NCBI GenBank assembly: GCA_023247085.1
Contig: JAHFHC010000004.1
Coordinates: 1 to 56,682, forward strand
Origin: Candidatus Micrarchaeota archaeon
GTDB taxonomy: Archaea > Micrarchaeota > Micrarchaeia > Norongarragalinales > UBA8480
DNA: 56,682 nucleotides
Direction of reading: 5' to 3'
Below, piece after piece: positions 1 to 56,682 of the stretch. Made by a program: the position numbers and the translations under genes. The notes below the pieces were generated by a model. That model ran no database searches. It was not told the DNA's origin and was given only the letters and a program-made list of their open reading frames with translations. Position 1 is the stretch's first letter. Every line of letters starts with the position of its first letter.

Positions 1-329
1 GCGTATTTGCTACCGCCAGGCAAAATAAAATTAGTTAAAGGGGAGGTTAAACTGGTTGCCTCATCTATTTGCCGTTCAATTCGCTCTACTTCTAGGTGCG
101 TTATTTGAAAGTCAGTACCAGCTAAAATTGCACCAATTGTAAACAAGTCTCGCTGCACTGCTTCAAGCAAGTCGCGATCTTGAGTTGATTCGCTTTTTGC
201 TAAGCCGACAAATGAATTTAACTCGTCTACTTCACCTATTGCAACAATGCGTTGATCAACTTTTTTGATCCGCGTTCCACTTGCTAAGCCTGTTTCGCCT
301 TTGTCGCCAGTTTTAGTATAAATTTTCAT
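1..329 (-). CDS. pduO: ATP:cob(I)alamin adenosyltransferase, PduO type (partial, runs off the window start)
   Basis: Hand translation from ATG at 329: MKIYTKTGDKGETGLASGTRIKKVDQRIVAIGEVDELNSFVG...QRDLFTIGA...FILPGG. Contains the PduO signatures YTKTGDKG-T, G-VDELNS and FILPGG. Confidence 0.9.
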   Translation of the reverse strand, partial: MKIYTKTGDKGETGLASGTRIKKVDQRIVAIGEVDELNSFVGLAKSESTQDRDLLEAVQRDLFTIGAILAGTDFQITHLEVERIERQIDEATSLTSPLTNFILPGGSKY

Positions 330-335
330 AACTTT

Positions 336-839
336 TTACTTCTTCGCAACTCGTTTGCCTAAATAGTGTAATTTGCCAAGGTGCATTGCAAAAGGCTTCC
401 GTTCATCATCTACTAATGCGCGCAGTACTTGGCCAACGAACATAACGTGATCGCCTAATTTTATGCACTTTACAACTTTGCACTCAGCGCTTAACACGCT
501 TCCGTTTATCAATGGCGGCGCAATGAACTTTGACGGCATTGTCTTGATGTTGAATTCTTTAAATTTATCAACTGTTTTCCCACTAACGTTTCCAACATAG
601 TGAGCAAGCGCCGCTTGGTCAATTGAACATAAATTTACTCCGAATTCAGAGCTTTCTTTCAACAAATCGTAAGTATAGTGCTTTGGATTTACAAATACGG
701 CAATGTAAAGTGGATCGTAAGACACGTTGAATGTCCACTCGCAAGCCATTACATTGCGCTTGCCTTTACTTGCAGTTGTCAGTAAACTAACCGTAGTGGT
801 GAAAAAACGTTTTGCGTGCTCAATATCTTCTTTAAGCAT
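336..839 (-). CDS. Flavin reductase family (flavoredoxin-like) protein
   Basis: Motifs NVMACEW, SYDPLYIAV, EFGVNL, G-SG-VDKF, ECKV and GDHVMFVGQV. ATG at 839 preferred over the ORF-track start at 887. Confidence 0.88.
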   Translation of the reverse strand: MLKEDIEHAKRFFTTTVSLLTTASKGKRNVMACEWTFNVSYDPLYIAVFVNPKHYTYDLLKESSEFGVNLCSIDQAALAHYVGNVSGKTVDKFKEFNIKTMPSKFIAPPLINGSVLSAECKVVKCIKLGDHVMFVGQVLRALVDDERKPFAMHLGKLHYLGKRVAKK

Positions 840-950
840 ATAAGATAATTTATACTCAAATAGAGAATTAAAAACGATTGTTTTCACTTGGAGAAATTAG
901 CTTAGTTTTAAATATCGACAAGGAGTAACACAATTCAGTTGAATAATAAA

Positions 951-1298
951 ATGGGAGAAGAACTAGCTTGCCCGCAATGTGGCAACCCAAATTTAGATGT
1001 TGACGAACAGAACAGCGTTGTCTACTGCCAGAAATGTGGTTTTGCAGTGAAAGTTGACCCGCAAACCGGGGAAGCAGTGCCAATTTCGCAAGGCGGAGCG
1101 CCACGCGGCTTGGCAGAAGCCGGCCAGCCAACGCAAGCTTATAATGACCACACTATTTTCGGCATGGATCCACTAACGTTTTGGATGGGCGGATTTGCAA
1201 TTTTATTACTCTTATTTTTCCTCGGCGTACTTCGCGACTTAACTATACTAATGCTACTTCTAGCAGTGTTGACTGCATTCTGGTGGATGAAAAAGTAA
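951..1298 (+). CDS. TFIIB-type zinc-ribbon protein with C-terminal transmembrane helices
   Basis: CPQCG-x15-YCQKCG ribbon, a G/P-rich linker, then two hydrophobic segments ending WWMKK. Confidence 0.7.
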   Translation: MGEELACPQCGNPNLDVDEQNSVVYCQKCGFAVKVDPQTGEAVPISQGGAPRGLAEAGQPTQAYNDHTIFGMDPLTFWMGGFAILLLLFFLGVLRDLTILMLLLAVLTAFWWMKK

Positions 1299-1311
1299 GC
1301 CTATTTTCTAT

Positions 1312-2580
1312 TCAAAATTCTCCTAAACTTTTTTGATTGACCACAGTTGCTTTATTTTTGCCTAGTTTTAACTCAGCTGGTAAAATCAATTCGCCATACT
1401 CGCCATCATAGCCAGGCTTAATCTTGATAGCGTTTTCTCGGTTAAGCATAATAACTCGGCTCATTTCAAGGCCAACAATTTCGCGCAAATCTGGTTCAAG
1501 AACATCAAACACGACCTTGAACTCGCTTCCAAATTTCGCAATTAACTTATCATAAGCTTCAGTTACCTTTACCGAATATAAATTAGATCCAAGCACTGCA
1601 GAGATAATCTCTGAAAGCGGAAGTACAGTGCGAAAAGGAATTGCGTTTTTCCTCTTGAATCCCAAAGGCCGATCTGCAAGTTCAACAACCCTATGTTCAA
1701 CTCCAATTGTTAGCTTCTTACCGCACTTTGGACAAACCTCCTTTAGTTTAGCAGTTTCTTCATAAGAACACGAAAACCCACACGCACGGTGGCCAGTAAC
1801 ATGATATTTTCCATAAGCTGGTTCGGTTTCTACAGTGTACAAGAATTTCTTTGAGTCATTTTTTCGAACAGCCTCGAAGATTTTATCAAACGAATTACAG
1901 TCGTCGCTAAACGCGTTGCATTCTCGACCCAAGCGCCACGGTTGTGGCGAATGTGGGTCAGAATTAGACATAATTGCAAAGCTATCCAGCGAAGACACGC
2001 GCCACATCATAGCAGGGTCCGCAGACATTCCACTCTCCACAGCAACGATTTTCGACGCTTTGTCACCATAAGCTTCTTGAATTGAATTATAACCACTTTT
2101 ATCACCTAGTACACCGAACCAGGGGGTAAACGCGTGTGCTGGGACAATCTCCGCTTTACTTACCGATTGTTTTGTCATTTCTACAAACTCTGCACAACTT
2201 GTTTTGCCAAGCATTGGCCTACCATCAGCTGCGAGGTTGCCACGTTTTGCATAAACATCACGTAATTGAACAACGTTTTCAATATTTGGAACATGAACAA
2301 TATGGTGAACGCGTTTAAACGAATCAAAAGTAGCGATTTCAACAGTTAACATAAACTTCGTTTTTGTTTTAACTGAAGTTAATTCATACAAACCCGTTTC
2401 GCCAATTTGCTTCAACTTACTTTTTATTTCAGCAAACCACTCCGGATGCGTAAAGTCACCAGTTCCAATAATAGACAAACCTTTTATCTCAGCTGTTTTC
2501 GCAAAGTTTTCAAGCGTAGAATTAACCGAACAAGCTCTAGCGTACTTAGAGTGAATGTGAAAATCTGCGTAGAGAACCAT
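1312..2580 (-). CDS. endoQ: Endonuclease Q family protein (PHP domain plus Zn finger)
   Basis: ADFHIHSKYARA, GTGDFTHP, HAFTPWFG, NSDPHSP, GKYH-GHR-C and CPKCG. Start moved to ATG 2580 (MVLYADFHIH). Confidence 0.88.
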   Translation of the reverse strand: MVLYADFHIHSKYARACSVNSTLENFAKTAEIKGLSIIGTGDFTHPEWFAEIKSKLKQIGETGLYELTSVKTKTKFMLTVEIATFDSFKRVHHIVHVPNIENVVQLRDVYAKRGNLAADGRPMLGKTSCAEFVEMTKQSVSKAEIVPAHAFTPWFGVLGDKSGYNSIQEAYGDKASKIVAVESGMSADPAMMWRVSSLDSFAIMSNSDPHSPQPWRLGRECNAFSDDCNSFDKIFEAVRKNDSKKFLYTVETEPAYGKYHVTGHRACGFSCSYEETAKLKEVCPKCGKKLTIGVEHRVVELADRPLGFKRKNAIPFRTVLPLSEIISAVLGSNLYSVKVTEAYDKLIAKFGSEFKVVFDVLEPDLREIVGLEMSRVIMLNRENAIKIKPGYDGEYGELILPAELKLGKNKATVVNQKSLGEF

Positions 2581-2612
2581 AATGATAATATTACTAAAAG
2601 GGGAAAAAGAAG

Positions 2613-3212
2613 TTAAAACACTCCTTTTATTCCAGAGAGAATGAATTGCACTGCAATTGCAACGAGCAACAAGCCCATTATTCTCGATAACAATTCTGTA
2701 CCAGTTTCGCCAATTAGTTTTGTGACAGAATCCGAGTGGCGGAGGATAAACCAAGTAAACGCTAAAGCTAATACTGACGCTATGCTCGTCACAAGTATAC
2801 CGTACTGCCCAGATAATATTATTGCAGTTGTAATTACGCCAGGCCCAGTTAACAACGGAGTACCGATGACAACTGCAGCTGGCGAAACTTTTTTACTTTT
2901 ACCTTTTTCTTTTGGAAAGGACAAGCTAAGGACAAGCTCAATCCCCATTATAACAAGTATTATTCCGCCTGCAATTTGCATTGAAGCAAGCGAAATACCA
3001 AGAACCGAAAGGAGCCCCTGACCAAAAAGCAAGAATAAGAAAAGTAACCCTGCAGCTATTCCAACTGCTTCCATTGCAATTAACCTCTTTTTAGCGGGAT
3101 TGTCTTTGCGAGTCAAGGAAAGGAATATTGGCACGCTTATGAAAGGGTCCATAATGGCAAATAGAGGAATAAACGCCCTGACAATTGATTCAAAAAAAGT
3201 TAAGTCAATCAT
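2613..3212 (-). CDS. marC: MarC family membrane protein
   Basis: LFAIMDPF, IAGGIIL, GTPLLTGPGVI and LSRIMGLLLVAIAVQFI; about six TM helices. Confidence 0.9.
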   Translation of the reverse strand: MIDLTFFESIVRAFIPLFAIMDPFISVPIFLSLTRKDNPAKKRLIAMEAVGIAAGLLFLFLLFGQGLLSVLGISLASMQIAGGIILVIMGIELVLSLSFPKEKGKSKKVSPAAVVIGTPLLTGPGVITTAIILSGQYGILVTSIASVLALAFTWFILRHSDSVTKLIGETGTELLSRIMGLLLVAIAVQFILSGIKGVF

Positions 3213-3254
3213 ATAACAACACAATTAAAACTAGCGGAGTATTAAAAATAGTCT

Positions 3255-3401
3255 ATGCCAAAAGCCAAGCCTAATGAAGAGCTAAAACAATTAGCAAGAG
3301 ACTGCCATAACGCGAAAATCTTCACTTACTTTAATTTCATAATACTGCTTTTGCTTTTGGCATTTGTCATCGGCGTAGTGTTAAAACAACTTGCGTTCTA
3401 G
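3255..3401 (+). CDS. Small single-pass membrane protein (48 aa), not in ORF track
   Basis: Hand translation MPKAKPNEELKQLARDCHNAKIFTYFNFIILLLLLAFVIGVVLKQLAF*. Divergent from marC, with a clean TM helix. Confidence 0.55.
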   Translation: MPKAKPNEELKQLARDCHNAKIFTYFNFIILLLLLAFVIGVVLKQLAF

Positions 3402-3518
3402 ATACGCATTTTCTTCACAAAACCTTTTTATTCGACAACGCAATAAATGTTGAACGTATCAAATGAGGGTGCAAATGCGTTGTAAGATGCACAGCTTTAT
3501 AACTTAACCATCTAAACA

Positions 3519-3760
3519 ATGGATCGTTTTGAAAACTCGCAAGGGTTTTCGAATGAGTTGTGCTTGGCTGAAAAAAGTCGTTTTACACTCGCAAGAGTAT
3601 TTTTTTGAGTTTCAAATCTCGCCCGGCTTGTCCGATCAGCGACGCTCTTTGGAATTTGAAAAAAATCGAAATGGCTAAAAACACTGCAGTTCAGGAGCAT
3701 TTATGCCGGTCCGGAAACCGCGTTCCGACTCCTGTGCCACAATGCAAAGCATGAACCCCA
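3519..3760 (+). ncRNA. Candidate structured non-coding RNA (unassigned)
   Basis: No credible ORF. Two GCAA-tetraloop hairpins (about 3527-3555 with G-U pairs on the + strand, and 3588-3599), CAGGAG/CTCCTG pairing, and a TTTATAA box at 3496-3502. No family recognised. Confidence 0.25.
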
Positions 3761-3785
3761 AAAGGCCTTTATAATAAAGGCCTTT
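3761..3785. promoter_or_regulatory. Symmetric AAAGGCCTTT-ATAAT-AAAGGCCTTT element (possible bidirectional promoter or operator)
   Basis: Two copies of a 10-nt palindrome flank ATAAT, giving TATA-like boxes on both strands. Confidence 0.35.
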
Positions 3786-3890
3786 GATACGCAACTTAAT
3801 TAAAAAAAATAGTGAAACAAACGAGCTAGCCACTGGGCGCATTATAAAAAAAGCTAAAACGCAGCGTCGGTCGCTAGAAAGGCTAAATCT

Positions 3891-4283
3891 TTAGTCTTTT
3901 CCTAGTATTCTTTTGCCCATTGTTTCCATGTACTGGATTTCTTTGCCTGCTTCTAATTCGCTTTTCATTTCTTCTGGAATGCTTGTTTCAAATGTTTCAT
4001 ATGAAGCCAAGTCCATTAATTGGCAAGAAGTGCCAGAAACGCTTATCACTTGCGCGCGTTTGCGTTCAACAATTGGAATTTCAATATCAGCATCAGATGG
4101 TTTCATCAAAGAATGCTTTGAGCCATCAAGGATACTCATTGCAACTACGTTTACTTTAGCTGCGCCGTGTTTTCCGGGCTTGCTTTTGTCCATTGAAGCT
4201 ACTCTACACGGGTGATCGTCAATTAGCACGTATTTGCCTTTTGAAAGGTCGCCCATTTGTCCAAATATCTTGTCAACTGCCAT
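3891..4283 (-). CDS. eif5a: Translation factor aIF5A
   Basis: Hypusine-site motif KPGKHGAAK; C-terminal QLMDLASYETF. Confidence 0.97.
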   Translation of the reverse strand: MAVDKIFGQMGDLSKGKYVLIDDHPCRVASMDKSKPGKHGAAKVNVVAMSILDGSKHSLMKPSDADIEIPIVERKRAQVISVSGTSCQLMDLASYETFETSIPEEMKSELEAGKEIQYMETMGKRILGKD

Positions 4284-4447
4284 TGTTCAATAAATCACCA
4301 AATTTTATAATTGTTATAAAACACAAGCTAAGAAATAGCTGGTCTAAATTTTTGTATATAATAGAGATGCAAAGCGGTTAAAAAGGCTTTTCGGTACCCA
4401 GGCTAACGGTATAAAACAAAGCATTGCCTAAGCATTATACTAAACAC

Positions 4448-5188
4448 ATGTACGTAGATAGCCATTGTCATTTAACGCACAAGCAGTTTGCAGGCGATGT
4501 TGAAAGTGTAATCCAACGCGCAAAGTCAGCGAAGCTAACCCGCGCTTACTGTACTGGCGGAATGCTTGGCCACGACCAAGCTGTATTAAAGCTATGTGCT
4601 AAACACAATGATTTCCTTCGCCCAGTTATTGGCATTAGCCCACATGACGCAAATAGGGTTACAAATGAACAAAAAGAAATGATTTTCGGCTTAATTGAAA
4701 GAAATCGCTCTAAACTAGCCGGAATTGGAGAAGTTGGCTTAGATTTTCACTATTTTAAAACAGAAGAAGAACAAAAAAAGCAAGAGGCATTATTTCGCGA
4801 AGAAATTGAACTTGCAAGAACACTAGATTTACCGATTGTTATTCATTCCCGCAAAGCTGAAGAAAAAGTGCTGGACATACTAGAAGAAGTCGAGTATTAC
4901 AACTTCGCAATGCATTGCTTTATGGTGAAAAACAGCGCCAAGCGAGTTATTGACCTCGGCGGGTTAATCTCGCTGCCAACTATTAAAAGCAAAGAAAAGA
5001 AATATATCATAAAGCAATTTGAAGCGGATAAATTCCTTTGTGAAACCGATTCGCCTTACTTATGGCAAGGAAGGAACGAACCCCTCAATGTGCTGAGCGT
5101 TTATAATGAAATTGCATTTGAAAAAGGCAAAAAAATAGAAGAAATAGGCGAAACAGTGCTTGAAAACGTAAAGGCATTTTTCAGGTGA
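4448..5188 (+). CDS. tatD: TatD family hydrolase
   Basis: DSHCHL, GISPH, GEVGLDF, IHSRKA, HCF and ETDSPY. ATG 4448 preferred. Confidence 0.95.
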   Translation: MYVDSHCHLTHKQFAGDVESVIQRAKSAKLTRAYCTGGMLGHDQAVLKLCAKHNDFLRPVIGISPHDANRVTNEQKEMIFGLIERNRSKLAGIGEVGLDFHYFKTEEEQKKQEALFREEIELARTLDLPIVIHSRKAEEKVLDILEEVEYYNFAMHCFMVKNSAKRVIDLGGLISLPTIKSKEKKYIIKQFEADKFLCETDSPYLWQGRNEPLNVLSVYNEIAFEKGKKIEEIGETVLENVKAFFR

Positions 5189-5197
5189 ATATTGAAA

Positions 5198-5656
5198 ATG
5201 GCAGATTTTGCACATAAATTCAAAAAATTATTTGGAACAGGAACACCAAAAAACATAGCGTGTTTTGTAGATGGGCCAAACATGATTCGCAAAGAACTTG
5301 GAATTGATTTAGAAAAAGTAAAACACAAACTAGAAAAATACGGCAAAATAAAAGTTGCAAAAGTTTTTCTCGACCAATACGCGTCTGACAAACTAATCGA
5401 AGCAGTTACCAACCAAGGATACGACCTAGTAATTGTACCAAGCGACGTAGACGTAGCACTTGCGGTAGATGCAACGCAATATATATTCAACCCAAACATA
5501 GACACAATTGCGATTGTTTCCCGCGACTCTGACTTCAGGCCAGTAATTGCAAAAGCAAAAGAACAAGGCAAAGAAACTATCGTAATAGGAACAAACCCAG
5601 ACTTTTCAACAGCATTGCGAAACAGCGCAGATATAGTAATAGACGCAAAGGAGTAA
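5198..5656 (+). CDS. NYN domain protein (TIGR00288-like, PIN-like fold)
   Basis: FVDGPN, DVDVALAVDA, SRDSDFRPV and G-ETIVIG. Confidence 0.88.
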   Translation: MADFAHKFKKLFGTGTPKNIACFVDGPNMIRKELGIDLEKVKHKLEKYGKIKVAKVFLDQYASDKLIEAVTNQGYDLVIVPSDVDVALAVDATQYIFNPNIDTIAIVSRDSDFRPVIAKAKEQGKETIVIGTNPDFSTALRNSADIVIDAKE

Positions 5657-5668
5657 AACAAAGAAAAA

Positions 5669-6121
5669 ATGTTTCCAAACGGCGAACTAGTAAAAAGCGG
5701 CGAAATACGCGAAACGCCACCAAGCGACTTAGTGAAGGAACTACAAGAAAAAGATTTCACTGGCTACGCCTCTTTTTCAGTTAAAGACCAAAACGGAATA
5801 CACAATTTTACAATTGCGCTTATTAAAGGAAACATAGCAGGTGCTTTTTCAAATAGCTTCAAGACAAAACAAAATCAACTTGGCGACAGCGCAGTACAAG
5901 AATTGTCAAACCACGCAAATTCGCCCGGATTCTACGACGTTGTACAACTCGATGAAGCACAAGTTAAACTAGCTGTAGAAGTACGGCCAGAAACACAAAT
6001 TGAAACAACAAACAAAGAAAAACAAAAAGCAAAGCAAGATGCGCTATTGCCAATAGCGCAAGAAGAGTCAAAAGAAGAAATTTTAAAAAAATACGGGCTA
6101 AGTTCACTAGCAGATCTTTAA
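5669..6121 (+). CDS. DUF2226-like (PATAN-like) archaeal protein
   Basis: LVKELQEKDFTGYASF...IKGNIAGA pattern; C-terminal EEILKKYGL; lies immediately upstream of minD. Confidence 0.55.
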   Translation: MFPNGELVKSGEIRETPPSDLVKELQEKDFTGYASFSVKDQNGIHNFTIALIKGNIAGAFSNSFKTKQNQLGDSAVQELSNHANSPGFYDVVQLDEAQVKLAVEVRPETQIETTNKEKQKAKQDALLPIAQEESKEEILKKYGLSSLADL

Positions 6122-6163
6122 TATAGTAAAAAAACGTAAAACAAAACAGAGAAAAAAACGATT

Positions 6164-6949
6164 ATGGCAACTAGAGTAATTGCAATTGCAAGCGGAAAAG
6201 GCGGAACTGGCAAAACCTCCATAGCAACAAACCTCGGCATCGCACTAGCAGCTAATGGAAAAGATGTTACAGTTGTCGACGGCGACGTTACAATGGCAAG
6301 CACAGGAATAATGATGGGGCTAAAACGCAGCCCAATTACAATTCACAACGTACTAATGGGAGAAGCACAAATTGAAGAAGCAGTTTACGAAGGGCCAAAA
6401 GGGGTTAAAATCGTTCCAGCTGGTTTATCACTAGAGCGAATAAAACGACTTGACTACGACAAATTCAAACACATTGTCAACGAATTAAGGCCAAGCAACG
6501 ATTACATAATTATAGACTGTGCGCCTGGCTTGGAAAAAGACGCCATGGCTGCATTAACCGCAGCAGACGAATGTATCCTCGTGCTTAATCCAGAACCAAC
6601 TTCACTTGCAGATGCATTGAAAGTTAAAGCGCTGGCTGAAAAAAACAACGTTAAACTAAGCGGATTAATCATAAACATGCACATGAATGAAAAAAGTGAA
6701 ATCCGCAATGGCGAACTTGAAAAACTAATGGCAACGCGAGTCATTGCGTCAATCCCATTTGATAGCCATGCAAAAAAAGCTTCTTCTACACAATCCCCCG
6801 CCTTTGTTAAGTTTCCAGAAAGCAACTTTGCCCTCGGAATAAGCCAAGCAGCGGCTTTTCTACTAGATGGCAAAGTAGTTACAAAAGTTAAAAAAGGTAT
6901 AGCGAGAAAGATATTTGAATCAATCGCAACTATTTTCAAAAGACCATAA
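6164..6949 (+). CDS. minD: MinD/ParA family ATPase (archaeal MinD)
   Basis: Deviant Walker A GKGGTGKT, VDGD, IIIDCAPG and ADECILV. Confidence 0.93.
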   Translation: MATRVIAIASGKGGTGKTSIATNLGIALAANGKDVTVVDGDVTMASTGIMMGLKRSPITIHNVLMGEAQIEEAVYEGPKGVKIVPAGLSLERIKRLDYDKFKHIVNELRPSNDYIIIDCAPGLEKDAMAALTAADECILVLNPEPTSLADALKVKALAEKNNVKLSGLIINMHMNEKSEIRNGELEKLMATRVIASIPFDSHAKKASSTQSPAFVKFPESNFALGISQAAAFLLDGKVVTKVKKGIARKIFESIATIFKRP

Positions 6950-6981
6950 ATTGAATTGATTTTTTAGGTGATTTAAAAAAC

Positions 6982-7215
6982 ATGGCAGAAAACAACCAAA
7001 AGAGACCATTTGACGTACTTAACAGCGCGTTGAACAAAAACGTATTGATTAAACTCAAAGGCGAAACCGAAGTACGCGGCGAACTAGCAAGCTTCGACGT
7101 ACACATGAACCTCGTCATTGAAAACGGCGAAGAACTACGCAACGGCGAACTAAAACGCAAACTTGGAGTAGTATTACTACGCGGAGACACAGTAGTATTC
7201 GTCTCGCCAGCGTAA
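6982..7215 (+). CDS. Sm-like archaeal protein (SmAP/Lsm)
   Basis: [17 protein letters not shown] (Sm1) and [12 protein letters not shown] (Sm2). Confidence 0.96.
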
Positions 7216-7234
7216 GGCCCCCACCGCGGCCTTA
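7213..7234 (+). terminator. GC-rich hairpin overlapping the Sm stop codon
   Basis: TAAGGCC / 8-nt loop / GGCCTTA, a perfect 7-bp stem. No U-tract follows, so function is uncertain. Confidence 0.3.
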
Positions 7235-7411
7235 CCAACCACGGGAACCATAAATACAAATTAGCGCAAGCTTTCAAAAGCGCTAGTTTAGGGATAAAGT
7301 GTTTTGTGCAAATCATCGTGAAAAGTTTGTTTTGCCCTACTAAAATCAGCTACACCTTTTTCCAACAAGCCAAGCACATAGCCTTATTTTAATCAACTTT
7401 TTAATAGATAC

Positions 7412-9283
7412 ATGTGTGGAATTAATGGCATAGTAAATTTGTTCAATAACGTTGAAAGCCAACTCTCGTCCATCAAGAATATGAATAGTGCTATAAAACA
7501 TCGCGGGCCGGATGGTGAAGGCGTTTACGTTTCTTTCAACAAACACGTTGCCTTTGGAAACCGGCGGCTAAGTATAGTTGATGTAAAACGCGGTAACCAA
7601 CCGATGGTTCTATTTTACAATAATTGTGAATTTGCTGTAACCTTTAATGGCGAAATTTACAACCACCTGGAACTGAAAATACAACTGCAAAAACTTGGAC
7701 ATAAGTTCAAAACCAATTCAGATACAGAAGTATTGCTAAAAAGCTATATTGAATGGGGCGAAAAATGCGTTGGGAAGTTTAATGGAATATTCGCGTTTGC
7801 AATTTACGATGGCAAAAATAATCAAATTTTTCTAGCTAGGGATCGAGTAGGAATCAAACCACTTTATTACGCAATAATGAATCATACACTCATTTTCAGT
7901 TCAGAACCAAAAGGTATCTTAGCATACCTTGATTTCAAAAAAGAGCCAGACAATGAAACAATCGCGGAGTTTTTCTTATCAAGTTTACTTCTAGCTGATG
8001 GCTCAACTAGATTGAATCGTTCTTTTTTCAAAGGACTATACGCACTTGAGCCGGGCAAATATGCGTTTTTCTCAGCTAAAGGACTGCAAGTTAAAGAATA
8101 TTGGGATGTTCCAAAACACCAAATGCACGGCGGTTCACTCAAAATATCCGCATCACAACTGAGAAAGACCCTCTCAAAAGCAATTGCACTTGAAATTCCG
8201 AGGGAAGTTAAGTTTGGCAGCGCTTTGAGCGGTGGCATTGATTCAAGCATTGTTACCACAATTGCAGCTGAAAAAGTTAAAAATAAGCTTTCTGCAGCTT
8301 CAATAACCTTCAAAAATGCCAAACACAATCCTGACTTTGAACACGCTAAGCTACTAGCCAAAGCTAAGCATTTGAAACTTTTAAAAGCTGAGCTTACTCC
8401 TCGTAAAATGATTGCCGATATAGATAGAATGATCAAAGCAATGGATCAGCCACACGACACAATCAGACAACTTGGCTTATTAGCCGTGTACCGCACATTG
8501 CACAAATCAGGTTGCAAAGTGGCTTTAGTTGGTGAAGGTTCAGATGAATTTAATCTAGGGTACTATTACACTTCGCCTGGATTCGACAAAGACTTACAAA
8601 TTTGTAAAAACTCCAGAGAATTCCGAAAAATTTGGAAACGACGAGCTATAGTTGCTTCTAAGTATTTCGACAAAAGATTCCTAAGCTCAGTTGACTTTGA
8701 CGAAATAATTGAATATAATTTGAAAAACTATTATGAGAAGTGCAAGAGTAAAAATAAACTTGCAAGAATGGAGTATTTTTACATTAAGAAGTTTTTGAAA
8801 TATCGCTTAGACGCTAATGACACGCTAGCTATGGCGTTTTCTATTGAAGCCCGCGTGCCTTTTTGTGACCATAATTATATTGAAGCGGCACTTCAAGTAC
8901 CGCCAGAAATAAATTTGAAAAATGGTTTGGAAAAAATGGCTTTGAGAACGGCGTTTGAACATAAGCTGCCCAAATCAATAGCTAATCGGCAAAAATATCC
9001 TTTGCCTGAAAGTAGAGATATACTGATGCATAAACTAGTTGCCCAGGAATTAGATAAAAATATTAAGAAAGCAAATTCTGGAGTGTGGAAAATTTTAGAC
9101 AAGCAATTTGTTTTTGGTTTAAATCAAGAATTTAAACTAAGAATTGCTGAAATTGAAAACAAAAAACGTAAATTTAATTTAACCCAAGAAATTTTATTCA
9201 GAGAAGAAATTAATCTCCGAAGCAAACACATCTTCCTCCTATTGACTTTTCTACGTTGGTACAAATTAAACTTCACTAATTAA
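7412..9283 (+). CDS. asnB: Asparagine synthase (glutamine-hydrolysing) family amidotransferase
   Basis: N-terminal MCGI (Ntn Cys), HRGPD, RLSIVD, FNGEIYNH, SDTEV, RDRVGIKPL, SGGIDSS, GEGSDE and EARVPF. Confidence 0.93.
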   Translation: MCGINGIVNLFNNVESQLSSIKNMNSAIKHRGPDGEGVYVSFNKHVAFGNRRLSIVDVKRGNQPMVLFYNNCEFAVTFNGEIYNHLELKIQLQKLGHKFKTNSDTEVLLKSYIEWGEKCVGKFNGIFAFAIYDGKNNQIFLARDRVGIKPLYYAIMNHTLIFSSEPKGILAYLDFKKEPDNETIAEFFLSSLLLADGSTRLNRSFFKGLYALEPGKYAFFSAKGLQVKEYWDVPKHQMHGGSLKISASQLRKTLSKAIALEIPREVKFGSALSGGIDSSIVTTIAAEKVKNKLSAASITFKNAKHNPDFEHAKLLAKAKHLKLLKAELTPRKMIADIDRMIKAMDQPHDTIRQLGLLAVYRTLHKSGCKVALVGEGSDEFNLGYYYTSPGFDKDLQICKNSREFRKIWKRRAIVASKYFDKRFLSSVDFDEIIEYNLKNYYEKCKSKNKLARMEYFYIKKFLKYRLDANDTLAMAFSIEARVPFCDHNYIEAALQVPPEINLKNGLEKMALRTAFEHKLPKSIANRQKYPLPESRDILMHKLVAQELDKNIKKANSGVWKILDKQFVFGLNQEFKLRIAEIENKKRKFNLTQEILFREEINLRSKHIFLLLTFLRWYKLNFTN

Positions 9284-9376
9284 TCCACTACATCTGAGAG
9301 TACAATTCTTCGTTAATTTAGTTATGTCCTAATTCATCCAAGCAAGTAAACTCGCTGGATCTCTTAATCTATGATA

Positions 9377-10099
9377 CTAAGGAATATCATTGGGATCAAA
9401 AACCTTCGGGACAACTGCACGCCGTTTTAACTGCGTTCTCGATAAATGAGACAAAACCTCTTCAAACTCAAGCGCAATTTCACTAGAGAATTTAGAAAGC
9501 GCTGCTTTAGTAATACGAGAATGCTGCAGATAATTTGGCTCTAATCCCGACCGAGCATATGAATCTGGATTGTTAATTGCAAAAAGCTTTAAACCACTAT
9601 TTCGAATTAAGTTACCTGAATAGAAAAATTCAACAACCAACTCGTTTGTTGGGCGAGCTAATGCGTGCTTCATAAAAAGACGATGCTCATGAATTTTAGA
9701 CGATTTAGCTAGCATATATTGCATTGCCTGCCTTTCTCTGAACATCGACCGCTGATCCGGCGAAGCATGAAAATTAACAACCGGAACAGAGAACCCCTTC
9801 TTTAACAAAAATTTAGCAATATCAATATCGGTCGGAGCATCATCTGCCCTTAATGAAGCTTCTCTAAGCGATTCTTCACGCCTAGCTGCCTTTTGCCAAA
9901 TCGCGTGAGGCGTCCACTTGCCTGGGATCCTTACAACAACCGCACTGTGCTTTTCCCAATCGCCGTGATGGCGCTGTGCAATGTTGATAGTTCCCTCGTT
10001 CGGGTGCCTTCCCACTAGTACAATTACCTTGCGCTTTTCCGCTGGAACTTCACGCAACATCAAATCCATTTCACGCAAGTTGCGCGGCTTTAAGATCAT
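9377..10099 (-). CDS. Hypothetical protein, possible degenerate M14/AstE-like zinc hydrolase
   Basis: VIVLVGRHPNE (HxxE) and VVNFHAS. The ORF could extend to 10156. Confidence 0.45.
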   Translation of the reverse strand: MILKPRNLREMDLMLREVPAEKRKVIVLVGRHPNEGTINIAQRHHGDWEKHSAVVVRIPGKWTPHAIWQKAARREESLREASLRADDAPTDIDIAKFLLKKGFSVPVVNFHASPDQRSMFRERQAMQYMLAKSSKIHEHRLFMKHALARPTNELVVEFFYSGNLIRNSGLKLFAINNPDSYARSGLEPNYLQHSRITKAALSKFSSEIALEFEEVLSHLSRTQLKRRAVVPKVFDPNDIP

Positions 10100-10195
10100 A
10101 AGGCAATATAATGCCGCGAGTAATTTTAATCCAACCGATAGCTTTAAATTATACACTCAGTAAAATTATACTATTAGTAAAATAAGGTGTTTTCG

Positions 10196-10411
10196 ATGGA
10201 AGAGATCAATGTAACTGCAAAACGTATTGGCAATTCTTGGGGAGTTATTATTCCAAAGAAAACTGCAGATAATTTAAACTTGAATAAAGAAACTGAGCTT
10301 CATGTGAACCTAGAGCGGGCGCCCGCTATAAAAGACCTCATTGGTACGTTTAAAGGTCGGGTTACTATCGAAGAGTTGAAAGCAGAAAGGAAGGCTGGCT
10401 GGAAAGAGTGA
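10196..10411 (+). CDS. AbrB/MazE/SpoVT-family antitoxin
   Basis: KRIGNSWGVIIPKK motif; AGGTG SD before ATG 10196; overlaps the PIN gene. Confidence 0.88.
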   Translation: MEEINVTAKRIGNSWGVIIPKKTADNLNLNKETELHVNLERAPAIKDLIGTFKGRVTIEELKAERKAGWKE

Positions 10412-10794
10412 ACCGCATGGTAGAATATGTTGTTGACACGTACGCCGCTATTGAATATCTTAACGGAAATAAGCAGTGCATAGCTAAGATCAATGGCGCT
10501 ACAAAAATTTATACTAACCAATTCATGTTAGCGGAGCTGTACTTCATAAGTTTGAAGAGAAACGGCGAGGAAATTGCAAACCGACACCTCGCGGCATTTT
10601 CAAGTCACTGCGAATCACTATATGAAACTGACATAAAAGAAGCTATGAAACTGCGCTTGAAATTAAAAAACCGGAAACTGGACATTTCCTATACTGACAG
10701 CATTGGTTATCATTTAGCTTTAAAGAAAAATATTAAATTCCTAACTGGCGACTCTGCTTTTGAGCAACTACCAAACGTAGAATTCATAAAATAA
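10408..10794 (+). CDS. vapC: PIN-domain toxin (VapC-like)
   Basis: VVDTYAAIE, LAE, SYTDSIG and LTGD acidic tetrad; GTGA overlap with the antitoxin. Confidence 0.9.
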   Translation: MNRMVEYVVDTYAAIEYLNGNKQCIAKINGATKIYTNQFMLAELYFISLKRNGEEIANRHLAAFSSHCESLYETDIKEAMKLRLKLKNRKLDISYTDSIGYHLALKKNIKFLTGDSAFEQLPNVEFIK

Positions 10795-10849
10795 CTTTTA
10801 CCTCAACAAAAACCTTCTTATGCCATTTGCTTTCTAAGAACTATACAAT

Positions 10850-10982
10850 GGGCTCATGATGTAACGGTAACATACCCCTTTGGCGTGGGGGAGACTCCGG
10901 GTTCGATAAGCCTTTTCTTTATACAAAAAGAAAAGCCTTTGGGAAAAGAAAATTCCCAGCTACGAAAATCCCGGTGAGTCCA
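10850..10982 (+). tRNA. trnA-GGC: tRNA-Ala(GGC) with a 61-nt intron in the T-loop (intron 10908-10968, position 59/60)
   Basis: Acceptor GGGCTCA/TGAGTCC has the G3:U70 Ala identity pair and A73. D arm ATGT/ACAT; anticodon GGC at 10882-10884; T stem CCGGG/CCCGG. Removing 10908-10968 restores the T-loop TTCGATT. Confidence 0.92.
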
Positions 10983-11081
10983 TACTTTTTTCTATTATAG
11001 AAAAAACTCATTAAGAATTACTTTTTACCGGCAAGCACGTGCTTAGAAAAGTTTACTAACCTAGATAAATTTAGAGTAAAT

Positions 11082-11747
11082 ATGCACACACTTATAAACA
11101 TTAACAAAACTTCTCCAGATTTTCTTGAATTTTTTGGAGTTTTAATGGGTGACGGATGTATTGTAAAATTTAAAAAACCGCCAAGCGATAGCGATTATCT
11201 TCGAATTTTCATAAGCGGAAACTCAAAAAGAGATTCTACCTACATGAAAAACTACTTGAATTTGATTCTGAAAAAATTTCAAGTGTATGCTTATTTTTAC
11301 CAAGATAAACATACAAACACAATAACTGCAGTAATAAACCACAAAAAATTTGCAGAGTATCTCGTAAGCTTAGGCTTTCCAACTGGCAAAAAAGGACAAA
11401 TTGAAATTCCAAGTTGGATTATGGCGCTTTCGTTAGAGAAGAAATTTCATTTAATTAGAGGCCTTTTTGACACAGATGGATGTATATCCGCGCGTAAATC
11501 TGAAGAATATCGAAGGCCTTTAGTGCTAATATCTAGCGAAAGTATACCACTAAGAAAACAATTAAAGACAATATTACGTGAAGCTGGATTACCAGCATAT
11601 GATTCAAGTGGAAACGTTGGAGTTGACGGCATAAGCAGCACAAAGAAGTGGTTTGAATTAATAGGAAGCAACAATCCTAGAAATTTAGACAGGTATACCG
11701 GGTGGGTTAGAACAGGCGCGCTACCTATGTTAGATATAAAAAAGTAA
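11082..11747 (+). CDS. Free-standing two-motif LAGLIDADG homing endonuclease
   Basis: Motif 1 FFGVLMGDGC and motif 2 LIRGLFDTDGC, both with the acidic catalytic position intact. No intein splicing termini. Confidence 0.9.
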   Translation: MHTLININKTSPDFLEFFGVLMGDGCIVKFKKPPSDSDYLRIFISGNSKRDSTYMKNYLNLILKKFQVYAYFYQDKHTNTITAVINHKKFAEYLVSLGFPTGKKGQIEIPSWIMALSLEKKFHLIRGLFDTDGCISARKSEEYRRPLVLISSESIPLRKQLKTILREAGLPAYDSSGNVGVDGISSTKKWFELIGSNNPRNLDRYTGWVRTGALPMLDIKK

Positions 11748-11772
11748 CAGCGTCTAAATAATTACTTAAAAT

Positions 11773-11844
11773 GGGCTTATAGTCGAGTGGTAAGATGTTC
11801 CCTTGACGTGGGAAAGATCCCCGGTTCGATTCCGGGTAAGCCCA
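11773..11844 (+). tRNA. trnV-GAC: tRNA-Val(GAC), intronless
   Basis: GGGCTTA/TAAGCCC acceptor, TTCCC-TTGACGT-GGGAA anticodon arm, CCCGG-TTCGATT-CCGGG T arm. Confidence 0.95.
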
Positions 11845-11860
11845 CTTTAAAATTAATCAA

Positions 11861-12229
11861 ATGAAAATTCCAATTACTACCAGAATAGAAAAAGACGCAA
11901 TATTTGCATTTGCACAAGTATTTGGCACTGCAGCGGGGTTTTTCATAGTTGCAAGTTCAATGTTTTATAACCCTGCAATCTCAACGATCGAACAAGCAAC
12001 AAATTCATTGTCTCCAAGTAACCTAATACTAGTAAAGCAAATTAATAATTCCGAAATTCTCAATTTTACTTCGAAATACTATGCAAGTATTATCGAACAA
12101 ACAAATATTGCTAAACAAGCAATAAATTTGTCGACTAATTTAGCACAAGTTGGGCATGTGCTATTATTCATTGCAATTGTATTCGCAATGCTGGGTTTAC
12201 TTTATCCATACTTATTTGAAAAGGGATAG
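11861..12229 (+). CDS. Hypothetical membrane protein (two TM helices around an N/S-rich loop)
   Basis: Hydrophobic segments at the N- and C-termini; no family recognised. Confidence 0.55.
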   Translation: MKIPITTRIEKDAIFAFAQVFGTAAGFFIVASSMFYNPAISTIEQATNSLSPSNLILVKQINNSEILNFTSKYYASIIEQTNIAKQAINLSTNLAQVGHVLLFIAIVFAMLGLLYPYLFEKG

Positions 12230-12231
12230 AA

Positions 12232-12735
12232 TTAGCACTTTGTCTTTATTAATCTCACAACTAATAGCGCAAACGTTGCTAATAATCCGATTCCAGTGAA
12301 CAAGTAAATGTTAGATACATTCACTAAGTGTAGAAATGGGTTTGCAGTTGTGACAGGCCAAAAGGGTTGTAAATCGGCGTGCATGAATGAGTCTAGCAAA
12401 ACGTGCGACCAAGCAGCTAGCAAGGAAGAGACGAGAATTAATTTATTTGAAATTTTGTTTTGCGGTTGTTTAACTTTGAAAACGTTCATGAAACTGTCGA
12501 CGTGTTTTCTGTACTTTATCAAAAGCAAAGCAACAACTATCGCGATTAAGGTTACGCCGATGTAAGTGTGGAAAAAACCGTGCAAGACGCCATCTGACCG
12601 TGGAGCGATAAACATGTAATAAAAAGGCTCGAGGTCCATCAACACGCTTGAAATTATCAAAGCGGGCAAGTAAAGCACGTCGAAAAGAATGAAGCCAAAA
12701 AGGACAACTGACCAATGAAAAGGAGTCAACGGCAT
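12232..12735 (-). CDS. Membrane-bound metal-dependent hydrolase (DUF4184/YdjM-like)
   Basis: MPLTPFH, DLEP, HGFFHT and SHVLLDSFMH. Confidence 0.8.
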   Translation of the reverse strand: MPLTPFHWSVVLFGFILFDVLYLPALIISSVLMDLEPFYYMFIAPRSDGVLHGFFHTYIGVTLIAIVVALLLIKYRKHVDSFMNVFKVKQPQNKISNKLILVSSLLAAWSHVLLDSFMHADLQPFWPVTTANPFLHLVNVSNIYLFTGIGLLATFALLVVRLIKTKC

Positions 12736-12738
12736 AAA

Positions 12739-13458
12739 TTATTTCACGTAGTTTTTACAATTTTTACACTTTTTCTCAAGTGGAAAAATGCTAAATGTTA
12801 ATGTCGACAAGTTCATATGCAGCATTTTGCTAGCTAATTTTGGCTTTCCGGCTAATAGATTCACAAACTCTTGCACTTGTATACTTGCGGCAATTGAAGT
12901 TGCAGTTGGAATAATTCCCTCTTCACAGCAACTCACTTCACAAAGCGGCTTAGAGGCAAAGCAATTGAAACACGGCGTTTTGCCGGGAATGATTGTTGAC
13001 ACCATGATTTGGTCACGAATGGCGCCACAATAAACCCACGGGATTTTTTTATGTAAACAAAAAGAGTTAATCGCTTTGCGGCTGGCATAATTGTCAGTGC
13101 AGTCAAGTACGACATCAACGCTTCCAATTAACTTAGCTGCGTTTTTTTCAGTTAGCAAGTCAACAATAGCAAGAAAGGAAGTGTTTTTGTGTGGTTTTAG
13201 TTTTTGGACTGCGGTTTCGGCTTTGAATTTGCCAACATCACTCTCTGCAAATAGTGGTTGTCGGCCGAGGTTAGAGGTTTCAACTACATCGGGGTCAATT
13301 AGCGTGACTTGTTTAACGCATAGTTGCGCTAATAGCAATGCAGCGTTACAGCCGGTTCCACCAACGCCTATAACCGCTACGCTGGTTTTGCGCAGCTTTG
13401 CATTTGCGCTGCCAATTACTTTACCTTGGCATACAAATTGAGAGTCAGTTAGTTGCAT
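12739..13458 (-). CDS. ThiF/MoeB/E1-like adenylyltransferase
   Basis: VIGVGGTG, DPD-VE-SNLGRQ, DCTDN, CFNC, SCCEEG and C-terminal CKNC. Confidence 0.92.
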   Translation of the reverse strand: MQLTDSQFVCQGKVIGSANAKLRKTSVAVIGVGGTGCNAALLLAQLCVKQVTLIDPDVVETSNLGRQPLFAESDVGKFKAETAVQKLKPHKNTSFLAIVDLLTEKNAAKLIGSVDVVLDCTDNYASRKAINSFCLHKKIPWVYCGAIRDQIMVSTIIPGKTPCFNCFASKPLCEVSCCEEGIIPTATSIAASIQVQEFVNLLAGKPKLASKMLHMNLSTLTFSIFPLEKKCKNCKNYVK

Positions 13459-13519
13459 AGAAAATTCACGATAAACTCCATAGTTGATATTATAAGCTTT
13501 TAACTCGAATAAAAGTTAT

Positions 13520-13774
13520 ATGGCAGCAAAAAAAGAGTTAATTACCGGCAATATGACTGTTTCTGAAGTCGTGTTGAATTATCCCACTAGCGTGCCGATC
13601 TTAATGGCTTACGGGCTACATTGTTTTGACTGCGGCGGTGCAGAAATAGAAACACTTGAAGAAGGCACTATAGGTCACGGGATGTCGCAAGAAGAGCTTG
13701 ACTTGCTTTTAATTGATTTAAACGAAGAAGCGCAAAAACAGGAAAAAATGAAAAAAGAAAATAAGAAAAAATAA
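13520..13774 (+). CDS. DUF1858 (hybrid-cluster-associated redox disulfide) domain protein
   Basis: MTVSEVV..YP, GLHCFDC and ETLEEG..HG. Confidence 0.85.
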   Translation: MAAKKELITGNMTVSEVVLNYPTSVPILMAYGLHCFDCGGAEIETLEEGTIGHGMSQEELDLLLIDLNEEAQKQEKMKKENKKK

Positions 13775-13821
13775 GGAGAAAAAAAATTTAGTCACGTTTC
13801 TTTTTGGCGCCACGCCTGGCA

Positions 13822-13846
13822 CCTTTTTCTTTAGAAAAGAAAAAGG
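13822..13846. terminator. Bidirectional hairpin between convergent DUF1858 and alba genes
   Basis: CCTTTTTCTTT-AGA-AAAGAAAAAGG, a perfect 11-bp stem. Confidence 0.5.
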
Positions 13847-13856
13847 GGCATGGCAA

Positions 13857-14174
13857 TTACTTCGTCATCGTTACTTCCATTGACGAAACTTTTGTCATTC
13901 TACCGTCTTCTGATTTTAGTTCTTCTGTTGACAAATTGATGTCTTCGGTTTTGAGAGTTGGGATAAAGCGGTTCTTTACAATTTGAGTTACATCCACTAG
14001 TGCACTTATTGTTCTTCCGCGCGCTTTGGCTTTTACGCTACTTGCACCATTGTTAAATTGCGTTACAACTGCAATTACGTAGTTCATCACGCTTTTTTTC
14101 CCAATGTAAATAGTATTATCATTCGGGTCATGGCGCTGTCGTGGCTGAGTTGGAGCTTCGGTAAATTCTGGCAT
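13857..14174 (-). CDS. albA: DNA/RNA-binding protein Alba
   Basis: IYIGKKSVMNYVIAV, KARGRTIS..VDV and VSSMEV; AGGTGA SD upstream of ATG 14174. Confidence 0.95.
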   Translation of the reverse strand: MPEFTEAPTQPRQRHDPNDNTIYIGKKSVMNYVIAVVTQFNNGASSVKAKARGRTISALVDVTQIVKNRFIPTLKTEDINLSTEELKSEDGRMTKVSSMEVTMTK

Positions 14175-14313
14175 GTTTCTTGAAATCACCTATTGTTTTA
14201 ATTGACCGATTTTGACTTTGATTAAGTAACTGGGATTTATAGGAAAAAACAAAAAAAGTTCAAAAAAGAAAAAAATAGATAAAAACAAAAAGAAAAAACG
14301 CAAGTTATGCTTT

Positions 14314-15141
14314 TTAGCCGCGTCTTGATGTTAAGTAAAGCAACACGTTTTTGAACAAGTTAGGTGCTTGTGCAGCTGCGGGGTCAAAAGCGAAGTAAAT
14401 TACTTTTCCAGCTGGGAATGACTTGCCTTCTACAATCGCGTATAAATTGCGTTGGCCTGGGCCAGTGTCAACTTGTGCCAACACTTCAGAATTACTTGTA
14501 GGCGTAACGTCAACTACATCGCCAGCAAATGCAAAGTCTTTTTGTCCACTACCAAAAATTGGGTGGTCTGGGTTGATTATGCGGATTTGTCCAGTTGCAA
14601 AGTAAGTGCGAATTGGTTCCCTGCGAGGGGTTAATCCACCAATTTCAACTGGCATAATCGTGTTTAGTAAGCCAACTCCGATCCCCCAGCCTAGTACAGT
14701 GTTATCGTCACGCACGCGGGTACAAGCGTCGCCAATTACAATTAAAGAAGCGCCACTTTTTACGCGGTCAGTAACGGCTTTACGGAATTCCCGTTCACAA
14801 TAGGGTTCTCCAGCTAGAATGATTACGTCTACTTGACGGGTTAAGAACTGCGCTCGGTCATCTAATTTTTGTTCGTAAATTGGGCGAACAGCTATTCCGC
14901 CTGCGCCTTGAAATGCTGAAGAGCCAATTAAAGCTTTTAATTCATCAGAAGGTTGGCCGAATACACCTACTCGAATGTCTTTAGATGGGACGATTTGATT
15001 TAAAACAGGGATTTGACTTGCGTCAATTATGTTAAACTTTGCAGCTAGAAAAACTGCTAGAATTGCAATTAAAATTAATGGAATTGCGCTTTCAGCGTGA
15101 AATCCAGATGCTTGGGGAGCGTATTGGCCTCTTCTCTTCAC
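14314..15141 (-). CDS. Membrane-anchored extracellular protein with GATase1/ThuA-like fold (paralog A)
   Basis: N-terminal KRRGQ then a TM helix; DVIILAG, SGASLIVIGD, HPIF and GKVIYFAFDP. Confidence 0.55.
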   Translation of the reverse strand: MKRRGQYAPQASGFHAESAIPLILIAILAVFLAAKFNIIDASQIPVLNQIVPSKDIRVGVFGQPSDELKALIGSSAFQGAGGIAVRPIYEQKLDDRAQFLTRQVDVIILAGEPYCEREFRKAVTDRVKSGASLIVIGDACTRVRDDNTVLGWGIGVGLLNTIMPVEIGGLTPRREPIRTYFATGQIRIINPDHPIFGSGQKDFAFAGDVVDVTPTSNSEVLAQVDTGPGQRNLYAIVEGKSFPAGKVIYFAFDPAAAQAPNLFKNVLLYLTSRRG

Positions 15142-15271
15142 ATAATCACCAGGTTAGAATTTACTATCTAAAATTCTATTATACTATTACTAGATATTCT
15201 TGCGTTTTCAGCATTTAAATACATTGTTCTCGAACTGCACTTCTTCGGCCTTTTAAAGCTATATTATAGTT

Positions 15272-16141
15272 TCAGCAGGTTACGAGGTAGTCAAATAGGT
15301 TGTCTAGAAAAGATTTGCTGTTAAGTGCTTCTAGTGGGAATGCAAAATATAAGATTCTGCCAATGTATTTCTTTTCTAGAATTGCAGGAAACGTTTCTTG
15401 CCCGTATTTGATATTTGCAAGTAAGTTTAAGTCATCGTTTTGGTTAACAACGGATAGTACACTACCCTGCGCAACTGGAATTACGTTTATTCCAGAGAGC
15501 AACAAGTGGTCGCGTATAACTGGAGTAAGCAACGTAGAGGAAGTTGCTGGCTTACTTCCAATGTAACCGCCTAAAAACTTATTGCCGAATTCGCCAAAGC
15601 CTTGTTGTGTACCGTAAGCTTCTTGGAACCAAGAGTAATAATCCTTACCAGTTTCATTGAACCAATTGAGTTTCGTTTGGTTAACTTGCCTTGCCTCTTC
15701 CAAGTCTCGCGGGTCAAGCGCCTGGTGAGACAATGAATCACTAGTCCACACTAAGCTCCCGCCACTATTTAGGTACTTTTCTAAAGCAGATAAAGCTCGA
15801 AATGAAACGGTCTTGTCTTTTTCAAGCACTATTACTTCGTACCTCGAGAGTAAACTAGGGCTAATATCTTCAAGCCGCACTAGCTCAGTTCGCAACGAAG
15901 GCCGAGTATTAGAAAGCGAGGTGACAAGCGCTTCTGGATCGCCAGCGCCATCAGGCCCATAGACAAACCCGACAACAGAGTGCTTTTGTTCAATATAAGT
16001 GCAGTAAACCCCTTGCCAGCCAGGGATAACGGTTGGGTGAATTACTTTGAATTTAGTAACAACAACTAGCAAAACAATCAACAGTACGACAAGTACCACT
16101 ATGTGAGTTAAGTCCCTTACAACCGAAGGTTTGTCAACCAT
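15272..16141 (-). CDS. Membrane-anchored extracellular protein with GATase1/ThuA-like fold (paralog B)
   Basis: N-terminal TM; YEVIVLE, SGGSLVWTSD, HLLL and GRILYFAFP, colinear with 14314-15141. Confidence 0.55.
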   Translation of the reverse strand: MVDKPSVVRDLTHIVVLVVLLIVLLVVVTKFKVIHPTVIPGWQGVYCTYIEQKHSVVGFVYGPDGAGDPEALVTSLSNTRPSLRTELVRLEDISPSLLSRYEVIVLEKDKTVSFRALSALEKYLNSGGSLVWTSDSLSHQALDPRDLEEARQVNQTKLNWFNETGKDYYSWFQEAYGTQQGFGEFGNKFLGGYIGSKPATSSTLLTPVIRDHLLLSGINVIPVAQGSVLSVVNQNDDLNLLANIKYGQETFPAILEKKYIGRILYFAFPLEALNSKSFLDNLFDYLVTC

Positions 16142-16290
16142 TATTACACGCTAGTTATTTCGCTCTCAAGTAATTTTAAACCATTTGCTGAACAAAACCG
16201 GGCACACAGGTTAACTCCCGCACGTCACGGCATACAACTAGAAGGATTAAAAATGTAAATCCTCTAAATTAGTATACAGGCGATTTACAA

Positions 16291-16449
16291 ATGGCACAAG
16301 ATAGAATACAAACTCCTTCAACAAGCGCGGGCTTAATGCGTTTCTACGATGAAACAACCTCATCTATTCAAATTGACCCACGAGTAATTGTCGCAGTATG
16401 TGTGGGCGTTATACTAATAGAATTAATACTACAATTTCTCGTAAGGTAA
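16291..16449 (+). CDS. Preprotein translocase subunit Sec61-beta (not in ORF track)
   Basis: Hand translation MAQDRIQTPSTSAGLMRFYDETTSSIQIDPRVIVAVCVGVILIELILQFLVR*, with the hallmark AGLMRFYDE...IDP plus TM. Confidence 0.92.
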   Translation: MAQDRIQTPSTSAGLMRFYDETTSSIQIDPRVIVAVCVGVILIELILQFLVR

Positions 16450-16476
16450 AGGGGGTATAATCAAACTTCGCCTAAG

Positions 16477-16971
16477 CTATTTAACTAATAAGAAGTAGCC
16501 TTTTCGTTTTTCTATTAATTCTCCACGTTCCTTCATAATTGCAACTACAGGCACTAGCTGCTGCATTGGCAACCCGCTTTCAGTTACAAGTTGAGCAAAG
16601 GTTTTTTCAACGTCCAATAATGGAGAGGTTTTTGCAGCAACTCGCGCATACAGTTCATTTGTAATTAAATAATATTTCTTGTCTGAGCCAAACGTGGCGA
16701 TTACTTCACCTTTGCGTAGCTGTAGTTCAACTTTTTTAGACGCTTCACGGGCAGCGGCCTCAGTTGAAAAAACTTGCAAATCACTTATTTTCAAAACAGA
16801 CTGCACCGCGGTTTTAACACGACTTTCTAGAAATTGCCGAGTTGCAAGAACCATTACTCCTTGCTCAACTTCGAAGAATTCCAAATCTGAATTTTCACTA
16901 AGCCCTAGCTTTTTGCATAAGTTGTCTGGAACAACAATTGCAAAAGAATTACCGTGTTTGAAAAGACGCAT
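16477..16971 (-). CDS. AbrB/SpoVT-domain DNA-binding protein with C-terminal winged-helix-like region
   Basis: FKHGNSFAIVVPDNLCKKLGL...LEFF; C-terminal MKERGELIEKRKGYF. Confidence 0.7.
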   Translation of the reverse strand: MRLFKHGNSFAIVVPDNLCKKLGLSENSDLEFFEVEQGVMVLATRQFLESRVKTAVQSVLKISDLQVFSTEAAAREASKKVELQLRKGEVIATFGSDKKYYLITNELYARVAAKTSPLLDVEKTFAQLVTESGLPMQQLVPVVAIMKERGELIEKRKGYFLLVK

Positions 16972-17088
16972 GGTACTATATGGAAGGCTAGGGAATTAAT
17001 ATTTTTCTAAGCAAATTACTTTCTCTTTTTGTTCCTTTTTTTACGCGAAATGATTTTGAAACACCGAAGCAGCAGTAAATGCTAGAAT

Positions 17089-19338
17089 ATGATACAACCG
17101 CAAATCATCGCCACGCTAATATTGTGTTTAATTCTATTTGCAAATTGCGCAAGTGCTTTTGCTGAATTAATTCCAAGCAGTGACTTCGCAGTTACAATTG
17201 ACAAGGGGATTTATGTAAATTGCGGCGAACTAAACGGAATTGATAACTTTGAACGTGGCGCACTACAATTGGAAAAAACAGATGAAAAAGCAGTTTCTGC
17301 ATATGGTGATTTGCAACTTGCATCTGCACTTGCTGCGCCAATAGTTCAAGTTTCAGTAAATATTATTTCACCAATTCTAGTACAAGGGCCAGCAAACTAC
17401 CTATGCCTCGTTGCCTCAATAAGTAGTTTACAAAAATCACTCGATGCTGCAAAAGAAATAGCAAGGCAAATAGATGAGGAGTCAACTTCGCTTGAATTTG
17501 AAATCGGAAGTAACTTCACAGGTCCTGGTGCAAATGAATTAATTGCATTTAATGAAATAAACCACGGACAAGGTGAATTGGGAAAAACTGCTTTGCAACT
17601 CCAATCAGATTATAGCCAAAGCTTATTGCAAATAAACTTACACAACCCAAGCAAAACAGCCACCACTGCAAAGACACTGTTAGAAAAAAATGGCGGATTG
17701 CAACAAATGGAAAAGTTTTTGCAAACTTTAAAAAAAAGTAAAGACGAATTAAAGGAACTTGAAGACTCGCTTCTTGCACAGTTTGATGAGAAAGACTCGC
17801 AAACTAAAAATAAGATAGCTGAACTAAAACAACAAGATATAGGCCAACTGGGGGAAATTCAACTAATTAAATTACAATATAGCAACAACGCAATGGTTAC
17901 AAAAGTAACTTCAATTGCAACTACCCCCGCTGGTTTGCTCAAACAAAGCGAAGTATATCAATCGCAAGGAGAGGCGCTTTATAAGTCGCTTGGTAAATAC
18001 AAAAACTACGGCAGGGCGGCTAATAGAATAAACACTTTGGAAAAAGCAATTTCAAAAACTGCGCTTGCACAAAGTGCAGCTGACGATAGCTTAAGTGCAG
18101 CGCAAGGTATCGCTTTGCTTTTACAAGAAGAAGTGGACAACTTGCAAGTTGATGCAAAAAAAATTGAATCACCGTTTGGAAAACTAGCAATTGAACATTT
18201 ATTTGACAAGTTTAAAACAGGAACAACTCTTGCGCAAGACATAATCAACTTAAACCAATTAGCAAGCGAATTAAAAGAGTTAATACAAGTTTACAATGGC
18301 ACTATAACTGAACAGGATAAAACCGAATTACGCGTAGATATACGTGAAGTACAAAGAATTGCATTAAGCGCACAGAAACTTGGGCTTACGCCTGCATCTG
18401 AAATTTTCAAAAAACTCAGTGATACGTATGATTTAATTGAAAAGGCAAAAACAGGTGCTGATTTAATGAAACTAAAGCTTGAAACTCAACAAAACAAGAA
18501 TCTGCTATTTTCGCTAATTGAACAAAAATACAATTACTTAAAAAACCAGTATAGCGACGCAACACAACTAGAGGAACAAAATATATATACTCCTTTAGAA
18601 GAGAATCAGCTAGATGATTTGCGTGATGTTTTTACAACTGACAAATTGCCAGAAAACATCGATTCAATTACAAAAATAGAGAATAGTTTAAAACAATTAA
18701 TTCAAACCGGCCTTAAGCGAGTTGGACAAACAAACTCAACTTTGCCTAAAATAGTAAACACTAATGGAACAATAGCTGCAAATACTTCAACTGTGATGAT
18801 GCCAGCCAAAAGCGCAGCGGTTACGCAGAACAACACAAGTATTGAAACAATTGACTTCAATGCGATTTCAGAAAAATTAAAAGAAATTGAAGAAAAAGGC
18901 ACAAAGGCATTTTATTCGCCGGCAAAAAGTAAAAAAACGCTAGAAGAGATTAAGTTTGAAAATTTGCTGAAAGAAGCTCAAGCAAAAGCAAAGGAATTGA
19001 TAAAAAATCCAACTAACGAAAAAGCGGAAGAAGTGAAAAAGAATTTAGAAGGTATGGAAGCAGTTCTTTCAACAGTTGAGAAAAATACTGAATTAGAAAT
19101 TGCAATTGCAGAACAACGGGGCAATAATGTTGATGACGCAACAGCTAAATGGAAAGAAGGTCGGTTTATCGAAGCGCTGCAAGCCACTCCAACGGCAAAA
19201 AAAACTCAACTATCTGAAATAACTGGGCAAGTGGTTAAAACCGACGACTCAAAATTATGGGCCATTGGGATAAGCTTAGTGATAATTTTAATAGGCGCCG
19301 CGTATTTGTTTTACATGAAGAAAGATGAACCCGCTTGA
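17089..19338 (+). CDS. Large secreted, C-terminally anchored coiled-coil protein
   Basis: N-terminal signal peptide, long heptad-rich helical body, C-terminal TM (LWAIGISLVIILIGAAYLFY). Confidence 0.65.
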   Translation: MIQPQIIATLILCLILFANCASAFAELIPSSDFAVTIDKGIYVNCGELNGIDNFERGALQLEKTDEKAVSAYGDLQLASALAAPIVQVSVNIISPILVQGPANYLCLVASISSLQKSLDAAKEIARQIDEESTSLEFEIGSNFTGPGANELIAFNEINHGQGELGKTALQLQSDYSQSLLQINLHNPSKTATTAKTLLEKNGGLQQMEKFLQTLKKSKDELKELEDSLLAQFDEKDSQTKNKIAELKQQDIGQLGEIQLIKLQYSNNAMVTKVTSIATTPAGLLKQSEVYQSQGEALYKSLGKYKNYGRAANRINTLEKAISKTALAQSAADDSLSAAQGIALLLQEEVDNLQVDAKKIESPFGKLAIEHLFDKFKTGTTLAQDIINLNQLASELKELIQVYNGTITEQDKTELRVDIREVQRIALSAQKLGLTPASEIFKKLSDTYDLIEKAKTGADLMKLKLETQQNKNLLFSLIEQKYNYLKNQYSDATQLEEQNIYTPLEENQLDDLRDVFTTDKLPENIDSITKIENSLKQLIQTGLKRVGQTNSTLPKIVNTNGTIAANTSTVMMPAKSAAVTQNNTSIETIDFNAISEKLKEIEEKGTKAFYSPAKSKKTLEEIKFENLLKEAQAKAKELIKNPTNEKAEEVKKNLEGMEAVLSTVEKNTELEIAIAEQRGNNVDDATAKWKEGRFIEALQATPTAKKTQLSEITGQVVKTDDSKLWAIGISLVIILIGAAYLFYMKKDEPA

Positions 19339-19954
19339 AAACATACTAAACGTATTCGGCAAAAAAAAGCTGCCATTACATGAATTAAAATGGAAGATTC
19401 CAGAAGCTAGGCTTACTGCAGCGGTTGATGACATAGAAAAATATATCGGACTCTTACGCCGCAAAACCCGCTTTATAACCGGCGGCGAATTCCTAGATAC
19501 AGTTTACTATAAAGAATATGGAGAAAACACTTATGCTTATTTCACTATACGCGTTGACTCTAAAACACAGCAAGAAAACTTATTGTTCGACGGCTACATG
19601 ATTCAAGAAGAGGATAAACTGGACTTAGAAGTTGCAAGTGCTTACACTATTCAAAATTACTTGGAAAAACTAGGCTACAAAAAAGGGTTTGACCGCAGCT
19701 TAACGATTTGGAAATTCACAGCAGGCATAATCACCTTAACAGCTTATAGCATAGATGACTTTGGAGATTTTGTAGAAATTTCACTTCCCGGCACTAAGTT
19801 TGTAAAAGCAAGGGAAGCAACTGAACAATTTGCATTTAACTTATTTGAAAAAATCGGGATAAAAAAAGACGACGTGATCCCAACTGACTTGAACACATTG
19901 CAATTAATGCAAATGAAAGACAATGGAAAAGAAACTGGCGGAAAACTATTTTGA
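19325..19954 (+). CDS. CYTH-like domain protein
   Basis: HELKWK (ExExK-like), DTVYY, LEKLGY and DDFGDFVEI. Confidence 0.7.
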   Translation: MNPLENILNVFGKKKLPLHELKWKIPEARLTAAVDDIEKYIGLLRRKTRFITGGEFLDTVYYKEYGENTYAYFTIRVDSKTQQENLLFDGYMIQEEDKLDLEVASAYTIQNYLEKLGYKKGFDRSLTIWKFTAGIITLTAYSIDDFGDFVEISLPGTKFVKAREATEQFAFNLFEKIGIKKDDVIPTDLNTLQLMQMKDNGKETGGKLF

Positions 19955-20042
19955 AAATATATAGATTAAAAAAAGCAATTTAAGAAAATAAAAACTTTAA
20001 AAAAATTTGACAGAAGTTTAAAGATAAAAAGAAAAAAGCGGA

Positions 20043-20177
20043 TTATTCTTCTTCTTCGGTTTCTTCATCGTCGAAGTCATCATCTTCCCATTCTTCTTCG
20101 TCCCACTCTTCGTCATCTTTTTCGTCTTCTACATCTTCTTCTTTCTTTGCTGTTAACATTGGTACGATTATAGCCAT
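20043..20177 (-). CDS. Small highly acidic peptide (44 aa), not in ORF track
   Basis: Hand translation MAIIVPMLTAKKEEDVEDEKDDEEWDEEEWEDDDFDDEETEEEE*; directly downstream of the AK6 gene. Confidence 0.55.
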   Translation of the reverse strand: MAIIVPMLTAKKEEDVEDEKDDEEWDEEEWEDDDFDDEETEEEE

Positions 20178-20218
20178 AAATAAAATAACCTCGTGAGTAC
20201 GTTATAACGATTAAAAGC

Positions 20219-20746
20219 TTATAAACCTTGCGAAGCGAGCCAAAATAATTCCTTTCCCCAGTTAACTTTTTCACCTTTTCGCTGTTTGATTGCTTTGAGT
20301 AACTTCGCTAGGGAAACGCGTTTCGTCGAGTTGATTTCTACAAAATTCTTCTTGTAAAAACGTTCAACTAAAATTGGAAAATAATCTTGAGCTTCTGCTA
20401 ACAAATTGTCAAAAAGCTTTTCTCGCGCATAGTGGCGTTTTGCTAAACGTTTTTGTAAAACTCTAGGGTTACAACGTAAAATAACAACTAAATCGCAAGG
20501 GATTTTTATTTCGCAAGCTAAGTGGCCGTCTAAAACAAAGTTCGTTTTATTTTTTAGTGATTTTTGCAATACGTTTTGCAACTTTTTCAAGTCAATTTCA
20601 AACTCACGAGCGCTAGTTTTTTTTAATACGGCAAATTTTTTTGCAATCACATTGAGGTCAATGTATTCACAGCGCAATTCAGCCGCGAGTTCTTTAGCTA
20701 GCGTTGACTTACCTGAGCCAGGTACACCAGTAATTACTATTTTCAT
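20219..20746 (-). CDS. Adenylate kinase family protein, AK6/Fap7 type
   Basis: GVPGSGKST, LDGHL (hhhDGH) and LRCNP..L..RLAKRHY. Confidence 0.9.
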   Translation of the reverse strand: MKIVITGVPGSGKSTLAKELAAELRCEYIDLNVIAKKFAVLKKTSAREFEIDLKKLQNVLQKSLKNKTNFVLDGHLACEIKIPCDLVVILRCNPRVLQKRLAKRHYAREKLFDNLLAEAQDYFPILVERFYKKNFVEINSTKRVSLAKLLKAIKQRKGEKVNWGKELFWLASQGL

Positions 20747-21381
20747 GTTTCTTTCCTCAATTTAAGCAATTTCTTCAACTCTGCAGATGGGCGCCAATAT
20801 TCGACGTCGTAAATATGAATTCTGTCATCCGCCCCAATAAAAAACTGCGGGTCGTCTTCATGTCCATTTTTAAAAATATCTCTAGGTATAATTCCAACCT
20901 CGCGCAATTTATCTATAAATTGCCTTACTCGCTTAAGATGCTGTGAGTTATGCATAGCTAAAATTGTAAATGGTTCGCCTAAGGCATTTACACCATGGCC
21001 CTCTATTTTTAGTGGAATAGCTCGATAAAAAACATGGGGCGAAGTGTTTGAACTATAATGTACCGCAAGTGGTTCCTCTACAGTTATATCGTGGAAACCA
21101 TTTGCCTTTGCAACTTGATTTGCAAACCTCGCTACTTTTGCCTCGTTCACTGCGGATAATGCCCCCACTCCCGTCCAATACAAGCTTTTGCGTACAAAGT
21201 GTTCATTTGGCAAAATGCGGCTCTTGAAACGGTGTACTCTACCGCTTAACGCGCCTATTAGCTCTAAATTAGCAGGATCAAAATGCTTGGCTTCGAACTC
21301 GTGCCCCGGAAGAACAGCTACGGTTACTCGTTCTTTTCCTTTTCCGAAACGCTTTACTTCAAGCGAACTGTTTTTGGCCAT
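20743..21381 (-). CDS. Hypothetical protein with divergent protein-kinase-like fold
   Basis: FVRK, NEAK, GIIPRD, QFFI and IHIYDVE resemble kinase subdomains II, III, VIb and VII. Confidence 0.45.
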   Translation of the reverse strand: MAKNSSLEVKRFGKGKERVTVAVLPGHEFEAKHFDPANLELIGALSGRVHRFKSRILPNEHFVRKSLYWTGVGALSAVNEAKVARFANQVAKANGFHDITVEEPLAVHYSSNTSPHVFYRAIPLKIEGHGVNALGEPFTILAMHNSQHLKRVRQFIDKLREVGIIPRDIFKNGHEDDPQFFIGADDRIHIYDVEYWRPSAELKKLLKLRKET

Positions 21382-21503
21382 GAGCTTTAAACGCGATGGA
21401 GTTTAATAATATATGAAGACAGTTCGACAAGACGGAGATATAGGCTGTAGAGTAGCCGGGTATCGCAAAACTTATCGGCAAAGGCAAAGTACGTTTTTTT
21501 CTA

Positions 21504-21736
21504 TTATAAGTTTTGTCTTAACTTTTCGTATTCGTCTCTTGAAATATTTACTTGGCGCAGTATTTCTAGAGTTAACCAAGACTTATCTCTTCATTTCCAT
21601 GTAAAGGAACCGTTGTTTTTCTTCCATCTGAATGTATATATCTAACATGACTTCCGACTTGGTGCACTTTTTGAAAGCCAAGTTGTTCAACTAGTTTGCA
21701 CATCTTCTTGCCGGAAATAGGAATGAGTCTAGTCAC
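21504..21736 (-). pseudogene. hicA: HicA toxin, frameshifted by a 1-nt deletion
   Basis: GTG 21736: MTRLIPISGKKMCKLVEQLGFQKVHQVGSHVRYIHSDGRKTTVPLHGNEEISLG* (TAA 21574-21572). The shifted frame continues TLEILRQVNISRDEYEKLRQNL* to 21504. Total 233 nt = 234-1. Confidence 0.85.
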
Positions 21737-21748
21737 AGTAAATAGAAA

Positions 21749-21976
21749 TTAGACTTGCACTTGAACTTTTTGCAATCCGATAAATTTAAGGGTAGGTAAA
21801 GGTAAAGTTTCGGCTTCTAGGCAAACTTGAATGGCTTCTTTTACACGTTCAAGAGCTTGTTGAACTGTTTTTCCTTGAGTTGCACAACCTTTAAGGTCTG
21901 GAACTTTTGCAATAAACCAGCCGTTCTCATCTTGCTCGATTAAAACTAAGAAATCAAATACTTTTTTGGCTTCCAT
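21749..21976 (-). CDS. hicB: HicB family antitoxin
   Basis: VLIEQDENGWFIAKVPDLKGCATQGKT..QALERVKEAI. Confidence 0.93.
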   Translation of the reverse strand: MEAKKVFDFLVLIEQDENGWFIAKVPDLKGCATQGKTVQQALERVKEAIQVCLEAETLPLPTLKFIGLQKVQVQV

Positions 21977-22033
21977 AATAATTTATAGTCGCCCCTCGAC
22001 ATTTAAATCTAATGTAACGTGACAACAAATTAC

Positions 22034-23938
22034 TTACTTCAATCTCGTGCTGTCTAGGTTCATTGGTGCTCTTGCGTCAATGTGCATCATTCTTGACAAG
22101 GAGCGGGATAAGTCATCGCATTTTGCCTCGTCACCATGAATATTTATGATGCGCGATGGTTTTGGACGCAAAGCGCGAACGTATGCCATTAGTTGGTTTC
22201 GGTCACTGTGGCCTGAAAAAGCGTCTGCGGTTTCAACTTGGAGATTAACTTTTAATGTATCGAGTTTGTTTTTGTCGTTTATAACTGGCACTTCTTTTGA
22301 ACCCATTTGGATTTTTCTTCCAAGTGAAGTTGCGCTTTGGTAGCCCACGAATATAATTGAATTGCGCTCGTCGTGTGCAAGTAATTTCAAGAACTCTACG
22401 CTGGATCCACCGGTTAACATTCCACTAGGTGCTAGGATTACTGCCGGGTCATCGGATTCTGCAATGTCTTTTCTATTTTTTGGCACGACATTTGAAAATA
22501 ATGGTTTGTCAAATGGTGAATCGTTTTGCAATATGCGTCGTTGAATGTTGTGGCGTAAATACTCGGGGTAAACCGTGTGTATGCCGCTTGCTTCTTTTGA
22601 CATGCCGTCGATGTAAACTTTTAGCCCCATGTCTTCGCGGAATTGTTCTTCTAATATCAACATTATTTCTTGTGATCGTCCAACTGAAAATACTGGAATT
22701 AGTACTTTGCCGCGTCGTTCCATTGTTTGTCGGACTACTCTTGCAATTTTTGCTGCTCCTTCTTCAATTGGAGGCTGCATGTCGTGACTGCCGCCGTAGG
22801 TTGATTCCATTATCAAAGTTTCAACGCGTGGGAAGCGAGTATCAGCCGGGTCAAGTAACTTTGTGCGGCCGTACTTGAAGTCTCCGGTTATAACTAAGTT
22901 ATGCAGCCCTTCTCCAACGTGCAAATGCACTTGGCTGGAGCCTAGAATGTGGCCAGCGTTGTAAAACGTAAACCGCACTTCAGGCGTAACATCAGTTACT
23001 TCACCGTACTCGCGAGTAATCGTATGACTGAGCATCTTCTTGATGTCTTTTTCACCGTATGGCGAGCCTTTTCCTTCGCCGTTCATTACGTTTATACAAT
23101 CTTGCAATAACAGCACGGTTAAGTCACGTGTAGCTGGCGTGCAATATAATGGGCCTTCATAGCCGTAAGCGTAGAGGAATGGAATAAAGCCAGAGTGGTC
23201 AAGATGCGCGTGAGTGAGGATAACTGCGTCGATTTGGTCAAGTGCCATACCCATTGAGTTCAAATAAGGGTACATGCGCGCTGGGTCTGAACTGTCAACA
23301 TTTAACCCACAGTCAACTAAAATGTTACTTTTTGGAGTTTGTAATAGCGTGCAAGAGCGGCCAACTTCCCTAAATCCACCAAGAGCAGTGACTTTAACCC
23401 AATCGCATGGCATTGAAGGAACAAGCATTTTTTTGCCGAGGTTAACTAAGAATTTTTTTCTATCTTCGCCAGCATGAAGCAAAGAAGCACGAATTGCCCG
23501 CACTACTTCACTTGGGCTAGTTGGGGAACGTAGAACGCGGGGGTTCCAGCCAGTTTCCAACACGATGCTTTTCAACACAAGGCCCCCTTTGCCAATTACT
23601 ACGCCTGGCTTGTGTGCTTCAATTACAACTTCGTTAAAAGCAGTGTCGAATTTAATTTCGTTGATCCCAGCATCTGGTGGAACCAATGCTTTGATTTTGT
23701 TAAGCGCCTCTTCGGGTGGCAACAAGACAGATGAATCTGAACGAAGCGTAATTTTTTTCCGGACTCTACTTGCTAATTTCGTCAACAAGTTTCGGTCTTC
23801 GTAAAACGCTTTGATGTTTTTTAAATAAAGTACAACTTGGGGACCTTCAACTTCACATTTGGTTAACTCACATTGTTTCGGCAGCACTTCTTCTATTGCG
23901 GTTTGCATTTCTTTCAAGCTTGAAAATTGTGATGTCAT
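22034..23938 (-). CDS. fttA: aCPSF1/FttA beta-CASP ribonuclease (KH-KH-MBL)
   Basis: KPGVVIGKGG, GGFREVGRS, THAHLDH, NAGHILGS, FSVGRSQE and FSGHSD. Confidence 0.97.
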   Translation of the reverse strand: MTSQFSSLKEMQTAIEEVLPKQCELTKCEVEGPQVVLYLKNIKAFYEDRNLLTKLASRVRKKITLRSDSSVLLPPEEALNKIKALVPPDAGINEIKFDTAFNEVVIEAHKPGVVIGKGGLVLKSIVLETGWNPRVLRSPTSPSEVVRAIRASLLHAGEDRKKFLVNLGKKMLVPSMPCDWVKVTALGGFREVGRSCTLLQTPKSNILVDCGLNVDSSDPARMYPYLNSMGMALDQIDAVILTHAHLDHSGFIPFLYAYGYEGPLYCTPATRDLTVLLLQDCINVMNGEGKGSPYGEKDIKKMLSHTITREYGEVTDVTPEVRFTFYNAGHILGSSQVHLHVGEGLHNLVITGDFKYGRTKLLDPADTRFPRVETLIMESTYGGSHDMQPPIEEGAAKIARVVRQTMERRGKVLIPVFSVGRSQEIMLILEEQFREDMGLKVYIDGMSKEASGIHTVYPEYLRHNIQRRILQNDSPFDKPLFSNVVPKNRKDIAESDDPAVILAPSGMLTGGSSVEFLKLLAHDERNSIIFVGYQSATSLGRKIQMGSKEVPVINDKNKLDTLKVNLQVETADAFSGHSDRNQLMAYVRALRPKPSRIINIHGDEAKCDDLSRSLSRMMHIDARAPMNLDSTRLK

Positions 23939-24039
23939 TTTTATACAAATACCTCTAATTATGAAAATTACTTACAGTAAACGTTGCGATTTTCTTATTG
24001 TTTTTAAAACCTTGGGAGAAAAAAATGGAATTCGGTAAC

Positions 24040-24741
24040 TTACTTCTTTTTTAGGAGGGTTTCAATTTCGTCTTTTGAAAGGCGTTTAGCTGAATCAGAA
24101 GTTATGACAATTACATCTACTCCTTCGCCAGTTGCACTATCGCGCTTCATAGCTGCGTTTATAGCTTTTGCTGCAAGGCGAACTGCCTCGTCGCGGGTTA
24201 AATTCTCCTTATAGTATTCATCTAGTAAGCCGTAAGCAGTTATGCTGCCTGAGCCAGTTGAAACATATGCTTTTTCTTGAATTAAACCACCAAACGGGTC
24301 AAGGTCAAACAACGCAGGCTGTGAATCATAACCAGCTACTATTAACTGAACCATGTACGGGAAGTATTTGTTTCCTTGTAACACATTGGCTAATAGAGTG
24401 CCTGCAGATTGCACTGACATTGTTTTTCCTTTTGCATAACGGTATAGTTCAAGTTCAGCTTTTAGTAACCGGACTAATACTTGCGCGTCTCCCACGCCAC
24501 CTGCAATTGTCATTGCCATTCTTTCACCGACTAAATGAACTTTGTCTACTTCTTTAGCTGCAATAAAGCTACCCATTGTTGCGCGTTTGTCAGCTGCAAC
24601 AATCACTCCCTTGTCAAAGATTATTCCAACAGTAGTTGTGCCTTTTAGTGGCTTGTATTCAAAACTAGAAGTATCCTTAGCAATGCTAGAAAGCACGCTC
24701 GGAGTAGCGATGAAAGTTGAGAAAGGAAGTGAATTTTCCAT
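24040..24741 (-). CDS. psmB: 20S proteasome beta subunit
   Basis: Propeptide plus KGTTTVG, AADKRAT, TGSGS and RDSATGEG; conserved adjacency to aCPSF1. Confidence 0.97.
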   Translation of the reverse strand: MENSLPFSTFIATPSVLSSIAKDTSSFEYKPLKGTTTVGIIFDKGVIVAADKRATMGSFIAAKEVDKVHLVGERMAMTIAGGVGDAQVLVRLLKAELELYRYAKGKTMSVQSAGTLLANVLQGNKYFPYMVQLIVAGYDSQPALFDLDPFGGLIQEKAYVSTGSGSITAYGLLDEYYKENLTRDEAVRLAAKAINAAMKRDSATGEGVDVIVITSDSAKRLSKDEIETLLKKK

Positions 24742-24887
24742 TAGTTGAGATAACACCTTTTGCTTATTATTTTTTGCTTATGCATCTTAATTTTGTAAGT
24801 ATATTGCCCAGCTAAGCTAATTTTGGATAATAATTAAAATATCGAAAACATCGCGAGGGTTTAAAACTACTTAAAAAATAATTTACG

Positions 24888-24925
24888 TAAAAACGGGATT
24901 GCCATAGTGTATATCTACGGCAACC
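24888..24925 (-). terminator. Hairpin plus U-run downstream of the FKBP gene
   Basis: Minus strand GGTTGCCGTAG-ATATACA-CTATGGCAATC (11 bp including G-U pairs valid only on the minus strand), then CCGTTTTT. Confidence 0.5.
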
Positions 24926-24980
24926 TATTTAAAAGTAATCCCCAATTGTTCGACAACCGTAATGACTAAATTACACGATT

Positions 24981-25619
24981 TTATTCCAAAGGTAACTTGT
25001 CCTTTGCATATTCCTCTACGATTTTAAGCGTCTTAACTTCATCAAGGTGCGCAAGAAGCATTGCAATCATTCTTCCTTTTGAACCAAAGTAACCTTGTTT
25101 TAAACACGTATCACTGTCAACTTCTATTTTTGCCTCTTTGAAATCCACTTCATAAAAACTTCGAACTGAGTCGCCGAGAAATTGTTTTGCAATTGCGTCT
25201 ATTTTCGCAAGTGGAGTTTTTAATTGTTCCACGATTTTGAATTTATAGTCAATCGTCTTGCCTGCTAATTCGGGGTTGAAGTCAACTCTGACCCTGCCGC
25301 CAGAAACGCTTTGTACACGCGCTTGCATGTTGTCAAGTTCAACAGGCATTCCCACAACCGGATCAATACCTTGGCGTCGGAATAATTCCATTGGAACAAG
25401 CCGAACTAAATCTGGATTGCGTTCACCGTACCCTTTTTCAGGAGGAATAGTTACACTCACTTCTTTTTCAAGCTCTGCTTTTAGCAATGCTTCATCTAAA
25501 CCAGGTAACACTTGTTTTTGACCAACTGCAACTATCAGCGGTTTTGATGGCTTTTCAACTTGTTGACCATCGATATACGCAACGTATTCAAGCTTAACTA
25601 ATGAACCATTTTCAACCAT
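24981..25619 (-). CDS. FKBP-type peptidyl-prolyl isomerase (archaeal long type)
   Basis: VGQKQVLPGLDEAL, IPPEKGYGERNP, SGGRVRVDFNPELAGKT. Confidence 0.93.
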   Translation of the reverse strand: MVENGSLVKLEYVAYIDGQQVEKPSKPLIVAVGQKQVLPGLDEALLKAELEKEVSVTIPPEKGYGERNPDLVRLVPMELFRRQGIDPVVGMPVELDNMQARVQSVSGGRVRVDFNPELAGKTIDYKFKIVEQLKTPLAKIDAIAKQFLGDSVRSFYEVDFKEAKIEVDSDTCLKQGYFGSKGRMIAMLLAHLDEVKTLKIVEEYAKDKLPLE

Positions 25620-25662
25620 ATTTACACAAATCAACTCCTAAATTTTACTTTTATTCCACGCG

Positions 25663-26904
25663 TTATTTTTGCTTCACATCGACTTTAACGATTTCACCTT
25701 GATCAACCGACGCTCGGACAAGGAACGAAAGGGTTTGGTCAATTGATGCATTGCGATAAACCAACGCCGAGAAATTCGCAGGCAACTCAAGCGAATCACC
25801 GGCATTAATCACAACTGGAATTACAATTGCTTCTTTGAAAAATTCAGAGTAATTTAAATCCGGCGCATCAGCAGCTGAATTAAAACCAACTACATATCTA
25901 GTGACAGGAAATTGTAAAGACACATTAAGTGATTTAAACGCTTCTTGCACCGCATTTTTATCAGAAAAGTTTGCAACCACAGTAATTACAACGTTGCTGC
26001 CAACTTGTTCAACTGATTTTACAAACGATGCATTAAAAACTGAAACATTTAGACTCGAATTAAGCACAACCACTTGATCAACGGGTTCAAAAGCTTCTTG
26101 AGAAATATTTTGGAAACCAACTGGCTTAGCGAACCTATTCTCCCAAGGTATTTCAACAACCGCTATTTGCCTGCCAGTAAACGAAAGGATTTTGCCATCT
26201 ACATTCAATTCTTTTGTTTGAATTGGCAAAGCAGGTTGCTCTAGAATAACTGAATCAGGACGAATTTTGCCGTTACTATCAAGAACTAACCGCATACGCA
26301 AGTCAACAACGTTTCCAGTTACAACTGAATTATTATAAATAAGCCCAATTGCACCACGACCAAGTGAATCCACATAAGAGTCAAAAGACTGCTTGGATAA
26401 GTTAAGCGATTTTGAATTATTGGAAAGTAAAACCAAGTGCACAGACGATGCATTAAACATAACCGTTGCCTCTCGGTAAAACGCAAAAGCCCGGCTATTG
26501 CTCACATTGCTGCACAAACTGGAAACCGATCGCGAAAAGCCTTTGACAATAGACTCATTTAAAACAGAATTATTAACAAACCGCGCTAAGAAAAGCGAAG
26601 AATTCTGCACGTTGCCGACTTTAACCGGCTTACCTAAAACATTTGGAAAATCAGGAAACGCAGTAGCATCAACTCCACAAGTGAAAAATACAGTTCCAGT
26701 AAAGCTGCTTACAACAAAGGGATCAAGCGAACTGCCGACATACTCACCTTGCGTTATCGAAGATAAAGCCCCGCCAACATTAGCGCGATTATCAGAATTA
26801 GCTTGCGGGTTAAACATGTAAACAACAAAAAGCTCCAACACAAAGACGACAATCAAGAGAATTGCAAATCCCTTGAACAAATTACCACGGTTTAAAAACG
26901 ACAT
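25663..26904 (-). CDS. Membrane-anchored cell-surface glycoprotein (hypothetical)
   Basis: N-terminal TM; many N-x-S/T sequons (NES, NVS, NAS, NLS, NIS, NFS, NYS); follows the S-layer gene. Confidence 0.65.
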   Translation of the reverse strand: MSFLNRGNLFKGFAILLIVVFVLELFVVYMFNPQANSDNRANVGGALSSITQGEYVGSSLDPFVVSSFTGTVFFTCGVDATAFPDFPNVLGKPVKVGNVQNSSLFLARFVNNSVLNESIVKGFSRSVSSLCSNVSNSRAFAFYREATVMFNASSVHLVLLSNNSKSLNLSKQSFDSYVDSLGRGAIGLIYNNSVVTGNVVDLRMRLVLDSNGKIRPDSVILEQPALPIQTKELNVDGKILSFTGRQIAVVEIPWENRFAKPVGFQNISQEAFEPVDQVVVLNSSLNVSVFNASFVKSVEQVGSNVVITVVANFSDKNAVQEAFKSLNVSLQFPVTRYVVGFNSAADAPDLNYSEFFKEAIVIPVVINAGDSLELPANFSALVYRNASIDQTLSFLVRASVDQGEIVKVDVKQK

Positions 26905-27057
26905 GTGAATACCAACAAATTGAATTAACTAGATTCTCGACAAAAACAACAATATAGACAAACTATAAGCAAACCAGCAAAGTGCTAGCTGAAATTTTAA
27001 AGCAGATATAATTAAGCGTCAAAGCAGTTTAAAAAAACTACGTTTAGAACATTAAAA

Positions 27058-27136
27058 TAAAAAAGAAAGAGAAAAAAAGAAAAAAGAAGCAAAAAGAAAA
27101 GAGAAAAAGAAAGACGAAGGCTTTTGGAAAAGCCTT
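27058..27136 (-). terminator. S-layer gene terminator: hairpin plus long pyrimidine tract
   Basis: Minus strand AAGGCTTTT-CC-AAAAGCCTT (27136-27117), followed by about 60 nt of T/C-rich sequence. Confidence 0.65.
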
Positions 27137-27156
27137 TGTCCTCAATTTAACTTAAC

Positions 27157-29691
27157 TTAATTTGGTGACCAAGACGCTAGGAAGCCAATTAAAGCTTCTC
27201 CTGCTGCCTTAGTGTCTCCTGCAGTGAAACCTGCGACACAGAGCTTGTTGCCCTCGACTTTAACAAGTGCATCTCCGGCTGCGCCAGTTGCAAGAGCACC
27301 ACATTCAGTCATACCAGCTGCTACTGAGTTGACAAATGGACCACCAACTACAATTAATGGTTGAGTTGCTGATGCATCACTGTCAAGCACAACTAGAGGC
27401 TTGGTTGCTGTGTTCAAGTTCACTGGGATAGCTGTACCAGTTGCGCCTGCTGCTGCAGCACCTGCTGGCAATGTTACGGTTACACCTGCACCAATATCAC
27501 AAGCTGTTCCAGGAGTACAAGTCACTGTTGGACTTGTGCTGCTCGCGGCAGCGCCGGTTAGCTTGCTTAGTACGTACACTCCTTTTCCAAGGCGAGTTGC
27601 GTACTTGAGGGTGAATGAACTTGCGCCGTATCCACCTGATTCAATACATGAACCTCTTGCACTACAGTAAGGTACTTCAGAATTGAATGCAATTCCGAAT
27701 GCGTTTGCAGTGTAGTTAAAGTTCTTGTTGGTAGTTGTACCATCTGCAGTTGCGTCCCTGAAGTTACCTGCAGCGCCTGCTGCGGAGTCAAAGAGGTAAT
27801 ACGTAGTCCATAAACCAGATCCGGTGACTGTGCTTGTACTTTCGTTAGTCACTTCAGGAATCTGAACATATAGCCTAGTGTAGTTCCAGCCATAAATATG
27901 ACCATCAACACTGTCTATACACTCATTACCAGGGCCACCGCCACCACCGCACCTTAGGTCAAAAGTTACGTTGATTCGGACATTTGTGTCTGACCCGCCT
28001 CCAGATGCATAGTAATACAACGGAAGACCAACGGTCAAGTTAACGCCGTTAGTTGCATTGTAAATGGTCCTAGTGATAGTATCTCCAGTTGCATTTACCC
28101 ATGTTCCAGACGAGTTTTGATACACAACATATCCCGTGTAGTTACTGTTAGACCCGCTGCTAGTCTTGTTCTTGGTTATCAAATTAACACATTTTACGTT
28201 TTCAGTTCCAAACCTAAATGCATCACTTCGTTGAGAACAGAACTTAAGAGCATCCCACTCACCAGCAGTGCCTCCAATAGTGGCTGAGAATCCCTCATCT
28301 TCACTAACGGTCAAAGAGTCAAAGTCAGCTGGCTTTAAGTCAGAGCCTCTGAATTCAAGCGCATAACCCGTATTAGAAGTTAACCCATTGACCAATGTGA
28401 ACTTGTCACCTGGCTTGGCTTTGATATTACCAGTTGATGGGTAGATCCAATTGTTATTGTAAATCCTCAAATCAGACAAACCTTGAGTTCCTGACCTGTT
28501 GTTCGAGTCAAGTGCTGCGTACCAGTTTGGATAGAGGTTTTGTTCAATTGTGCTGTTGGACAACGTGATTGAGTCAGAGTAAGCTGACACTTCACAAGTG
28601 TTAATTGCCCCTGCTGCTGCAGAGTAACCAATTGAACTTACTTTAACGTAGATGTTTCCAAGTTCAGTTATTTTAATTGATGCACTGTCTCTGTCCCTTG
28701 TTTTTAGGACTGTGCGGTTCGTTGCATCTGAAATTACTATATTACAAGATGGCAGTGAACTCGATCCAGCCGGAGCATTGACTTGGTCAACCTTTATTGA
28801 GAACGGAGTGCCAGCAACTGCGGTTGATTCGCCGACTTTGAGTGTCTTTCTCACTAAATAGCCTTTTCCAACAGTCATTGAGCTAATTGCACCAGCCGCG
28901 CCAGTCATTACTGCACCTGTAACTACCCACGGGTCACCAAGAACGCTAATTGTAGTTGGTGCAGAGGTTGCGTCTATTTTGTCAGACGAGTCACAAGTCG
29001 AATATGGCTTTGAGGTGTCAGCACACATTGGAAGTGCAGATGAAAAAGTTGTCCTCCACATTCCTTCCATTGTATTTCCAACATAAGAATCTAGCTGGTC
29101 ATCATATTGAGTTTTTGAGAAAACTTCCAAGTATTGACGTTGTGTTGAAGATGTTGAAGATGAACCAGTAACAACAACAGTTGCTTGTGGTCCAAGTACG
29201 TTCCAGTCAGAGTCGGATACTTCTTTCCAAGTTTGTGGAAGTCCAGCGTTGTAAGCGGCTTTGCCAGTTGACATGTTCAATGCATTGGAACCAGTTCCAC
29301 ATCCATTGTTGTCAAGGTTGTCGCTTAACCCAGTTGTACATGCGTATTCATTTGCAGCAACTGCGGTTGCTGGTCTTGAGACATTTAGCACAACTGCAGT
29401 TGTTCCAGCAGTGCGAGTACCTGCACCTGTTGAGACTGCGCCTGTCTTTGTATAAGCTTTATTTGCTAGTGCGGCAGCGACGTTAGCTGCTACTACTGCG
29501 TCGGATACTGCAGCTGTAGATCCAACTACTACTTGTACGTTTGGTTCTCCGTTCGAGTATAGGGTCGGTACGAAGTTGCCCAAAGTGCTGTCGACTGTTG
29601 TAGCTGCGCCTGCGAATGCAGTTCCTAGTAAGGCTGCACCTGCTGCAACTACTACAACTTTCTTTATATTCAAACTATTCATCTTTTTCAC
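27157..29691 (-). CDS. S-layer protein (S_layer_N / S_layer_C type)
   Basis: Signal KKVVVVAAGAALLG; VVVGSTAAVSDAVVAANVAAAL (N domain) and LIVVGGPFVNSV (C domain); GAGGTG SD; many sequons. Confidence 0.9.
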   Translation of the reverse strand: MKKMNSLNIKKVVVVAAGAALLGTAFAGAATTVDSTLGNFVPTLYSNGEPNVQVVVGSTAAVSDAVVAANVAAALANKAYTKTGAVSTGAGTRTAGTTAVVLNVSRPATAVAANEYACTTGLSDNLDNNGCGTGSNALNMSTGKAAYNAGLPQTWKEVSDSDWNVLGPQATVVVTGSSSTSSTQRQYLEVFSKTQYDDQLDSYVGNTMEGMWRTTFSSALPMCADTSKPYSTCDSSDKIDATSAPTTISVLGDPWVVTGAVMTGAAGAISSMTVGKGYLVRKTLKVGESTAVAGTPFSIKVDQVNAPAGSSSLPSCNIVISDATNRTVLKTRDRDSASIKITELGNIYVKVSSIGYSAAAGAINTCEVSAYSDSITLSNSTIEQNLYPNWYAALDSNNRSGTQGLSDLRIYNNNWIYPSTGNIKAKPGDKFTLVNGLTSNTGYALEFRGSDLKPADFDSLTVSEDEGFSATIGGTAGEWDALKFCSQRSDAFRFGTENVKCVNLITKNKTSSGSNSNYTGYVVYQNSSGTWVNATGDTITRTIYNATNGVNLTVGLPLYYYASGGGSDTNVRINVTFDLRCGGGGGPGNECIDSVDGHIYGWNYTRLYVQIPEVTNESTSTVTGSGLWTTYYLFDSAAGAAGNFRDATADGTTTNKNFNYTANAFGIAFNSEVPYCSARGSCIESGGYGASSFTLKYATRLGKGVYVLSKLTGAAASSTSPTVTCTPGTACDIGAGVTVTLPAGAAAAGATGTAIPVNLNTATKPLVVLDSDASATQPLIVVGGPFVNSVAAGMTECGALATGAAGDALVKVEGNKLCVAGFTAGDTKAAGEALIGFLASWSPN

Positions 29692-29862
29692 ACACCTCAG
29701 TGGTCGATTCGTGGTTTATTTTTTTGTTATATAGTCTTTTTGTTTTCCCGGTTTTGAAAAAACCTTCACTGTTTTGAGAGCATATTGCCTCAACTCAGGT
29801 ACAAACACGATCGGTGGGAAACCTTCCAAAGGCTATATCGCTATGGATAAATGCATAAAGGG

Positions 29863-29870
29863 TATTTAAA
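29863..29870 (-). promoter_or_regulatory. Putative TATA box of the S-layer gene
   Basis: Minus strand GGCAAGG-TTTAAATA about 170 nt upstream of the start, implying a long 5' UTR. Confidence 0.45.
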
Positions 29871-30010
29871 CCTTGCCAAAATCGTCAATTGTCTTAAGCC
29901 CATTCGGCAATGCGCAAAGGAGTATGAAAGGTTCATACTTCTTGGGAAACATAGAAAAACGCCGAGGCGCTAAGTCACTATTAAATAGGCATGGGGAGGT
30001 TATTAGTTGC

Positions 30011-30292
30011 ATGGTTGAAGCTGCTGGAATCGCGTGGTTTCCGTTAGATACTGGGACTAAAAGTATAATCGTTGGACTCCTATTATTAGTTATAGCTATA
30101 GTTGTGTTGTGGAAGCTGCGTCATTTTATTGTTAATTCGCTATTAGGAGTAATTGCCTTGTTTTTACTGCAATTAATTGGCATCAGCATACCAATCAACA
30201 TAGTGACCATGATAATCGCAGCGGTGCTTGGCCTTGTGGGGGTTGGGTTAATGGTGTTGTTGCACGTGCTTGGAGTTAATTTCGCATTTTAA
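30011..30292 (+). CDS. BofA-like small membrane protein
   Basis: GGGGAGGT SD before ATG 30011; NSLLGVIALFLL, IPINIVT and GLVGV resemble the BofA family. Confidence 0.6.
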   Translation: MVEAAGIAWFPLDTGTKSIIVGLLLLVIAIVVLWKLRHFIVNSLLGVIALFLLQLIGISIPINIVTMIIAAVLGLVGVGLMVLLHVLGVNFAF

Positions 30293-30330
30293 TTAAACTG
30301 GCGCACCACCCACTCTGTGAGAAATAGCAT

Positions 30331-30476
30331 AACTTATACTTCACCCACTCGTGCCTGAAAGGGCTAAAGCCTTGGTTTTACCGGCACTCGTGTTCCTGCA
30401 AGGCGAAGTGTAAGGCTTTAACAAAGCAACTAGCATTCATCCCACGCCTGAAGGCGTGGTTTTCTGCTTTGTTAAA
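30331..30476. mobile_element. Non-autonomous IS200/IS605-like palindromic element (MITE-like), no transposase
   Basis: CCACGCC-TGAA-GGCGTGG hairpin (30442-30459) in a TTCATCCC...TTTTCT context, inside a 12-bp inverted repeat (30417-30428 / 30465-30476). An upstream stem pairs 30333-30344 with 30403-30414. Confidence 0.5.
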
Positions 30477-30488
30477 TAAAAACTAAGG

Positions 30489-30872
30489 TTATTTTTGTTT
30501 TTTGGGAGCGGGTAGTTTGACGTAGTATACGTCTGCATCTGTTTTGAGTATTACGGGGTCGCCTTTGAATAGTGCAGCGACGTTTAATTCGTATGAGCCG
30601 GGTTCAAGTACTTTTATGTTTTCTGGCCCATCTTGGTCAATTACAATGACTTTGTTTTTGCTAAGTTCAATTAATTGTTCTGGAATTTGAATCGTTGAAT
30701 CTTGTTTTGTTTCGTCAATATTGGCTTTTTCTTCGGTTTTGAACTTTATAGGCGCAAAGGGGGCGTCTGTTTTAACAAAGTAAAATATGCGCGAGCCACA
30801 ACTGCACCCGTTTAACACGCTTTCAGATTGGTCTGGGAGAATTTGGTTGCATTTAACGCAAGAATGTGGCAT
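30489..30872 (-). CDS. oapC: Zn-ribbon protein OapC (DUF2072)
   Basis: MPHSCVKC...LNGCSCGSRIFYF and IKVLEPGSYELNVAALF. Confidence 0.88.
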   Translation of the reverse strand: MPHSCVKCNQILPDQSESVLNGCSCGSRIFYFVKTDAPFAPIKFKTEEKANIDETKQDSTIQIPEQLIELSKNKVIVIDQDGPENIKVLEPGSYELNVAALFKGDPVILKTDADVYYVKLPAPKKQK

Positions 30873-30952
30873 GAAAAATAGAAAGCAAAGAAAGGATAAA
30901 ACGTTATCGGCCAGTTATGGCCAGTTGCGCACTAGTGCGTTTAGTTGGCGTA

Positions 30953-31297
30953 TTATTTTTGCGTTAACAAGTTGAGTTTGTTTGGGTCTTTTTTTATTTG
31001 TTTGACGATTTTTGATGGCCCGACAACAGTTAACCCGCTTGTGCGGCCGCCTAGTAGTTTAACTAAGTGGGATTTTATGTCTAGTGCAGCTGAGCCAAGT
31101 GTGGCGATTTCAATGCCTGCAAAGTTTTTGTCAACTTGTTGCATTGTCAGTTGTATTAATTGTGCTTCTTCGCTGGAAGTTAGAGGTTGTTCTAGTACGA
31201 CTATTTTGTCTCCTTTTTTCACTGCAGTTAGTATGTATTGTAGTTTGTCTTGGTTTTTGCCAAGAGCGTTGTTTGATAGGAATTCAATTGCAATCAT
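30953..31297 (-). CDS. oapB: OapB (DUF2073) protein
   Basis: IVVLEQPLTSSEEAQLIQLTM, FAGIEI and LTVVGPS..VKQIKKDP. Confidence 0.9.
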   Translation of the reverse strand: MIAIEFLSNNALGKNQDKLQYILTAVKKGDKIVVLEQPLTSSEEAQLIQLTMQQVDKNFAGIEIATLGSAALDIKSHLVKLLGGRTSGLTVVGPSKIVKQIKKDPNKLNLLTQK

Positions 31298-31920
31298 GGT
31301 GACACCTTTTTGGCAATTTCTTCATATAGCTTTGGCATATTTTCGCCATTTAATGCAGATACTGGTACAACCGCATGTTGTGGAAATGCTTCTTTTATTT
31401 TATCTGACCGGGATTTCTTGAGGTCCATTTTGTTAGCGACGATTATAACTGGTATTTTACGTGCTTCGAGGTTGGCTAGTATCGTGATGTTAACTTGAGT
31501 GAAGGGGTCTTTTGTTGAGTCCATTACAACTAGCGCTGCGTCGACGTGTTCAAGCCACTTTATTGCTTCTACGATTCCTTTTGTTGCTTCTTTGGCGCGT
31601 TGTTGTGCATCTGCTTTGTTTAGCCCGTGTTCTATGAACTCACGGTAGTCAACTTTTGTTGCTATTCCCGGCATGTCAAGTATGTTCATTGTCAATATTT
31701 TGCCGCCGGCTTTTATAGCAACGCGTTCTTTTTTCTGTACTTCACGCGTTTCGTGTGGAATTTCTGAAACGCTGCCAAGTGGTTGGCCAGTCCAGTCCAT
31801 GCAAATTCGATTGGCGATGCTGGATTTACCTGCGTTTACTGGGCCGTAGATGCCTATTGAAAAAGATTTTTTCGCGCTGAAAAAACCTAGGAAGAAATTG
31901 AAAATGTGTCGCCACGCCAT
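31294..31920 (-). CDS. oapA: Era-like GTPase OapA
   Basis: GPVNAGKSS (G1), HETRE, DMPG (G3), ANKMD (G4) and SAL (G5). ATG 31920 preferred. Confidence 0.92.
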   Translation of the reverse strand: MAWRHIFNFFLGFFSAKKSFSIGIYGPVNAGKSSIANRICMDWTGQPLGSVSEIPHETREVQKKERVAIKAGGKILTMNILDMPGIATKVDYREFIEHGLNKADAQQRAKEATKGIVEAIKWLEHVDAALVVMDSTKDPFTQVNITILANLEARKIPVIIVANKMDLKKSRSDKIKEAFPQHAVVPVSALNGENMPKLYEEIAKKVSP

Positions 31921-31990
31921 AATTGTGAAAAAAACCCCAAAATATTTTTTAATTTGTTTACTTGTTTTTAGTCTCAACGAATGGAAACTT

Positions 31991-32117
31991 AATAAACTTA
32001 CACTTTGTCCGGCAAAGTGTAAGACTTTCAGCAAAAACGCCTGACGTTTTTGACTGAGTCATCGAGCTACGCTCGATGCTATAACGAAGCTGCTTCGTTA
32101 AATAAACTTACACTTTG
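31991..32117. repeat. Four-hairpin array bracketed by a 17-nt direct repeat
   Basis: AATAAACTTACACTTTG at 31991-32007 and 32101-32117; stems at 31997-32023, 32028-32057, 32060-32078 and 32082-32100. Confidence 0.85.
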
Positions 32118-32126
32118 CCGATGCGT

Positions 32127-32474
32127 TTACGATTTACGTGCAAGAAGCTTTTCGTAAAGCACGGGCATTACAATTCGTTCAATTGTTTGTCCCCAGAAGT
32201 AGATTGAAGAAAAGAAGGAAAGACCTTGTCGCGCAATTGCGCCACTGATTATTAAGTTAAGGCAAAGCGTGTTTGCAACTAGCAGGAGAATAAAACTGAA
32301 AAGGTTTGGATTCGCGGTTTTGTAGTATAAGTGAGTGAAGGCGATTACAATTATTAGATTTAGTGCAAGGGTTGCGTTTTTAGCTGTTTCATTACCGAGG
32401 AACAAAAAAAGCACGAAATTGATAATAAAAGTAGTGAGAACTGCAAGAAAGCTGTATAGTAATGTGGTTTTCAT
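32127..32474 (-). CDS. Hypothetical membrane protein
   Basis: About three hydrophobic helices; no family recognised. Confidence 0.55.
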   Translation of the reverse strand: MKTTLLYSFLAVLTTFIINFVLFLFLGNETAKNATLALNLIIVIAFTHLYYKTANPNLFSFILLLVANTLCLNLIISGAIARQGLSFFSSIYFWGQTIERIVMPVLYEKLLARKS

Positions 32475-32564
32475 CGTTTCATCACTTTTTTGCTCTTGGT
32501 TTTTTTGTTTTTTTTATTTTGTTGATTCTGTTTTGTTTTTTATCCTTAATTATTTTTTAGTTCT

Positions 32565-33308
32565 TTAGTTTTCTACTCTTGGCGCTAGATAATAGGATAG
32601 TTTTGCTTGGCCCACTGTGAATGATATTTTTACTGGTGCGTTTGTTTTGAGTTGGAATTCGATTATCGAGTCATCTGGACAGGATTTAGTCATGTTGTCT
32701 AGGTACTCAAATGGAAACATTGCACGGCAACTGGCATTTGAAGTGAGCTCGGCTAAGTTGGGTGCATTTTTGTTGTTTTCAATGCGTAGGTCTCCGCTGT
32801 CGCCTTTTGCTTCTATTATGAATTTATCTGCATCTGCGGTGATTGTAACGTGGCTTGACAAGAGGCCGGCATCTTTGAGCATTTCTTTTAGTGTGCCCCC
32901 GCGCATTTTAATTGTGGTGTCGAACGGGATTTTGGGTTCGCGTGGAGCTGAAACATTCAAGTCAATTAGGGGTAATCGGATGTTGCGTTTTCCGTTTGGT
33001 GAGATGAATTCAAGCACGCATTTTGCTTCTTTTTCTTCTGTTGTTAGGATGAGTTGTTCGTCGCTTCGGGTTCTGCCTAGGATTTTTAGGAAGTCAACTA
33101 GGTTGAGGCCAAGTGTAGCTTGTTCTGCTTCAAATTCTTTGAAAACTGCTTTTGGCATTAGGTAATCAACCATTGCGATTTGACTTGGGTCCATGGCGCG
33201 CAAGTGTAGCCCGTTTTCGTTTACTTCAAAGAGCCCTTCGTCTACGAGGTTTACAACTGCTTCAATAGATTGCTTGAATTGTTTAGCGTCGCCAATAACT
33301 AGTTTCAT
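32565..33308 (-). CDS. pcn: DNA sliding clamp PCNA
   Basis: LVDEG, LRAMDPSQIAMVD, GLNL..FLKIL and YYLAPRVE. Confidence 0.97.
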   Translation of the reverse strand: MKLVIGDAKQFKQSIEAVVNLVDEGLFEVNENGLHLRAMDPSQIAMVDYLMPKAVFKEFEAEQATLGLNLVDFLKILGRTRSDEQLILTTEEKEAKCVLEFISPNGKRNIRLPLIDLNVSAPREPKIPFDTTIKMRGGTLKEMLKDAGLLSSHVTITADADKFIIEAKGDSGDLRIENNKNAPNLAELTSNASCRAMFPFEYLDNMTKSCPDDSIIEFQLKTNAPVKISFTVGQAKLSYYLAPRVEN

Positions 33309-33409
33309 GAAAAAAATAACACCCTTGAAAATATTGGCAGGGCAACAATAAAAAAGGAGTCGTTATGACTTCGTTTTTTATCAGCGTAAACCACAGTTTG
33401 AGCATGCGA

Positions 33410-34198
33410 TTATTTTATGAGTAAATCGCATCCGCGTGGTTCTTGGAACTGCCCGGCTAAAAATAAGCGCAAGTACCCGATTAGTGGGATTCTGGCGATT
33501 TGTTTTCCGTGGATTTTTTCAGGTAATACAACATCAAGGCCTGCTTCTTGGTCTACTACCGGGTTATTGTCTCCTTTTGTTAAGTACGCTATTTTTCCAG
33601 TTTGGGAATTGTTTATTGCTAATACCGCACGGTGAATTACTAAGCCCGCTGTGCTTGATTCAAACACAATTATGTCATTTGAACTTACTTCGTTGCGCAG
33701 TACTGGAATTGTGAGTACGGAAGTTGAATTGCGGAGTGTTAAGTTGGCACTGCAAGATATTTGTGAGTCGCCTTGGCCGCGTCGCCACATTGTGCAATTA
33801 GTTTTGGTTAGTTGGATGTTTGGAGATTCACCACTATACCGGACAATGGGCGCAACGTATTTGTCGTTGCCTTGTACGATGACTAAATCTCCGCGGTTTA
33901 GCACGTTGTTCATGCTGCACGATGTGACTACGTCTAGTGGCGATTGAGTGTGCAGTAAAGCCGATAGTATTAGCCAGGCTATTGCTGCGCCTGCAATTGC
34001 ATATATTATTTCTAGTAAACTGTTTTTTCCTTTTTGTTTTGCGCCACTGATGAAGTCAAGCGATATATACGCGAGGAAAGCACCGATGCACAGTATTGCG
34101 GCTATGGGTTGTAGGGTTATCAGGTAAATGATGAAAAAAATAATGCTCAGAATCGGCACGTAAACGTTTGGCGACTTTGGATTTATTTTCAATTCCAT
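33410..34198 (-). CDS. Signal peptidase I (Sec11 type)
   Basis: VVTSCSM..L-RGDLV, VIHRAV and TKGDNN...D. Confidence 0.9.
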   Translation of the reverse strand: MELKINPKSPNVYVPILSIIFFIIYLITLQPIAAILCIGAFLAYISLDFISGAKQKGKNSLLEIIYAIAGAAIAWLILSALLHTQSPLDVVTSCSMNNVLNRGDLVIVQGNDKYVAPIVRYSGESPNIQLTKTNCTMWRRGQGDSQISCSANLTLRNSTSVLTIPVLRNEVSSNDIIVFESSTAGLVIHRAVLAINNSQTGKIAYLTKGDNNPVVDQEAGLDVVLPEKIHGKQIARIPLIGYLRLFLAGQFQEPRGCDLLIK

Positions 34199-34224
34199 TT
34201 TGTGTCAGTTTTATTGGCGTTTTT

Positions 34225-35073
34225 TTAAATTTCGATTCCCGCTAGTTGAAGGGTTTGTAGTTCTTCTAGTGAAATTGGTTCGCCTTGTTTGAATCGTACA
34301 AGTATTTCTAGTGCTTTTTTCTTCACTGATTGCATTTGTTGTACGATTTTTTGTTTTGCTTCGGCATTGTGTTGTTGTTCTTTTTGCTGGCGTTGTTTTT
34401 CTTCTTGTTGATATTGTTTACGGCGAATTTGTTCGTCTTCTCGTTCAACTGCAGTTAATTGTTTGAGGGTATTTCGTTTTTCGTCTAGTTTAGAAAAAGC
34501 TTCGGGTAAATGTGTTTGAAGTTCTTCTGCTTGTTTGAAAAGCAAAAGCATTGCTTGGTGGTGTGATTCGCTTTTAGCTGCGTGTGATTTAAGTTCTTTT
34601 ACTTTTTCGCTTAATTGTTTTCTCAATTCACGCAAAGCAGCACGCAGACTTCTACGCTCTTGGAATTTTGGCTCGAGTTTTGCTAGACTTTTAAGCTTTT
34701 TAGATAAGTCAGTCATTTTGCGCGAGATTGTTTTTTCACGTTGTGTTGAATAGTTAACATGCAGCGAATATTCAAGTGCTTGTATTTCCGCCTTAATTCG
34801 ATCTGGAGAAGAAGATGCATCTGTTTTGTCAAGCTCGGCTTCTAAGGGTTTTAGTATAGTGTCGGTTTCAGTGATTTGTTTTCGAATTGTCTCGATTTGA
34901 TTTGCGATTTGTTTTACTTCTTTGTTTTCAGCATCGCGGTTGTTTTTTTCAGTTTCTGCTTTGTCAAATAATTCGCGTAGTTTTGTAAGGCTCTGCGCAT
35001 TTTGGTGCCGGATAGTTGTGACTTCGTTTACAACTTGTTCTTTGTCGACAGATTGTCCTGGTTCAGTTGGCAT
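34225..35073 (-). CDS. Archaeal coiled-coil protein (COG1340-like)
   Basis: Continuous heptads, RDAENKEVK, IQALEY and KGE-like end FKQGEPISLEELQ. Confidence 0.7.
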   Translation of the reverse strand: MPTEPGQSVDKEQVVNEVTTIRHQNAQSLTKLRELFDKAETEKNNRDAENKEVKQIANQIETIRKQITETDTILKPLEAELDKTDASSSPDRIKAEIQALEYSLHVNYSTQREKTISRKMTDLSKKLKSLAKLEPKFQERRSLRAALRELRKQLSEKVKELKSHAAKSESHHQAMLLLFKQAEELQTHLPEAFSKLDEKRNTLKQLTAVEREDEQIRRKQYQQEEKQRQQKEQQHNAEAKQKIVQQMQSVKKKALEILVRFKQGEPISLEELQTLQLAGIEI

Positions 35074-35173
35074 TGAAAATATTTTACCTTTTTGGCAACT
35101 TTGCGCGATATCCTTTGCACATTATACGCTGAACATATTATTACATAATGCTAAGCGCACTGGTTGTCAGTAT

Positions 35174-35617
35174 TTAGTTTGTAGGTGCAGAAGTTGTTGT
35201 GGCGGTTGCTTGTTCTGGTGGGACTTCGAGTTCGATTTCTGCAATTATTTCATCTAATTCAGCGCGTTGTTTTTCTAGCACTTTTTGAATGCGTTTTATG
35301 CGCTTTTGGTTTAGTGCAATTTCACGATATTTACGCGCAGCAGAATTAAAATGTTCAATTGAAAGAGTAAAGTATGGCTCCTTGTCCATCGTATCTGAAA
35401 TGTCTGCGAGTATAGTGCCTAGCAGTACATTAGCCCCTTCTTTTACTTCTTTTTTCAGTTGGTGTTCAGCTTTTAAGTTACCTTTGATTATTTTAACTAC
35501 TCGCGCATTTGGAAATGGCAAGTGTTCCGAGTCTTCATCTTCTGAACCTTCTGCGTCTTCAATCTCCGATTGTGGAAGTGGTTGTTCTTGTACGTTTTGG
35601 CTTTGATCTTCAGTCAT
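35174..35617 (-). CDS. Histone-fold protein with acidic N-tail and C-terminal coiled coil
   Basis: LPFPNARVVKIIK (histone-fold alpha1), a long alpha2, TLSIEHF..A, then a charged helix; AGGTGA SD before ATG 35617. Confidence 0.7.
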   Translation of the reverse strand: MTEDQSQNVQEQPLPQSEIEDAEGSEDEDSEHLPFPNARVVKIIKGNLKAEHQLKKEVKEGANVLLGTILADISDTMDKEPYFTLSIEHFNSAARKYREIALNQKRIKRIQKVLEKQRAELDEIIAEIELEVPPEQATATTTSAPTN

Positions 35618-35714
35618 GTTTAGTAGATTCACCTGTAAATAGTAATGAAAAATAACTAGTGACAAATATAGGGCTTTAGTGGTTTTTAAGCCATGTGGTC
35701 ATTTGATTATTTGT

Positions 35715-36338
35715 TCATTTGACGAGTAACAAAAAGATTTTCCGCTTCCTAGCATTTTCGGGATTATCAGTCACAATAGTCGTTTTGAACCCAACATTTT
35801 TGAACAACCTACCTACTTGCAATAGTTCGTTTTCGCTGGTCGGATAAAACTGTACAACTGCTTTTCCCCCTTTTTTTAAGTGATTCCAAAACTCACTTGC
35901 CACTTTACTAGCTTCGTCAACTTCTTTTGCAGTAACCCACTGGAGCACGGAAATTGAAACAATTCCATCTACAGTTTGTTTAAATGGAAATTTACGAATG
36001 TCCCCGAGTTCGGCGTCGAATCCATTTTTCTTGCATAGTTTTACGAAAATTGGAAGCGCGTCAAACGCAAGCACGTTATAACCTATCTCGTGCAATATGG
36101 CCGTTGAAAAGCCAGCACCACAGCCAGCATCAATTACAGTTGAACCAATTGGAAGTTGCATTAATTCAATTGCACGCAGGGTTAAACCCTCTTGGATTTT
36201 TCTCATGGAATTACTTGCAGCATAGCGTTTTGCTTCGGTTTCGTTATAAAAATCTCCTAGTGTTTTTTCATCTTCTGGGCGAATGTGAAAAGATTTCCAA
36301 TTTGAACCAGATAAATTAGATAAACGCAATGTCTTCAT
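35715..36338 (-). CDS. Class I SAM methyltransferase, Bud23/WBSCR22-like
   Basis: FYNETEAKRY, IQ..LTLRAIEL, DAGCGAG, VSISVLQW, LKKGGKAVVQFYP and DNPENARKRKIFLLL. Confidence 0.8.
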   Translation of the reverse strand: MKTLRLSNLSGSNWKSFHIRPEDEKTLGDFYNETEAKRYAASNSMRKIQEGLTLRAIELMQLPIGSTVIDAGCGAGFSTAILHEIGYNVLAFDALPIFVKLCKKNGFDAELGDIRKFPFKQTVDGIVSISVLQWVTAKEVDEASKVASEFWNHLKKGGKAVVQFYPTSENELLQVGRLFKNVGFKTTIVTDNPENARKRKIFLLLVK

Positions 36339-37344
36339 ACCTCACTCCGAATTTGTGTGGAAAATATAAGCCGGGTTCAACTGTAAAACACATTCCACTT
36401 TTTAGTTTTTCAATTTCGTTGATTCGCCTATGTCCATCGTGAACTTCAAGGCCAACACCATGACCTAAACTTAAGCCAACATCAGCATGCGTATATTTAG
36501 AAAAACCACATTCTGCTAGTACGTTTATCGCCGCTTGACCTGCGAGTTTCCCGTTGTTTTCTTTTTCTGCAATTCGCTGCGCTTGTTTTTGTGATTCGCA
36601 CACGGCTTCCATTGCATCTTTGATTTCTTTGTTGCTCCCCTCATAGAACACAGTTGTGTAGTCAGCACAGTATTGTTCGTACTTTGCACCGACGTCTATT
36701 AGTAGTGGTTTTGAAAAGTCTACTTTTGTATTGTCAGTTGCGCCGTGGAATACGCTTGTCTTTTCACCGCTTTGTACAAGTGGCGTAAATGAATCTAAGC
36801 TCGCGTTTTGTTCTCTTGCCTTGGTTTCTATTTTGCCCGCGATTTGGCTTTCGGTCAAACCTTGCAAGTTTTGTTCAAGTGTTTCTGCAACTGCGTTTTT
36901 TGTTATATTTTGGGCGGTTTTAATTAGTTCGACTTCTTGTGGCTCTTTTATTTCGCGTAACTCGAGAAAATATTTAGTGAAATTTATTTTTTCGTAAGTT
37001 GTTTTTTCAAAAGCGTAGAAGCCAAGCGTATCTGAACGTTGGTCTAAACCGATTTTCGTCGGCTTGCTTTTTTCGATTAATTCATTTGCTTTTTTCTTCC
37101 AGTTTTTAAACTCGTAAAATTCAAAAGACACCGGCAATTCGTCTTGTTGTAAGGTTGAGAAAATCACCGCATTGTCTTGTGTGACTAATAGGATTGAAGG
37201 GAATGCTGAATCACCCGAGTAATAAAAGGCATTTGGGTCAAAACGATCTGCGCCGCCGAATAACAGCGCATCTACTTGCGCATCTTGCATTTTTTCACGT
37301 AGTCGAGTTAAACGTTTCTTATAGTTGAAAATTGATTTTGACAT
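36316..37344 (-). CDS. Xaa-Pro aminopeptidase (M24B)
   Basis: DVGAKYEQYCADYT, HGVGLEVHD, TVEPGLY and GVRYED. Confidence 0.93.
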   Translation of the reverse strand: MSKSIFNYKKRLTRLREKMQDAQVDALLFGGADRFDPNAFYYSGDSAFPSILLVTQDNAVIFSTLQQDELPVSFEFYEFKNWKKKANELIEKSKPTKIGLDQRSDTLGFYAFEKTTYEKINFTKYFLELREIKEPQEVELIKTAQNITKNAVAETLEQNLQGLTESQIAGKIETKAREQNASLDSFTPLVQSGEKTSVFHGATDNTKVDFSKPLLIDVGAKYEQYCADYTTVFYEGSNKEIKDAMEAVCESQKQAQRIAEKENNGKLAGQAAINVLAECGFSKYTHADVGLSLGHGVGLEVHDGHRRINEIEKLKSGMCFTVEPGLYFPHKFGVRYEDIAFI

Positions 37345-37386
37345 AATTATTGTATTTCACTTTGTACTTGTCCGGATGAGTTTACT

Positions 37387-38706
37387 CTACGATTGAGGGG
37401 TTGTTATCTTTACGTTCTCCACTAAAGCGTCACAAGAAAAGATAGGCGTTTCAACTTCCCAGCCGTAAATCTGACGTTGGTTCGACGACAATAATTTAGT
37501 GCGTTGGAGTATGCCAAGCAAATTATCGCTTAATCGTATTTCACGAATTGGTTTTGTCAACTCCCCATTTTCAATTAAGAGAATTGCATCTCGAGGAATT
37601 GTTGAAAAATCGCTTGTCGAATAGTTTTGAAATCTAGTGTACCAAATATTCGTAATGTAGATGCCGTTTTTTGTTTCTTGGATTAACTCGTCAATAGTTG
37701 ACTTACCTGACTCAACAACTGGATTAAATGGATGTGGAGCAGTTATACCTGCATGGCCAGTTGGCGCTACATTTTGGTGTTTTGCAGTTGAAGAGTTATG
37801 CAAATAAGTTTTTAATTCGCCGTTTTGTACAATTGAAGTGCGTTTTGTTGGTCGACCTTCTTCGTCAAAAGGAGTACTGTGAAACGCATTTGCAAGTGTT
37901 GGGTCGTCATAAATAGTAACTGATTCACTGGCAATTTGTTTGCCAATTTTTCCACCAAGTGCCGATAACCCACTCTCTACACTAAATACGCTTGTTGAGT
38001 TTGTAAATGGGTCAAGAAGCGCGGCGTATGGAAATGCGTCAAAGACAACGTTGTAAGTTCCTTGTTGTCCCTTTATTGGATTTTTTGCTTTGAATGCAAG
38101 TTCTTTTGCTTGGTGCGCTAACTCAGTGTAATTTACATCGGATAAAAACGCACCCGCGCTTACCTTGTGTCCAGATGCGTTTTGTTCTGCTAGACAACGA
38201 ATTGAGAAGTAAACACTAGTCGATTTATGTGTTGCTTGTGGGCCATTACTTGAAACTAGATAAACTTCAGATTCATTGGTTTCAAACATTCCCCCTGCTT
38301 TTACTCCATTGCAACTATCAAGCACTTGGCTTACGAGGTCAACGCTTTGTTCATCTGCAGTGGGAATTTTTTTGTCAAAGCTATTGATAACCGGATAAGT
38401 AAATTTGCCACTTGCTACTTCCTCAAAATCGGAATTGTCTGGCAACTTTTTTGCAAGAGAAACAAACTTTTCAAGAACTGCATTTATGTTGGGTTGATCT
38501 ATATCGGCATCGATGCGCGTCTCAGCTATTTTTTTTCCAACTGAAACAAACAAATGAATTTCGCTGCGTTGTTCTACGCTCTTGCGCACTGTTTTGCTAT
38601 TAGCAAACTTAATTTGACGCTGCGAATAATTATACCCAGTAGCAATTGCGTTGTCTGCACCGAGCTTCTTCAATTTTTCAACAATAGTTACACATTCTTC
38701 TCGCAT
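37387..38706 (-). CDS. pmbA: TldD/PmbA family protein, PmbA-like subunit
   Basis: VTIYDDPT, FDEEGRPT, G-LKTYLH and YTRFQN..TSDFST; lacks HExxxH. Confidence 0.88.
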   Translation of the reverse strand: MREECVTIVEKLKKLGADNAIATGYNYSQRQIKFANSKTVRKSVEQRSEIHLFVSVGKKIAETRIDADIDQPNINAVLEKFVSLAKKLPDNSDFEEVASGKFTYPVINSFDKKIPTADEQSVDLVSQVLDSCNGVKAGGMFETNESEVYLVSSNGPQATHKSTSVYFSIRCLAEQNASGHKVSAGAFLSDVNYTELAHQAKELAFKAKNPIKGQQGTYNVVFDAFPYAALLDPFTNSTSVFSVESGLSALGGKIGKQIASESVTIYDDPTLANAFHSTPFDEEGRPTKRTSIVQNGELKTYLHNSSTAKHQNVAPTGHAGITAPHPFNPVVESGKSTIDELIQETKNGIYITNIWYTRFQNYSTSDFSTIPRDAILLIENGELTKPIREIRLSDNLLGILQRTKLLSSNQRQIYGWEVETPIFSCDALVENVKITTPQS

Positions 38707-38770
38707 TAGATAGACATAGAGAATAAAACGTTAAAAGCATTGGCGTGTAGAGTTATTAGGTCATATTACA

Positions 38771-39685
38771 ATGGCGGAAATGTTTCCAAAAATAGAAGTT
38801 GCAACTAAGCGTGGAAAAAAAATAGCAGTTCACTTGTACGGTTTTTCACACGGGATTGGCAAAAAAGGCACTGCGCTTCACCATACAGTTGCAAATGCGT
38901 TGCGGACAGAAGTAAAATCATTTCATTATAAAGACTATGTGATTCGTGAAGGAAGTGACGACACGCTTTTGCGTTACGCATTGCGAAAGCATGGCGCTGG
39001 TTTTCACATACGAGTTAGTCGAGATTTTCTGTGGGACACACTTAAGACTATTGTGCCTTCGTCTGCTGAAATTGAACCAATTGAACATTTTGAAGTGTTG
39101 CGCAACTTGCAAGCGAGCGAAGGTGGAAAAATAAACCATACGAGCTTCATAGACGAAGAGTTAAGGAAAAAAGAGATATCTCCAGATATACAAGAAGCAT
39201 CAAGGCTTACAATGGCTACGCAAGAACAAACGCAAAAATCTAAAGACGGACTAGTTGAAGCGCTTCGCAAGCGAGGTATTGATGAGAACAAAGCACGCGA
39301 ATACACTGAATCACTCACTACGTTTCGCAGTTTACTTATGGCAAGGGCAGCATATCACCGCGCGTATGCAACTGGATTACCTATACGCTTGTTCGTTGGA
39401 TTTAATCACGTGAAAGAAATTGAAGATTTCCTTTCAGATGAAAAAAAGCAAAGGGAGTATGTAGCAAATTTGCCGCCAAAATTAAAACAAATATATGATT
39501 TAAACGAACAGCATGGCTGGAACGTCGTTGAGTTATTTGAACAAAATGCGCATAAATTCCCAGGGCATGAAAAAAGATTATACGCTTGGCTTGCGCTTGA
39601 ATGTGCTAAGCCACACTATTCTCCGGATAAGTCCGATACAGTCGTAGTTGATATAGCTAAATTCAGACGGCTAATCGAAAGATAA
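38771..39685 (+). CDS. Hypothetical protein, TraB/GumN-like
   Basis: HLYGFSHG near the N-terminus and RSLLMA...LFVGFNHVKEIEDFL. Confidence 0.5.
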   Translation: MAEMFPKIEVATKRGKKIAVHLYGFSHGIGKKGTALHHTVANALRTEVKSFHYKDYVIREGSDDTLLRYALRKHGAGFHIRVSRDFLWDTLKTIVPSSAEIEPIEHFEVLRNLQASEGGKINHTSFIDEELRKKEISPDIQEASRLTMATQEQTQKSKDGLVEALRKRGIDENKAREYTESLTTFRSLLMARAAYHRAYATGLPIRLFVGFNHVKEIEDFLSDEKKQREYVANLPPKLKQIYDLNEQHGWNVVELFEQNAHKFPGHEKRLYAWLALECAKPHYSPDKSDTVVVDIAKFRRLIER

Positions 39686-39720
39686 AAGCAATACTCGCTT
39701 GAGAAAAGTGATTCAGAGAG

Positions 39721-41103
39721 TTACTTTAGATTAACTCCTTTAATTACCAAGCTCGGTCCGCCCATGTAAACTGGCATTCCTTGCATTGGCTCGCCTTTGC
39801 CGCATGATGCAGCGTGGAACTCTAAATTATTTGCTATATCTACAATTGAACTATATAGTTGCGGGGTTGTGATTTCAATTGTGGGGTTACTGACTGGCGC
39901 AGTTAACTTTCCGTTTTCTATTTTGTATGCTTCGCAACCGGTGTATTTTTGGTTATATCTCATGTCGTCAATGTTCCATTCCATGAAGCGCCTTATGTAA
40001 ACCCCGTTTTTCACACTTTCAAATAACTCTTGTTCAGATTTTGTTCCTGGTTCAAAAAAAGTATTTGACATGCGAATCAATGGTTCTCGGTCAAAACTGG
40101 CTGCGCGTGAATTGCCGCTGCTCTTTTCGTTTATTGCAGCTGCATTAATGCGGTCGCTTAGGAGCGTGTTTATTTTGCCGTGGTCGATTAATTTCTTTGG
40201 CTTTGCGCGAGTGCCCTCGTCATCAAATTCAAAATAGCCAAAACTACCTTTTACAGTAGGGTCATCAATAACAGAAACACAATCATTTGAAAAACGAGTA
40301 CCGCGCATCTTAAGTTTAAGGAATGATTCACCTGCTTGTGCTGCTTCCCTGCCAAGAATGCGGTCAGCTTCGTACGGGTGTCCGCAACTTTCGTGCGCTA
40401 TTATCCCAGCTATTTCTGGCGATACAACTAAATCAAATTTCCCAGCTACGTGTTCAGCGTTTTGGTTAGCTTTTGCGATTTCTCTAGCTTCTAAGGGAAT
40501 TGCTTCATCAAGTTTCCACTTTTTGAACACTTCAAAACCCTCGCAAGCTCCTTTTTGCCAAAAACGCTGGCTATTTTCACTTGTGAATAAATAATGAAAA
40601 CTTATGCGCGGGATAGCTGACTTGATTTCACTACCGCTCGAATTGACAAACGTCTTTTCAATGTATTCAAGTTCAAGCGAGAGAAAGCGAGACGAAACTT
40701 TTTCAGAAGCAAGGTTTGCGTCAATAGTTTTTAGTAATTCAATGCATTGTTCTGGAGAAACGTTTTGAACTGGCTCTTTTTGTATAACTGAATATTTAGC
40801 ATTATAAGCCTCTTCTTGCGATAATTTGTATGACTCGCTTGATGTAAGTGAACGTTGAGCCATTGCAGACACACGGTGCGATAAGCTAGATAAGTTTGCG
40901 GGGTTAGTGGCGGAATAGAACCCAAGGCTGCCTTTTTGCAGGAAGCGAACTCCAACTCCGTTGCTCTCGTAAGATGCTGCACCTAGCAACACTCCATTTT
41001 TCATTGAATATTCTTGAACTGATGTTGACTCTATACGCGCTTCGGCATATTCGCCAATGGAGTGCAAAGTCTTCCTTACTGTGTCAATATCTATTTGTTC
41101 CAT
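39721..41103 (-). CDS. tldD: TldD family metalloprotease
   Basis: AHESCGHPYEAD (HExxxH), FDDEGT, GNSRAA, IRMSNT and GKGEPMQ..PV..GGP. Confidence 0.93.
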   Translation of the reverse strand: MEQIDIDTVRKTLHSIGEYAEARIESTSVQEYSMKNGVLLGAASYESNGVGVRFLQKGSLGFYSATNPANLSSLSHRVSAMAQRSLTSSESYKLSQEEAYNAKYSVIQKEPVQNVSPEQCIELLKTIDANLASEKVSSRFLSLELEYIEKTFVNSSGSEIKSAIPRISFHYLFTSENSQRFWQKGACEGFEVFKKWKLDEAIPLEAREIAKANQNAEHVAGKFDLVVSPEIAGIIAHESCGHPYEADRILGREAAQAGESFLKLKMRGTRFSNDCVSVIDDPTVKGSFGYFEFDDEGTRAKPKKLIDHGKINTLLSDRINAAAINEKSSGNSRAASFDREPLIRMSNTFFEPGTKSEQELFESVKNGVYIRRFMEWNIDDMRYNQKYTGCEAYKIENGKLTAPVSNPTIEITTPQLYSSIVDIANNLEFHAASCGKGEPMQGMPVYMGGPSLVIKGVNLK

Positions 41104-41243
41104 TTTTTGAAGCCAAGAGTTTTTAAGAAGCTAAGTTTTTTATCTTAGTCATATCCTGTTTAAATGACTTTTAAATTGCATTGAAGGGATCTACGCCCTA
41201 AATATTACAGTGCATTTTGATATAAAAGGTGAAAAATAATACA

Positions 41244-41528
41244 ATGAATATATCTGAACTAACCCCCGGCACTGGAAATGTCGAAGTACAAGGCGAAATC
41301 GTTGAAATTGAAGCCCCACGTGAATTTAACAAAAACGGCAGAACACTACGAGTTGCAAATGCAACTTTACGCGATGCAAGTGGCACAATCGTACTTGTAT
41401 TGTGGAATGATGATATTGACAAGGTTCAAGCAGGCAACAACGTTAAAATAAGCAACGGCTATGTAAACGTCTGGAAAGATACGCCTCAATTAACTCTCGG
41501 CAAATTCGGAAAACTCGAAGTAGTTTAA
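41244..41528 (+). CDS. ssb: Single-OB-fold ssDNA-binding protein
   Basis: ISEL.PG..NV.V.G, ATLRDASGTIVLVLWND and NGYV..W...PQL.LGKFG. Confidence 0.9.
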   Translation: MNISELTPGTGNVEVQGEIVEIEAPREFNKNGRTLRVANATLRDASGTIVLVLWNDDIDKVQAGNNVKISNGYVNVWKDTPQLTLGKFGKLEVV

Positions 41529-41588
41529 AATCACGCAATCGTCTGGCGTTTCCTTTTTTTCTTTTTCTTAATTTTCTTTTCCACTATA

Positions 41589-42476
41589 CTACTTCTTTAC
41601 AGCTTTTTTCGCTGGTGTTTTTTTAACGTTTAAAACTAACTGAGTTTTTGCATCGCTTTTTATCCACGCGTATATTCCTACGAAGAAGAATGTTTGAATT
41701 ATTACAAGTGCTGGCGAGAAAATAGCAGAAATTAATGCAGATAGAGGCCGAACAGGAATACCTACGAAACTGAACGGCAAATCGCTAAGACCAGCTACTA
41801 ATTGTGGGATTAATTCAACTAAAGTAAATGCATAAACTATTGCTAATTCAACTAAAACAAGTGCGAATATCTTCAATGCTTTGCGGCACGTTATGTTCCA
41901 AGAAACGCTTAATGATTCTAGGATTTTTCCACCTTCTAAGTAAAGTCCGGTTGCTGCAAATAAACGCATTGAATTTCTCATTACAATGACAAAATATGCA
42001 ACAAATGGTAAAGCAGCGAATATTCCAAGTGCAATTGCTAAAATTGTATTTGACATTGAGAGAACTGCCCCAATTGCAAATACTATTCCAATGACTAGTA
42101 AAACTAACCATTTGAGTTCAAAAACCGAAAATACTGCAGCTAGTAACTCAGTTATGCCAATTGCAATTAGACCTAATACTGTTGAAATATTAAATTCGCG
42201 AACTTTTGAAAATTTAAGCAGCATAACTTTGAAAAGAAGTTTTAGTGCGAAGTAAACTAGAAGCATTATAACCGCAATATAAAAGAATACAACTGCAAAT
42301 GCAGCAATTATACCTGTTGTTTGAAAATCGAACAGTTTAGTGAAGCTAGTTACATCAAGTAAGTTCATGAAAAAGTAAAGAACGGCAAATATCAGGTAGA
42401 GCGTCCAGTAACTTTTTTCTTTAACCCAACTAAATGCAAATTTTATTAAGTCCGTAATGTCGCTTGAAAAAGTCAT
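41589..42476 (-). CDS. Multi-pass hypothetical membrane protein
   Basis: About six TM segments, a LEGGKILESL..SW pattern and a basic C-tail. Confidence 0.65.
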   Translation of the reverse strand: MTFSSDITDLIKFAFSWVKEKSYWTLYLIFAVLYFFMNLLDVTSFTKLFDFQTTGIIAAFAVVFFYIAVIMLLVYFALKLLFKVMLLKFSKVREFNISTVLGLIAIGITELLAAVFSVFELKWLVLLVIGIVFAIGAVLSMSNTILAIALGIFAALPFVAYFVIVMRNSMRLFAATGLYLEGGKILESLSVSWNITCRKALKIFALVLVELAIVYAFTLVELIPQLVAGLSDLPFSFVGIPVRPLSALISAIFSPALVIIQTFFFVGIYAWIKSDAKTQLVLNVKKTPAKKAVKK

Positions 42477-42519
42477 TAAAATTTATTACCTCGTTCCGGT
42501 TTAACTATTATAGCTTGCT

Positions 42520-43404
42520 TTATAGAAGTGCAAAGCCCAAAAACGCAAGTACGCCTATTACTAAAGCAAGCAAGGTTTTGTTTCTGCACTCTTTTAATGT
42601 AAACAAGTCTTGACTTTTAAGTGTTTTGAAAACTGCAGTTAATAACAAGTAATCAGATATCGAAACAAGTCCCACATAAAGCACTTCAGCATTACTCGAG
42701 GTTTTTTCTAAAAATGGCAGAAAATTTAAAAATGAAAGAAGTGGGACAAAAGAAAGCAACACCGCTATTGATACAAGTATAGCTGAAAGAATAACCGTAT
42801 TTTTTGGTCCGATTAGCATTGGCAGCGTAGTGCCGCCTGCACGTTTGTCGCCTACTACATCGCGCAAGGTTATTATCAGCTCTCGACCAGTGCCAGTAAG
42901 AAACGCTATTATAACGATGAGGATTACACTTGGAACAAAATCGTTAGCGACGGCAAAATTGCCATATATGAACGGAGCAGTCATTGTCAAAGCGATAAAT
43001 AGATTGCCAACTAGCGGGAGTTTTTTGAAGACATTATCATAGAGTAGAGTGAGGAAAACATAAACAGCTGCTAGTAGAAACACAAACGTATTGACAAACC
43101 AAGTGAATGCTAAGCCAAATGCGAATAGTAGGATTGCGGCGTGCAAGGCGGTTTCTGGTTTGATTTTACCACTAACAAGGGGCCTATCTCGGCGGCCATT
43201 TGCTTTGTCGGTTCTTAGCCCGAAATAGTCATTTATTACAAAAGCACCGAGCGTGATAAGTACTGGGCCAATTGTTGGAAAAAGAAGAGAAAACGAAAAG
43301 CTCCGGGTAACAAGTAATTCACCAATTAGTACGCCAAAAAACGTAATGAGCGCGTGTTCGGTGCGGAACAACATATGCCAGTCTTTCAAATTTAAATTGT
43401 GCAT
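42520..43404 (-). CDS. UbiA prenyltransferase (DGGGP synthase-like)
   Basis: INDYF...D..N...RPLVSG, KKLPLVGNL and RELI..LRDVVGD..GG.TLP. Confidence 0.9.
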   Translation of the reverse strand: MHNLNLKDWHMLFRTEHALITFFGVLIGELLVTRSFSFSLLFPTIGPVLITLGAFVINDYFGLRTDKANGRRDRPLVSGKIKPETALHAAILLFAFGLAFTWFVNTFVFLLAAVYVFLTLLYDNVFKKLPLVGNLFIALTMTAPFIYGNFAVANDFVPSVILIVIIAFLTGTGRELIITLRDVVGDKRAGGTTLPMLIGPKNTVILSAILVSIAVLLSFVPLLSFLNFLPFLEKTSSNAEVLYVGLVSISDYLLLTAVFKTLKSQDLFTLKECRNKTLLALVIGVLAFLGFALL

Positions 43405-43520
43405 TTTATTTAATCAACTCAATTAATTGAAATTATTTGCTAGGCGTCTGGATGAACGCATAGGGTAAATAGGATATAAAGTTCGGTTAAATAAATAATA
43501 GTTAGGAGACTAAACACAAC

Positions 43521-44609
43521 ATGACGCATATCGAAAGTGAAGGAATTTTTACAAGCGAAGCAACGCTATCGCCTGAGTTCGTGCCAGATGCCCCTATTCA
43601 TCGCGAGTCGCATTTACAACTAATTGAAGATGCATTGAAGCCAGCTTTGGCAAACAAGCGTCCAGATAACTTATTTTTATTTGGTCCAACTGGAGCTGGA
43701 AAAACTACTTGTGCAAAGTTCACTTGTAAGCAATTAGCAGAGTACAGGCCAAGCGTTTATTCAATTTATGTTAATTGCTGGGAATTCAACACCCGACTGG
43801 CTGTGTTATCACAAATAGCTGGGGCAATTGACATTGGATTTCCGCGCAGGGGGTTAGCTGGAGATGAAGTGTTCAGCCGAATTATTGAAATAACAAAAAA
43901 AAATAAGTCTACAATTATTGTTTTCCTCGACGAGTTTGACCAATTGTGTTTGAAAAAAGAAGAGGGAATCGTTTATGACTTAAGTAGAGCTGGAGAAAAT
44001 CACGGAGTCAACATGGGGATAGTCTGCATTTCAAACAAATCAAATTTATTAGACACAATTGACAGGCGCATACTAAGTTCATTCTCGCCGCAAAAGTTAG
44101 AATTTCAAAAATATACACCAGCAGAATTAAAGGATATTTTGCGCGAACGCGCAAAATCAGCTTTGCGGCCTGGCTCGTGGAATGAAGACGTAATTGGATT
44201 ATGCGCAGGCCACGCCGCTAAATTAGGGGGGGACTGTAGAATTGCTCTGCGTTCCTTGTGGCGAGCGGCTAGATTTGCAGACCGCAGTGGAATAAAAATA
44301 AGTGAACAGCACATTCGCCGCGCATTTGAAGAAAAAGGAGAGGAAAGTGAAAGCACTGCAGCAGTATTGAATGAAGTTGAGAAAAAAATAGTGGAATTGC
44401 TGCAAGCAAATGAAGGCAGTAACGGAATGCAAAGCGGGAAGTTATATGAATTACTTCAAAAAATTACGAGTGAACGAACCGCACGCAACACGCTTAATTC
44501 TTTAGCGCAGCGTGATATCATTGAAATAGTTGAAGTTGAAGGCAAGGAAATCGGCGGCAGGGGGAAGAGCCGGTTTATTAAATTAAAACAAAAAACAACC
44601 GGAATTTAA
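43521..44609 (+). CDS. cdc6: Orc1/Cdc6 replication initiator
   Basis: PIHRE, GPTGAGKT, YVNC, LDEFD, RILSSF, YT..EL..IL..R and GDCRIAL; C-terminal winged helix. Confidence 0.95.
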   Translation: MTHIESEGIFTSEATLSPEFVPDAPIHRESHLQLIEDALKPALANKRPDNLFLFGPTGAGKTTCAKFTCKQLAEYRPSVYSIYVNCWEFNTRLAVLSQIAGAIDIGFPRRGLAGDEVFSRIIEITKKNKSTIIVFLDEFDQLCLKKEEGIVYDLSRAGENHGVNMGIVCISNKSNLLDTIDRRILSSFSPQKLEFQKYTPAELKDILRERAKSALRPGSWNEDVIGLCAGHAAKLGGDCRIALRSLWRAARFADRSGIKISEQHIRRAFEEKGEESESTAAVLNEVEKKIVELLQANEGSNGMQSGKLYELLQKITSERTARNTLNSLAQRDIIEIVEVEGKEIGGRGKSRFIKLKQKTTGI

Positions 44610-44635
44610 ATCTAGAAGGTTTAGGCTATACGCAT

Positions 44636-45181
44636 ATGGTCGCGCAAATACAAACCATTCAGAGAACACAGGCACATGGTTTAAATGCACATGTTAGTTA
44701 TGAAACGGTTGGAGATGGCAAAAGAATCAAGTTCACGTTTAAGCTTGGAACTCGACTTAAACCGGCATCACGCTTACACTTTTTTATTCCTCTAAACTCA
44801 GAGCAACTTACGGCGATTGAAAAATATAGAGAACATGTGTCAGAAGAAAACGCACCTGCTTATGCGTCAGTTACATTAAATCAGGATGCAAAAACTCTAA
44901 CTTGGCGATTGTTTCATCCACATGGACTTGATCGCAATGTAGAAGTGTTCAGAGCACCAATTAGAAAAGGAATTGCAACAGCGGTTCACTTAGCAATTAC
45001 TAGGTTTCTCGCAGATCGCTATGCATCTCATCGGATTATACACGATAATCGTATTCCCTTAGAGCGAATAGAACACTTGCGCCAAATGGGAATCAATCAC
45101 CGCTTGAGGTATAGAATTGAGGACTATTATGAAATAATTAGAAGTTACGCTAAACGTAAAGGGTTACTTCTTGAAGAATAA
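44636..45181 (+). CDS. Hypothetical basic protein (weak GNAT-like motif)
   Basis: Open 181-aa frame between cdc6 and ychF; RKGIATAVH. Confidence 0.5.
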   Translation: MVAQIQTIQRTQAHGLNAHVSYETVGDGKRIKFTFKLGTRLKPASRLHFFIPLNSEQLTAIEKYREHVSEENAPAYASVTLNQDAKTLTWRLFHPHGLDRNVEVFRAPIRKGIATAVHLAITRFLADRYASHRIIHDNRIPLERIEHLRQMGINHRLRYRIEDYYEIIRSYAKRKGLLLEE

Positions 45182-46351
45182 TTCGATTACGTCCCTGTGC
45201 TTTAGTGGATGGTCTTTGCCAATTGGCTTTTTTTGTTTTACATCAACTGCCTTGATGAAGCCACGACCCATATCCGTGTGTAAACTGAACGCAAAATCAA
45301 GCGCAGTTGAACCTGGAGGAAGCAGAAAAACGTCTGGCAGGACATTGCCTTGGGAGTCGGCAAGTTTGTTCACTCCACCGGGGAATATAGCTAAGTATTT
45401 CAAGTAGTCAAGTACAGCTGCGTTGAGTGTTTTTTGTACTCCGCTTCCGTTGAACTTTTGTAATACAAGTTGCAGGAACTGCATTGCTTTTTTTTGGCCG
45501 TCGTTAAGTTCTTTAGTTATTTCAAATGTGGCGTCGCCTGGAATATATTTTATGAAGCCGCGTTTGTTGGCTTCTTTTAGGGTTATTTCAGCTTCTGCAG
45601 AGCAAGGAACGATTAAATAGTTTGGAAAAGTTTGGCTTAGTTTTTCAATATTCTTTGCAGAGGTAGGTAAGTCACATTTGTTCGCAGCTATTATTATTGG
45701 TTTACCGATTTCGCGTAGGGTTTGGCAGAATTGCATTTTGTTTGTTTCGGTCCATGCAGCTAAATGCGTTTCGGTTAAATGTAGCGTTGAAAGAGTTTTT
45801 TGTACAGCATAGTGAGATATCCCTAGCCCAGTGAATTGAATAAAGAGCACTTCTTCGTTTTTCTTGTTTAAGTTGCCTTCCCTGACTAGTTTGTGCCAAT
45901 TGTTTTCCAAAATTCCTTTGAACCAATAGTTGAGTTCTAGTTCAAGGAATTGAACATCTTTTACAGGATCATGACTACCGGTTTCAACTGCTTCGCCGTT
46001 TTCGTTTGTTGAACCAGACGCGTCAACTATGTGAATTAGAATATCAGCTTGGCGTAAATCGTCGAGGAATTTGTTTCCAAGCCCTTTTCCTTCATGCGCG
46101 CCTGGAACTAAACCCGCTACGTCAAGTACTTCAACTGGAACAAAACGACGAGAGTTAATGCAATAGCCTGTACGCGGATTACATTGCACGTTGAACTCCT
46201 TGTCAACGCATTCAACTTCAATATAGCCAATGCCACGGTTCGGCTTAATTGTGGTAAATGGCCTTGCTGACCGCTCTACAGGCACGCTTGTAAGCGCTTG
46301 AAAAAAAGTTGATTTTCCACTTGATGGTTTTCCGATTAATCCAACTAGCAT
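45164..46351 (-). CDS. ychF: YchF/Obg-family GTPase (archaeal)
   Basis: [42 protein letters not shown] and a TGS domain. Confidence 0.95.
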
Positions 46352-46419
46352 AAATAACGTATTTATTCGGAGAGAAATGGTTTAACTTCTTTTGCAACGC
46401 ATTTTATACGTATTTCATT

Positions 46420-47619
46420 ATGCTGCACGCGTTGTTCACTGAAAAATATAGCCCAAAGAAGCTTGACGATGTCATTGGAAACGATGACGGTAGAAAAGAG
46501 ATGAAAACTTGGGCACTTGAATTTGAACGGAATAAAATACAAAAACCGCTTTTAATATACGGCCCACCGGGAATAGGAAAAACTTCAGCTGTGCGGGCAC
46601 TTGCACGTGAAATGGAGTGGACGCTGGTTGAAACAAATGCTTCAGATGTACGCGATCCAGAAAGTCTGCGTAAAGCAATAGGCGAGAATAGCAGGGGGCT
46701 ATTCAATCAACGCAGGTTGATTTTACTTGATGAAATAGACGGCGCATTTGACAGGGGCGAAGATACTGAATTAACCCGAGTGTTAAAAGAAAACCAGCAG
46801 CCAATTATCTTAACCGCTAATGACATATGGGATAAGCATTTGGCTAACATTCGCCCCCTTTGCAAGCAAATTGAATTTAAGAAAGTCAACACGCGCGGAA
46901 TTGCAGATTTATTGCAACGCATCGTAACAGCTGAACAGTTGAAAGTTGAGAAATCGAGCGTAGACGTAATTGCTAAAGGTTGTGGTGGCGACGTTAGATC
47001 CGCATTAATAGATTTACAGTCAGGGGCAAACGATAGCGGTTCACGCGATAGGGAAGCTAATGTGTTTGAAGCTGTGCGCATTGTTTTCAAAACATCTGAA
47101 TACACAAAATCTATTGCTGCTTCTGAAAATCTGGATATTGACCTCGACTTATTCACAAAGTGGATTGAAGAGAATGTTCCCATTGAATACGAATTAAGCG
47201 AAGATAAAGCCAAGGCGTTTGCGTGGTTAGCTAAGAGTGACATTATGCAAGGACGAATACGCGAACGGCAATATTGGGGTTTGCTTAGGTATGTACGCGC
47301 ATATAGCCATGGCGGCGTAAGCCTTTCAAAAAAAGAGATGTACCGCAAGTTTACTCCGTATCAATTTCCATCATTGCTTCGCGTTTTATCAGCAAGCAAA
47401 GGAAAACGAAGCGTATTGAAGTCAATTTGCAATAAAATAGGGAATAAGATGCATTGCTCTTCTGCAAAAGTAATTGAAAACTTATTCTTAATGGCAAATG
47501 AAGAACTGTCAACTTGGGCTGAACTAGATGAAGATGAAGCAAAGCTCTTGAAGAACTTTTCAATCGCCGGAAACGAGTTTAAACCAGACAAAGACAAGAA
47601 GCGCAAGTACAAGGAGTAA
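46420..47619 (+). CDS. rfcL: Replication factor C large subunit
   Basis: EKYSPK, GPPGIGKTS, ETNASD, LDEIDG and GDVRSALIDL. Confidence 0.95.
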   Translation: MLHALFTEKYSPKKLDDVIGNDDGRKEMKTWALEFERNKIQKPLLIYGPPGIGKTSAVRALAREMEWTLVETNASDVRDPESLRKAIGENSRGLFNQRRLILLDEIDGAFDRGEDTELTRVLKENQQPIILTANDIWDKHLANIRPLCKQIEFKKVNTRGIADLLQRIVTAEQLKVEKSSVDVIAKGCGGDVRSALIDLQSGANDSGSRDREANVFEAVRIVFKTSEYTKSIAASENLDIDLDLFTKWIEENVPIEYELSEDKAKAFAWLAKSDIMQGRIRERQYWGLLRYVRAYSHGGVSLSKKEMYRKFTPYQFPSLLRVLSASKGKRSVLKSICNKIGNKMHCSSAKVIENLFLMANEELSTWAELDEDEAKLLKNFSIAGNEFKPDKDKKRKYKE

Positions 47620-48288
47620 TGGAATTAGGTTTGCTACATTGGAATACGTTTGTACAAAGAAGTCGTTCACTTCTTGACTCAACGTCTTTTCTTCAATAAA
47701 CGCAATTTCAAAGCTGCTTGTAATTGGGCCTTTAAATGAAGCTAAGTTACGTCCAGTTTCTCTACTTTCAGGCCTCACTGTTGAAAAAGCGTCGCCATCG
47801 GGAATTTCAAAAATAAACTCGCCTATGTTTCCAAGCACAATTTCCTTTGACTGTAAACGTTTGACATTGAGAAGAGAAAAATTCAACGAATATTCAACAA
47901 CGCGTGTACTCTTCACTTTTTTACTAAGAATAGCAGGGGATACGTCATACTCAACCACTATAACCGCTGGATTTTGCGGAATAGAAGTGTCACGTTTTGC
48001 AACTATACGCGTTGAATTCACATACACAAGCGGACCGTAAACATGATAGTCTATATTATCACTATAAGCCCGCCAATCAGAAATAGTGCTTTTGCCAAGC
48101 GTTAAACTAGATGAAAAAGCGCTTTTTTCAGCTGCGTTTTCAAGCAACACAACGGTTTTCTCAATCACATGAACTTTATCTGGAGATAGCTGGAAAGTCA
48201 TCGACGTAGAGGCGTCTATGTACGCATTGGCAAGCCCCGAAAGTAGAAAAACAGAAAAAACCAACACCAATAATAGCCGTTTAGACAT
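47560..48288 (-). CDS. Secreted, C-terminally anchored hypothetical protein
   Basis: Signal peptide from ATG 48288 (MSKRLLLVLVF...), beta-rich body, C-terminal TM; overlaps the rfcL 3' end by 60 nt. Confidence 0.65.
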   Translation of the reverse strand: MSKRLLLVLVFSVFLLSGLANAYIDASTSMTFQLSPDKVHVIEKTVVLLENAAEKSAFSSSLTLGKSTISDWRAYSDNIDYHVYGPLVYVNSTRIVAKRDTSIPQNPAVIVVEYDVSPAILSKKVKSTRVVEYSLNFSLLNVKRLQSKEIVLGNIGEFIFEIPDGDAFSTVRPESRETGRNLASFKGPITSSFEIAFIEEKTLSQEVNDFFVQTYSNVANLIPLLLVLALLVFVWFKLVSGD

Positions 48289-48338
48289 TTTTTTAACCGT
48301 AAGATAAAAAAGGCGTTTTCGGTATTTTAACCCTGCGC

Positions 48339-48851
48339 ATGTTTGGCACATACCTTTCCAGTATCTCAATTGCAACATTCTTACTTATCTTAGCAGCGTA
48401 CAGCAATGCAAGCAGCGATTATGCCACAACAAAAATGACTATGCTTGAAGTTAAAAACGTTTATTTTCAAAAAGCGCATTTGCAAACACTAGTGACACAA
48501 GTTTTACAAGAGGCAAGCACCGATTCAATTCCTGGAGCAAATGTGAAAACTTGTATTGAAAAACGAGTAAATGCCGTACAAAAGCTCATTAGCCTAGCGG
48601 CAATTTTAGCAACTTATGATGTTGACACGAAAGTCGGTTTCGTTTCTGGAAATAACTGCAATTGTACTTCGTTAAGCAATAATGACCACGAATTGCTTGA
48701 AAACAACGAAGAAACGCTAACTGCAGTTGGCCAGATTTTAACTTGTACTGAGAATGGATTGCAAATTGCAAAACTAGGAGTAAACGGCATAGGCGCAATT
48801 TTGTTTACAACGAAAAATCCAGAAGCAAGAATTGTGGTTAAAGATGCTTAA
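48339..48851 (+). CDS. Membrane-anchored pilin-associated protein
   Basis: N-terminal hydrophobic helix and Cys pairs; first of four overlapping genes next to class III pilins. Confidence 0.45.
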   Translation: MFGTYLSSISIATFLLILAAYSNASSDYATTKMTMLEVKNVYFQKAHLQTLVTQVLQEASTDSIPGANVKTCIEKRVNAVQKLISLAAILATYDVDTKVGFVSGNNCNCTSLSNNDHELLENNEETLTAVGQILTCTENGLQIAKLGVNGIGAILFTTKNPEARIVVKDA

Positions 48852-49065
48852 TTCAATTACAATACTCTTGTTCGTTTGCATTTCATTATCAATTATATTT
48901 TCGACATTTGCAATTCAACATAATACTGAAACACAACTGAGGCTATTTGTAACCGAGTTTGGCAATGAACAAAAATGCTTTAGCAAACAGATTATGCAAA
49001 GCCAGCGAATGGAAGTGAACTATTCTATAACAAACGTTACAAACCGCGGAGGCGATGCGTGTTGA
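48832..49065 (+). CDS. Small membrane-anchored pilin-associated protein
   Basis: N-terminal TM; translationally coupled to its neighbours. Confidence 0.45.
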   Translation: MWLKMLNSITILLFVCISLSIIFSTFAIQHNTETQLRLFVTEFGNEQKCFSKQIMQSQRMEVNYSITNVTNRGGDAC

Positions 49066-49265
49066 TTGAACTTGATGCCTCCATTGCACTGAGCTTACTC
49101 GTTATTGCGCTATTCATATTTTCTTTTACAGCAATCATAACTGTTGACTCGCTTAAAAGCAAAATAGATGAAATAAAAGCATTTCAAAATAACTCCAGTT
49201 GCATTGTGCGCGTGCAACTTATAAACAACGAATTGGTGGAAAACTGTGGCTATCCTTTCCCTTGA
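49059..49265 (+). CDS. Minor-pilin-like protein (no class III leader)
   Basis: GGAGG SD, GTG start, MLIELDASIALSLLVIALF. Confidence 0.5.
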   Translation: MLIELDASIALSLLVIALFIFSFTAIITVDSLKSKIDEIKAFQNNSSCIVRVQLINNELVENCGYPFP

Positions 49266-49644
49266 TGCCTCGCTCTGCATTTTACTAATTGTAGCTTCCG
49301 CGAACTTGCTTTTTATTAATGTGCACAATTTTGACTTATCTACCGGCGACTTGCAAGCCAGGATAATTGCAGACGACATAGGGTTGGCATTTCAAAAAGA
49401 AAAAACCAGTCTCGATAACTTGCGAAATGGAAACGTTGAACCAATTCAGGAAAAACTAGAGAAATTAAGCCAATGTATTGAAATACAAATTAGCAATACC
49501 AAATTCACAAAAGATCAGGCGCTTGAAAATCCAATTGTAAGAAATAAACAAAAACCATGTAGTGGAGACCGCGTTTCACAAACAGTTCTAGTTGCAAGCG
49601 ACAACGAAATTTATGCGGCAACCGTTTGGGTTTACTTTAAATGA
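49246..49644 (+). CDS. Minor-pilin-like protein (no class III leader)
   Basis: GGTGG SD, GTG start, MAILSLDASLCILLIV. Confidence 0.5.
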   Translation: MAILSLDASLCILLIVASANLLFINVHNFDLSTGDLQARIIADDIGLAFQKEKTSLDNLRNGNVEPIQEKLEKLSQCIEIQISNTKFTKDQALENPIVRNKQKPCSGDRVSQTVLVASDNEIYAATVWVYFK

Positions 49645-50012
49645 ACTGCTACACCTGCGTCTGTTTTTTCAAATGCTAAATCATTTTCACCTTTTTCAAC
49701 AAACAAACCACCCTCGATCAACCCGGGGGCATTGATCGCTTCGTTGAAAGGTCCGGTTATTTCTTCATTAGCGAAAGTTAGGTTAAATTGAACTGGCGAA
49801 TGTAAACGCATTGACAAGCGCGTCCCAGCAGGCATTAAGTTCAATTCATTTACTTTATAGCCGATTTGGTTGGCAATTGAATGAACCGAAGTGTTCAAAA
49901 ATAGAGCGTAACTGTTTTGAAAGGAGGAAAGCGCGGCCGGCATAACTATTGCATAAGTGGCTAGGGTAACCACCAATACAATTAGATATTCCATAGTGGC
50001 TTGGCCGCGCAT
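49632..50012 (-). CDS. Type IV pilin-like protein with class III signal peptide
   Basis: MRG^QATMEYLIVLVV, with Glu at +5 and a hydrophobic helix. Confidence 0.85.
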   Translation of the reverse strand: MRGQATMEYLIVLVVTLATYAIVMPAALSSFQNSYALFLNTSVHSIANQIGYKVNELNLMPAGTRLSMRLHSPVQFNLTFANEEITGPFNEAINAPGLIEGGLFVEKGENDLAFEKTDAGVAVHLK

Positions 50013-50018
50013 TTTTCC

Positions 50019-50222
50019 TCACGACAGTTCATTTATGCTTGACAAAATCTGGTCAGTTTTGTTGGACAATACGTTCGCGCTTTTAACCGCAGTTGTTTCC
50101 AGTTGGGTAATTAGTATAAACGCAATTGCTATGATCGCAGCAGTAAGCACCAGCATTTCTGCACTGATTTGACCCCGAAATCGGCGCTTTGCAATAGAAA
50201 TCCATAATTTGTTAAACCGCAT
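50019..50222 (-). CDS. Small type IV pilin (class III signal peptide, DUF361-like)
   Basis: KRRFRG^QISAEMLVLTAAIIAIAFIL. Confidence 0.88.
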   Translation of the reverse strand: MRFNKLWISIAKRRFRGQISAEMLVLTAAIIAIAFILITQLETTAVKSANVLSNKTDQILSSINELS

Positions 50223-50336
50223 AGCAGAAACAAAGCAGCTATCAGTTCAAAACCATTAGGGTAAAAAAAGCGGACAAAAAGAAAAAGGTCCAAGGAGTGA
50301 ATTTCTGTTTGTGTATTATATCAGCTAGGGTTTTGC

Positions 50337-50939
50337 TTAAAGCACTTGTACAAAAGCTAGAACAACCAGTGGAATCATAAGCGCAGCCCAGATTGTTTTG
50401 TTCCACTGGTATACTTTTTGCCCGTCCATTGGAAAAATGGGGATCATGTTAAATGCGCCTAGGAAAAAGTTGACGCTTGCGCCAAGCACTGCAATTTGTT
50501 TTAATCCAGGTATAAGAAAGCCAATGGCAAGAAAAACTAATCCAAGAATTAGGTTCGTAAGGGGGCCAGCTGCGGAGATTTTGCCATTTTGCTCGCGCGT
50601 AATGTTGTTACCGTAAACATAAACTGCTCCTGGCGCAGCGAAGACGAACCCAACTGCAAATGCCATGATTATAGAAAATAGTAAACCAAGAGTCCAGGCT
50701 TGGTAACGCGCATATGCGCCGTATTTAATCGCGACGAACTTGTGTGCTAGTTCGTGAAGGATAAAGCCAAGGCCAACAGTTAGCAGAATGAGCCCAGTTG
50801 TTGCAAGGAAATCAGCATTGAAGTTAGTTGAGCCAGTCCAAACAATTGCAAAGGCTAGCGAAATCGTAAGCACAGAGACTAAAATGTGAAGCGCTTCGTC
50901 TATGCTGATTGAAAAGTTCTTTAGAGAATCGTGGTGCAT
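50337..50939 (-). CDS. Site-2 protease (M50 family)
   Basis: LHELAH (HExxH), AGPLTN and FNMIPIFPMDG. Confidence 0.93.
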   Translation of the reverse strand: MHHDSLKNFSISIDEALHILVSVLTISLAFAIVWTGSTNFNADFLATTGLILLTVGLGFILHELAHKFVAIKYGAYARYQAWTLGLLFSIIMAFAVGFVFAAPGAVYVYGNNITREQNGKISAAGPLTNLILGLVFLAIGFLIPGLKQIAVLGASVNFFLGAFNMIPIFPMDGQKVYQWNKTIWAALMIPLVVLAFVQVL

Positions 50940-50999
50940 AAATTATTCAACTATTATTACAGAACATAAAAACACATTCAACTGTTTCCAAATGTTTTG

Positions 51000-51440
51000 T
51001 TACATGCGTTGGCCTTGTGACAAGTAAGTAACTGGTTGTTCCATTTCAGTGATTTTAACACTAGCGAGTGAAAATGTTGAAGCGTACGAAATGATTATCC
51101 CTTCTGCTTCCCTGCCTTGAAAGTTAATCTTGATTTTTTCACCCAGTCTACCGCTTTGCAAAGAAATTGCACTTGGGCCAGCGAATATGTTCACAATTGT
51201 TCCAGTTGCATTGTTATTGTGAAAATGAGTTGCACTCGTAGTAAGCAAGTCTCCCTTGCGAACTCCACGCAAATAAGGATAAGCAAAGCCAATTACAAGA
51301 GATACACCAATCGCTAGTGCAACTAGCTTCCATATTGAATCAATAACACTTCCAGCTACACCTACAAGTGAAAAAGCATAAGCTATAAGCGATAAAGCTA
51401 ATAATAGCAGAAATGAAACTAAGCTAATTTTAAAGTTCAT
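51000..51440 (-). CDS. Hypothetical membrane protein (2 TM plus small beta domain)
   Basis: Two TM helices, then GVRKGD and SLQSGRLGEKIKI. Confidence 0.6.
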   Translation of the reverse strand: MNFKISLVSFLLLLALSLIAYAFSLVGVAGSVIDSIWKLVALAIGVSLVIGFAYPYLRGVRKGDLLTTSATHFHNNNATGTIVNIFAGPSAISLQSGRLGEKIKINFQGREAEGIIISYASTFSLASVKITEMEQPVTYLSQGQRM

Positions 51441-51518
51441 AAGAATGATTTAGTAAAAAGATGAATAAAAGCGTTGCACATTAGATGGACAAACGCACGC
51501 CGAGCTAACCACATCCCG

Positions 51519-53654
51519 TTAGCCGTATCCTTTAATCGCTTCTTTCTTTTGGGGCTGTACTAAAGATGGTCGGATTGCGCCGAATGCTGTTTCAAAGTGC
51601 CGTTTTGTCACTTCTTTTGCGGTTAGGTTTTCTCTGAGGGCAACCATGCCTGCTTCGCGGCACATTGATTCAATATCTGCACCGCTGTAGCCTTCAGTAC
51701 GTTTTGCTAGTTCTGCAAAGTTCACATCTGGACTTATAGGCATGTTGCGAGTGTGAATTTTGAAAATGTGTAATCGCGTTTCTTCCCCCGGTAGCCCAAT
51801 TGCAATTAACTTGTCAAACCTACCTGGCCTTAGCAATGCAGAATCTATTATGTCGATCCGATTAGTTGAGCCAACTACTACAACGCCGTTGAGTGCTTGT
51901 ATGCCATCAAGCTCGCTTAACAATTGGTTTACAAGTCGTTCAGTCACATGTGTACCGTCGTCTCCATTGCCACGCATTGGTACAATTGCATCGAGTTCAT
52001 CCATGAAAATAATGCACGGCGCAGCTTGCCTTGCTTTTCTAAAAATTTCGCGCATACTTTTTTCACTTTCGCCAACGTACTTATTGAGTAGCTCTGGCCC
52101 TTTTACTGCTATGAAATTAGCTTCGCTTTCAGTTGCAACTGCTTTTGCTAACAGTGTTTTGCCAGTTCCAGGCGGGCCGAAAAGCAGCACGCCTCGTGCT
52201 GGCCTTATGCCGATTCGTTCAAATGCTTCGGGGCGTTTAATTGGAAGTTCAACTGCTTCTTTTAACTCGCGTTTTGCCTCGTCAAGTCCACCAACTTGAT
52301 CCCATTTAATATTTGGTACTTCAACGTAAACTTCACGCAATGCGCTGGGATGAATCTCTCGCAATGCGTCAGTGAAATCGACTTTAAGCACTTGTAAACT
52401 ATCTAGAATTTTGATTGGGATATCTTCTTCTAAATTTAATTTTGGTAACGTGCGGCTTAACACTTTCATTGCTGCTTCTTTGCATAAGCTTTGTAAATCT
52501 GCGCCGACAAAGCCATGCGTAACTGCTGCTAGTTCGTCAAGTGAAACGTCTTTTGCAAGTGGCATTCCACGCGTGTGGATTTGTAAAATTTCTTTGCGTC
52601 CTTTTTTGTCTGGTACGCCTATTTCAATTTCTCTGTCAAAACGGCCTGGGCGGCGTAGTGCTGGGTCAATGCTATTTGGTCGGTTTGTTGCGCCAATTAC
52701 AATTACTTGCCCGCGGCTTTTGAGGCCATCCATTAAGGTTAGTAGCTGGCTCACAATGCGTTTTTCTACTTCGCCCACTACTTCTTCTCGTTTTGGGGCA
52801 ATTGCGTCAATTTCATCTATGAATATAATTGTTGGAGCATTTTCTTCGGCTTCTGCAAATATTTTGCGGAGTTTTTCTTCTGCTTCGCCAACGTATTTAC
52901 TTACTATTTCTGGGCCTGCAATGGTTATGAAATGGGCTTCGCTTTCACTTGCAACTGCACGCGCTAGTAAAGTCTTTCCAGTTCCCGGTGAACCATATAA
53001 AAGAACCCCTTTTGGCGGTTCTATTCCTAGTCGTTCAAACAATTCCGGGTGACGCATTGGAAGTTCTACCATTTCGCGGATTTTTTGCGCTTCTTCTTTT
53101 AACCCTCCTAAATCACCATAGGAAATAGTTGCAAATTTACCAAGTTCTTTGAGTGGCTGTTCATTTAGAATTAGTTCAGTTGCTTCGTTGACAATTACGA
53201 ACCCATTTGGGTTAGTCTGTGCAACTGCGAATACGAATGGTGTACCGAAAACGTTTACTGATAGCACATCTCCTTTTGATAGTGGTTTACCAATAAGATT
53301 TTTTTTCACGTATTGGTCAAAGCCAGGCGCATAGCGGGAAGGTTGGTTTGGTGCAAGAACTATTTTATTAGCGGATTTGATAACTGCTTTTATTAAGCGA
53401 ACGCGGTCGCCAAGGCCAACAGATGCGTTTTGGCGCAGTATGCCGTCCATTCTTATTATGCCAAGCCCTTCGTCAGACGGGTGTGCTGGGAGTACAATTG
53501 CAACTACGCTGCGTTTACTTCCTTTGATTTCAACTACATCTCCAGTTGTAACGCCGAGTTGTTCCCTGCCTGCGGAGTCCATGCGAATGATTCGCTTACC
53601 GTAGTCTATTTGCAGTGCCTCTGCTACTTTAAGCATGATTGAACGTTGATCCAT
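51519..53654 (-). CDS. cdc48: Cdc48/VAT AAA+ ATPase
   Basis: N domain RMDG..RQNA; D1 GSPGTGKT and DEID; D2 GPPGTGKT and DELD; RPGRFD twice; C-terminal GYG. Confidence 0.97.
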
Positions 53655-53708
53655 GTTTTTCTATGATCCCGCACACACGTGCGCATTTATTTTTTACTTT
53701 TTCTAGCG

Positions 53709-54518
53709 CTATTCAATTACTACTTCACAGTTGCCTGGGAGGAGTTTAGCGATTTCGGTTTCATCTAGCTTCGCTTTTTTTCCGCTTTCAAATAGCTTTT
53801 TGGCGAAATAAGCTTTAATAGCTTTTGAAGCCGCGTTTTTATCTTTATCTCCGGGAAGGATCTTAATGCACAGTTTTGTAGCGCCGGTTAAAATGGGTCG
53901 CAAGGAGAATTGTAAAGTTTCTTCATTAAGGCAAATGTACAAGCCGAGTAGCGTGTTTTTGAACCATTTGCGTTCGCCATTTATTGCAAATCCCCCTTGG
54001 TCAATGTAACCACCGTGAGAGTGTTTACTTACTTGACTAGAGAGAACAGCGTAAACATCTACATTGCCGAAGCCGCGCTTCCAAGCGCTGCTGAAACTAG
54101 CTGTGAACTGGGCTGCTTCTTGTAATTCTGCGTCAGTTGCGGCTGGCGGGGTATTAGAAATTGTGGAAGCTGGATTTTTCACTACAACAGCTGGCGAGCC
54201 GCGGATGTCAGCGTGTAAAAACCATTCGTTGGGTGAACAGTGTTTGGCGAATAGCACGTCGTTTTGTTTTGCATTTCTTCCTCCTATTACGAGTGAATTT
54301 TTTGACGTGAGGAAGTGGTGAAATGCGTCAACCCATTCGCGCTTCTTTTTTGTAAGGGTTTTTTGTACGGTTTGTTTTTGTGACTCTTTGATAGTTTCGA
54401 GAATAGCTTTTTCTGCGCCAGTTGCTTTTGACCTGTACTTTTTCGCCTCTTCGCGGTAACTTGCAATGTTTTGCATTAGTGACTTACGCGGGTCAAGGAT
54501 AATTTTCATCATTTTCAC
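53709..54518 (-). CDS. NFACT-R (DUF814) RNA-binding protein, N-terminally truncated Rqc2-like
   Basis: GGRNAKQND, WFLHADIRGSP, EAAQFTASFSSAWK, QVSK and G-F-I-GER; begins at the coiled coil, with no NFACT-N. Confidence 0.85.
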   Translation of the reverse strand: MKMMKIILDPRKSLMQNIASYREEAKKYRSKATGAEKAILETIKESQKQTVQKTLTKKKREWVDAFHHFLTSKNSLVIGGRNAKQNDVLFAKHCSPNEWFLHADIRGSPAVVVKNPASTISNTPPAATDAELQEAAQFTASFSSAWKRGFGNVDVYAVLSSQVSKHSHGGYIDQGGFAINGERKWFKNTLLGLYICLNEETLQFSLRPILTGATKLCIKILPGDKDKNAASKAIKAYFAKKLFESGKKAKLDETEIAKLLPGNCEVVIE

Positions 54519-54527
54519 CAGACTATT

Positions 54528-56682
54528 CTAGGTTTTGACGCTTTTAGCGCGTTTAGCAGGTTTACCTGCTTTTGTAGTTTTAGGTGCTTTAAGCACTTTG
54601 GAAACGTTTGGGGGATTAACAGTTGGTTTAGCTGAGAGTTCACCTATGGGTTTGCCTTCGGGTTTTGCTTCGGTCTTATCTTCAGGTTTATCTTTCGCAT
54701 TTGCATGCCCCCAGTTTGCTTTTGTTTCACATTTTGTGTCAAGGCACATTGAAAAGAATTTCTTTGCTTTGCGCTTTACGCCAATTATGGGCGTACCGCA
54801 TTTCGGACAGATTTTGTCAGTGTGAATAATTAATGCATTGTGCGGCAACGGAAACGTGACCTTGCATGTGGGATACTTATCGCAGCCAACAAACTGGCCG
54901 AATTTAGATCGGCGCATAACTAGTTTACCACCGCACTTGCAATTGCCTAACTCAGCTGCTTTTGACAACGCTTCATTAAGTGAAGTGAGTAAATGTTTTC
55001 CGATTTCAACTTCGTGTGCTTTGAACTCAGTGCATAAGTCCGTTACAATTTTTTCTCCTTGTGCTATTACTTTGCTAGGACTTGTTTTACCTTGTTCTAT
55101 TTCTTCCATTTGTTCTTCAACACTACGGGTTAAATCCTCCTGCAGTAACCCCGGACAATGTTGAGAAAGTGCATCAAATACACACTCGCCAAAATTTGTG
55201 ACGTGAATACTTTTCTTGTCTGCAATGTAATCGCGCGAGTAGAGGGTTTCAATAACTTCTGCTCGAGTTGCTTTTGTGCCTAAGTTAAGGTCTTCTAATT
55301 TTTTGACAATTGAAGCAGGCGAATAGCGCTTTGGCGGCTGGGTTTCTTTTTCCTCCATTCTAATTGCATCAGCAGTTACGTTTTGGCCTTGAGTGAATTC
55401 AGCGGTTGAATCTTTAATGTCGTGATAAGGGTAAAACGCAAGCCAACCTGCAAATGTAGTTAGCACGCCACTTGTGCGGAAGCGTTGTTCTCCAAGTTGT
55501 GCAGTTACTGCAGTTCGCTCTCGTTTTGCTGGCTCTGCGAAGCACGCGAGGAAATTTCGCACAATTAAATCGTATAATTTTGCATCTTGTTCGCTTAACT
55601 TTGTGGGCATTTGGCCAGTTGGGTGAATTGCAGGGTGAGCAGCGTCAGTTTTCTTCCCGTTGTTTGGAATTAATTTTGTCTGGAGAATCTTTCCTGCATC
55701 TAAAGCGTATTTAGTTTGTTTTGTAAGCGACGAAACTATTTTTTTGAGGTTAAGTTTTTCAGGCAATTGTTGGGACGATGTACGCGGGTAGCTGATTAAA
55801 GCGTTTTCATACAAGTGTTGAGCGTATTCTAGTGTTTTGGCAGGAGTGAAGCCAAAAGCTGCATATGAATCCATTTGCAAAGAGGTTAAGTCATGCGGGT
55901 TAGGCGGAGTAAGTTGAGAAGTTGTTTTTTTCACTTCTGCAATCACTCCCTTTTTTGGAGTTGTTGTTACGATTGCTTGTGCTTTTGCTTTATCAGTAAA
56001 ACGCTCTTGTTCGTGGACAAATTCAGTTTTATTTATGTCAGCGAATACTTGCCAATATGGAACTGGCTTAAACGCCTTGATTTCTTTTTCGCGTTGGGCT
56101 AAAATGGAAAGCGCCGGACCTTGTACTCTTCCAATGCTCATTATCTTAAATCGGCCAGCTGACTTAATTGCAGACATCAATGCCCGGCTTATGTTTATAC
56201 CAAAGTACCAGTCAAGCACGTGGCGCGCTTCGCCGGCTTGCGCGTATTCAATTGGCACCGCGCCCGATTTTTCAAAAGACTCTTGCAACTCTTCTTTTGT
56301 AAGAGTAGAAAAGTGCATTCGCTTAGCAGGTAATTTAGGCGCAATGAAACGCCAAATGTTGTAGCCTATTAACTCTCCTTCTACATCGTAGTCACACGCT
56401 ATTATTATCTGGTCAACCAATTTCGCGAGTTTTTTTATAACCGAAAGATACTTTTCGGCATATTGGAACACGTCGCTCGCTTTTGGAGTTTCAACCCAAG
56501 TTAAGTCGAACACTGGAAACTTGGACGACTTTTCTTTTTGTACTAAAGTATACAAATGGCCAACAGCAGGCGCAACGTAAATCAAGTCTTTGCCACGTGC
56601 TACTTCAAAATAACCTTGCTTTTTTACGGTTTTGCCCAATGCTTCAGCTATTTTAGCAGCCGAACTGGGTTTTTCTGAAATA
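54528..56682 (-). CDS. topA: DNA topoisomerase IA (partial, start lies beyond the window end)
   Basis: ISEKPSSA at the window edge, GHLYTL, ACDYDVEGE, SIGRVQGP, ISYPRT (catalytic Tyr), GTKATR and C-terminal Zn ribbons. Confidence 0.96.
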   Translation of the reverse strand, partial: ISEKPSSAAKIAEALGKTVKKQGYFEVARGKDLIYVAPAVGHLYTLVQKEKSSKFPVFDLTWVETPKASDVFQYAEKYLSVIKKLAKLVDQIIIACDYDVEGELIGYNIWRFIAPKLPAKRMHFSTLTKEELQESFEKSGAVPIEYAQAGEARHVLDWYFGINISRALMSAIKSAGRFKIMSIGRVQGPALSILAQREKEIKAFKPVPYWQVFADINKTEFVHEQERFTDKAKAQAIVTTTPKKGVIAEVKKTTSQLTPPNPHDLTSLQMDSYAAFGFTPAKTLEYAQHLYENALISYPRTSSQQLPEKLNLKKIVSSLTKQTKYALDAGKILQTKLIPNNGKKTDAAHPAIHPTGQMPTKLSEQDAKLYDLIVRNFLACFAEPAKRERTAVTAQLGEQRFRTSGVLTTFAGWLAFYPYHDIKDSTAEFTQGQNVTADAIRMEEKETQPPKRYSPASIVKKLEDLNLGTKATRAEVIETLYSRDYIADKKSIHVTNFGECVFDALSQHCPGLLQEDLTRSVEEQMEEIEQGKTSPSKVIAQGEKIVTDLCTEFKAHEVEIGKHLLTSLNEALSKAAELGNCKCGGKLVMRRSKFGQFVGCDKYPTCKVTFPLPHNALIIHTDKICPKCGTPIIGVKRKAKKFFSMCLDTKCETKANWGHANAKDKPEDKTEAKPEGKPIGELSAKPTVNPPNVSKVLKAPKTTKAGKPAKRAKSVKT

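Follow-up and report, generated by a model that had tools for sequence, protein, structure and literature searches.

We identify a tRNA-Ala(GGC) gene with G3:U70 at positions 10850-10982 of the window (the entire 56,682-nt stretch of DNA that was analysed), in which a 61-nt insert (10908-10968) separates T-loop positions 59 and 60. In our assessment there is roughly a 90% probability that this insert is a protein-spliced intron with a relaxed splice motif, cut by a tRNA endonuclease (EndA) of the epsilon2 type and followed by exon joining by RtcB. The source genome is a Micrarchaeota MAG of the order Norongarragalinales, with 892 kb in 36 contigs, 40% G+C and 92% completeness. Read from its 5' end, the locus is GGGCTCA TG ATGT AACGGTA ACAT A CCCCT TTGGCGT GGGGG AGACT CCGGG TTCGAT (61 nt) T CCCGG TGAGTCC A. 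The 5' exon (10850-10907, + strand) runs through U59 and comprises the acceptor strand GGGCTCA with G3, the D-arm, the anticodon arm (GGC) and the 5' strand of the T-stem. The 3' exon (10969-10982, + strand) consists of U60, the T-stem strand CCCGG, the acceptor strand TGAGTCC, whose U70 pairs with G3 to form the alanine identity pair, and the discriminator A; CCA is not encoded in the gene. Just 3' of the gene lies a run of six T (10985-10990, + strand), which we take to be an archaeal oligo-T terminator from what is general in archaeal termination, and a U-rich/A-rich hairpin then follows. The coordinates and letters given in the preliminary description of this locus all proved correct when the sequence was read again.

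That description had also held that standard scans often miss the gene, and both finders that we ran bear this out. Applied to the window, ARAGORN called the neighbouring tRNA-Val only and made no call at the unspliced tRNA-Ala(GGC) locus, which it missed again in a whole-genome run with the intron search on. Rfam yielded no tRNA match for the unspliced locus at the gathering score, and at a loose threshold the locus appears as a partial match of 25 bits against a gathering score of 29 bits. When positions 10908-10968 were excised in silico, ARAGORN called tRNA-Ala(ggc). As for an intact tRNA-Ala(GGC) elsewhere, which had been named at the outset as evidence that would speak against the intron, no second gene of this kind was found in the 92%-complete assembly.

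To define the boundaries of the intron we used relatives, searching 60 related genomes and then reading the loci. In G001, a genome of the same genus, tRNA-Ala(GGC) has no intron (61.9 bits with the Rfam tRNA model), and its 5' and 3' exons are respectively 98% and 100% identical to those described here. Its junction reads ...CCGGGTTCGAT|TCCCGGTGAGTCCA, that is, TTCGAT|TCCCGG, and is the junction predicted for the excision of the 61 nt (TTCGAT|TCCCGGTGAGTCCA). Only the pair of cuts 10907|10908 and 10968|10969 reproduces the T-loop TTCGATT of G001, one-base-shifted cuts giving TTCGAAT or TTCGATA. The boundaries are exact, and a chance pattern would not account for such agreement. The empty site in G001 matches the boundaries that had been proposed from the window alone for an intron of 61 nt, placed at 59/60 and carrying a relaxed bulge-helix-loop motif, and the splice product TTCGATT is, as had been pointed out, the T-loop of the neighbouring tRNA-Val (11773-11845).

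A second genome of the genus, G002, holds a positional orthologue in the same gene order (259-aa ORF, VapB, PIN, tRNA, LAGLIDADG), with a 63-nt intron at the identical site. The extra A that lies opposite AUA in the source genome is missing from this orthologue, so that GCT abuts CGAA and AUA becomes a strict 3-nt 5' bulge. Identity between both orthologues is 95-100% in the exons, 77% in the intron and 50-63% in the flanks, the pattern of conservation to be expected when the gene is functional and its intron is under constraint. Among the remoter genomes of the order, G005, G009, G011, G019 and G051 have a tRNA-Ala(GGC) without intron, and G028 and G049 have unrelated introns of ~36-37 nt at the same insertion site.

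The MFE fold of positions 10850-10981, computed with ViennaRNA, contains the full cloverleaf, the splice motif and two intron hairpins, with an energy of -42.5 kcal/mol (z = -2.43); an equally good fold was obtained for 1 of 200 shuffled sequences. In this fold, the T-stem strand CCGGG (10897-10901, + strand) is the 5' strand of the outer helix h and pairs with 10970-10974, while U54, U55, C56 and G57 (10902-10905, + strand) form the 5' strand of the 4-bp central helix H, whose 3' strand CGAA (10963-10966, + strand) lies inside the intron. The 5' splice-site bulge AUA (10906-10908, + strand) has its predicted cut after U10907 and is relaxed to a 3x1 internal loop because A10962 stands opposite AUA; the 3' splice-site bulge AAU (10967-10969, + strand) has its predicted cut after A10968. 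The inner helix h' is formed by AGC (10909-10911, + strand) and GCU (10959-10961). Hairpin 1 of the intron (10912-10935, + strand) has a CUUUUCUUU / AAAGAAAAG stem with a 6-nt loop and is the signature of the intron family described below, its stem being kept in all 14 aligned copies with some compensatory changes. Hairpin 2 (10940-10958, + strand; UGGGAA / UUCCCA) encloses the conserved GGAAAAGAAAA motif. The geometry first read from the letters (a UUCG/CGAA helix, a 3-nt AAT bulge, ATA opposite A, an AGC/GCT closure and two hairpins) is reproduced throughout, and the modelled motif is of the relaxed hBH, or bulge-helix-loop, class.

On paper, a 2-bp alternative pairing (U10907-A10962 and A10908-U10961, leaving single-base bulges) can be drawn on the 5' side, where there is no canonical 3-nt bulge, and a real intron with other boundaries or another fold would then imply another T-loop or another nuclease. 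We hold this to be highly improbable. MFE and centroid structures both pick the 3x1 internal loop, the strict bulge of the G002 orthologue stands in the identical register, the 3' bulge AA|U is almost invariant among the family introns, and the T-loop of the intronless allele is obtained with one pair of cuts only. Still further from the data, and practically negligible in our view, is a self-splicing intron of group I, group II or another ribozyme type. Archaeal group I introns have been reported, in a paper that also mentions Micrarchaeota (PMC6125680), but an element of 61 nt is far too short for this class, it folds into a BHB-type motif that uses the T-arm, and no intron family of Rfam matched it even at E <= 10. 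Group I and other catalogued RNAs were rejected as candidates at that same threshold of E <= 10, at which Rfam gave no match.

The predicted helices of the spliced motif were further assessed in a T-stem-anchored alignment of 23 T-loop-intron loci. The central helix is 88% paired in this set, five loci of which had been picked with a filter requiring that helix, and among the loci of the source genome that were picked by sequence alone the full 4-bp helix is found in 10 of 13. Covariation is seen at the pair 57:H3-1, which joins nucleotide 57 to the intron's first helix base (GC in 10 loci, AU in 6, GU in 1 and other combinations in 4). The outer helix is paired in 100% of the loci, with compensatory changes, these loci having been selected on that pairing.

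A relaxed motif of this kind had been said to need an EndA of broad specificity, as in ARMAN archaea, and the host indeed encodes one that is homologous over its full length to such an enzyme. EndA matches a single locus (C26:3967-5039, - strand), where the Pfam domains are arranged N, N, C, C on one strand. The reference structure, PDB 4FZ2, is the epsilon2 EndA of ARMAN-2, for which residue roles were taken from Hirata et al. 2012 (PMC3488258). The C half of the host protein aligns with residues 193-387 of 4FZ2 (E = 8e-83, about 70% identity) and its N half with residues 12-180 (E = 8.5e-43). In this alignment the equivalents of the catalytic triad Y236/H251/K282 and of the RNA-binding residues R275/W384 are all five conserved, and so is the specificity loop with K161 (GTYKAKKH in the host, GTYKVSEH at G158-H165 of 4FZ2). 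A run of N breaks the gene in the source assembly; we judge it an assembly gap because a near-identical MAG (99% identity; contig JAHFHN010000004.1, L035 934-2097) has the gene intact as one 387-aa ORF. Further EndA matches are in MAGs named Candidatus Micrarchaeota, Micrarchaeia and Norongarragalinales, one of them being a contig of G025, of the same order. On the strength of these alignments, the host EndA is classed as epsilon2, a single polypeptide of three units alphaN-alpha-betaC. The 3'-phosphate RNA ligase RtcB is also present, with a PF01139 match at C19:12028-13335 (572 bits, E = 2e-172).

With the gene, its boundaries, its fold, the type of its endonuclease and the ligase all observed, we infer that cleavage and ligation in the host organism would proceed as follows. 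In the precursor the T-stem would serve as the outer helix, and U54-G57 would pair with the CGAA at the 3' end of the intron as the 4-bp central helix. The three-unit epsilon2 EndA would cut after the second nucleotide of each bulge, on the 3' side within the 3-nt bulge AAU and on the 5' side within the 3x1 internal loop. Ligation of the exons by RtcB would then create the T-loop UUCGAUU, and the CCA-adding enzyme would complete the spliced tRNA. The 4-bp helix, the predicted cuts after the second bulge nucleotide and the predicted ligation by RtcB are shared with canonical hBHBh' introns at 37/38, from which this intron differs in its T-loop site, in a central helix whose exon strand is the universal T-loop UUCR instead of coming from the anticodon loop, and in the relaxation of the 5' bulge.

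The tRNA-Ala(GGC) gene is one of many interrupted tRNA genes in this genome. In a census modelled on SPLITS, 357,800 BHB-like candidates were spliced singly and then as pairs or triples at anchors (3.7 million constructs), and the products were submitted to ARAGORN. Single removals recovered tRNAs for Ala(GGC), Ala(CGC), Gly(CCC), Arg(CCG), Tyr, Cys, Glu(UUC) and Val(CAC). The multi-intron part of the census is noisy because ARAGORN is permissive, and the tRNA counts are therefore lower bounds. T-loop introns were scanned for loosely at first, with 268 matches that are mostly due to chance; the tightened scan gave 24, about 16 of which are clearly in tRNAs. In at least 16 tRNA genes of the source genome an intron sits precisely between 59 and 60 and has AA|U as its 3' bulge. 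This site is also interrupted in tRNA-Ala(CGC) (C9), and tRNA-Ala(UGC) (C28) appears from its sequence to have an intron in the T-loop as well. Only 7 tRNA genes found in this 92%-complete genome are intron-free and only 11 Rfam tRNA matches lie above threshold, so that MAGs of this kind wrongly look tRNA-poor. Introns probably interrupt a considerably larger share of the tRNA genes than the 56% reported for ARMAN-2 (PMC3239211).

These numbers bear on the possibility that the locus is a tRNA pseudogene, its insert being an unspliced copy of a short palindromic repeat that is found between genes as well. The hairpin CUUUUCUUUU/AAAAGAAAAG is indeed not confined to tRNA bodies: it also follows tRNA-His, tRNA-Ala(UGC) and the EndA gene, with a weak occurrence at 13815-13846 of the window, and the insert is absent from the G001 copy. 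However, the locus is the sole GGC copy found, at least two of the three Ala isoacceptors (perhaps all three) are interrupted at 59/60, as are at least 16 tRNA genes, not all of which can be inactive, and a mere 7 tRNA genes of the genome have no intron. The single GGC copy, the T-loop introns of the other Ala genes and the scarcity of intron-free tRNAs make a pseudogene very unlikely. Against it stand, too, the conservation of the exons (95-100%) compared with the flanks (50-63%), the covariation of the central helix and the presence of a matching EndA and of RtcB. The boundaries show no target-site duplication and no terminal inverted repeats, and a transposon-type insertion was rejected on these same two grounds. 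We therefore retain the reading of a spliced tRNA-Ala(GGC) gene.

The intron belongs to a family of related sequences, which we searched for with BLAST, nhmmer and a covariance model (R1) built from 14 copies, the E-values being rough as a result of quick calibration. Against R1 the tRNA-Ala(GGC) intron scores 70.8 bits (E = 9e-13). The model matches 27 sites in the source genome and 16, 45 and 17 sites in three genomes of the same genus. Matches fall to 0-4 in other genera of the family and range from 10 to 42 in several other families of the order (37 in G013 and 42 in G021), so that the distribution is patchy; weak matches may be non-homologous, given the low complexity of the hairpin. Common to the copies are a U-tract/A-tract hairpin (CCUUUUCUUUU...AAAAGAAAAGG), the GGAAAAGAAAA motif and YGAAAA at the 3' end. 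Family matches are also found in introns of the anticodon region, the D-loop and the variable region, which have mainly the low-complexity hairpin in common. U-tract/A-tract hairpins resembling hairpin 1 are also seen just 3' of tRNA or protein genes, at 10983-11010 and 13815-13846 of the window and at C25:38456-38487 and C26:3841-3879 elsewhere in the genome. They may be terminator-like elements, or else a source or sink of the intron family.

Within the genus, similarity among these introns does not follow the genes that carry them. For the Ala(GGC) intron, identity is 93.4% with the Ala(CGC) intron of G003 and 90.6% with the T-loop intron of the tRNA-Gly(UCC) of its own genome, and it drops to 77% with its positional orthologue in G002 and to 70% with the Ala(CGC) intron of its own genome. 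The tRNA-Gly(UCC) gene (C28:14364-14500, - strand) has two introns, one of 57 nt at 37/38 and one of 64 nt in the T-loop, and its T-arm is that of tRNA-Ala; outside this identical T-arm, the exons of both genes are 56% identical. At the orthologous Ala(CGC) locus of the source genome and G003, the exons are 100% identical and the downstream 150 nt 91% identical, with introns that are 68% identical. On these comparisons, intron similarity does not track the host gene.

Presence and absence vary as well. The Ala(GGC) intron is found in the source genome and in G002 and is absent in G001. tRNA-Val(GAC) has no intron in the source genome (11773-11845) or in G001, and in G002 (C19, L006, ~380-720, reverse strand) it has a D-loop intron of ~130 nt and a family intron at 59/60. 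Taken together, both patterns show that intron presence varies in both directions within the genus. The comparisons suggest that family introns have been gained, lost and replaced within the genus, which is what has been termed intron transposition in Thermoproteales (PMC4033280; bioRxiv 10.64898/2026.10.13.758758). Some of the similarity could instead stem from gene conversion between genes whose T-arms are identical. A structural feature could account for portability: YGAA at the intron end pairs with UUCR of the universal T-loop and, with the T-stem as outer helix, any tRNA would complete the splice motif. Position 59/60 would in this manner be a universal landing site, one intron could settle in many tRNA types, and the concentration of introns at this hot spot would be explained. 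We see even odds for the proposal that the Ala(GGC) intron is a member of a portable BHB family of ~60 nt that is still spreading in Norongarragalinales Micrarchaeota.

Several genes surround the locus. Between tRNA-Ala and tRNA-Val, a free-standing LAGLIDADG_3 protein of 221 aa is encoded (window 11082-11747, + strand; Pfam E = 9.6e-9). The gene is present in a single copy in the source genome, versus at least 27 family introns, and its equivalent in G002 is in place with 74.5% identity. In G001, no LAGLIDADG gene lies between tRNA-Val and the intronless tRNA-Ala, the tRNAs being ~160 nt apart and in reversed order. The LAGLIDADG gene and the Ala intron thus co-occur in the source genome and G002 and are both absent in G001; this is effectively one shared event and is therefore not evidence for a link in mobility. 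Upstream, at 10187-10794 (+ strand) of the window, a VapB-like ORF of 74 aa overlaps a PIN-domain ORF (Pfam E = 6.3e-10), which ends 55 nt before the tRNA-Ala gene; the pair is kept in G002. Beyond it, the 259-aa ORF (window 9377-10156, - strand) has no Pfam match. A paralogue with 28% identity (C5:69910-70683) adjoins another tRNA with a T-loop family intron (C5:70810), which may be a coincidence.

The closest precedent is Candidatus Micrarchaeum acidiphilum ARMAN-2, whose pre-tRNA-Cys(GCA) has a relaxed hBH intron at 59/60 that is cut in vitro by the epsilon2 EndA, and in which 56% of tRNA genes are interrupted (Fujishima et al. 2011, PMC3239211). The present case shares with it the phylum, the 59/60 site, the class of relaxed motif and the epsilon2 enzyme. 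It differs in the host tRNA (Ala-GGC), in having a two-hairpin intron of 61 nt instead of 13 nt, and in that this intron is one copy of a multi-copy family. Efficient cleavage of a 61-nt, two-hairpin intron would be an extrapolation from the 13-nt substrate of ARMAN-2. Taken singly, an intron at 59/60 adds little to what ARMAN-2 has taught and is not surprising to a specialist.

Families of transposing tRNA introns are known from Thermoproteales (Sugahara 2008 and Fujishima 2010, as relayed in PMC4033280 and bioRxiv 10.64898/2026.10.13.758758). Both groups have related introns in different tRNA types, most tRNA genes interrupted and an EndA of broad specificity; recurrence at different positions, known from Thermoproteales, is possible for the present family too. 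Unlike Thermoproteales, which are Crenarchaeota with an alpha2beta2 enzyme, the host studied here is a DPANN micrarchaeon with an epsilon2 EndA, and its intron family is AT-rich, clusters at 59/60 and is built on a single conserved U-tract/A-tract hairpin. We found no description of a transposing tRNA-intron family in Micrarchaeota in the searchable literature.

For annotation, these observations mean that tRNA-Ala(GGC) and most other tRNAs of these genomes escape standard finders. In the intron family, a single site in a single genus presents gains, losses and replacements as a natural series, by which one could examine how protein-spliced introns are propagated and whether an endonuclease of broad specificity is what allows it. 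If the family is indeed still spreading, Micrarchaeota, with their convergently evolved epsilon2 EndA, would be, after Thermoproteales, a second group in which tRNA introns have transposed independently and on a large scale.
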